This document shows, piece after piece, positions 1 through 64,000 of a stretch of DNA of 64,000 nt. The notes below the pieces were generated by a model, which worked only from the letters and a program-made list of their open reading frames with translations, ran no database searches and was not told the DNA's origin. This DNA is from Bugula neritina (taxonomy: Eukaryota > Animalia > Bryozoa). How positions within the stretch are numbered: position 1 is the first letter of the stretch; the number at the start of each line of letters is the position of its first letter. The translations under genes and the position numbers were made by a program. Location: positions 16,026,633 to 16,090,632 of the forward strand of contig OZ037769.1 of assembly GCA_964035545.1 (NCBI GenBank), read 5' to 3'.

Positions 1-570
1 ACCATATAATTAAAACAGCAAGTAAGATGCAGCTAAAGCCATGCATTATGCACAGGATTAAAGAAATTATGTTAATGAAAATATAAATTGATACTCTACA
101 ACAAACAAGTCTAAAAATAGAGAATATAAAAGCTGCAGACAAAAACCATAATAAATCAGTCTAGAAATTTAATTTCAAATACAAATACAAAATATTTTGG
201 GGTTTTACAGTTTACATGTAATATCAGTTAATACTTGTATAAAGTAAATAATGGAGTCACTAACTTGTATATTAAACTACAACAAAAATAAATTATCTAA
301 AAATATATTATGCAGACAACTACAAGATTTTAGGAAAAGTAATAAAATAAACAGCTATTCACGAGCCAATAGAATGAGTCATCAGATTCTTCTCATATAG
401 AGTTATCTTCCCATGTCTCACATGTAGACTAAAGAAAGTAGAGTATATAACACATATATTATATAGAGTATACTTGTTCAGTATGAGAGGTTATCATTAT
501 ATTACAATATACTCTGAGTGCAGTTAGATACACCATCTTGAAGTAAGGAGTGGATATAATATTACTGTAC

Positions 571-729
571 CTGGAGGGGGAGGTGGGTACTGACTAGTGT
601 AGTCAGCTGTCTGTCCAGTAGGGGGTGCTGTCCTGTTGATGGGTGGAAGACGACCTTGAGGATAATGTTGTTGAGACTGAGAGTACGTTGGAGGAGGTCG
701 TCTGCTGTTATGGTGACTCATCTCTTGTT
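571..729 (-). CDS. Candidate internal exon of a host gene (Pro/Gln/Ser-rich, low complexity)
   Basis: On the minus strand a pyrimidine tract and acceptor (ctactcttctgcttctttag) end at 730, and a donor CCAG|GTACAGT starts at 570. The exon is 159 bp, phase 1 at both ends, and open: QEMSHHNSRRPPPTYSQSQQHYPQGRLPP...QYPPPPP. It is GC-richer than its flanks. Confidence 0.6.
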
Positions 730-1199
730 CTAAAGAAGCAGAAGAGTAGAGTATAGTCTGCTAGCCATGTGACACCAGCAGTACAACCAATTGTTATTCA
801 GTGTCACACCTGCAGAAGGATGACTAGATTACAGTTTGCTAGTCATGTTACACCAGCAGTGCTACATATATACTTGTTCTTTAGTGTCAAATACTAAAAC
901 AACAAATATTTTGTTAGTAAAGATATCATTTCTTTTAAAAGTATATATATATAGTAATAAATATTATATTTTACTCTTTCACATAATAACATAATGAAAT
1001 ACTAAACTGTGCTCAGCTGAATTATAACAAAATACACAGAATACTAAAACATAATAAATATGTGAACTAAAACAACAATTAATCAGAATACAGAGTTTAG
1101 TGTATACTTTGCATCAGTTTCTCTTTAGTGTAATTCTCTCCTAGGATATGGTAATAATCATATATTGTATATATATATGCTCCGTCATGTAACTTTTTC

Positions 1200-1755
1200 C
1201 AACAACATGGCAGCATTTCATCAACAACATGGCAGTATTTCACCAACAACATGGCAGTATTTCACCAACAACAAGGCAGCATTTCATCAACAACATGGCA
1301 GCATTTCACCAACAACATGACAGCATTTTATCAACAAAATGGCAGCATTTCACCAACAACATGACAGCATTTTATCAACAAAATGGCAGTATTTCACCAA
1401 CAACATGGAAGTATTTCACCAACAACATGACAGCATTTCACCAACAACATGTCAGCATTTCACCAACAACATGGCAGCATTTCACCAACAACATGGCAGC
1501 ATTTCATGAACAACATGGCAGCATTTCACCAACAACATGGCAGCATTTCACCAACAACATGGCAGCATTTCATGAACAACATGACAGCATTTCACCAACA
1601 ACATGGCAGCATTTCACCAACAACATGGCAGCATTTCATCAACAACATGGCAGCATTTCACCAACAACATGACAGCATTTTATCAACAAAATGGCAGTAT
1701 TTCACCAACAACATGGCAGTATTTCACCAACAACATGGCAGCATTTCATCAACAC
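1200..1755. repeat. 22-bp minisatellite (CAACAACATGGCAGCATTTCAC)n, about 25 copies
   Basis: Tandem units with minor variants are directly visible. This array explains the repetitive ORFs at 1229 and 1449. Confidence 0.95.
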
Positions 1756-1789
1756 CTTCCAGTCAGCTGCTAGTCTCAGTGACTGAGTA

Positions 1790-4700
1790 TTATGTGTCAG
1801 CAATCCCTCGTGTGACGAGTATGATGTCTGCTTGCAAGCCCTAGTCTGTGCCGTGATCCGTAATCCGTTCCAGTTCAAAAATCCGTAAAATCCTACTAGA
1901 GGTTGTGAGTTCTGAGGTGACTCACAAGCCCAATTCGAGATCGGCATAATTTGCCACAGTGAGGACAAATGTTACTAGAGTCAGTCACTGGTGGGTGTGT
2001 AACAGAGCATAACTCCCTGCTTTTCCTTAACCGTTTGTGCTCTCGTTTTTGGCGTTGTTGTTGTTCAAAAATCGCTGTCCCTTGATGCACAACAGTTCTC
2101 CAATTTTTTCTGTCCAAGGCCTGAACTTCCCAGGTCTGTGGTCAAATGAAACACTGCTTAAGGCTCTCGTGTAGAGTGTCTTTATACCTTTTCCTCTGAC
2201 CACCCTGTGAGCGATTTCCAGTGTTCAGCTCAGAGTACATGATCTTTTTTGGTAGCCGGTTATCATCCATTCTTACCACATGGCCAGACCACTTCAGTTG
2301 TCTCTTCACAATCATGGTAGTAATACTTGTAGTTTGAGCTTTATCGAGGACACTGTTAGTAGTCTGCCTGTCTTGCCATTTGACTCCGAGGATTCGCCTG
2401 AGACTGCGGTTGTGAAATTTCTCGAGGGACAGCAGGTTGTGGCTATAGGTTACCCAAGTTTCAGAGGCATAAAGTAGTGTCGGGAGAACAATGGCTTTGT
2501 ATACTTTTAGTTTGGTCTGTCTGTATATATCCTTGTTGTTGAAAACGCGTGTTTGCAGCCTCCCAAATGCGGAGCTGGCGGCCTGGAGTCTTCGGTTTAT
2601 TTCAGCATCAATGTTTGCTTTAGAGGATAGGCAGCTACCTAAATAGTTGAAGGTAGTGACTTGGTCTAATATTTGGTCTCTCACCTTGAGGGAAAAATCC
2701 TCATGTCTTTCAGTATTCGAGTGTGGTTGGTACATTACTTGCGTCTTCTTGGCATTGAGTGTTAGACCAAGAGAGGTGTATGCTGTATTGAATGCTGTGA
2801 GAGCAAGTTGAAGTTCCTCCTCGGAATGAGCCATGATCATGTTATCATCAGCATACTGCAGTTCATGGATAGCCTCGGTAGCTGTCTTCGTCTTAGCTCT
2901 GAGACGTCTGACATTGAAAATATCATTAAATCTATATCTGATTCTTACTCCAGATGGCATACATTCACTCACTAGTTGAAGTACAGCAGTGAGGAAAATC
3001 GAGAACAAAGTAGGTGCTATCACACATCCCTGTTTTACTCCTGTGTTCACAGGAAACTCCTTAGAGTGGTCTCCATCAACTAATACTGATGCCTTCATGT
3101 CATCATGTAAGATGCGAATGATGGTAACTAATTTGTCGGGGCATCCAATCTTGCCTAGCACTTTCCACAGCGTTGGTCTGTGAACCGTGTCAAAGGCTTT
3201 ATTTAGATCGATGAATGCCATAAACAGATCACGGTGCTGCTCTAGGCATTTTTCTTGAATCTGCCGAGCAGCAAAAATTATATCCACAGTTCCTCGGTAA
3301 GGTCTGAAGCCACATTGGCTCTCTAGTAGGCATCTCTCTGTCAATTGGCCAAGTCTAAAACTAACTATTCTTGCCAGAAGCTTTCCAGCGATGGATAGCA
3401 GAGAGATACCCCTATAGTTTCCACAATCGGCTCTGTTACCCTTCTTGTAAAGAGTTACAATATTAGCATCCTTCAGATCAGGATGAAGTGATTCTTTTTC
3501 CCAAATCAGCTGAAAGAGCTCCAGCAATTTTCTGTTCAATTCTAGCCCACCACCTTTAAAAATCTCTCCAGGTATTCCATCCGGTCCGGCAGCTTTTCCT
3601 GACTTAGTCATGGATAATGCTTTCTCAAGTTCGTCAATCGTTGGGGGTTCGGCTAGGTGGGTCAGTATTGACAGTTGTGGCAGACATTCTAAGGTCTTCT
3701 CATCTACCATAGTGTCTTGGTTAAGCAGCTCTGAAAAATGTTCAGCCCATCTGCCCTTGATCTCATCTTTCCCCTTATGTATTGTGGAACCATCTTTGGA
3801 AGCTATTGGCCCACATCCTCCAAAAATTGGGCCATACAATCTCTTCGTAGCGGAAAAGAACTCTTTGCTACTGTTTGTCTCAGCAAGTCTCTGAAGTTCC
3901 TCAGATTTTGGGATCCACCAGTCATTTTTTATTGTCCTTATTCTCGCCTGTACTTTCCTTCTCATTTTATGATAATGTTCCCTTTTTTCCACATTTCTAT
4001 AGTCTTGGTGCCATAAGCTGAAAGCATGGCGTTTCTCCTTCATGAGCTCGTTTATTTCTTGTTCGTTGTCATCAAACCAATCTTCATGTTTTCGTTCTGG
4101 TTTACCCAAGGTTGAGTGGCATGTTTTCAAGATCGAATCTCTCAGAACTTCCCAGCTGCCATGAGTAGAATTTATATCAATATCTTGGATATTCTCTGTG
4201 AGCTCACTTTGGAAGCTCTGCTTTATTTCTGGCTGGTTGAGCAGCGATAGATTTATTTTTGTCTGCTTTCTTTTCCTGTTCATTTTTGCCAGAATCAGTC
4301 GATGGTCTGTCCAGCAAGCATCAGATAGGTCCATAGCTCGGGTTATACACACATCCTGCACATCCCGTTGTTTGACAATGATGTAGTCGATAAAGTGCCA
4401 GTGGCCAGATCTGGGATGTCTCCATGAGGTCTTGCGTCGGTCTTTCTGTCTAAAAAGGGTGTTTGTGATTACCAAGGAGTGTTCAGCACATTTGGTGAGC
4501 AGCATTTCCCCATTGCTATTTAGCTTCCCAGTCCCATCTTTACCAATTATCTTTTTCCACACATGGTGATCTTTTCCAACCCGAGCATTAAAATCTCCAA
4601 GGACCATGATTTTCGCACTCTTGGGGATCCTTGATAGAACCATATCTAGATTGGAGTAGAACTGCTCCTTTTCCTGATGATCAGCAAGCAATGTCGGTGC

Positions 4701-5719
4701 ATATGCTGAGATCAATGTTGCTTTCCTGTTGCGGCGTAGGTTTAGTTGGAGAGTCATCATCCTGCCGTTGATTCCCACTGGTAGCTGGTCGAGTTTCCTC
4801 ACAACCTCATTCTTGATAGCGAAACCAACCCCATGAACTCTCTGTTCATCAGCTGGTTTCCCTCTCCAGAAAAAAGTGTACCCACCACCAATTTCCGTGA
4901 GCTGCCCTTCATCAGCTAAGCGAGTTTCCTGAAGGGCTGCTATGTCTACATTTAGTCTTCTGAGTTCACGAGCTATGAAAGCCGTTCTTCTCTCAGGTCT
5001 GTTTGATTTATCATTGTCCATCATTGTCCGTACATTCCAGGTTGCTATGTTCATTTGTATTTTCTGACCGCAAAGAGGTGAACCCGCTGGACGCGGTAAT
5101 CCAGCCAGGTTGAGTTGGGAGCAGACTATGTTTGAGGCACCTTTTCTAGCCCTCTCCTCTGATTGAGGTGAGCAGAGTGGGTCCTAAAAAGGACTGCTCA
5201 GTCATAGAGATCACTACCGAACAACCATACTGCTCCCTGTCCTAAGTTGAGCGACTGATAAATCTCTACCGCCTACGTGCTGGTTTGTAACTGGAAACTT
5301 CCAGGCTTCACTTCCCTGTTCCCATCGCTACGCTCCAATCGCCGCAGGGCTTGAGGAGGGTTGCAAGCAGAAGCTGTGCGTGGTATAGAGCATTGTCGCA
5401 CGAAACGATACTCTGTAAGCTTGGCTAGGCATGTATGGATCCAGTGGCAAGGGAGCCTCGACGACTGGAAAACATGCCTAGTTGCAGTGAATGGCCGTTG
5501 ATTCATGGAATTCATTCGCCCTTTCAGTTTCCTGACGAGTGTTCACAAACCCGTTGCGTTTGTATAGGGACCACCTCCCATAGCCTTTGTGTTTATCTGA
5601 AACACATCCCGCAAGGCAGCGGGTGTACACTGGTTTAGTCGCCAGCGGCTCGACCATGAAACAGGTGGTACTGGATTACATGGTACCAGTAGCAGGTTAT
5701 TAGATCCTGACCTGACTGG
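1790..5719 (-). mobile_element. Full-length RTE-clade non-LTR retrotransposon (LINE)
   Basis: Single APE-endonuclease/RT ORF with about 665 bp of 5' UTR. It is flanked by a 13-bp direct repeat CAGTGACTGAGTA at 1777-1789 and 5720-5732 (TSD). Confidence 0.9.
1896..5054 (-). pseudogene. LINE ORF: AP endonuclease + reverse transcriptase + C-terminal C2H2 finger, with one in-frame stop at 2142-2144
   Basis: Endonuclease motifs: ATWNVRT, LQETR, GDFNAR, IDYI, TDH. RT motifs: NYRGISLL, KAFD, GVKQGC, YADD, YLGS. ORF 1896-2117 is in the same frame beyond the TGA and ends CPHCGKLCRSRIGLVSHLRTH. Confidence 0.92.
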
Positions 5720-6911
5720 CAGTGACTGAGTAGTACTTGTGTATCAGATGTTTCGGTCAGTCAGACTTGAGTCATTATGAGTCATCTCATCACGAGTAAG
5801 TATAAACATTTGTATGTTATTGTATGTTTAGTATGTCAAATTTATATGTACATCTGCAGTACTAATCAGTATAACACTATGTATATTGGTTGTAGACTAA
5901 AAGGAAATAGCAATAGAACTGGTCATTTGTAATATAGCAGCTTAATTTTCTATAATACTCTTATATGTTGAAATTATCCTCTCAAATTAGGATATGATTT
6001 TCATGACTGCTGCTGTATGCATTATAGAGTTATTTTCTCAATATTTTCAAGGAAAATAACTCTATAATTAAATGCATATAAATTGGCTGAGGGAGACAAC
6101 TTTATGATTGTATGTAGTTTTCCTATACTGATTACTATCTTTATGAGTACTAGAATACACTATCAGGTACCACCAGGTAATTGCAGGTGCTAGCAGGTGT
6201 AACAAGGTACTATAGTATAGCATATATAGGTACTGGCAGATGATTTTGCATATCTATGTAGTATATATGTATGTTACGTTACAGGAAAGTTGGTTTACAG
6301 TGTGTTATTTATGTAACTATATATAAGGAGTAAACAGAAGTACTCCACATGCAAATTTATACCTGCATACCGGCATGCCCAGAATAAACTGTCACCAATT
6401 CTCTATCCTTAAAGAATGTATAATGGATTATGAATAATTAGGGCAGCTGTTATAGCAACTATATAAATAATATTACATGTGATAGACTCATTGTTATAGC
6501 TGTTTGTATATATCATGGTGTTGATGGTACTTTATTGGAGCGTAAGTCTCAACTGATGCCATAAGGAAACGTGAAAACTATAATGGTGATGTATAAAACA
6601 ACATGTTAGTAAAAATATGCAAATATGTATAATAAGTCACCAAGTTATTGTCAAACAATAAAGATTTCATATTCTACTAAAATGCAAAAATATTATGTAA
6701 TTATTAAGAATAATAACTGTATTACCTGATTGGCTCTATACTAGTGCTATAAAACGGCTGCACTGGTCATGGCTCTAGCACTTGACCTACCATGGCTAGG
6801 CCAAGTCTTCTATAGCTAGCTAGTTTACAAGATGTGTTGGCTGACATAACAGCTCAAAACAGCTGCATTAATTCTATAGAAAACAAATGTATACCATAGC
6901 TTAAGTTTAAT

Positions 6912-6915
<4 letters not shown>

Positions 6916-6986
<71 letters not shown>
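6916..6986. repeat. (TA)n microsatellite
   Basis: Uninterrupted TA run. Confidence 0.98.
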
Positions 6987-6988
<2 letters not shown>

Positions 6989-9900
6989 CTTGATAATAGC
7001 TAAGTATAACTATAGTTTATTAATGCATTTCCAATACTTGGGTTTTTATATATTTTTAGTAATAAGGTGAGTTACAAAAAAGCCATGCTGGCCGTTAAAC
7101 TCATGCGTTTATATGATATATATAGCTATATAATATTATGTTGCAACTTTATGTTTCTGTTCAACATGCTTTAAACTGTCATTGTTTTGCATTTCAATAA
7201 TTATGCTTAATTTTATTTGTTTTAAAATTGCTTTTTACATCTTTATTCTTTTTATCTTATTCAACTCTCTAATAAGTTATATATAGCTATACATATGCAT
7301 GTATAAGGTATCTGCAGATTATGCATTATATAGGAAATCATTTTCTTAGGTCAAATCTGATGAATAATTCACACTGAATAGACTTAATATTATATTTTCA
7401 TTCCTTTAATATTATTATAAATATTTGTTCAATTTGGGGATTATTATAAGTGTTAATATAGTTTTAGGAAGTTCTGCATATATAAATGTGAGTTACTTTT
7501 ACACATTTCAAATGTTTTTCTATGCTATTTATTTATGGTATAATTTTTTTGATTTTTCAACAGAAAAGTATAATGCAGCAAAAATTATTATATATACAGA
7601 AATTATATATATAGTTTAGCTAATTATATAACATATACATGTGCACATGGTATAACATGTAACTTCATGTAATAGTATATGAATTTTCATATAATGCTGT
7701 AACCCTGTCTCAGAATACAAGTATACAGGTACACACAGGTTACAGGTTCATCATAAGTTAGCCTGCAGAGATCTCTTATACATTCACCAGCTCACCAGGT
7801 GGAGCTCATTGCTTAGCTACTTCCTGTATTCTGAGATAAATATCGTCAGTTTGAATATTCTAAACTGCCTGCACTCTGTAGGTGTTGTGTACGCCTGCAT
7901 GGGGCCACACTGGAATGACGTGCAAGAAATCCTGTTTAGCCCAAGAATTGGACATCATGAGTGGGATTTTCAGGCTGAGAAAGAAGATGTTCAATCTAAT
8001 TGGCTTATTATCATTTATAGCAGCACACTTTTTTATTTCAATTTACGTTTTAGCTTTTATTGAACTGAATCGAAGATAGTTTCATATAATTTGCATTTCC
8101 GTTCCTATAATATTATAAGATCTAAAGTGAAGTTGAACGCTAACATCATTGACTAATAAATTTTTTCACTGGCAACACACTCACTGTGTGTGGCAGGTCT
8201 CTACGGGTTTTCTTGCAGGTCACGTAGTGTGGCCCTACGCTTAGACATTGAATAACTCCTGAAACTAAAACAGGTAATTCCACCAAATTGCAGACGAAAT
8301 AATGCTCCAACACCAGATTTCTTTTGACATTTGCACACATCTGGTTGTATATGAATATTTTATGCATAGAGCAGGGCATAATTTCACAGTATCTCGTCCT
8401 CAGACATAACACTTATGTACCAATGCGAGATACATTACATCATAATTAAATGTTGTCTATCGGCAAAAATTTTGCAGTAGCCAATCATAGTACTATAACA
8501 GGGCAGTCTGAGTGTAGTATCCCGTTTATCAGCATAATTATAATAGCCCGTAGTTGAAGATGGAGTTGGAAGCTTTTCAAATACCTCCCGCATATAATAG
8601 CATTTATGCTAGTCCTTAAAACTAAATAAACATTATGGTAGACCAATAATCATGAAAGCTCTACTCATTTGTAACTGGAGGATTTGCAGCACCACAATAC
8701 TAAATTTCTCGCATTGGAGGTGCTTAGGCTGTGTTGTCATAGTTATATGTACTTATTGGGGCTTGGTATAAAATTAAACCTGACAATTATAAGAATTAAA
8801 GTATTATTGCTGTGGTTTCAACTGACCAACTTTGGAGTTATTATCTCGATTCTTTGTCAGGAATGGTTAGATAATTTCATGCAATAATGAGTTTTGGCTT
8901 TATATCATTATAAATAATGAGTTTTGGCTTTATATCATTATAAATATCTACATTGATGGCAGCACTGAGCTAGAATTCTAATATCTTTTCAAGCTCATTG
9001 GGTGGCAGCTTATCGGCTAAATTTTATGCAGATATTGAATAATGTGGTTTGATAGTTATGCTATATTGTTAGGTTCACAAGCATCTTTAAAAAGTTATAA
9101 TTATTGCATTGACCATAGGTCAAAAAATTACCTAAAGAGAGGGCAGACAACTCCAAAAGATTGGTTTCGCAGAAGCAAGTAAAATTCAGCTAAACTGAAT
9201 ACTCCAACTGATCAACATTTTCATCTATTGAAATTGAAGAAAAGTTAAATATTATTATACTATTCTAATCATGAATAGGCACAAGCTAAAAAGATATTTA
9301 TTTCAAAAAATATAAAAAGTAAAGTAACACAACAATGTTTGCAAACGCAGACCTAAAAATGTGAATATTCTAGCTAGAAATTAAGTCTGAAATTCAGACT
9401 TTTCTAGGTTGAATTGACTTTAATTGACTCACCAGAAAAAACAATTAATAAAATTATAAAGACAAGCATATAATGAAAAATGTAGTTCATTAGCAAAACT
9501 GGAGGAAAGCACTTTTTTTCTAGAAATTGTTGGATTACATAATACATTTTTGTGCAAATGATATTTTTTAATGAAATGAAACTGTTTTATTGTTTGGCTA
9601 GATGAAGTTTCAAAAGTAATTTTAATATTTTCTCAAATAAAGTAGACATGCACTCCATTTTCACATTTTTTGGCAAAACATATGATTGGGATTCAGTAGT
9701 CAATCAGTTAAGCTTGACACAAGGAGTTGTCACATCCATCCCAAAGAACAAGACCATCTACAATAACAAACATGGAAAGTACTTAAAATTACATTTAAGT
9801 TTACAATAATCCTTAAAATATATGTTGCCTTCTGCAAATGCTAAATAAAACACGATGTAATGCTATGTTTACTTAGACTAAATCTTGCTGACTTACAATG

Positions 9901-10189
9901 AAATTCATTCATTTCAATTTGAAAATTCCTGTCAATAACTTGACTCTATGCTAACAACTAATTGTAATACCAAAATCACACTGCTACTTTTAGTTTAGGG
10001 AATTTATTTTCATTATTAGTTCAATATTCAGCAGAGGTTTTTCTTTAATGAACAAACAATAGGCATACATGCAGATGAAAGATTAGGTCTAGTGAATACT
10101 AATCTTGTGCCTAATAAAAAAAAAAATGAAAGACTGCATGAAAAACTAACAACTCTAAAAAATTGCAATTTGAATGAGGCTCAGGCTTT

Positions 10190-13100
10190 TAGGTGAGCAA
10201 GAGTAACCAGAAGAGCTACTTTAATGGAAGAAATTACCGACTGATTGTGTAGTTGCAGGCTGCATGATGTGTTTTGATTGTCACAACCACTTTTGAAAAG
10301 GGAAAATCCATTAAATTAAGACTACTGGCAAACAACAGAACGATAAGGAAAAAACAACCAAGTAGAAATTCACTTCTCAAAGCAAACTGTAGTTAATACA
10401 TTATAGATGCTTAGAAGAAGCAGGCAATAGTGAATGCTATATAGTGTAGATCAGGATTCTATACAATGACAAGTAAACTGAAATTCCAGTGCACTTTGAA
10501 ACTACTTGTAAGAATGGGCTTAGTGCTTTGTAGTGCCTTGAAATTTTTTCAAGTCTAATTGGCACCATGCTATTAGAATTCGCAGAGAGATGACCCTTTA
10601 AACTTTCACTTTAAACTTTAATACCTTCACGATTTTCAGTAAGAAATTCAATTTATCTAGGTCTGAAATTTCACCGAGTTGCATTGCAAGCCGCTGGTCA
10701 AAATGTTTAGTTTGTGATAACTTAATCAGCTGATTTCAGAATAACAATCATTGGGAATGACATCTTCATGTAGATATAGATATTTATGCTTATAATTATA
10801 TCGGCTGCCTTCATCAATCATCGATACTATGCTGCCAAATCAACTAATTAATTACAGTTGGAAACTTCAAAGGGCATTGAATAGCAATTAAGCAAGTTAT
10901 ACTTTTAATATTACAAAAAGAACTTATGCATCAATATGATTTAAAATATAGGTGGGCACTCCGCTAGTGATATTAACTGAAACTGGAACTTTTTTCATGC
11001 AGGAAAAGCAAAAACGCATCTCAACAGAAACCCAAAAATTTCCAGCACACTTTATGCTTTGACAACACGCACACAATAACTTCGTTTATGGTACAAACCT
11101 TTTTGTTGATTGTTTTCCAACATTTTCACTAGAGCAAAGCCGAAAGAAATTTGGAAACTGCATAATGATGCCAGCCACCGTGGCATCATCTTCTCTGGAA
11201 AATTATTGACAAATCATCACCCAAAAACTTCAGCAAAGCCTCCATCAATAGTATGTAATACTTTAGGTGAAACTAAAAAGAAAGAGACAATATTTTCGTG
11301 TAATTTAACCCATCAATAAACGCATCAATAGTTAGTGTGGCCACGGTTTAAACCTCATTAATTTCATGCTATTTCAGGCTTTTACAACTTAAAAGATGTA
11401 ATTCATCTGCAAGAGAAATGTTAGGTATATGAAATGAGTAGAAGCGCAAAAGCAAGCAGGTATTAAGGAAGGAAGAGTTAGTAGGTGTACTTTGACTTGC
11501 GATAAATCAATGTGATACCAGATGTGAATTTTGAGGTGTGTTTACTCCAATCTCACTGAAAAGGTAGAAATAGCTAAATTTACGAGACACACAATATTTT
11601 ATAAAATACTGCACATTCATTAAAACTTTATAAAACTCTAGTGTAAAGGGTGACTCACACTTTTAAACCGTCGATGAGCCAAGTTGTAAAAGTTTGATGA
11701 GAACCTTTTACTCTATAAATTTATGCAATATAAAATACTCTCCACATATTCAACAGCTACGAAGTTTTGTTGAAGATAAACTTCCTCAACAAATATACAG
11801 AAAAAAGCTATTTGAAAGCCAAATTTCATTAGCATATTATAAGATTATTTGTGTTTCATCTTTATAAACAATGATTTAGTCATTTAACGGATAACTAATG
11901 ATTTCACTTTGTTTTTCATTCAATAAAAACTAAGTGTAGTTGGTATTAAAAACAGCTTTCATTTCTCACTTTTTTTCTCACCCTAATCTGCGTAGGCAAA
12001 CAATTGGTTTGTTTCAAACACCACAACAGTAAAGCGTGACAGCATAGCCAGTGGAGAAAACAGTCATCTATACTGCTGGATCAGTGGCAACTTGTGAGTG
12101 TGTCAGAGTAGTGTCTTGTTGTGTGACTCTAAAAATAAATTATGAATTTGAATATACTACAAAGTTGCAAACATTGTTTTAACAAAACACAGCATTTATT
12201 TGATATTATATGTAAAGCTCAAGTTGGTATAATATATATTAAATAAATTTTAGCTTTCCTTTTGGATACTCTGAAACAAAATAAAAAAATAAACCAAAAT
12301 TGGGTAAAGCCATGCAAACTAGAGAGAGAAAGAGAGTGGGAGAGGGGGGGTGGGAGAGAAAGGTTAGGAGAGAGGATGGAAGAGAGATGGGGTAGAAGAG
12401 AGAAAGGGAGAGAGTCAGAGAGATAGTGGAAAAGGGAAGAGAGAAAGGTTAGGAGAGAGAGAAGGTGGGAGAGACTGAGAGTGGGAGAGAGAGAAGGTGG
12501 GAGAGACAGAGGGTGGGAGAGAGGGAGGGTGGGAGAGAGGGAGGGTGGGAGAGAGGGGGAGAAAGAGAGAGAGGTTGAGTGGAAGGTGTGGGAGAAAGAG
12601 ACAGAGAGAGGAGTGAGAGAGCTTCCAGACTAACACCATTGACTTAAAAAATGTTGATAAAAACTGCAGCAAGTCTTTAAAAACGATGCTAGCAAGTTCA
12701 AAGCTCACTATAACTTTCAAAATCAATAAAATGTCAAGTTCAAAAAACTCATCTGCGAGCAAAAAATAGTTACAGAGACAACCAGGTATTGGGCAAGAGC
12801 CAGCTAATAGGAGTACCTTTTTAGATAAACTGCATGCAGGCACAGTGAGATAGCATCGGTGAGTTGTGTCTTCATTTTAATTTCCTAAAAATGAACATAA
12901 ACAAATGCTAGTAATGATAATTTTCAGGGTTATTAAGGGTGCAATTTTATCACTAAACATCATAGCAATAGCAAAAATTGCTCAGTACAAATTTAAGAAA
13001 AATTTCTTTCATCCATTACATAATACCCGAAATCAAATCCATTTATTCAATTCATCAAGCTGAAAAACCAAGAATAATCAGAAAGACAGTAAAATCACTT

Positions 13101-13470
13101 TCTAGTAAAAAACAGCTTTAGATCATAATTGTTGGGTTCAGCTCTTAAGCTAAGACACCGATGCACTGAAATACGAAAAAGATCAGCATACTTTTGACTG
13201 TCACAAAATTTATTTTACGTGCAACAGACATTTTAAGGTCACCCGCCACCCGCGCAGGACCACGTTGGTGAAAGGTGACCAGATATTTTAAGGTCAATCA
13301 AAATCAAGCAAAGTTCATCGTCATATTGCTTACTGCTTAATGCTGCAGCTTATTTTTGCTTACCAAGTTTCTTTCTGCAAAATAATTGTAGCTAGCTTCT
13401 CGATTTGCCATCTTTATTCCAGTCCAGGTTCAAATGACATCTTGATCGTTGCAAATATCCATGCAAGCTA
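10190..13470 (-). pseudogene. Decayed hAT-family (ZNF862-like) transposase, outer copy; boundaries approximate
   Basis: Reverse complement of the region at about 45740-48780. ORF 12415-12843 contains YFLLADE, resembling the first catalytic Asp strand. Other motifs follow in hAT order across stops and frameshifts. Confidence 0.55.
12320..12620. repeat. Purine-rich (GA/GGGA) low-complexity tract
   Basis: Visible GA-rich run. Its reverse complement, with a different length, lies at about 46355-46646. Confidence 0.9.
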
Positions 13471-16400
13471 AAAAATATTTATCAATCAGTACAACAACAG
13501 AAATACTTACAATGATCCAAATATTACTATTACATTACTATAACATTACACAGTAACACTATGTTTATAATTGTAATACGGAAGCATGACTTTGTGGTAG
13601 TTTGATATGCTATAGCAAAAGGTAGAAAAATCAACTGAAAAACCGACAGAAATAATCAAGTACAATTAACTAAAGTAAATAAACTTACTGAATAGTAAAT
13701 ATTTTACTATACTTAGTGAATTGATTTACTTCCACTAGGTTTACTTTCATGATTAAATGCTTCTGTCTATTTTCCAGTTTATAGGAATATATTAAAAGTG
13801 AAACCAATTATAATTACTATTACCTTATCTAGTTTTGACTATATATTTTTCACAAATATAAACATAGTTATATGCGTATTCCTATTGTGACTGCAGATAC
13901 CATTGCGGTAACTGAAATCAAACTTCATTCTACTTCAAGTTTCAAACATTGTCCCAGTTCAAAGACTAACAAGTAAATAATTAATAACTGTGAAAGCTCC
14001 AATAAGTTACTTCATTATTAAATAAGATACAACTGATTCTACTGTATATGATACTATGGTATCTGTATTAAATTAAAACATAATTATGAAAATCAAAAGT
14101 TGTATTTTGAGCACTTATATTATAGTAATTAAATTAACAGCTTAAAATAGGCACATTAAACTATGATTGGAATTTTTATCCATTTATCTTTATAATTATA
14201 TTTATTCTTTATTCTGAAAGTTGACCCAACACTGGTAACAAAACTAAAAGTAATTGATTAAGTATGATTTATTCTTACACACTTTACCATTATATTTAGT
14301 CTTCCTGACTTTCAGTCTGTCATAGTGATTACTACTATATGAAAATGACTTTGACTTAGGAGTCATAATTATAGTCACAGTGTTGATAAGTCAACAGTGT
14401 AGGATTAACACAGCACTAGACTAGTACTACCTCCAGCTTTCAAGTTTATGTTAGGGTATCTCTAAGACTAAAGAGTAACCCTAATAATGTAAGCAAAGAG
14501 CAGTGAGTAATAAGCATGCTATTCAACTTCAAATTTCACTAGTACTATAACCAATACCACATGTATTTTAATAAAATTATGTAGCTGGTGAGTGAACTAT
14601 AAAATTAAATAGGGATCAAACTTTGAGCAATATTAATAGAAATAATATTAGGACAGAGGTTTCCAATTATTAGTATGTGAAACCAAAGGGGAATGGATAA
14701 CTACTATTAGTATTATTACATTTACTTTATATTTAGTTTTACCAGTTCGTATTATGATTATCTTACTTTGAATTGTAAAGTATAATAATTATAATATTCA
14801 TAGTAGTATATTTATATTAGTAATTAATATGTATATTAGTAAAAACATTTGTTTTAAGTTGCTTGTTTATTAAATTATTCTAAATCCTAATAACGATAAT
14901 CTTAATATTAGTGATAATCATTATGCTCATCACTGTCCCCAAGTGCTATCAGTATGACCATCGCAATGTGAACCTAGACGTGAATGTAAAAAGGCACTGC
15001 AAAACAGAACATGGGATGGAGGCAGATATCCATACCATAATACAAATATCGATATTGAATTTGATAATCATAATTATTATACAAATATAATGATAATAAC
15101 TACAATGATCAAAAATAAATAATACCAAAGAGTTTTCGAATTACTATTCATAAAATCAAATATCACATTTATAAAGATATAATCATATCTATTATTAAAT
15201 TTAAGTCAATTATACTAATAGCAATAGTAATATAAATAGAAAAAAGAATCATTGACCAGGAGTAGGTGCAAAATAAAAGTCAATTTTAAGACAAAGAGTA
15301 AGTAAAATACTAAATCGATATTTAAAATTACTTATTTTTAATCTTAGTCACTTACAGTCAGTCTTAGTTTAAATTTTACTACTAAGTCTTTAATTTCAAG
15401 TTCATTTTGACAATAAACTTGAAGACTTTAACTAAGAATATGTATAATTCAAAATTCCAAACTGGTACAAGTAAAAGTTGCTACTGAAGCTTTGTAATAT
15501 TATTTTAAATTATTGGTATGATAGCATTATATTTTGATTCATAGCAATACTGATAGTGACAATTTCAAACATACCCATACCATTACTGTTACAGTTTAAG
15601 TTACTATTGCCATTGTGATTGCCGGTAATGAGTAAATATAACTTAAATTTATATGACTATTACTATTACTATTAGTATTACTATCACTTTCAGTACCGGT
15701 CTAGTATCAGTATCACCTTAATTCAAAATCAATGTATAATTTATCAAATTACTTTTATATTATCATTTATCAATAATATGTCTATCACTATGATATTATC
15801 ATGATATTGATTTTTAATTTAAACATAATAAAATCATAGGTATAATCATAATGATAATCATAATCATAATGCTTAATTTTACTTTTAGTTCAGGTTCAAT
15901 GATTTAAGAGTAAGTGAAAGTTACTATAACTATTGCCATTGTGATTGCTAGAAACAAGTAAATATAATTTAAATTTATATGACTATTACTATTACCAACA
16001 CTCAGACTTACTCGGACTCACTCTGTCTCTAACTCTAAGTCTGAGTCTCACTCCACCAGAGTGAGAGTGACACTGAATTACTATAACTATTACTATAACT
16101 ATTAGTATTAGTATTAGTATTAGCAAAATATATCAACCTTATGATTATCTTATTAGTTATTACAATATGTTCGGCATTGATGTTGAACTAAAAATATTAA
16201 TAGTTATTACAATCACAATGACAATGCCAATATGATCAAAGACAAATGATTCCAAGCAGTTTCAGTTGGAGTTTGAGTTGAAGGTAAGTTATAAGTTGAA
16301 GTAGTACGTAAGTGGTAGTTGATACTGATACTATCAGTGATAGGTCTATACTCCATACCAATGAACTCAATAATATTACCTATATATTACCATAAATTAT

Positions 16401-16563
16401 ATTACTATTAGTATTACCTATAATTAAAATATATTCTTTCTTTTCCAGCTCAGTGCTTCATACCCTCTACTTAGTCTAATGCCGCGCACATGACGAGAAT
16501 GTGAGGTGAAGGTCACTCACAGCTAAAATCGCCAAGGATCTGTAATCCATCACTAGTAGTAGT

Positions 16564-18441
<1,878 letters not shown>

Positions 18442-19165
18442 GTAGTAGTAGTTCTAGTAGTCGTACTACCAGTAATCTGGCTTCGCTATGACACTACGAA
18501 TTGAATGTTGACAAGACGCATGCATGTTTGCTGTTGGTAAACTAATTTTTACTGAATTTTAATCAAGCTAAGCTGCAACCTATTTTCTAATGAAATAATA
18601 TATTCAATAATAATATAATAAATATAATAATTATCATTATAATATTTTATCATTTAATTTTATAACTTTTACTTTTAGTTTTAGTATTTTGGTTTTACAT
18701 CAAAATTTACATCATTATGATTATCATTATGATTACAAAATGAAAATAATTATCATTAATCATTACCTTTTAATTTATGATTATAAATAAATATAATTAA
18801 TGTTAGAATTACCACAATTACAATCATAATGATAATGGCATAACGCCAATGATAATCACAATCGTAACACTAATAATAATAGTAATAGTCAAACTCAAGG
18901 ATTGAGCCAATGATTCAGATTGTCTAAATTTAATTAAATAAATTTCAGCCTTGGGTTTAACTTTACAGCTCACAATTTTATTTTACATTACGACTGAGAG
19001 TCACAGTAAGACTAAGAAAAAGAGTAAGTCATACCTTTCTTGCAGTTATTTTCAAAGTTTGTAGTTGTACTGGTACAGTAGTAGACCTAGTAGTAGTACT
19101 AGTAGTAGTAGTAGTAACAGTACTATTAGTAGTAGTAGTAGTAGTAGTACTAGTACTAGTAGCAG

Positions 19166-19471
19166 TGTGGTGGTTCGTGGAACTACCAGCAGCACAACGT
19201 GTAGGGTCGCGTAATTGACCCGGAACAATGGATAGCCAATTAGCGTAGTTGATAGTTAGCAGCAATTGTAGCTTCCCGCTGCTAACGCAGTCGAAGCTAG
19301 AGTGTGAAATAGATTAGATGTGTAACTTGTTAGAAATAATGTATCGTGTTTTTATAATGTATAGTTGTGTATAAAATATACTCGTTCACTCGACTTAGCC
19401 TGGTGCAGTTCTATACTAGATAAATAGACTCTCTGGATAGCATATCAACCCTAAATCTGAAAAATATAACA
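19166..19471 (+). repeat. 5' LTR
   Basis: TGTGGTGG...ATATAACA; no differences from 26363-26668 seen by eye. Confidence 0.95.
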
Positions 19472-19472
19472 G

Positions 19473-19490
19473 TGGTGGCAGCGGTGGGAT
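19473..19490 (+). promoter_or_regulatory. Primer-binding site, tRNA-Leu type
   Basis: TGGTGGCAGCGGTGGGAT, 1 nt after the LTR, is complementary to the 3' end ...AUCCCACCGCUGCCACCA of eukaryotic tRNA-Leu(AAG/UAG). Confidence 0.85.
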
Positions 19491-19502
19491 AGTGCATCCA
19501 AG

Positions 19503-20462
19503 ATGGAGACTGAAAATGCTGGAACTCAACCACCGGCAATCGAAGGTGAGCGTAGAGACAATGCTATAGAGACAATGCCTATTAACCATGTAGTAGAAGA
19601 GCGAAGGGTTCCGCGAGAACTAGCTGAATACCGCTACAGGTTAAAGGCGCCCACCTTCACGGGTGAAGAGGAGGTGGAACAATTTATCCAAGAGTTTAGC
19701 GACGTAATGGACGTCGCTCAGTGGCCCCCTAGGGTGGCCCTGTTGAAGCTTAGAATGGCATTGATGGACAAAGCCAAGCCCTATGGGCTGGGCGTAGACA
19801 TTGATAATATCTTTGCTTCTCTGCGGGCCCGCTTTGGCCTCTCTGCTACAGATGCCAGGGCCCGATTGCAGAGGTTACGGCGTGATCCCCGCACCCCGCT
19901 GCGGGAGCATGCCGCCGCGGTTATGAAGCTGGCACAGATCGCGTACAGCGACTTGCCCCCAGTCAACCGCGAGAGGTACACCCTCGACGCTTTCATAGCA
20001 TCTGTCGACGATCTGGGTCTCCACCACCAGTTTCTAGCTAGGGGAGTCACCACCGTTGAAGATGCTCTGACTGAGGGGGAAGCTTACCTCCTAGCTAACC
20101 AAATGCATAAAAGTCGCGGAAGCTCCCGCCAAGTGGAGATAGACCGCGCAGACACGGCCGCGGGACAAGGGGAGGAAACCCCCGCCGCAGCTGCCGTGTC
20201 CCAGTTGGCGACGGCATCAAAAGTCACTCAACTGACGGACATGCTAGCCAAGCTGATAGCAACACTGACACCACAAAACCCAGTGAGTACCGCCCCTGAG
20301 CCCATGCGGCCATCGGCGCCGCCACAGGGAGAAACAGTCAGTTTTTGCTGGGAGTGCGGAAATCAAGGACATTTCCGCCGATATTGTCCCTTCCTAAATC
20401 AGGGGTTAAACTACCGCGGCCCGCAGATGTTCCCACCTTCCGCGGGCCGACGAAACCTCTAG
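19503..20462 (+). CDS. gag: Gag polyprotein
   Basis: 319-aa ORF right after the PBS, with the CCHC knuckle CWECGNQGHFRRYC. Confidence 0.9.
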   Translation: METENAGTQPPAIEGERRDNAIETMPINHVVEERRVPRELAEYRYRLKAPTFTGEEEVEQFIQEFSDVMDVAQWPPRVALLKLRMALMDKAKPYGLGVDIDNIFASLRARFGLSATDARARLQRLRRDPRTPLREHAAAVMKLAQIAYSDLPPVNRERYTLDAFIASVDDLGLHHQFLARGVTTVEDALTEGEAYLLANQMHKSRGSSRQVEIDRADTAAGQGEETPAAAAVSQLATASKVTQLTDMLAKLIATLTPQNPVSTAPEPMRPSAPPQGETVSFCWECGNQGHFRRYCPFLNQGLNYRGPQMFPPSAGRRNL

Positions 20463-23400
20463 GGAAGAAGAAACGCAGGTCACCCAGACGGGTACCGCGT
20501 ACTGGCAACCAACAGTGGCAACAGCCACGACGGACCAGCAAGGGGCTTCGCCCCGCGGCTGCCTTTTCTATGCCCCTTCACAACAGATTCACAGGGCTAC
20601 AAGTCCAAGAATCTGGATGGGAGCACACAAAGGTAGCTGAGAATCTAGCCTCGGCACCCCCGAGGCCTACCTATCACCGCCCCAAGAGACCTCCTTCGCG
20701 ACCCAAAGCGAGGGAGGTACTCCCTGCGAGAGTAAGGCCTGAAGGGAGAGTTCAGGTGCAGCCCCATGGGAACAGCTATTTCTTGCCCGGTAAACTGGAA
20801 GGCAAAGCTGTTACTTTTCTCATTGATTTGGGCTGTACCACAAACTTCTTAAGCCGCCAACTCTTCGACACCCTCAGTGCTAGGGTCAGGGGCGAGATGG
20901 AAGCATACGAAGGGGAATACGGCACCCTAGCTGACGGGTCATGCCTTCCCTTCTATGGTATAATTGAGCTGACGGGACGAGTCCGCGATCAAACGATCCA
21001 AGAGACGTTTATCGTCAGTCAGCTCAAGGAGGATGCTATCCTCGGGATGCCGTTCCTTAAACGGCACGGATGTCACATAGATTTTAGCAGATCTGCAATG
21101 ATGATGTCCGGGCGGGAACTCGCCTGCGTCGACAAGTTCGGCTGCCCTTTAGTGGGAGGTGTGCAAGTGGTACGCAACCGTACTATACCAGGCCGCTCCC
21201 GGGCTACCATTCACTGCAGGGTGAATAGTAGCCGGATCTCTGGACTCGGGGTGGTTGAAGGCGCGCACGAAAAGATCCAACTTGCCAGCAGTCTGAATCA
21301 GCTGACTGAGCAAGGGGAGATCTTAGTGCAGTGCGTCAACCCCTTTACCGAGCCTATCAAGCTCCCGGCTGGGTCGATGCTGGGCCGTTTTCACTCTGTT
21401 CAAGAGGGAGACGTAGGCCCGTCGCTGGGTGATGCGACAGAGGCACTCCCTCGACACCCTATTCAGGGACGAGGGGCAGTCCCAACACATCTCCGGGAGT
21501 TATACGAAACAGCCAGTGGCGGCTGCGCGAGTAACAGAGAGCGCCAGGCTATGGCCAAGTTACTACGCGACTACGGTGATGTGTTCAGCAGCGGAGAGCA
21601 TGACGTGGGACTGACTGGAATTGTCAGACACGAAATACCGCTGACTGCAGGGACAGTCCCTGTCCGGCAGCCCACACGCAGGCTGGGGCCGGAGAAAGAG
21701 AAGGAGGTTAGCCGACAAGTACGGGATCTTCTGGACCGGGGACTGATAGAGCCCGCCCATAGTGCGTGGAGCTCGCCAGTCGTACTGGTCCGGAAGAAAG
21801 ACGGCAGTTGGCGGTTCTGTGTGGACTACCGCAAACTCAATAGCGTAACCATACAGGACGCCTACCCTCTACCTCGTATTGACGAGTCATTGGACGCCCT
21901 AGCCGGCAGCAAGTACTTCAGTACGTTAGACTTGCTAAGCGGCTATTGGCAGGTTCCTCTGAGTCCCGACGCCCAAGAGAAAGCGGCGTTTATCACACGG
22001 GACGGTTTGTGGAAGTGGAAGGTGCTGCCCTTCGGGTTAACCTCCGCCCCAGCCACCTTCCAGAGGCTGATGGAACAAGTCCTTAGCGGACTCCATTGGA
22101 AGACACTGCTGGTCTACCTCGATGATGTCATCGTAATCTCTCCAGACTTCGAGACACATGTCAGTCGTCTGCAGGAGGTTTTCGAGAGACTCCGAGGTGC
22201 CGGTCTGAAGCTCAAACCTTCCAAGTGCGCTCTGTTGCAGCCGGAGGTCAAGTACCTGGGGCACGTTGTCGGTCGAAACGGCGTGGCAACGGATCCCGAA
22301 AAGGTACGGGCAGTAGAAGACTGGGTCACCCCCCAAGACTTGACCGGACTCGGGGCTTTCTTGGGGCTGGTAGGGTATTACAGGCAATACATACCAGACT
22401 TTGCGGGCATAGCCCAGCCTTTAAACCGGCTTACCGCAAAGGGAGTGACGTGGCAGTGGACCCCAGTCGAACAAGAAGCGTTCGACCGCCTCAAGGGCTG
22501 CCTCCTAACGGCGCCCATCTTGGCCTACTCAGACCCCACTCTGGAGTACATCCTAGACACGGACGCCAGTGACCAGAATGTTGGCGCTGTGCTGTCACAA
22601 GTGCAGGAAGGCCGAGAAGTAGTAGTAGCCTACTACAGCAAGTCTCTCTCTCCCGCTGAACGAAATTACTGCACTACCCGCAAGGAACTGCTGGCAGTAA
22701 TCAAGTCAGTGAAGCACTTCAGACCATACCTATATGGCAGGAAGTTCCGGCTGCGTACGGATCATGCCTCGCTGATCTGGTTGTGCAGGAGAGCAGAGCC
22801 CTCTAGTCAGGTCGCCCGGTGGCTCGAAATCCTAGCTGAATTCTCGTACCGGATCGAACATCGACCGGGCAAGAGACACAGCAATGCGGATGGGTTGAGT
22901 CGCCGACCTGACGGAGATTGCAAACAGTGTCTCAACATCGAGAGGAGGGATGGAGGTCCCCCACGATGCGAGTTGGAGACGCTGGCTCATCACGGAGCAC
23001 CGTTTGACTGGGATCAAGGTCAACTCAGGCAGAGAGTTGATGAGTCCCCGGAGGATGTGCAAAACCTCCGCGCCAACCCTGTACTGGCCGGTAATGTTCG
23101 AGAGCTGAAGAAGCTCCAAGAAGAACTGCCTGGAGTCGTGGCAGACATATACCGGGCCAAACGGGAAGGGCGACGACCCAGCGAGGAACGCATAAGACAG
23201 GGATGCTCCGAGTTCCGGCTATACTGTCAGCGTTGGGACTCGCTGCGGATCGGGCAGGATGGGTTGCTAACCATCTCTCTAGCTGCCAGCGGCAGACACC
23301 CGGAAAGGAAGAGGGTAGTCTGCCCCACAGCCATCCGCCGTGAGTTGATTTGGGATACTCACAAGCAGGCCCACGCAGGGGTCAAGCGAGTGATGTCCAA

Positions 23401-24973
23401 ATTACGACTCCGGTGGTATTGGCCGCAGATGGAGCGTGACGTCCGGCTCAGAGTCAAACAGTGTGAGATCTGCCAGGCCAGTAAGCATAGCCGCCCCCCT
23501 GGTGAAGCAGGACGGCGGAGGCTATATGCTGGCAGGCCCTGGCAAGTAGTCGCTGTAGACCTGGTCGGACCCATGCCCCTGACCCCCAGAGGCAATAATT
23601 GGATCCTAGTACTAACCGACCACTTTACTAGGTGGGCGGATGCTCTGGCTATCCCAGATGCATCAGCCCCAACAGTGGCCAGGGCACTAGACCAACATGT
23701 ATTCTGTTATTTTGGGCTTCCCGAACAGATACACTCTGATCAAGGCGCTCAATTCCAGTCTCAACTGATGAGCGACCTTTGCCACCTCTGGGGAGTAAAT
23801 CAGAGCAGGACCACCCCCTACCACCCCCAAGGTAACGGGGTGGTGGAGCGCAACAACCGGATGCTAGGTGATGCACTCCGGAGTCTCCTCCTTGGACGAG
23901 GTCAAGAGGAATGGGATACGGTGTTGCCGCAAGTCATGCGTGCATACCGTAGCACCCCACACACCAGTACTGGTGAGACCCCAAACCTCTTGATGTTCGG
24001 GAGGGAGACTCGTGTCCCTGACCATCTCACCTATCACGTTCCAGAGCAGGATAACTCAATCCACGAGTATGCCAGTGAACTAGTGGAACGGATATAGGCC
24101 GCACACGAGATACTGCGTCAACAGCAGTGGAAGGTGCGGCACGAAGATTCCGATGAACCACCCCTCTATCAAAGAGGAGATAAGGTGTGGATGGTCAATT
24201 ACCGTAGGCGCCGCGGACAGGCTGATAAGTTGAAGCCTAAGTTCGTAGGCCCCTACGTGGTCGTCGAGGCTATGCCCAATCATACGTACAAGATTGAGCG
24301 CTCAGGACAGGTGTCTATCCAGAATGAGTCTCGCTTGAAACCGTATTGGGCTAGCCCCGGCGGAGTGGGAGAAGCCCCCCCGTTGTTAGAGCCCAGAAGG
24401 CAGACAACAACGCGCGGGCGACGGCGGCATGGACCTGAATACGAAGTGGTCATACCGCGGGAAGAAAACTTGGTGAGAGAGGAGCGGCAGCTTCTGCCAA
24501 CAGAAGCGTGTCCGCCACCGCCAAGTCTGATTCCATCACTTCCAGAAACCGAGCCGGTTCCGGAAGTGCAAACCCCCACGGAGGGAGGGGCTCCATCCGG
24601 AGAACAAGAAGAGGTGACTGCTGACGGTGAAGTAGAGACGCCATTAGAGGCCCCTACTAACGAACCGGCAAGCGTGTCACCCCCCCTAGAAAGGGAACAG
24701 CGTACGAGGCAAGCCCCCGCATACTTGAAGGACTTCGTATGTGACTGCGTTAAAAGCGGCACACATGAAAGTCTAGGGGAAAACCGTACGAGAAAAGAAT
24801 CGAGCAAATGTGGGAGTTGTCAACACCACGGAAATATCAACTTTTGTATCGGCGGAAGTAGAAACAAAATTCATCCGCCGGGTGCACAAAGTCTTAATCA
24901 CGCACCCCAACCACGTTGCTCGATCTTTTCATACGCTGATGCAGTCAAGAGTAGACGTGTTTCTAAGCAGTAG
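20345..24973 (+). pseudogene. pol: Pol polyprotein (protease, RT, RNase H, integrase) with an in-frame TAG at 24095-24097
   Basis: Motifs: LIDLG (protease site, normally DS/TG), WRFCVDYRKLN, YLDD, DTDAS, the HHCC finger and the DDE core. ORF 24134-24973 is in the same frame and holds the integrase GPY motif (KFVGPY). Confidence 0.92.
20405..20449 (+). promoter_or_regulatory. Candidate -1 programmed ribosomal frameshift signal (gag-pol)
   Basis: G_TTA_AAC in the gag frame (20405-20411), a 5-nt spacer, then an 8-bp GC stem CGGCCCGC/GCGGGCCG (20417-20424 / 20442-20449). A -1 shift enters the pol frame (…KLPRP). Confidence 0.75.
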
Positions 24974-24997
24974 TTCAAACCATTTCACATAGTCAGT

Positions 24998-26074
24998 ATG
25001 TCTTACGACAACAGATCGTGGGGTGAGTTAACTATATCTTAATACGAAACTAGATTGCATCGCTCAGCTCTGACTCACTGAGTCAATCGAGCTGGAGATA
25101 GGTTAGTGAAATACCGTAGTAAGAACTTAGTTTGACTTAGAGATTTTTATAATCTCATTGCAATACGGTTCTATCTGACTATTCACTATCAGTAATCTCT
25201 ACGAGGTAACTGAATTAGGAGTTGCCAAGCTGTTCAAGCTGACAACACAGCAGTGTACTGTACTAACACTGTTGAAACTTTTTCAGATTACACTCGACCC
25301 GCTACAACCAGGGTACGGGATAGAACACTTCCCGCTCCGTATCCGGAGGACTATGCTAGTGGTGACCGGCCTGAGCCACTACGCCGCCGTTGGCGGTAGG
25401 TGTCTCCACAAACCGAAGAAGAAATAGAAACAGCCTGGGGGTCCAGAGGACGGACGAGATGCCAGATCTGTGGTGAAGATTGCGCCTCTCACCGCTCCCT
25501 TAAACTACACGTCAATGCTCACCTCCTACTGACCTTCTGCCCCTGCGGGTACAATGATGTGTATCCCTAACCCGTCACCAGACACCGAGCGGCGGGCTGT
25601 TTCCCTGGAGAAAACTATGTGGTCGACGCTAAGCTGTACCCGGAGTTCCTCACATATATACGACCTCTGGTAAAGAAGGCCATGCTATTAGCCGTTCTAT
25701 CCTCGGGGTTCCAACGTGTGTTAGACAACGCCCGCCAACAATCCCCGTTGGTGTCTGACCGCCCTCAAATTACATACACCCCCGAGGAAACTACATATCC
25801 AGAAGAAGGAGAGATCTCCCCTACCCCGGCGAAGAGACGGACCAGGTCCCCCAGTCCACCCTTACGCCGCAGACGGACACCGTCCCCCGACCCGGTACGA
25901 CTAGCCACAGTAGAAGAACGCCTCCTACGATTACAAGAAGAGTTCACCCAGCTGGCACCAGACCTACTTAACACTACAACAGGACTCTTCCAGCTCAAGG
26001 GATCCGTATGCCGTATGAAACGGAAACTGCGTACATGCCAAGCCAAGCACCGGCGTGCCCAACAAGGACTCTAG
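24998..26074 (+). pseudogene. Spliced third gene of the gypsy element: C2H2 zinc-finger protein (exons 24998-25022 and 25287-26074; two in-frame stops in this copy)
   Basis: ATG at 24998, donor G|GTGAGT at 25023, branch point TACTAAC at 25261-25267 and acceptor TTTTTCAG ending at 25286. Phases match. The product contains CQICGEDCASHRSLKLHVNAH (C-x2-C-x12-H-x3-H) in frame with ORF 25619-26074. Confidence 0.72.
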
Positions 26075-26351
26075 TATGCTACCCAGAATACTCCGCAACT
26101 CCACATTTGGTGAGGAACCAAACTCGTGCAAATGCTTAACTGCTAGACAGGTTAATCCTTGTCTACTACCACAGCTAGCTAGTATTCCTCGTCTATCTAC
26201 AGCTGGCCAATTGTATGCAACGGACCGTTACCATGACTCTGTCTATTATTATGTCTCTTCCTGTATATTATGTATTATTTTTGTCCACTGATGTATACAA
26301 TTACTATTGAATGTTTTTTTTATATATATATCAGAAAGATGGCTTTCTGCT

Positions 26352-26362
26352 GGTGGGGGCGG
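26352..26362 (+). promoter_or_regulatory. Polypurine tract
   Basis: GGTGGGGGCGG directly before the 3' LTR. Confidence 0.7.
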
Positions 26363-26668
26363 TGTGGTGGTTCGTGGAACTACCAGCAGCACAACGTGTA
26401 GGGTCGCGTAATTGACCCGGAACAATGGATAGCCAATTAGCGTAGTTGATAGTTAGCAGCAATTGTAGCTTCCCGCTGCTAACGCAGTCGAAGCTAGAGT
26501 GTGAAATAGATTAGATGTGTAACTTGTTAGAAATAATGTATCGTGTTTTTATAATGTATAGTTGTGTATAAAATATACTCGTTCACTCGACTTAGCCTGG
26601 TGCAGTTCTATACTAGATAAATAGACTCTCTGGATAGCATATCAACCCTAAATCTGAAAAATATAACA
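26363..26668 (+). repeat. 3' LTR
   Basis: 306-bp direct repeat of 19166-19471, followed by the TSD GCAG. Confidence 0.95.
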
Positions 26669-27782
26669 GCAGTACTAGTACTAGTTGTAGTACTAGTATC
26701 AGTGGTAGTAGTAATAGGACTGCGATCTTAGATGTAAGTCTAATGAAATACGAATAATAATAGTATAAGTATAACTTTTACATATTTAGTTTTACTATAA
26801 GTGTAAATATAATGAGTAATAGTAAAACTCAAAGTATATACATTAACTCAGTTTAGCATTAATGATAAAATATAATAATTATAATAAAGTAATATGATCA
26901 CCATTACGATTATAATTAAAATTCTTAGTAACACTTTTATAATACTCAGTTTAATTTATTAATATTAAACATTAGTTTGGCTACCACAAATAACTAATAA
27001 GTGCTACTATAGGTAACTGTAAAGATAAGTATAAATTTAACTATAACATAGACTATCAGCAATAATAATATATCATATTGATATTAAACTATATATGGAT
27101 AATGCAAATCATAGATCATACCTCATGATAATTATTCCTAATGATCTTACTTTTTATATGCTGATGCTAATAAGTAGTAATTTTAAATTTGATAACTCAT
27201 GAATGATGAATAAGATAACAAGAATAATACTGGACCTAATAATACTATTAGTCCTACTACTAGAATTTTATTATCTTATATTTGTAATACGCTTCTTTTA
27301 GTAATACTGCTGGTCAAAGTTAGTGTTAATCATATTTATAGTTAAATGTTGAAGGAATAAATTAGTTCATAACATAAACATTGCACTATGTGAATATGAA
27401 ATTTAATATGAATATCCCAATTACACTTGCTGTTGCTCTTTAGAGACTAGAGTTATAACTTATAACTATGATATAATAATGAATACCATTATTTTAACTA
27501 ATCATATTACTCAGCTAATGTTAATGATAACTGTAAGTCTAAAAACCATTACGGTTATAGGTATCACTGACTAATATTATTAATAATATAATCATTCGTT
27601 TTATACTTGTACCTATATTTATATTTATACTTATACCTATTTTTATACTTATGATCATATCTATACTTTCCGTATGCTTGTACATTTTACTCATAGTATC
27701 AGGGTGGCAATCGAAAAGTCATATTCGATATGCTAATCTAATAATAGAACCAACTGCACTAATATAGTTGTATATTATTATT

Positions 27783-30740
27783 ATTGTTGATTGACCGTAG
27801 TTTTTTAGCTGGTGTAACCTTTTACCATTGGCCTAGTTATACTAGGCTGAAATGGATAGAACTTTCCTCAGGATGTGAGCTTATCCTGATCCTAGTAAGG
27901 GTGTCTGCTGAATTAATGAGCATTTGTTTTCAGCTACTCCAAGTAGTATCAGCCAGTCTACAATCTTGTATAAAGCTCCAAAGGCTCCAGTTACAACGGG
28001 ATGACTTTTTTGATGTTTTCCAAAGGCGGGTTTATTCTAGTGCTAAATTCTGATATTTTCCTAACTTTTCGAATTTTTTTCTTTTACTCTGTAGTTAACA
28101 GGGACTGTGATATCAATTATCGTTGTTTCAGCATTATGCTTGTCAACTACTAATATATCGGGTCTCCTAACTTTGATGACTACGTCAGTGTGTATGTTAA
28201 AATCTTACAAGGTTTTCACATGATCATTTTCCAGTACTTATTCTGCTTGATGGCCGTACCAATTCTTACTTTTCTGAAACCCACGAAGTTCACACAACTA
28301 CTATTGAAATTATCAATGCCAAAAGGTTGTGTTTTTTTTTATATTCTCCTTCTGCTACCTTCTCAAACTCACTCAATACGTGCATCGAAGTTTTGTCTCT
28401 TGCGTTACACATTCCACACTTCTTGCTACCCTGTTCTCTCATCATAGCCACTTTATAATTTCTAGTAGTGAATAGTTGATTTTGCGCAGCTGTCAGCAGT
28501 CCTTCTGTTTCCTTTTTCAGCCAACCATACTTCAACCAGTTCCAGGAAAATGCTTTCATGTCTTCCACCATTTTGATGTATTGACCACGTGAAGCTTTTC
28601 TTTACACTCATCAGTTCTTTCTATCACTTTATCATTATTTAGTTCTACCGCCGTTCTGTCTTTTAGGAAGGTATTCAGTGTGGTGTTTCTATCAGTCTAT
28701 GTTATATTTATGTAGTCTGACATGCTGCAGTTTTCAATCTTTATGCATTTTTCAGTTGACAACATTCTTCTACCGCCTTCCCTTCTGCTAAAATACAGCC
28801 TGCCTACATCTGCTCTCGGATAGGGTGCACGGTTTGTCATTAGCTTCCTTGTCTTTCAGTCCATATTTTTTAGCTCATGAAACAGTTCAGTCAAGTATTC
28901 TAGCTGTGTAATGCACTGCTGTTACTGCCCATGTGTTTATTGCTTTGATTGTGTTCTCACCATTCAGTTTTGAATCCAGAACTTTTCTTATTTGTTTGTA
29001 GTACTCCTTGATCTTGTTTTTCATTTCATATATTTATATTCCATCAATCTCAAGAACTCCTAGATATTTATACGGCTTCTCACCCAGATCTTTGATTACC
29101 TGTTCATCAGGCAAACTGATTCCTGTGTCCTTAATTTTCTTTCCCTTTCTCATAACCAGTGTGGCACATTTTTTAATCCAAATTTCATTTCTATATTCCT
29201 TGTGAAGATCCCGGCAGTGTTTACCAAAGTTTCCAGTTCCCACTTTGATTTCCTATTTACCTTCAGGTCATCCACATATAGGAGATGGTTTGTTTTCTGT
29301 CTCGTCGAAATTTGCATCATTGAGCCGCTTCTGTCATGCGAATCGGTAGTTGGAGAAAAGGGATAGAGATAAAGAGTCTCCTTGGAAAATTCTTAGTTTG
29401 ATCTTTATTTCTCCTATCTTTTCTTCCAGGTATTTCAGTTGTGTTTTCCAGGTTTCATGCTTTTTCTTATCAACCTTATGACATTAATTGCTATTCCAGT
29501 TGTTTGCATCGTTTCTAAGATCTAATTTCCTTGTCTTTACATATGCTCCAATTTGTTGCTAACTTTATTTAGTCATTCTGCATTGGTATTATTTTTAGTT
29601 GGCTGACCCCATATATTTTATCAGAATGCTTTTGATTTCCTTGTCAGGTGCCTCTTTAGATGTACGTATTCATTTCCTCGTAATTCTTGATAAAAGCGCT
29701 TATCATTGTAAACATTGTGTTCTGATTATATTGATCAACTCATTCTGTATATCTGTTTATCTTCTGGCTTACAGCTCTCAGGTTTTGCTTCAGTTTTTCA
29801 ATCACTACACCACACTCTTTGTTCTTTATCCTATATTTTTCTTCAACCATTCTTCTCAATGAATCATTGTAAGCTCTACTTTTTCACTCTGCTATTTTAC
29901 TTAAGTCTGATCTAATTTTTTTTTATTTCTTCTGCAGTCGTATTTTCTATACTTGTACATTGTCAGTTTTTCTTTTTCCTTTTCGTTACACACTTGTTCT
30001 GTTACTATTTTTCGCACAAGCCATGGTGGTGTTATTAAGCTCAATGGTATTAATAATCTCAACACAGTTTAGCACATCATTAATCTGTTTTACTGCCTGT
30101 AGTAATTTGACCCTCTCAATGTGCCTAAGGGCTCTTAGTGTTGGTCGATCATTAGATAGTTTGTTATGCTCATTTATAATTTTTCTACTAACACTTTTTC
30201 TACCTCTGAACTAGGTACTCTTAAAATTCTCATGGCTGATTTATATGCTATCTCATGTTGTACTATAACATCCTCTATTTGCAAATTTAGCTCTTCATTA
30301 TCTTCTTCACCAATTGATGTGCCTAGTTCTTGCAAGGTTCCTTCTTCAATCTTATGGAGTTCTTCTTCCATAAAATGCTTGTGTTTCTTCATAGTTCTTG
30401 CTTAATCCGCTAGTTTCTATTCGCTGATGCTAAACTCTCCTCTGCTTTCCAGCGTTTGCACATTCTTTTTAAATAATTCTTTGATCCGGGTCTACAGAGC
30501 TCATACATTGTTTTTCTATGACCTCTCAATTTGGGTGTACTTTTGAAGCAGCATTTCATGACAACTTTGTTGTCTTCTCTTGAGTATCTTCTTCTAGTTG
30601 TGCCATTAACGGGTTGACGGCCGTAGGTTGCCTGGCCCTCCACATACCCACTGCCAGACGAGACATGCCATGTTTAGTTAGACATACCATTAACGTCGTT
30701 GGCTTTATTAGTTATATTTTAATGGATCATATTATTATTT
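27783..30740 (-). mobile_element. Degenerate R4/Dong-like non-LTR retrotransposon (RT + restriction-like endonuclease), outer copy; ends approximate
   Basis: Fragments across frameshifts: IFQGDSLS, NHLLYVDDLK, KKCA, YKYLGVLE, EGGR, ETEGLLTAAQ, CGMC, RPDILVVDK, IIDITVP. (TAA)n-type runs lie at both ends. Confidence 0.8.
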
Positions 30741-33700
30741 TTAATTATTATTATTATCACTATCAGTAGCAAATAAATAATTTTATATTTGTTATTAGTT
30801 ACTACTTATAGAAATTGAGTGCCACAGCTTGAGGGTTATAAAGTCAGTCTTAGTCAATGTAATGGGGATGCTGATACTGACATTTGGCTTCGAGCTCATA
30901 GTTAAATTGCTAACAACTATACCTAAGGATAACAGGAGTATTAAAATGTTAATTTATAAGGATTATAACCTTAGAGTGGAGATATTATTCTTAATTTATT
31001 TAGTTTTTACTTTACTAACTTTTATTTTATTCATCAACCTTACTGTCTATTTAAATAGCAAACTAAAGAATAATTATGAAGGCCTTTGAATTGAAGTACT
31101 TTTCTGTAGCTGATTAGATTTCAAGTATTAAAATAACATACTAAGACAGAATACCATTATATGAGCTAGATTAATAAAGTAAAGAAGATTTCTTTGTTAA
31201 TCAAAATATAGGTGTCACATATGCAGTATATATTTTCCTAGAATGTTGTTTAGAGACATAAAAAAACTGCCTATGCACAACATACTTTGCATCTGTTTAG
31301 TATCTCGTAATTAGACATAAAAAAATCAAAGCCAATTATAAGGCAAAAGACCATAATACTGTACTATCATTGGATAGTTCTTCATCAATAAACAGGTAGT
31401 CGCCAGTGGTGGATATGAACCCCTCCTAGATGTTTCTCGTATTTCTTCCTCAAAAAACATTTTCATTAAGCCAAAAAGAAATAACAATACACCTTTTTAG
31501 TTGACACTTTTTAATTTCTGACTGATATTTCACCTTATTTCCAATTATAATTAACTTTTAACCGGCACTTTTCTTTGTAGTAATTCCTACCCTTTAGACT
31601 GTGTACTTTGAAATGAGTCTGTTTTACTTGTTACATAAAGTATAGTTGCACTGGCTACAGGTTGACACAAAAGCAAGCCTATCTTGATAAAATCATGCGC
31701 AAATGTAGAAACTATCGAGGAGTTTGTTCCTCATAATTAGAAATTGACAAATTATTTTTAATCCGTTTAAAAGCATCTGGTTAGGGAAGCATATGCCGTG
31801 TTCAATTTGTTATTCTAGCATTAACAATAACAGAATGCAATAATTATAAGTTTATGAAAGTAATTTGTTTTGTTTCTAATTACAAATATAATATTTTAGC
31901 ATAATATATTGTAAATTTATAAGGCTTGCGTTAGGAATAACGCAGCTAAAACATCATTTTCCTTAAAGCCTTAAAAATATATAAGTATAACATAATACAC
32001 TATGCCAATAAACTTATTAAAGTACCAAGCAAGCTTAGCTAGTTTAAGAAAAATTACACTAGGTAAATTACCATTATTTATAGAATGCTTGCTGATATTA
32101 GCTTTTGATGTAATTAAAGTAAATTATTATTTATCTTTCTAGCTAAGGATTTCTTGCCGTAAGTTTTGCTTTTATGCATGGAGAAATGTCGTAACAAACG
32201 AGTTAAATTTTTATAGCACATAAAAATGTAATCTATAAGTCGAAGATATTTAAACTTAGCCATTAACTCATTTTAATTAGAAATGTAGCCTAAATCTAAT
32301 ACAATACAAAATATATACCAGTATATATAATATATTTTTACCATGCTGTTAATTACAGTATTTGTAAGACAAATTTTATGCTCATTAATTAAATGCAACA
32401 AATATTTATAAAATACTAATAATGTTGAATAAATAAATTCAATAATTCCTTTTCTATTTAAATGGCTGCATAATTTCTTGCAAGGTTGTATAAAGGAGTT
32501 GTGGCCCACCACTTATTATGTGTTCAATTGTCATATATGTCTTAGGAAGAAGAAAACTCCCCAAAAATTCTTAGTTTAAAAATTCTAGTATAATTAAAAT
32601 CACTTAATATATGTCTTTGAAATGCATTTTGCCACTCTGCAAAGTTGCAGGAACAAATATTGCATGAAGTAATAAATGATTTATGAAGTAATTAACAAAC
32701 CAATGTAAAAACTGTTGTTGTATATAGAACACAACATATTGATTTTCTTCAATTTCCACATCAAATCTATATATATTCAATTATATCTAACCAATGCTAA
32801 TAAACTAAACATGCATGCATACAAATATTTGCATCATGTGCAAGTAATATTAGCTAATTAGCAACTATAGCATTTTTTTCATTATCTTTATTGCTTGCAT
32901 ATGTCTAAGTATTATTAAAATAAGGTTTTTATTTGCAACTTTGCACCACAAATTACATAAAATCTAAAAACTTAAGTTGTGACATAGGGCTACCTATACA
33001 CAAATAGACCTTCATAAAACTCTCAATGATTTTATTCAACTCATGTATGCAAAAGTTTTGCTTTAAAACAATTCTTCTAAACCACCCTAGAGCAGGGAAT
33101 TATTACAAAAACAGCTTCTCATATATAATCTTTCCCCAGATTAATTTTTTTTCCTGTATTTAAACTAACTTTGCAAGTGAAGATTGTGATATCACTCAGG
33201 TAATCACATATATATTATTCATAGCTGTAATACTTTAGCAATGAATAGATCATGTTTAATTTCCACTCTACCTAGCAGTTTTTCAGAATTATAGAGCTAT
33301 GTATATCGTGAAATTGGAATAGCCTAATAGTTTTACATGTGTTTATAGCTAGTCAAGTTAACTTAAAAAGCTTACAATAATTAGATGATATTTGCATTCT
33401 TTTGAAGGTTATGGTGAAGCTACTGCAAAACTGGCCATTAGTTTAGCGTAATATGCAATGCCACGCAAAAGCATGCCAAACAAGCAATGTTTATTTACCT
33501 TACCAGTGCAATTTTATCACCTTAAACACAAAAGCAAGTACAAAATACACATCCATATTAGATTAACTGTCAAGTTAAAAAAAGACAACATATATTCATG
33601 AGCTGGTTCTGTTTGCACAAGTACAATTTAGACCAGCTTATTATTTAGATTGCCACAAGAATATGACATAAAATATGTCTTTAATCATTATTTTGATATT

Positions 33701-36279
33701 CACTGGTTGAAGATATTTTTTATATCCTAATATGTAAATATTGTACATAAATCTTAAAAATTAACTAGGTGAATAAGGAAAACTGCTAATTTTATGAAAC
33801 TGTTATGTTAATAAAGACAATGGCTATCAACAAATCCCACCAGACCACAAACTAATTGTAAATACTAAAGCAATTATATAGTTCTATGTGTTGATCTAGC
33901 CTAGTCAATACACCACAAATATGTATTATGACATACCACATTTTAAGTACTGGGTTACCATTTATTCTAATGGGTATTTGTTTAAACTGTTATATACAGC
34001 TTTTTGCACTACCAATATACAAGCCAGTTGTTATTCTGTCACTTTTTATCTACATCTCTTTTTAATGCCAGTTACTTGTTAGCTTCAGTACAAACAGCTA
34101 AACATTCTACTCTACAGCCAATCTTACTGTTAACTCTTGTTTAACAATATTACAAGAATCTAAAAATTTGGGTGTGTTTTAAGTATAATAGTCTATCATT
34201 ATAACTTTTAAATGAAACAATAATATGATAAATGCATTATAAATTTCTGAAAAGTTTGTTTGCAAAGTATATGTTTTTGGAAAATAGTTTTACAACATTT
34301 GCTAGGAGCATTACATTTATTCCTATCTAAAATAATTTTGTTTGAACTGCTATGTTTGTAATCATGTAATCAGAAGTAAGGCATCAGTAAAATGAGTATA
34401 AGTAGAAGCTTGACAGCTACATTAGGCATTGCTACATAGTACATAAATGTATGGCCGTATTAAATACTTAGCTGCATTCACAGATAAATGCATGGCTTGG
34501 AATTACAATACCATGAATACATTATTTATTTAGCTGGGTAACTATACAATTATGCCAAAGTGAAAAGCCTTTGGTTATTAATGCCTGAAATGTCTAACAA
34601 TCTACTTGGGAGACCACCTTGTTGTTACAGAGTGAATGAGTTATTTGTTTGGCATTTGGATGATGGCACAAAGAAAGGCTATTTGGTTTGTTACTTGAGA
34701 CTAGTAGCAAACTGCTACAGTCATAGCATCTTAGAAGATTTTGCATCACTTGCATCACTGCGTACATTATTTTAATGTAGCTATTGAAATTAATATCTCA
34801 CTGAAAACACAGTATTGCAAAATCTTAAGCTGTACATAATTATATTATGCATCAAAAAGTACTTCTGCTATTCGACTATCCCAGGTTTATTTTAAACTAG
34901 CACTGCCAAAGTGCCTTGACTCTATTACAGTGTTTACTAGCTAATTTTGTTCTTCTCAATAGTGAAATAGATCTATTGCAAGAAATTAATGACTAGATAT
35001 AACAATAATGATTTTTAGGCAAGACTTTCGCATCTATATTGCTCATCTGCTAGCTTGAAATACCCCTCTCCTTGGACTAATCTCAGGCATTTCATTGTTG
35101 TTTAAACAGTTTTTAAACTCCTATTTCAATAAATCATTACCAACACTGCCTGCATGTATTAATATTCATTAGTGCCATCAATGCACTGTGGAGACAGCAC
35201 CTGATGTTCTGTATATTACATTATAGTACAGAGATACTAAATCCAAAACATCTAAAATAATTGATGCTTCTACCAGATTTTTAGCACACCTATAATATGT
35301 ATTCCTGTAGTAAATATTAATAAGATGTTTTAACTGATAGTTTTTATGCCATTATAATAGTTTGATACTATAACTACAACTTGAAACTCTTTAACCAGCA
35401 CATTGGTTAGTAATATTGCTTCTTGATATTTAATTGCTGGTTCACAAACTATCAATAATAGGGATGCATATCAAAACTTGACTGCATTCATAATATGATT
35501 TTATTGCTAGGTAATGACTAAGCATGTCTGGCTGATATGAGGTGACTATTTTGTACACTGTTTAACAACATCAGCTTTTTGGGTTCATTTAAAGCATCTG
35601 CAAATCTGTATTATACATAATTACTGTTAGGGCCAATTAATTAAATTGTTAACCCTGAAATGCTTTTTACACTGTAATACTAAGTAGCAAAAGACATGTA
35701 TATATATATAAACTGATTGTAATTTATACATAACATTGTACATTTAAAAAAACTCACAAAATACATAATTTATTAGCTAAATTTCAAGGCGTTTTGTAGG
35801 TAGTGGGTTAATGTCAATAAAGTAGAATCCGAGAAGTTGAGTAGCTTTATTTAAGAGGAAGGCTCTCCAACAGTTCTACCAAAGCCTAAATAACATGTAA
35901 AAAATAAAGGTTATATGCACAATTTTTTTTCCAAAACAGCCTGCAACTGTTTTGCTATTGCATATGCCCTATGCCATTCATCAAGTGGAACAATTTTAAC
36001 CAGGATATCTAGAAAAGTTGACACAAGGGCTTTATAAACTATGTTACAGTAAAACTGTGAGTAGAAATTAATTGACACTAATGAATAATGCTTTAGGTGC
36101 TGGCAACAACCATAAAAGAAAAGTTATATAACAAACAAATAGAAAAAGCACTAAACAAATCAACAGCATTATATACAATTGGGGCACATACATGAAAACA
36201 GCAGCTAGTGTCATTTTCTTAAGACAGCACTATTTTAGGTGTAAATTTGAGAAGTATTAGAAAATGCAGAAATTTACTG

Positions 36280-36690
36280 CAATTGGTTCATTTTATTTAA
36301 GTTAGTACATACTGAAGATCTCAAGTTTTTGCTAATGAACATGAGTTTTGGCCCGAAACTAAAAAAATATCAATAAATACACCTAAATAATCAAGGCTCT
36401 TCTTAATTTTCTTTGATTTCCTATGCTTTTTTCTAATTACAGCAACTTCTGACTCCGGATCGCCACGGTTAGTTTGTAACAGTAGGCAATCCAAATGAAA
36501 TGAATAAATAGGAAAAAACATGAGAAATCATGCAAAATTAAGAAGAACCTTGATTATTTAGGTGTATTTCTTGATGTCTCACTAATTTTAAGCAAAAAGC
36601 ATTGTTCATTAGCAGCTAAATTGTAAAAATGGCTAAAAACTGCAGATTTCCAGTGTGTACTAAATTAAATAAAAGGACTCAATCACCTTT
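36280..36690. repeat. Old imperfect inverted repeat (MITE-like relic); mirrored at about 52165-52580
   Basis: AAATACACCTAAATAATCAAGG.TCTTCTTAATTTT (about 36375-36410) pairs with AAAATTAAGAAGAACCTTGATTATTTAGGTGTATTT (about 36534-36569). Weaker pairing extends outward. No TSD was resolved. Confidence 0.6.
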
Positions 36691-38729
36691 GCAACATAAT
36701 TCAATTATTGCATGGTCAAGCAGAATAAACTACAATTAACAGCAACAACAGTGTAATAGTTGCGTAGAAAAGTTGTACTGCAAAAAACTAAAAGAATGCA
36801 AAATCTATAAATGTGTGCTACCAAGTAAATGCTGAACAGACATCATGAAATAGTGTACGAAATACAAACTATTAAACTTACCTGTTGATCTAATGCAGCC
36901 AAAACCTTAAGCTTAGAGTAGTGGAATGGTGCTGTTCGATGTTGATATGCTACAAGTAGCTAAGATGACTCAAATTCTTGCCTTTAGGAGTAAGAGGCCT
37001 CAGCTCAGTTTCAACAAAACTTCCAATAATCTCAACGGATGCGCTCAATTAGGAGCCACAACAAAGCACACCCATGTCATTTTAGTAAACTCTAAAAAAT
37101 GAACGGAAATAAAACTGTTAGAGAGTAAACAGAGAAACATATAGTGATGGGGGAAAAACCTGTCAGCAAAGGTTATATACACTCATAGTCATAACACGAA
37201 GAAAAAGATAATGAATAACAAGCTATTCAAGATGACACAAGAAACCAAACAAATTTCTTTGACTAAAAAATATAATTAAATACTATATTACTTGGCAAAA
37301 AATATTTGTTTTGAACAACGTATTATTGGGAAGAATTGCCAGTGTCTTAAATTTTGAGATTAAAGTTTCTGCCTTATAGCAGAAATAGAGAGGCAATCAA
37401 TAGTGTACAAAACATGTTTTCAGTCATTGGCTGTTGACTAAGTTGACAAAGGTAAAGAAAGCTTCCATATCATTATTTATTTTGTTCTCAAGTGTGTGGT
37501 TACAGTTTCATGAGTCAGAAATATAATTATTTGAGATATGAAATCAAATGTAGTCAAAAGAGTGTCATACAATTTAAAATGTAGTAATAGAGCTTTGACA
37601 ATAATTTCTTCTGCTAAGTAAAACAGGTACCATTATGTGCTACTTATCTTTTAGAGATGAACATCAAGGATGTTGAAAACAAAATAGTTGTAAATTACAG
37701 CAAATACCTTTCTACTTACCTAACCAGAGAAAATAAGTTTTCAACCTTGCATGCACTCAGCTGGTTTTCAATGTTTGGATCAGTGACATCTTTATAACTG
37801 ATAGCAGCATTATGTGATAGCTTTAGGAATTGTTACCTTAAATATAAATTATATAGAACAAGAAGTGCAAAAATATGGCATTAGTACTCATTGCACAATA
37901 CACACTTGCTAGAGTAGCTAATCTAGCATCACATTAATTTAAGAAAGACAAAATTTTTTTTACTGTTCACAAATGATGAATATTAAAATTTGAATAATTA
38001 GACAAATTAACAATGATATTGATGTTAGTTCAAACATTACTAATGGTAAACACCAAAATACTAATAGGAATAGTCATGTTGACATCAATTAGAAAAGTAA
38101 AGATAATTTGAAAATGAGACAGTTTATAGGTCTAACTCTTATAGTTGACAAGCAATTACAGGGCAGTCATATTGATGTAGGCTACCCTCAAAATGTAGCA
38201 CTTTAAAAATATTAAAAAGAAAGCACATATAAGAACATAATCTTAAAAATAGGCATATGTGACACCTATATTTTGATTAACAAAGAAATCTTCTTTACTT
38301 TATTAATCTAGCTCATATAATGGTATTCTGTATTATAGTATGTTATTTTAATACTTGAAATCTAATCAGCTACAGAAAAGTACTTCAATTCAAAGGCCTT
38401 CATAATTATTCTTTAGTTTGCTATTTAAATAGACAATAAGGTTGATGAATAAAATAAAAGTTAGTAAAGTAAAAACTAAATAAATTGAGAATAATATCTC
38501 CACTCTAAGGTTATAATCCTTATAAATTAACATTTTAATACTCCTGTTATCCTTAGGTATAGTTGTTAGCAATTTAAGTATGAGCTCCAAGCCAAATGTC
38601 AGTATCAGCATCCCCATTACATTGACTAAGACTGACTTTATAACCCTCAAGCTGTGGCACTCAATTTCTATAAGTAGTAACTAATAACAAATATAAAATT
38701 ATTTATTTGCTACTGATAGTGATAATAAT

Positions 38730-41120
38730 TAAAAATAATAATATGATCCATTAAAATAGAACTAATAAAGCCAACGACGTTAATGGTATGTCTAACTAAA
38801 CATGGCATGTCTCGTCTGGCAGTGGGTATGTGGAGGACCAGGCAACCTACGGCCGTCAACCCATTACTGGCACAACTAGAAGAAGATACTCAAGAGAAGA
38901 CAACAAAGTTGTCATGGAATGCTACTTCAAAAGTACACCCAAATTGAGAGGTTATAGAAAAACAATGTATGAGCTCTGTAGACCCGGATCAAAGAATTAT
39001 TTAAAAAGAATGTGCAAACGCTGGAAAACAGAGGAGAGTTTAACATCAGCGAAGAAAAATATAGGATAAAGAACAAAGAGTGTGGTGTAGTGATTGAAAA
39101 ACTGAAGCAAAACCTGAGAGCTGTAAGCCAGAAGATAAACAGATATACAGAATGAGTTGATCAATATAATCAGAACACAATGTTTACAACGATAAGCGCT
39201 TTTATCAAGAATTACGAGGAAATGAATGTACATCTAAAGAGGCACCTGACAAGGAAATCAAAAGCATTCTGATAAAATATATGGGGTCAGCCAACTAAAA
39301 ATAATACCAATGCAGAATAACTAAATAAAGTTAGCAACAAATTGGAGCATATGTAAAGACAAGGAAATTAGATCTTAGAAACGATGCAAACAACTGGAAT
39401 AGCAATTAATGTCATAAGGTTGATAAGAAAAAGCATGAAACCTGGAAAACACAACTGAAATACCTGGAAGAAAAGATAGGAAAAATAAAGATCAAACTAA
39501 GAATTTTCCAAGGAGACTCTTTATCTCTATCCCTTTTCTCCGACTACCGATTCGCATGACAGAAGCGGCTCAATGATGCAAATTTCGACGAGATAGAAAA
39601 CAAACCATCTCTTATATGTGGATGACCTGAAGATAAATAGGAAATCAAAGTCAGAACTGGAAGCTTTGGTAAACACTGCCGGGATCTTCACAAGGAATAT
39701 AGAAATGAAATTTGGATTAAAAAATGTGCCACACTGGTTATGAGAAAGGGAAAAAAAATCAAGGACACAGGAATCAGTTTGCCTGATGAACAGGTAATCA
39801 AAGATCTGGATGAGAAGCCGTATAAATATCTAGGAGTTCTTGAGATTGATAGAATACAAATATATGAAATGAAAAATAAGATCAAGGAGTACTACAAACA
39901 AATAAGAAAAGTTCTGGATTCAAAACTGAATGGTGAGAACACAATCAAAGCAATAAACCCATGGGCAGTAACAGCAGTGCATTACACAGCTAGAATACTT
40001 GACTGAACTGTTTCATGAGCTAAAAAATATGGACTGAAAGACAAGGAAGCTAATGACAACAAACCGTGCACCCTATCCGAGAGCAGATGTAGGCAGGCTG
40101 TATTTTAGCAGAAGGGAAGGCGGTAGAAGAATGTTGTCAACTGAAAAATGCATAAAGATTGAAAACTGCAGCATGTCAGACTACATAAATAAAACATAGA
40201 CTGATAGAAACACCACACTGAATACCTTCCTAAAAGACAAAACGGCGGTAGAACTAAATAATGATAAAGTGATAGAAAGAACTGATGAGTGTAAAGAAAA
40301 GCTTCACGTGGTCAATACATCATCAAAATGGTGGAAGACATGAAAGCATTTTTCTGGAACTGGTTGAAGTATGGTTGGCTGAAAAAGGAAACAGAAGGAC
40401 TGCTGACAGCTGCGCAAGATCAACTATTCACTACTAGAAATTATAAAGTGGCTATGGTGAGAGAACAGGGTAGCAAGAAGTGTGGAATGTGTAACGCAAG
40501 AGACAAAACTTCGATGCACGTATTGAGTGAGTTTGAGAAGGTAGCAGAAGGAGAATATATGAAAAAACACAACCTTTTGGCATTGATAATTTCAATAGTA
40601 GTTGTGTGAACTTCGTGGGTTTCAGAAAAGTAAGAGTTGGTACGGCCATCAAGCAGAATCAGTACTGGAAAATGATAATGTAAAAACCTTGTAATATTTT
40701 AACATACACACTGACGTAGTCATCAAAGTTAGGAGACCCGATATATTAGTAGTTGACAAGCATAATGCTGAAACAACGATAATTGATATCACAGTCCCTG
40801 TTAACTACAGAGTAAAAGAAAAAGATTCGAAAAGTTAGGAAAATATCAGAATTTAGCACTAGAATAAACCCGCCTTTGGAAAACATCAAAAAAGTCATCC
40901 CGTTGTAACTGGAGCCTTTGGAGTTTTATACAAGATTGTAGACTGGCTGACACTACTTGGAGTAGCTGAAAACAAATGCTCATTAATTCAGCAGACACCC
41001 TTACTAGGATCAGGATAAGCTCACATCCTGAGGAAAGTTCTATCCATTTCAGCCTAGTATAACTAGGCCAATGGTAAAAGGTTACACCAGCTAAAAAACT
41101 ACGGTCAATCAACAATAATA
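38730..41120 (+). mobile_element. Degenerate R4/Dong-like non-LTR retrotransposon, inner copy (about 580 bp internal deletion)
   Basis: Reverse complement of 27783-30740. RIFQGDSLS near 39500, NHLLYVDDLK near 39602, ETEGLLTAAQDQ near 40388, RPDILVVDK near 40735. Confidence 0.8.
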
Positions 41121-44100
41121 ATGATATACAACTATATTAGTGCAGTTGGTTCTATTATTAGATTAGCATATCGATTATGACTTTTCGATTGCCACCCTGA
41201 TACTATGAGTAAAATGTACAAGCATACGTGAAAGTATAGATATGATCATAAGTATAAAAATAGGTATAAGTATAAATATAAATATAGGTACAAGTATAAA
41301 ACGAATGATTATATTATTAATAATATTAGTTATACCTATAACAGTGATACCTATAACCGTAATGGTTTTTAGACTTACAGTTATCATTAACATTAGCTGA
41401 GTAATATGATTAGTTAAAATAATGGTATTCATTAATATATCATAGTTATAAGTTATAACTCTAGTCTCTAAAGAGCAACAGCAAGTGTAATTGGGATATT
41501 CATATTAAATTTCATATTCACATAGTGCAATGTTTATGTTATGAACTAATTTATTCCTTCAACATTTAACTATAAATATGATTAACACTAACTTTGACCA
41601 GCAGTATTACTAAAAGAAGCGTATTACACATATAAGATAATAAAATTCTAGTAGTGGGACTAATAGTATTACTAGGTCCGGTATTATTCTTGTTATCTTA
41701 TTCATCATTCATGAGTTATCAAATTTAAAATTACTACTTATTAGCATCAGCATATAAAAAGTAAGATCATTAGGAATAATTATCATGAGGTATGATCTAT
41801 GATTTGCATTATCCATATATAGTTTAATACCAATATGATATATTATTATTGCTGATAGTCTATGTTATAGTTAAATTTATACTTATCTTTACAGTTACCT
41901 ATAGTAGCACTTATTAGTTATTTGTGGTAGCCAAACTAATGTTTAATATTAATAAATTAAACTGAGTATCATAAAAGTGTTACTAAGAATTTTAATTATA
42001 ATCGTAATGGTGATCATATTACTTTATTATAATTATTATATTTTATCACTAATGCTAAACTGAGTTAATGTATATACTTTGAGTTTTACTATTACTCATT
42101 ATATTTACACTTATAGTAAAACTAAATATGTAAAAGTTATACTTATACTATTATTATTCGTATTTCATTAGACTTACATCTAAGATCGCAGTCCTATTAC
42201 TACTACCACTGATACTAGTACTACAACTAGTACTAGTACTGCTACTAGTACTACTACTACTACTACTAATAGTACTGTTACTACTACTACTACTAGTACT
42301 ACTACTAGGTCTACTACTGTACTAGTACAACTACAAACTTTGAAAATAACTGCAAGAAAGGTATGACTTACTCTTTTTCTTAGTCTTACTGTCACTGTGA
42401 CTCTCAGTCATAATGTAAAATAAAATTGTGAACTGTAAAGTTAAACCCAAGGCTGAAATTTATTTAATTAAATTTAGACAATCTGAATCATTGGCTCAAT
42501 CCTTGAGTTTGACTATTACTATTATTATTAGTGTTACGATTGTAATTATCATTGGCATTATCATTATGATTATGATTATGCCATTATCATTATGATTGTA
42601 ATTGTGGTAATTCTAACATTAATTATAATCATAAATTAAAAGGTAATGATTAATGATAATTATTTTCATTTTGTAATCATAATGATAATCATAATGATGT
42701 AAATTTTGATGTAAAACCAAAATACTAAAACTAAAAGTAAAAGTTATAAAATTAAATGATAAAATATTATAATCATAATGATAATGATAATTATTATATT
42801 TATTATATTATTATTGAATATATTATTTCATTAAAAAATAGGTTGCAGCTTAGCATGATTAAAATTCAGTAAAAATTAGTTTACCAACAGCAAACATGCA
42901 TGCGTCTTGTCAACATTCAATTCGTAGTGCCATAGCGAAGCCAGAATACTGGTAGTACGACTACTAGAACTACTACTACTAGTGATGGATTACAGATCCT
43001 TGGCGATTTTAGCTGTGAGTGACCTTCACCTCACATTCTCGTCATGCGCGCGGCATTAGACTAAGTAGAGGGTATAAAGCACTGAGCTGGAAAAGAAATA
43101 ATATATTTTAATTATAGGTAATACTAATGGTAATATAATTTATGGTAATATATAGGTAATATTATTGAGTTCATTGGTATGGAGTATAGACCTATCACTG
43201 ATAGTATCAGTATCAACTACCACTTACGTACTACTTCAACTTATAACTTACCTTCAACTCAAACTGCTTGGAATCATTTGTCTTTGATCATATTGGCATT
43301 GTCATTGTGAATGTGATTGAAATAACTATTAATATTTTTAGTTCAACATCAATGCCGAACATATTGTAATAACTAATAAGATAATCATAAGGTTGATATA
43401 CTTTGCTAATACTAATACTAATAGTAATATTAATAGTTATAGTAATTCAGTATCACTCTCACTCTGGTGGAGTGAGACTCAGACTTAGAGTTAGAGACAG
43501 AGTGAGTCTCGGTCCGAGTAAGTCTGAGTGTTGGTAATAGTAATACTAATAGTCATATAAATTTAAATTATATTTACTCATTACCGGCAATCACAATGGC
43601 AATAGTAACTTAAACTGTAACAGTAATGGTATGGGTATGTTTGAAATTGTCACTATCAATATTGCTATGAATCAAAATATAATGCTATCATACCAATAAT
43701 TTAAAATAGTATTACAAAGCTTCAGTAGCAACTTTTACTTGTACCAGTTTGGAATTTTGAATTATACATATTCTTAGTTAAAGTTTTCAAGTTTATTGTC
43801 AAAATGAAATTGAAATTAAAGACTTAGTAGTAAAAATTAAACTAAGACTGACTGTAAGTGACTAAGATTAAAAATAAGTAATTTTAAATATCGATTTAGT
43901 ATTTTTCTTACTCTTTGTCTTAAAATTGACTTTTATTTTGCACCTACTCCTGGTCAATGATTCTTTTTTCTATTTATATTACTATTGCTATTAGTATAAT
44001 TGACTTAAATTTAATAATAGATATGATTATATCTTTATAAATGTTATATTTGATTTTATGAATAGTAATTCGAAAACTCTTTGGTATTATTTATTTTTGA

Positions 44101-45739
44101 TCATTGTAGTTATTATCATTATATTTGTATAATAATTATGATTATCAAATTCAATATCGATATTTGTATTATGGTATGGATATCTGCCTCCATCCCATGT
44201 TCTGTTTTGCAGTGCCTTTTTACATTCACGTCTAGGTTCACATTGCGATGGTCATACTGATAGCACTTGGGGACAGTGATGAGCATAATGATTATCACTA
44301 ATATTAAGATTATCGTTATTAGGATTTAGAATAATTTATTAAACAAGCAACTTAAAACAAATGTTTTTACTAATATACATATTAATTACTAATATAAATA
44401 TACTACTATGAATATTATAATTATTATACTTTACAATTCAAAGTAAGATAATCATAATACGAACTGGTAAAACTAAATATAAAGTAAATGTAATAATACT
44501 AATAGTAGTTATCCATTCCCCTTTGGTTTCACATACTAATAATTGGAAACCTCTGTCCTAATATTATTTCTATTAATATTGCTCAAAGTTTGATCCCTAT
44601 TTAATTTTATAGTTCACTCACCAGCTACATAATTTTATTAAAATACATGTGGTATTGGTTATAGTACTAGTGAAACTTGAAGTTGAATAGCATGCTTATT
44701 ACTCACTGCTCTTTGCTTACATTATTAGGGTTACTCTTTAGTCTTAGAGATACCCTAACATAAACTTGAAAGCTGGAGGTAGTACTAGTCTAGTGCTGTG
44801 TTAATCCTACACTGTTGACTTATCAACACTGTGACTATAATTATGACTCCTAAGTCAAAGTCATTTTCATATAGTAGTAATCACTATGACAGACTGAAAG
44901 TCAGGAAGACTAAATATAATGGTAAAGTGTGTAAGAATAAATCATACTTAATCAATTACTTTTAGTTTTGTTACCAGTGTTGGGTCAACTTTCAGAATAA
45001 AGAATAAATATAATTATAAAGATAAATGGATAAATATTCCAATCATGGTTTAATGTGCCTATTTTAAGCTGTTAATTTAATTACTATAATATAAGTGCTC
45101 AAAATACAACTTTTGATTTTCATAATTATGTTTCAATTTAATACAGATACCATAGTATCATATACAGTAGAATCAGTTGTATCTTATTTAATAATGAAGT
45201 AACTTATTGGAGCTTTCACAGTTATTAATTATTCACTTGTTAGTCTTTGAACTGGGACAATGTTTGAAACTTGAAGTAGAATGAAGTTTGATTTCAGTTA
45301 CCGCAATGGTATCTGCAGTCACAATAGGAATACGCATATAACTATGTTTATATTTGTGAAAAATATATAGTCAAAACTAGATAAGGTAATAGTAATTATA
45401 ATTGGTTTCACTTTTAATATATTCCTATAAACTGGAAAATAGACAGAAGCATTTAATCATGAAAGTAAACCTAGTGGAAGTAAATCAATTCACTAAGTAT
45501 AGTAAAATATTTACTATTCAGTAAGTTTATTTACTTTAGTTAATTGTACTTGATTATTTCTGTCGGTTTTTCAGTTGATTTTTCTACCTTTTGCTATAGC
45601 ATATCAAACTACCACAAAGTCATGCTTCCGTATTACAATTATAAACATAGTGTTACTGTGTAATGTTATAGTAATGTAATAGTAATATTTGGATCATTGT
45701 AAGTATTTCTGTTGTTGTACTGATTGATAAATATTTTTT

Positions 45740-48700
45740 AGCTTGCATGGATATTTGCAACGATCAAGATGTCATTTGAACCTGGACTGGAATAAAGATG
45801 GCAAATCGAGAAGCTAGCTACAATTATTCTGCAGAAAGAAACTTGGTAAGCAAAAATAAGCTGCAGCATTAAGCAGTAAGCAATATGACGATGAACTTTG
45901 CTTGATTTTGATTGACCTTAAAATATCTGGTCACCTTTCACCAACGTGGTCCTGCGCGGGTGGCGGGTGACCTTAAAATGTCTGTTGCACGTAAAATAAA
46001 TTTTGTGACAGTCAAAAGTATGCTGATCTTTTTCGTATTTCAGTGCATCGGTGTCTTAGCTTAAGAGCTGAACCCAACAATTATGATCTAAAGCTGTTTT
46101 TTACTAGAAAGTGATTTTACTGTCTTTCTGATTATTCTTGGTTTTTCAGCTTGATGAATTGAATAAATGGAATTGATTTTGGATATTATGTAATGGATGA
46201 AAGAAACTATTTTTTGCTCGCAGATGAGTTTTTTGAACTTGACATTTTATTGATTTTGAAAGTTATAGTGAGCTTTGAACTTGCTAGCATCGTTTTTAAA
46301 GACTTGCTGCAGTTTTTATCAACATTTTTTAAGTCAATGGTGTTAGTTTGGAAGCTCTCTCACTCCTCTCTCTGTCTCTTTCTCCCACACCTTCCACTCA
46401 ACCTCTCTCTCTTTCTCTCCCTATCTCCCACCCTCCCTCTCTCCCACCCTCTGTCTCTCCCACCTTCTCCCTCTCTCTCCCACTCTCTGTCTTTCCCACC
46501 TTCTCTCTCTCCTAACCTTACTCTCCTCCCTTTTCCACTATCTCTCTGACTCTCTCCCTTTCTCTCTTCTACCCCATCTCTCTTCCATCCTCTCTCCTAA
46601 CCTTTCTCTCCCACCCCCCCCCCTCTCCCACTCTCTTTCCCTCTCTAGTTTGCATGGCTTTACCCAATTTTGGTTTATTTTTTTATTTTGTTTCAGAGTA
46701 TCCAAAAGGAAAGCTAAAATGTATTTAATATATATTATACCAACTTGAGCTTTACATATAATATCAAATAAATGCTGTGTTTTGTTAAAACAATGTTTGC
46801 AACTTTGTAGTATATTCAAATTCATAATTTATTTGTAGAGTCACACAACAAGACAGTACTCTGACACACTCACAAGTTGCCACTGATCCAGCAGTATAGA
46901 TGATTGTTTTCTCCACTGGCTGTGCTGTCACGCTTTACTGATGTGGTGTTTGAAACAATCCAATTGTTTGCCTACGCAGACTAGGGTGAGAAAAAAAGTG
47001 CGAGATGAAAGCTGTTTTTAACACCAACTACACTTAGTTTTTATTGAATGAAAAACAAAGTGAAATCATTAGTTATCAGTTAAATGACTAAATCACTGTT
47101 TATAAAGATGAAACACAAATAATCTTATAATATGCTAATGAAATTTGGCTTTCAAATAGCTTTTTTTTGTATATTTGTTGAGGAAGTTTATCTTCAACAA
47201 AACTTCGTAGCTGTTGAATATGTGGAGAGTATTTTATGTTGCATAAATTTATAGAGTAAAAGGTTCTTATCAAACTTTTACAACTTAGCTCATCTACGGT
47301 TTAAAAGTGTGAGTCACCCTTCACACTAGAGTTTTATAAAGTTTTAATGAATGTGCAGTATTTCATAAAATATTGTGTGTCTCGTAAATTTAGCTATTTA
47401 TACCTTTTCAGTGAGATTGGAGTAAACACACCTCAAAATTCACATCTGGTATCACATTGATCTATCGCAAGTCAAAGTACACCTACTAACTGGTCCTTCC
47501 TTAATACCTGCTTGCTTTTGCACTTCTACTCATTTCATATACGTAACATTTCTCTTGCAGATGAATTACATCTTTTAAGTTGTGAAAGCCTTAAATAGCA
47601 TGAAATTAATGAGGTTTAAACCGTGGCCACACTAACTATTGATGCGTTTATTGATGGGTTTAAATTACACGAAAATATTGTCTCTTTCTTTTTAGTTTCA
47701 CCTAAAGTATTACATACTATTGATGGAGGCTTTGCTGAAGTTTTTGGGTGATGATTTGTCAATACTTTTCCAGAGAAGATGATGCCACGGTGGCTGGCGT
47801 CATTATGCAGTTTCCAAATTTCTTTCGGCTTTGCTCTAGTGAAAATGTTGGAAAACAATCAACAAAAAGGTTTGTACCATAAACGAAGTTATTGTGTGCA
47901 TGTTGCCAAAGCATAAAGTGTGCCGGACATTTTTAAGTTTCTGTTGAGTTGCGTTGATGCTTTTCCTGCATGAAAAAAGTTCCAGTTTCAGTTAAAATCA
48001 CTTGCCGAGTACCCACCTATGTTTTAAATCATATTGATGCATAAGTTCTTTTTGTAATATTAAAAGTATAACTTGCCAAATTGCTATTCAATGCCCATTG
48101 AAGTTTCCAACTGTAATTAATTAGTTGATTTGGCAGCATAGTATCGATGATTGATGAAGGCAGTCGATATTATTATAAGCATAAATATCTATATCTACAT
48201 GAAGATGTCATTCCCAATGATTGTTATTCTAAAATCAGCTGATTAAGTTATCACAAACTAAACATTTTGACCAGCGGCTTTTACAATGCAACTCGGTGAA
48301 ATTTTAGACCTAGATGAATTGAATTTCTTACTGAAAATCGTGAAGGTATTAAAGTTTAAAATGAAAGTTTAAAGAGTCATCTCTCTGCGAATTCTAATAG
48401 CATGGTGCCAATTAGACTTGAAAAAATTTCAAGGCACTATAAAGCACTAAGCCCATTCTTACAAGTAGTTTCAAAGTGCACTGGAATTTCAGTTTACTTG
48501 TCATTGTATAGAATCCTGATCTACACTATATAGCATTCACTATTGCCTGCTTCTTCTAAGCATCTATAATGTAATAACTACAGTTTGCTTTGAGAAGTGA
48601 ATTTCTACTTGGTATTTTTTCCTTATCGTTCCGTTGTTTGCCAGTAGTCTTAATTTAATGGATTTTCCCTTTTCAAAAGTGGTTGTGACAATCAAAACAC

Positions 48701-48780
48701 ATCATGCAGCCTGCAACTACACAATCAGTCAGTAATTTCTTCCAACAAAGTAGCTCTTCTGGTTACTCTTGCTCACCTAA
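45740..48780 (+). pseudogene. Decayed hAT-family (ZNF862-like) transposase, inner copy; boundaries approximate
   Basis: Motifs in hAT order across stops, frameshifts and probable introns: YFLLADE (~46210), LCCHAL (~46920), IVSFFLVSPK (~47680), MMPRWLAS (~47780), FLLSCVDAFPA*KKFQFQ (~47940-47990), IAFT/LPASS dimerisation-domain-like segment (~48530-48555) and DFPFSKVV (~48660). Confidence 0.58.
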
Positions 48781-51700
48781 AAGCCTGAGCCTCATTCAAA
48801 TTGCAAGTTTTTAGAGTTGTTAATTTTTCATGCAGTCTTTCATTTTCTTTTGTTAGGCACAAAGTTAGTATTCACTAGACCTAATCTTTCATCTGCATGT
48901 ATGCCTATTGTTTGTTCATTAAAGAAAAACCTCTGCTGAATATTGAACTAATAATGAAACGAATTCCCTAAACTAAAAGTAGCAGTGTGATTTTGGTATT
49001 ACAATCAGTTGTTAGCATAGAGTCAAGTTATTGACAGGAATTTTCAAATTGAAATGAATGAATTTCATTGTAAGTCAGCAAGATTTAGTCTAAGTAAACA
49101 TAGCATTACATCATGTTCTTATTTAACATTTGCAGAAGGCAACATATATTTTAAGGATTATTGTAAACTTAAATATAATTTTAAGTACTTTCCATGTTTG
49201 TTATTGTAGATGGTCTTGTTCTTTAGGATGGATGTGACAACTCCTTGTGTCAAGCTTAACTGATTGACTACTGAATCCCAATCATATGTTTTGCCAAAAA
49301 ATGTGAAAATGGAGTGCATGTCTACTTTATTTGAGAAAATATTAAAAATACTTTTGAAACTTCATCTAGCCAAACAATACAACAGTTTCATTTCATTAAA
49401 AAATATCATTTGCACAAAAATGTATTATGTAATCCAACAATTTCTAGAAAAAAAGTGCTTTCCTCCAGTTTTGCTAATGAACTACATTTTTCATTATATG
49501 CTTGTCTTTATAATTTTATTAATTGTTTTTTTCTGGTGAGTCAATTAAAGTCAATTCAACCTAGAAAAGTCTGAATTTCAGACTTAATTTCAAGCTAGAA
49601 TATTCACATTTTTAGGTCTGCGTTTGCAAACATTGTTGTGTTACTTTACTTTTTATATTTTTTGAAATAAATATTTTTTTAGCTTGTGCCTATTCATGAT
49701 TAGAATAGTATAATAATATTTAACTTTTCTTCAATTTCAATAGATGAAAATGTTGATCAGTTGGAGTATTCAGTTTAGCTGAATTTTACTTGCTTCTGCG
49801 AAAACAATCTTTTGGAGTTGTCTGCCCTCTCTTTAGGTAATTTTTTGACCTATGGTCAACGCAATAATTATAACTTTTTAAAGATGCTTGTGAACCTAAC
49901 AATATAGCATAACTATCAAACCACATTATTCAATATCTGCATAAAATTTAGCCGATAAGCTGCCAACCAATGAGCTTGAAAAGATATTAGAATTCTAGCT
50001 CAGTGCTGCCATCAATGTAGATATTTATAATGATATAAAGCCAAAACTCATTATTTATAATGATATAAAGCCAAAACTCATTATTGCATGAAATTATCTA
50101 ACCATTCCTGACAAAGAATTGAGATAATAACTCCAAAGTTGGTCAGTTGAAACCACAGCAATAATACTTTAATCGTTATAATTGTCAGGTTTAATTTTAT
50201 ACCAAGCCCCAATAAGTACATATAACTATGACAACACAGCCTAAGCACCTCCAATGCAAGAAATTTAGTATTGTGGTGCTGCAAATCCTCCAGTTACAAA
50301 TGAGTAGAGCTTTCATGATTATTGGTCTACCATAATGTTTATTTAGTTTTAAGGCCTAGCATAGATGCTATTATATTTGGGAGGTATTTGAAAAGCTTCC
50401 AACTCCATCTTCAACTACGGGCTATTATAATTATGCCGATAAACGAGATACTACACTCAGACTGCCCTGTTATAGTACTATGATTGGCTACTGCAAAATT
50501 TTTGCCAATAGACAACATTTAATTATGATGTAATGTATCTCGTATTGGCACATAAGTGTTATGTCTGAGGACGAGATACTGTGAAATTATGCCCTGCACA
50601 TATGCCTATTTTTAAGATTATGTTCTTATATGTGCTGTCCTTTTAATATTTTTAAAGTGCTACATTTTGAGGGTAGCCTACATCAATATGACTGCCCTGT
50701 AATTGCTTGTCAACTATAAGAGTTAGACCTATAAACTGTCTCATTTTCAAATTATCTTTACTTTTCTAATTGATGTTAACATGACTATTCCTATTAGTAT
50801 TTTGGTGTTTACCATTAGTAATGTTTGAAGTAACATCAATATCATTGTTAATTTGTCTAATTATTCAAATTTTAATATTCATCATTTGTGAACAGTAATA
50901 AAATTTTGTCTTTCTTAAATTAATGTGATGCTAGATTAGCTACTCTAGCAAGTGTGTATTGTGCAATGAGTACTAATGCCATATTTTTGCACTTCTTGTT
51001 CTATATAATTTAGATTTAAGGTAACAATTCCTAAAGCTATCACATAATGCTGCTATCAGTTATAAAGATGTCACTGATCCAAACATTGAAAACCAGCTGA
51101 GTGCATGCAAGGTTGAAAACTTATTTTCTCTGGTTAGGTAAGTAGAAAGGTATTTGCTGTAATTTACAAGTATTTTGTTTTCAACATCCTTGATGTTCAT
51201 CTCTAAAAGATAAGTAGCACATAATGGTACCTGTTTTACTTAGCAGAAGAAATTATTGTCAAAGCTCTATTACTACATTTTAAATTGTATGACACTCTTT
51301 TGACTACATTTGATTTCATATCTCAAATAATTATATTTCTGACTCATGAAACTGTAACCACACACTTGAGAACAAAATAAATAATGATATGGAAGCTTTC
51401 TTTAACTTTGTCAATTTAGTCAACAGCCAATGACTGAAAACATGTTTTGTACACTATTGATTGCCTCTCTATTTCCGCTATAAGGCAGAAACTTTAATCT
51501 CAAAATTTAAGACACTGGCAATTCTTCCCAATAATACGTTGTTCAAAACAAATATTTTTTGCCAAGTAATATAGTATTTAATTATATTTTTTAGTCAAAG
51601 AAATTTGTTTGGTTTCTTGTGTCATCTTGAATAGCTTGTTATTCACTATCTTTTTCTTCGTGTTATGGCTATGAGTGTATATAACCTTTGCTGACAGGTT

Positions 51701-54700
51701 TTTCCCCCATCACTATATGTTTCTCTGTTTACTCTCTAACAGTTTTATTTCCGTTCATTTTTTAGAGTTTACTAAAATGACATGGGTGTGCTTTGTTGTG
51801 GCTCCTAATTGAGCGCATCCGTTGAGATTATTGGAAGTTTTGTTGAAACTGAGCTGAGGCCTCTTACTCCTAAAGGCAAGAATTTGAGTCATCTTAGCTA
51901 CTTGTAGCATATCAACATCGAACAGCACCATTCCACTACTCTAAGCTTAAGGTTTTGGCTGCATTAGATCAACAGGTAAGTTTAATAGTTTGTATTTCGT
52001 ACACTATTTCATGATGTCTGTTCAGCATTTACTTGGTAGCACACATTTATAGATTTTGCATTCTTTTAGTTTTTTGCAGTACAACTTTTCTACGCAACTA
52101 TTACACTGTTGTTGCTGTTAATTGTAGTTTATTCTGCTTGACCATGCAATTATTGAATTATGTTGCAAAGGTGATTGAGTCCTTTTATTTAATTTAGTAC
52201 ACACTGGAAATCTGCAGTTTTTAGCCATTTTTACATTTTAGCTGCTAATGAACAATGCTTTTTGCTTAAAATTAGTGAGACATCAAGAAATACACCTAAA
52301 TAATCAAGGTTCTTCTTAATTTTGCATGATTTCTCATGTTTTTTCCTATTTATTCATTTCATTTGGATTGCCTACTGTTACAAACTAACCGTGGCGATCC
52401 GGAGTCAGAAGTTGCTGTAATTAGAAAAAAGCATAGGAAATCAAAGAAAATTAAAAAGAGCCTTGATTATTTAGGTGTATTTATTGATATTTTTTTAGTT
52501 TCGGGCCAAAACTCATGTTCATTAGCAAAAACTTGAGATCTTCAGTATGTACTAACTTGAATAAAATGAACCAATTGCAGTAAATTTCTGCATTTTCTAA
52601 TACTTCTTAAATTTATACCTAAAATAGTGCTGTCTTAAGAAAATGACACTAGCTGCTGTTTTCATGTATGTGCCCCAATTGTATATAATGCTGTTGATTT
52701 GTTTAGTGCTTTTTCTATTTGTTTGTTATATAACTTTTCTTTTATGGTTGTTGCCAGCACCTAAAGCATTATTCTTTAGTGTCAATTAATTTCTACTCAC
52801 AGTTTTACTGTTACATAGTTTATAAAGCCCTTGTGTCAACTTTTCTAGATATCCTGGTTAAAATTGTTCTACTTGATGAATGGCATAGGGCATATGCAAT
52901 AGCAAAACAGTTGCAGGCTGTTTTGGAAAAAAAATTGTGCATATAACCTTTATTTTATACATGTTATTTAGGCTTTGGTAGAACTGTTGGAGAGCCTTCC
53001 TCTTGAATAAAGCTACTCAACTTCCCGGATTCTACTTTATTGACATTAACCCACTACCTACAAAACGCCTTGAAATTTAGCTAATAAATTATGTATTTTG
53101 TGATTTTTTTTAAATGTACAATGTTATGTATAAATTACAATCAGTTTATATATATATACATATCTTTTACTACTTAGTATTACAGTGTAAAAAGCATTTC
53201 AGGGTTAACAATTTAATTAATTGGCCCTAACAGTAATTATGTATAATACAGATTTGCAGATGCTTTAAATGAACCCAAAAAGCTGATGTTGTTAAACAGT
53301 GTACAAAATAGTCGCCTCATATCAGCCAGACATGCTTAGTCATTACCTAGCATTAAAATCATATTATGAATGCAGTCAAGATTTGATATGCATCCCTATT
53401 ATTGATAGTTTGTGAACCAGCAATTAAATATCAAGAAGCAATATTACTAACCAATGTGCTGGTTAAAGAGTTTCAAGTTGTAGTTATAGTATCAAACTAT
53501 TATAATGGCATAAAAACTATCAGTTAAAACATCTTATTAATATTTACTACAGGAATACATATTATAGGTGTGCTAAAAATCTGGTAGAAGTATCAATTAT
53601 TTTAGATGTTTTGGATTTAGTATCTCTGTACTATAATGTAATATACAGAACATCAGGTGCTGTCTCCACAGTGCATTGATGGCACTAATGAATATTAATA
53701 CATGCAGGCAGTGTTGGTAATGATTTATTGAAATAGGAGTTTAAAAACTGTTTAAACAACAATGAAAAGCCTGAGATTAGTCCAAGGAGAGGGGTATTTC
53801 AAGCTAGCAGATGAGCAATATAGATGCGAAAGTCTTGCCTAAAAATCATTATTGTTATATCTAGTCATTAATTTCTTGCAATAGATCTATTTCACTATTG
53901 AGAAGAACAAAATTAGCTAGTAAACACTGTAATAGAGTCAAGGCACTTTGGCAGTGCTAGTTTAAAATAAACCTGGGATAGTCGAATAGCAGAAGTACTT
54001 TTTGATGCATAATATAATTATGTACAGCTTAAGATTTTGCAATACTGTGTTTTCAGTGAGATATTAATTTCAATAGCTACATTAAAATAATGTACAATTC
54101 TAGCAAGTGATGCAAAATCTTCTAAGATGCTATGACTGTAGCAGTTTGCTACTAGTCTCAAGTAACAAACCAAATAGCCTTTCTTTGTGCCATCATCCAA
54201 ATGCCAAACAAATAACTCATTCACTCTGTAACAACAAGGTGGTCTCCCAAGTAGATTGTTAGACATTTCAGGCATTAATAACCAAAGGCTTTTCACTTTG
54301 GCATAATTGTATAGTTACCCAGCTAAATAAATAATGTATTCATGGTATTGTAATTCCAAGCCATGCATTTATCTGTGAATGCAGCTAAGTATTTAATACG
54401 GCCATATATTTATGTACTATGTAGCAATGCCTAATGTAGCTGTCAAGCTTCTACTTATACTCATTTTACTGATGCTTTACTTCTGATTACATGATTACAA
54501 ACATAGCAGTTCAAACAAAATTATTTTAGATAGGAATAAATATAATGCTCCTAGCAAATGTTGTAAAACTATTTTCCAAAAACATATACTTTGCAAAAAA
54601 ACTTTTCAGAAAGTTATAATGCATTTATCATATTATTGTTTCATTTAAAAGTTATAATGATAGAATATTATACTTAAAACACACTCAAATTTTTAGATTC

Positions 54701-57087
54701 TTGTAATATTGTTAAACAAGAGTTAACAGTAAGATTGGCTGTAGAGTAGAATGTTTAGCTGTTTGTACTGAAGCTAACAAGTAACTGGCATTAAAAAGAG
54801 ATGTAGATAAAAAGTGACAGAATAACAACTGGCTTGTATATTGGTAGTGCAAAAATCTGTATATAACAGTTTAAACAAATACCCATTAGAATAAATGGTA
54901 ACCCAGTACTTAAAATGTGGTATGTCATAATACATATTTGTGGTGTATTGACTAGGCTAGATCAACACATAGCACTATATAATTGCTTTAGTATTTACAA
55001 TTAGTTTGTGGTCTGGTGGGATTTGTTGATAGCCATTGTCTTTATTAACATAACAGTTTCATAAAATTAGCAGTTTTCCTTATTCACCTAGTTAATTTTT
55101 AAGATTTATGTACAATATTTACATATTAGGATATAAAAAATATCTTCAACCAGTGAATATCAAAATAATGATTAAAGACATATTTTACGTCATATTTTTG
55201 TGGCACTCTAAATAATAAGCTGGTCTAAATTGTACTTGTGCAAACAGAACCAGCTCATGAATATATGTTGTCTTTTTTTAACTTGACAGTTAATCTAATA
55301 TGCATGTGTATTTTATACTTGCTTTTGTGTTTAAGGTGATAAAATTGCACTGGTAAGGTAAATAAACATTGCTTGTTTGGCATGCTTTTGCGTGGCATTG
55401 CATATTATGCTAAACTAATGGCCAGTTTTGCAGTAGCTTCACCATAACCTTCAAAAGAATGCAAATATCGTCTAATTATTGTAAGCTTTTTAAGTTAATT
55501 TGTCTAGCTATAAACACATGTAAAACTATTAGGCTATTCCAATTTCACGATATACATAGCTCTATAATTCTGAAAAACTGCTAGGTAAAGTGGAAATTAA
55601 ACATGATCTATTCATTGCTAAAGTATTACAGCTATGAATAATATATATGTGATTACCTGAGTGATATCACAATCTTCACTTGCTAAGTTAGTTTAAATAC
55701 AGGAAAAAAAATTAATCTGGGGAAAAATTATATATGAGAAGCTGTTTTTGTAATAATTCCCTGCTCTAGAGTGGTTTAGAAGAATTGTTTTAAAGCAAAA
55801 CTTTTGCATACATGAGTTGAATAAAATCATTGAGAGTTTTATGAAGGTCTATTTGTGTATAGGTAGCCCTATGTCACAACTCAAGTTTTTAGATTTTATG
55901 TGATTTGTGGTGCAAAGTTGCAAATAAAAACCTTATTTTAATAATACTTAGACATATGCAAGCAATAAAGATAATGAAAAAAATGCTATAGTTGCTAATT
56001 AGCTAATATTACTTGCATATGATGCAAATATTTGTATGCATGCATGTTTAGTTTATTAGCATTGGTTAGATATAATTGAATATATATAGATTTGATGTGG
56101 AAATAGAGGAGTTTCAGACATCCCTCTAGAGTGGTTTGTATTTTAAAGTTGTCTCCCCCTACAGGGATTTGGGGCAGTCTCGATGATATATAGAAGGCCC
56201 ATAAAATCAGTAGAAATGTAAGGTTTGAGTGAAGACCATTACCAGTATATGTTTCATTTTTTCTGAGATTGATATTTTGGCATAAGCACACATATGAGCA
56301 GTTTCAGAATTTTTTTAAAAAATTTTGTTATTGATAAATTTCAGAAAAAGAAAACTTCAAAGCATATTTGTGGTTTTGGTTATTGAGCAAATCTGAAGCT
56401 GGCAGCTGTCATATTACCATTTGTTTTGCTGAGTGTAACCAGCCTGTTTAGAGCTGCTATAACCTTTCAACTCTTAGAACAATAATAACATGCTCTTACG
56501 CTGCACTAGTGGGCTCTGTCTTGCTGAACTCCAAATGCTCCAAATTATGGGTTGGAACACATGCCTGTACATGCCACATAAAGGCACTGGGTCATTTGTA
56601 TTAACATGTTCACTACTTACAACACCTATACTATGAAAATAACTAAGCCACTCTAATATCTAATATTTCTATCAAAAATAAAGATATGTATTAAAACAGA
56701 TAGATTAAACTTGTAATTTTAAACAATGTCTTATTTAAAAATGCCAAACACTGTATAACTATATATATGCTTTGTAAGCATATGTTTCCATGGCATGCCT
56801 GCAAGACAAGAAAAATATTTAGAGAACAGTAAAAAGAAGCATATAAATTTCAGAACAGTTTCTTTTTTCCTGAGATGAATATTATGGAAATGTCCCACAA
56901 TTCAACATTTAAATTAAGTCTGTAAAATAATTTTCACAGTGTATTTTCAATAAATAATACTTCTTGCAAGCTAGTTTGTGTTTGTTATGGTATGCCACTT
57001 TACAGTGGTCTAGTTAACTAGGTCAAAGTTCATTCAGCAGTGCAATGCAATTAACCCAACACACTTCCATTGTACACATTAGCAAAC

Positions 57088-58607
<1,520 letters not shown>

Positions 58608-58673
58608 TAGCAAACAGGTCATAATACAGCTAGAAATCAGACAGAAACCTTACGCAGCATTTAATTTTCTAAA

Positions 58674-58871
58674 ATGGATGCTAGCCAAACTAATAATTGC
58701 AACTTAGTGAAAGATGATCTGATTGCTTTAACAGAGGTTAAAACTTGGAATATTGAAGCTCTGAAAGACTTTTGCAGAAAAAGAGGTTACAAGATTACTG
58801 GTTCAAAGGATGAGCTTAGAGCTCATGTATATTTTCTTTATAACAATCAAATAAGAGTTGAAAGGTTATAG
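58674..58871 (+). pseudogene. Truncated SAP-domain-like ORF running into the right TIR
   Basis: WNIEALKDFCRKRGYKITGSKDELRAHV fits the SAP pattern (LK..C+.RG...G.K.EL). Confidence 0.6.
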
Positions 58872-61278
58872 CAGCTCTAAACAGGCTGGTTACACTCAGC
58901 AAAACAAATGATAATATGACAGCTGCCAGCTTCAGATTTGCTCAATAACCAAAACCACAAATATGCTTTGAAGTTTTCTTTTTCTGAAATTTATCAATAA
59001 CAAAATTTTTTAAAAAAATTCTGAAACTGCTCATATGTGTGCTTATGCCAAAATATCAATCTCAGAAAAAATGAAACATATACTGGTAATGGTCTTCACT
59101 CAAACCTTACATTTCTACTGATTTTATGGGCCTTCTATATATCATCGAGACTGCCCCAAATCTCTGTAGGGGGAGACAACTTTAAAATACAAACCACTCT
59201 AGAGGGATGTCTGAAACTCCTCTATTGAAGAAAATCAATATGTTGTGTTCTATATACAACAACAGTTTTTACATTGGTTTGTTAATTACTTCATAAATCA
59301 TTTATTACTTCATGCAATATTTGTTCCTGCAATTTTGCAGAGTGGCAAAATGCATTTCAAAGACATATATTAAGTGATTTTAATTATACTAGAATTTTCA
59401 AACTAAGAATTTTTGGGGAGTTTTCTTCTTCCTAAGACATATGTGGCAATTGAACACATAATAAGTTGTAGGCCACAACTCCTTTATACAACCTTGCAAG
59501 AAATTATGCAGCCATTTAAATAGAAAAGGAATTATTGAATTTATTTATTCAACATTATTAGTATTTTATAAATATTTGTTGCATTTAATTAATGAGCATA
59601 AAATTTGTTTTACAAATACTGTAATTAACAGCATATGATAAAAATATATTATATATACTGGTATATATTTTGTATTGTATTAGATTTAGGCTACATTGCT
59701 AATTAAAATGAGTTAATGGCTAAGTTTAAATATCTTCGACTTATAGATTACATTTTTATGTGCTATAAAAATTTAACTCGTTTGTTACGACATTTCTCCA
59801 TGCATAAAAGCAAAACTTACGGCAAGAAATCCTTAGCTAGAAAGATAAATAATAATTTACTTTAATTACATCAAAAGCTAATATCAGCAAGCATTCTATA
59901 AATAATGGGAATTTACCTAGTGTAATTTTTCTTAAACTAGCTAAGCTTGCTTGGTACTTTAATAAGTTTATTGGCATAGTGTATTATGTTATACTTATAT
60001 ATTTTTAAGACTTTAAGGAAAATGATGTTTTAGCTGCGTTATTCCTAATGCAAGCCTTATAAATTTACAATATATACTAAAATATTATATTTGTAATTAG
60101 AAAGAAAACAAATTACTTTCATAAACTTATAATTATTGCATTCTGTTATTGTTAATGCTAGAATAACAAATTGAACACGGCATATGCTTCCCTAACCAGA
60201 TTCTTTTAAACGGATTAAAAATAATTTGTCAATTTCTAATTATGAGGAACAAACTCCTCGGTAGTTTCTACATTTGCGCATGATTTTATCAAAATAGGCT
60301 TGCTTTTGTGTCAACCTGTAGCCAGTGCAACTATACTTTATGTAACGAGTAAAACAGACTCATTTCAAAGTACACAGTCTAAAGGGTAGGAATTACTACA
60401 AAGAAAAGTGCCGGTTAAAAGTTAATTATAATTGGAAATAAGGTGAAATATCAGTCAGAAATTAAAAAGTGTCAACTAAAAAGGTGTATTGTTATTTCTT
60501 TTTGGCTTAATGAAAATGTTTTTTGAGGAAGAAGTACGAGAAACATCTAGGAGGGGTTCATATCCACCACTGGCGACTACCTGTTTATTGATGAAGAACT
60601 ATCCAATGATAGTACAGTATTATGGTCTTTTGCCTTATAATTGGCTTTGATTTTTTTATGTCTAATTACGAGATACTAAACAGATGCAAAGTATGTTGTG
60701 CATAGGCAGTTTTTTTATGTCTCTAAACAACATTCTAGGAAAATATATACTGGCATAGAGATGCTTCTTATAGAAAGTTAATTCAGCATGAAACAAATTA
60801 GCTCCTTGGAATGTGGTGTGTTGATAAGAATTAAAGAGAATAGAAATGTAACCTGATATGGCAATTTAAAATAGCAAGTAAATATAACAATGCATAATAT
60901 ATTATAGCAGTTTAATATAACGATTTATTATAGCAAGATATAAATATATATAACAGTTGATAGAAATTGAAGCCATTTTATTATTTTCATCAGCCTCTGC
61001 TTATATCCCACAGTTACTTGCTTTATTTTAAATTGAGAGAGATGAGTTTGTTATTTATTGTACTTTTCTAATATTTCTTGTATGATGTAAATTCTTCTTT
61101 CTGTTTAATATACACATACTATTAGTTCAACATGATTTGATTTACAAAATGATTTTTCGTTCACATTTAACTGCTCAGTTTAACTATTGTCAACAACTGT
61201 CTATATTATGTAACCTTTGCATACTCCAAACAAAACAATTTTAATCTATGATCTTTCACAGTCTGTAATTACTCATAC

Positions 61279-61397
61279 CTCTAGTGCATGAGAATTGCAC
61301 TGAGAACAAAGATTTCTTTTTGAAGTTCTCATGTTCACTGCATACCAGCTTATAGTCATAGAAATGTTGTGTTCTGTGATGATAAAGAAGATCCAAA
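61279..61397 (-). CDS. Candidate exon (duplicate of 63441-63558), product unknown
   Basis: Acceptor cattcag, donor GAG|gtatgagt, 119 bp, open: LDLLYHHRTQHFYDYKLVCSEHENFKKKSLFSVQFSCTR. Confidence 0.4.
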
Positions 61398-62608
61398 CTG
61401 AATGAATAGTAACTTGATATTCTATTATCATCATATAACATCTTCAATTAATTTATTTCTGTAACATTCATTGTATATTGCACTCTAGTATTTAACTCAT
61501 TAACATACATGTTATTTTCATAGACTGTTGAATCCATAGAGACTGTTGAAGGTTACAGAGACAGTAGAGTTCTAAAGAGACATAAAATATACACTTCTGT
61601 ATAGAAAGAGTTATATTAAGTTATAACTTATATATTAAACTATATTAATTTATGAGGACATACTACATTGTAATCTGTTGAATGGTAAGTTACTATATTA
61701 TTATGATATGAAGGTGGTGTTATCTTTTATACTATTTTAAATAGTTATTCTTATATCCAAAATACATACATAATAATTTTATTATATATTTATGCAGTAA
61801 GGGCTTGTATATATATATATATATATATATTAATGGCATGCGCTATAATATACATGCAGATTACAGAATGTATAAATAATACTCACCAACATTTACTATA
61901 TAATATATTATAATTTACTTGTTATTGTTAGATTAAAGTGAATTAATTATTACTAGTAACCATGGCAACTCCAGCAGAAGATGTACAGCACACAGGTTTG
62001 AGTCTCTTTCAGAAAAAGATGTGAAAACTAACTGGAGTAACACAAAACTGGCATAAATATTTCAAGGTAAATGTTTACATATTTTGGCACTTAACTATAA
62101 AATATATAATATAACTGCAGACATATGCAGTACAATATATTATAAGTATATAGGGCGTAATATTTTGAACCTATAAATATATAAAATACACTTTTCAAAA
62201 CATACTAAGCTTGGCAAAAGATTTAAGTTTAAGCTCTCCATCCTCATGAAAACACAAGATGGTAAAAGTTGTTAATTGGTAGCTAAACACTTGATATTAT
62301 TGAAACAGGAAATCTCTGCACAGTTAGTTTCTCTTTTAACCTGTCGGAATTTGAACCTATAGGTAATGACCTAATTATGTTATTATATGCTGGAAAACTT
62401 ACCAATAAGCTACAAAGTGTCACTCCAGATATAGACGCTTCCCAGTTAGACGCTATTTATTTATTCTAGTATAATATATATTTTATATTTAAATATACTT
62501 TGATTATTTGCTTGTTATTTAGAACACAATTAATTTTTTTTACTTCCATTACCTTTTTAATTTTGAATTTTCTATACTCATGCATTGTTGTTTGAAAAGA
62601 TATTTTGT

Positions 62609-62865
62609 TAATGCTGCAAGTAGGTGTGTTATGCTGTACATACATATTATATACTGAGTAAAATGCTGCAAGCAGGTATGTTATGCTGTACATACATATT
62701 ATACACTGAGTAAAATGCTGCAAGCAGGTATGTTATGCTGTACATACATATTATACACTGAGTAATGCTGCAAGTAGGTGTGTTATGCTGTACATACATA
62801 TTATATATACTGAGTAATGCTGCAAGTAGGTGTGTTATGCTGTACATACATATTATATACTGAGT
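62609..62865. repeat. About 50-bp minisatellite, 5 copies
   Basis: Unit AATGCTGCAAGTAGGTGTGTTATGCTGTACATACATATTATATACTGAGT with small variants. Confidence 0.92.
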
Positions 62866-63440
62866 ATAATGTTTGTACCACTAAACAGAGTCTCAGCTCT
62901 TGGAACTTCCAAAGTTTTTTTGGGACATGATGTGACAGCAGAGTCACATACATTAGTTTCATGTAGTATTTATGACCAACACTTTAGCTCTAAATGATGG
63001 TGGAAATAATACATTCCTCTAAACATATAGGATGATATAATTTATTACATTCTTTAGCCTTTGAAATCCTACATTTGCATGAATGCATGAAGTTGCTTCT
63101 TTCAGAAAGCTGATGAGGTATAGAGATGCTTTAGCTCCTTGGAATGGAGTAATAATCTAAATGAATAGTAATTTGATATTCTTTTATTATACAATCTGAT
63201 ATAATCTTCAACTCATTGTAATGTCCCATTATTTCTTACATTTTCTCTTCTCTATCAACATACCATACATAGTTGCACAGTCATTGTGCCATAAGCAGTT
63301 CTAAGCATCACCATGTTATTATAAAGTGAACTTCCATCACATTAAGCTGCTGTACCAACAATTGTCTACATTAAGTAATCTATACATACCTCCAAACAAA
63401 ACATTATCTCTATGATCTTTCACAGTCTGTAAACTCATAC

Positions 63441-63558
63441 CTCTAGTGCATGAGAATTGCACTGAGAAATATATTTCTTTTTGAAATTCTCATGTTCATT
63501 ACATACCAGTTTATACTCATAGAAATGTTGTGTTCTGTGATGATAAAGAAGATACAAA
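63441..63558 (-). CDS. Candidate exon (duplicate of 61279-61397), product unknown
   Basis: Acceptor cattcag, donor GAG|gtatgagt, 118 bp, open: LYLLYHHRTQHFYEYKLVCNEHENFKKKYISQCNSHALE. Confidence 0.45.
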
Positions 63559-64000
63559 CTGAATGAATAGTAGCTTGATGCTTTATCATCATGTAACATC
63601 TTCTTGTTTAATCTCTCAATACTCAGTTGAACATATATTCACCAAAACGTATTATTATGATATTTTTGTGTGTTGAGTTTATTACTATTCCACATGTAAA
63701 ATAAGCTAAAGTATTGAAATACAATAAATAATATGACGTGCAAAAATAAAGCTATATAAGGTATTAAAAGCAATTTAGGTATAAGAAGCCATCAAAACTA
63801 CATTTGCCTCCATGATGGTGCTATATAGTTCTGGTTGGTTTTGAAAATGTGCGAGCTATGGGTTTGCACATATAATAATGTATTTTTCTAAAAATATGGA
63901 GCTTACATTGTTTGGAAGTTATAAGTTTATAGCTGGAAGCATGGCTGATGGTCTTCCATGCATGTAAACTCATTGCTTATACCTTCTTCTTGGAGGTTAA

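Follow-up and report, generated by a model that had tools for sequence, protein, structure and literature searches.

A probable gag-spliced accessory gene encoding a predicted double zinc-finger protein in a Ty3/gypsy retrotransposon of Bugula neritina

Gypsy elements are commonly regarded as plain gag-pol(-env) units. In the Errantiviruses of Drosophila (gypsy, ZAM and idefix), env-F is a third ORF located after pol and expressed from a spliced subgenomic RNA (PMC4276936, PMC12992720), and the env of the idefix subclade is described as having its donor inside gag (PMC12992720). In Cer1, a Ty3/gypsy element of C. elegans, the post-pol slot is occupied by CERV, which is spliced to gag-frame exons, carries a Cys finger, a zipper and an NLS and is required for export of the genomic RNA (PMC10309623). 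The same account describes CERV as a protein of 517 aa encoded by five exons, with a C4-type finger and M and G domains, and reports it only from nematodes (PMC10309623). The LTR elements of bdelloid rotifers carry non-env ORF3s of the GDSL, DEDDy, coiled-coil and TM types (PMC5408684). The bryozoan env elements that have been surveyed have, as described there, a gag-env-pol order, unlike the arrangement presented here (PMC13524379). The sORF2 of MDG1 elements is rejected as a model, since it is described as a membrane protein made from unspliced RNA (10.1101/2025.03.14.642691).

The locus presented here lies within a window of 64,000 nucleotides, the whole stretch of Bugula neritina DNA that was analysed, and is very probably a gag-spliced accessory gene of a Ty3/gypsy retrotransposon (Table 1). 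As in Cer1, a post-pol ORF is probably joined to gag-frame sequence by splicing, as seen at the protein level in one relative and with a donor and phase that fit in the present copy, and the product is predicted to combine a metal finger with a zipper; no other feature is evidently common to the two. The bryozoan product differs in its size (~276 aa), its 14-residue leader, its double finger made of a C2H2 and a CxC-H-C motif and its C-terminal helix. None of the features of the CERV M and G domains is seen in it, and no nematode protein is found among the named matches of the third gene. This comparison is one of layout and described domains, not of sequence, and the function of CERV has been demonstrated whereas that of the bryozoan product is proposed. 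The likeness to the env-F of Errantiviruses lies in the post-pol third ORF and in what is likely a spliced subgenomic RNA, suggested here by one Gag-leader fusion product, but signal peptide, membrane anchor and env family match are all absent here and a zinc-finger fold is predicted in place of a fusion glycoprotein. The ORF3s of bdelloids are likewise family-specific extra genes 3' of pol in a spiralian host, but they encode enzymes or membrane proteins, and the word zinc is absent from the main text of that report (PMC5408684). Non-env third ORFs are known (PMC5408684). A literature search, with subscription journals, Repbase and supplements outside its range, gave no description of this third-gene family, and prior annotation of the family elsewhere is possible.

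The element spans 19166-26668 on the plus strand, with LTRs ending in TG...CA, a target-site duplication, a primer-binding site and a polypurine tract all present. An empty paralogous site near 42230-42275 on the minus strand, with a single GCAG, confirms the GCAG duplication. The primer-binding site may resemble tRNA-Leu. The best match of pol among solved structures is Ty3 Gag-Pol (E 6e-123), no chromodomain is found among the Pfam matches of the integrase, and a search inside the element for an internal copy of the LTR sequence found none. A premature stop in pol at 24095-24097, missed by the earlier note on this DNA, brings the nonsense codons of this copy to three, the other two being in the third gene. 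The element is a freshly inserted copy, and because its LTRs are identical despite three nonsense codons it is likely a defective one, moved in trans by intact relatives.

Table 1. Features of the element and its third gene, in positions of the window
Feature	Position	Strand	Basis or remark
5' target-site duplication, GCAG	19162..19165		partner at 26669-26672
5' LTR, 306 bp, TG...CA	19166..19471	+	identical to 3' LTR
Primer-binding site, starts TGG	19473..19490	+	downstream of 5' LTR
gag, one CCHC knuckle	19503..20462	+	homology of Gag
Gag leader (14 codons plus one base), probably the opening coding exon of the third gene	19503..19545	+	P0019 fusion, donor phase
Splice donor AAG/GTGAGC inside gag, phase 1	19546..19551	+	8/9 score
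Candidate large intron (likely)	19546-25286	+	3' end common with 264-nt candidate intron
pol frame: protease-RT-RNase H-integrase-SH3-like	20300..24973	+	Pfam order; stop codon 24971-24973
Mini-exon of earlier note (ATG + 8 codons, phase 1); conserved island, candidate exon	24998..25022	+	allele comparison
264-nt candidate small intron	25023..25286	+	motifs; GTGAGT donor at 25023
Branch-point motif TACTAAC	25261..25267	+	20 nt 5' of acceptor
Acceptor AG	25285-25286	+	sequence; homology from 25287 on
Main exon of third gene	25287..26074	+	homology; two in-frame stops here (25397, 25568)
Predicted compact double zinc-finger domain	25373..25747	+	pLDDT >90 at P0003 residues 41-165; ligand counts
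First finger C-x2-C-x12-H-x3-H	25460-25522	+	spacing, conserved ligands
Second cluster C-x-C-x12-H-x4-C	25538-25600	+	spacing, conserved ligands
Arg/Ser/Pro tract, low-confidence linker	25832..25888	+	lineage-specific
Predicted long helix, coiled-coil-like, basic tail at end	25892..26065	+	model, sequence
Polypurine tract	26352..26362	+	directly 5' of 3' LTR
3' LTR	26363..26668	+	identical to 5' LTR

About 22 kb occurs twice in the window, inverted and circularly permuted, at 92-99% identity (8361-38261 versus 38253-60757), with the gypsy element in one copy and the empty site in the other. The longer ORFs of this duplicated unit gave no Pfam family of note, and the arrangement may represent a segmental duplication, a repeat unit of large size or an artefact of assembly. 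Two copies of a foldback-like palindromic element, almost purely A/T at the centre, occupy different places of the duplicated unit (16564-18441 and 57088-58607). On the minus strand, a LINE has an open frame of 1013 codons for an endonuclease and a reverse transcriptase (2142-5183), and a 22-nt tandem array at about 1190-1760 adjoins this frame. Rfam and tRNA scans of the 64-kb window were empty.

The earlier note described a third gene with an ATG at 24998, 24 nt past the pol stop, followed by a GTGAGT donor, a TACTAAC motif and an AG that delimit a 264-nt intron, a spliced frame of 270 codons and two in-frame stops, and all of these positions are correct; the frame terminates at 26072-26074. 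When the exon translation, with X in place of its stops, was used as the query, 55 proteins among 1323 candidates matched the exon, 93 representatives among 1.84 billion matched the third gene at E<=0.001, and an alignment-based search gave 100 matches among 7996 scored. The named relatives are from the bryozoans Bugula neritina and Watersipora subatra. Stops fixed in every copy had been named as an objection to a functional gene; P0003, a natural copy identical at 258 of 261 positions, has neither, so the stops are not fixed in the family and, judged from the homologs, they are private to this copy. Since protein databases favour open frames, the openness of the homologs is weak evidence alone. 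Among 197 related proteins collected, 117 span the domain, 56 of them close (58% mean identity) and 61 distant (29%). Each of the eight Cys/His ligands is retained in 49-56 of the 56 close homologs, and in the 61 distant ones seven ligands are retained in 56-60 and the eighth, the last Cys, in 42. The identities of close relatives are mostly 48-59% for the third gene and 53-66% for near-full-length Gag matches, which suggests that the third gene evolves roughly like gag. Matches to the third gene and to Gag also occur on contigs of exactly equal size, in 4 of 14 cases at 5.5 kb or longer (0.08 expected from shifted controls), in 6 of 37 at 3 kb or longer (0.5 expected) and in 7 of 101 overall (2.3 expected; control maximum 6). 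On the indirect basis of such equal-size contigs, the third gene appears to travel with gag in relatives; the distant homologs may sit outside LTR elements. Five scans for a locus, over viral contigs with the third gene and with integrase, metagenome contigs with one close and one distant alignment, and genome contigs, yielded none that was confirmed.

The structure of P0003 was modelled from a 57-sequence alignment; an alignment of 33 close rows gave a poor finger region. The model has a confident domain (residues 41-165), a low-confidence linker and then a 58-residue helix, and the compact double-finger domain, which is without a Pfam family, is predicted to fold well. The finger that the earlier note called canonical has the C2H2 spacing and conserved ligands, all four of which are intact in 43 of 56 close and 54 of 61 distant homologs, but its PF00096 zf-C2H2 score of 15.6 bits falls under the curated cut-off of 25.2, and Pfam gave only sub-cut-off matches for the product as a whole. 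The second, atypical Cys/His cluster is present with its ligands conserved, and the coiled-coil-like basic tail is likewise present, as a predicted long helix. A basic stretch (at least 5 Arg/Lys in 10) is found in the C-terminal half of 38 of 42 close and 22 of 39 distant full-length homologs. The Arg/Ser/Pro tract does exist in this copy but recurs in only 4 of 56 close and 3 of 61 distant homologs, so it is lineage-specific and not a family feature. The fold comparison that the earlier note had proposed gave a confident domain but only weak matches. The product has no sequence match among solved structures, and in the PDB search by Foldseek with the whole model the top ten rows are DNA-bound C2H2 arrays, the best at E 0.52 and none at E 0.001 or better. 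A wide structure search with the whole model was filled by generic long helices matching the 58-residue helix, no entry of the viral fold library matched at E<=0.001, and the atlas neighbours are unnamed clusters or C2H2-type. The product has no membrane segment by hydropathy (maximum KD19 1.24), and a KD19 of 1.6 is reached by 3 of 42 full-length close homologs, always in the same internal helix of the domain. No F-type or gB-type fusion-protein family of Pfam matches any of the 33 aligned members at E<=0.1. Because both a membrane segment and a fusion-protein family are lacking, the product is by these criteria not env, as the earlier note had stated, and on comparative grounds the third gene is real, conserved and non-env.

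Relatives of the third gene are also annotated as host proteins, namely EB796_001303, EB796_004208 and EB796_000764 of Bugula neritina and XP_067940963/4 and XP_067944745 of Watersipora subatra. EB796_001303 has 57% identity over 48% of the query, and the double-finger domain is present in the other named proteins as well. These bryozoan proteins, listed as hypothetical or uncharacterised and some of them with two domain copies, are relatives in sequence of the element gene. Two copies each are found in P0184, P0308, P0214 and P0309, among them two isoforms encoded on a 66-Mb Watersipora scaffold and one Bugula protein; capture from the host, or domestication by it, is possible. A quick tree of 62 of the 146 domains places the close family together (99) and leaves host and element origins unseparated.

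The third gene is most likely made in the manner of env, from a subgenomic RNA that would lack ~5.7 kb. The donor inside gag (19545/19546), missed by the earlier note, ranks first of the 431 GT sites of the element, with an 8/9 match to MAG/GTRAGT. The acceptor at 25286 is one of 9 YAG sites that have a branch motif and at least 8/13 pyrimidines, and its motif score alone is unexceptional; it stands above chance because the alignment of close relatives begins there and because P0019 is joined there. The acceptor is read through as Ser/Leu then Asp/Gly in 24 relatives (26 pattern matches minus one false match and minus P0019), all of them YAG-compatible. P0019 opens with 14 residues that match the N-terminus of the Gag homolog P0110 exactly, followed by Asp and the exon sequence. 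Its Gag-leader score is 73 and the next best is 36 when 187 homologs are set against 121 leaders, so that 1 of 187 is joined, and the join agrees with phase 1 at both the gag donor and the 25287 acceptor. P0019 is one protein sequence from one 5.3-kb contig, and its junction is known from the protein, to about a codon. A random deletion that reached both sites within a codon is unlikely, and since the 5.3-kb contig exceeds the expected message, spliced RNA may have been copied and integrated there. Glu-Gly-Glu is found at the donor position in 49 of 67 Gag N-termini, with flanking columns at no more than 28/49, as expected if the donor constrains gag codons; the leader itself varies in length, mostly 10 or 14 residues. 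The product running from the gag donor to 25287 is predicted to have 276 codons in intact copies. Thus, of the splicing control put forward in the earlier note, the acceptor at 25286/25287 is upheld by homology and by P0019, but the start at 24998 with only the 264-nt intron removed is not, the sole joined product (1/187) using the Gag leader. The inheritance of a sense-strand intron is explained by the unspliced RNA being the genome, as described for env (PMC4276936). No splice joints or informative loose ends are among those listed in the contigs of five runs, of which only X3 is recorded as RNA, and X3 spans neither boundary. A different acceptor at 24689, with its own TACTAAC, gained no further support and was set aside; its region is unaligned in several relatives.

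The route of the earlier note would begin at ATG 24998, either from an internal promoter or through re-initiation downstream of pol, and remove only the small intron, so that a 270-codon form could coexist with the Gag-leader form; alternatively, a 26-nt cassette (acceptor 24995-24996) would turn the Gag-leader form off. We regard this as rather improbable, even though this ATG and the main exon share a frame. A ~91%-identical allele shows 23 listed substitutions within 25029-25260 and not one within 24998-25028 (P about 0.04, for a region picked post hoc), but 5 of the 28 differences lie outside that listing, two of them at 24990 and 24992. Both intron ends are common to diverged subfamilies, since short, deeper contig nodes at 24993-25029 and 25261-25301 are shared by runs X6 and X7, yet the differences within these nodes are only partly located, and in one X7 contig the donor is degenerate and the mini-exon contains a stop. 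The 25023 donor is ordinary, its 7/9 match being level with that of 16 other sites (17/431 GT sites). The mini-exon peptide is the N-terminus of none of the 187 homologs, although genomic gene calls would rarely reveal such a start, and the 25022-25287 joint is not among the joints listed in the contigs of the five runs, the RNA run X3 again reaching neither boundary. The mini-exon is probably under constraint, and it may serve as an alternative start or as a frame-switching cassette of 26 nt. An in-frame cassette of 30 nt, using TAG 24990-24992, was dropped, as base 24992 differs in every examined contig of X1, X6 and X7. Still another arrangement, in which integrase would gain a zinc-finger tail through read-through of the pol stop and excision of the small intron, we judge extremely unlikely: pol, ATG 24998 and the main exon do share one genomic frame in this copy, but in one relative the spacer from the pol stop to the ATG is two bases longer, which breaks that frame, and the joined product that was found, P0019, uses Gag.

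With regard to RNA structure, the small intron folds better than shuffles (z -2.8) but ranks 11th among the 29 windows into which the element was divided, and its paired sites carry 9 substitutions, 6 of which break the pair; a structured-RNA role for it is rejected on both grounds. A predicted 9-bp hairpin (25248-25274) holds the TACTAAC motif in its loop and 3' arm, which could weaken the acceptor, and a substitution in one relative breaks an outer pair of this hairpin. The strongest-folding windows of the element, with z from about -4 to -5.5 against 30 shuffles per window, are 24182-24973 and 20486-20749. The former is the pol tail within the likely large intron and is a lead for a response element, and the latter lies just past the gag stop and is a lead for a frameshift structure.

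Because gag-pol lies between its best donor and a perfect branch point, the element must limit splicing and export unspliced RNA. With the strong donor and perfect branch point, the transcript would be spliced by default, and the third-gene product would accumulate from the spliced message. The product might then use its fingers and basic tail to bind the element RNA and its helix to oligomerise, and once accumulated it would switch the output to Gag/Pol and packageable RNA, the unspliced genomic RNA escaping splicing and leaving the nucleus with its help. By analogy with Rev and CERV, we tentatively propose this whole chain, a gag-spliced gene whose product is a nuclear regulator that spares genomic RNA from splicing and aids its export, while holding it to be somewhat short of an even chance; control of genomic versus spliced RNA as the role of the product is similarly plausible without being probable.

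C2H2 fingers most often read DNA, and the weak fold matches to DNA-bound C2H2 arrays suit a DNA-binding role at least as well as an RNA one. The gag-spliced product could thus bind DNA or chromatin and either switch on the LTR or protect the element against silencing by the host, as Tas, an LTR activator, and VANC, an anti-silencing factor, do; this is possible but on the unlikely side. The C2H2 spacing with basic helix residues, the DNA-bound arrays that fill the top ten PDB rows, the C2H2-type assignment of those atlas neighbours that have a family and the host-annotated bryozoan proteins with one or two domain copies all point that way. However, the fold matches all fall short of E 0.001, a compact domain with one or two atypical fingers would be unlike the tandem arrays that read DNA, and the element is without an internal copy of the LTR sequence. 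A cofactor of the particle or of integration, whose coiled coil would bind Gag or integrase while its fingers steer insertion, is very unlikely. It would fit an N-terminus common with Gag and an integrase that shows no chromodomain among its Pfam matches, but the shared leader is just 14 residues and variable.

The proposed regulation of genomic and spliced RNA would, if it holds across the family, make bryozoan gypsy elements 'complex' retrotransposons with Rev-like control independent of nematodes and lentiviruses, achieved through an undescribed double-zinc-finger family. In this speculative and improbable scheme, the Gag-leader splice would make the regulator, the conserved post-pol mini-exon would tune it as a frame switch or alternative start, structured RNA of the pol tail would be the response element, and the domain would have passed between elements and host genes. 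CERV is the one splice-made regulator in the post-pol slot turned up by the literature search, and a second, apparently unrelated family with the same layout would suggest repeated evolution of accessory regulators that balance spliced against genomic RNA. The family offers a defined domain and exact junctions that are open to testing, and it may account for a set of 'hypothetical' bryozoan proteins.
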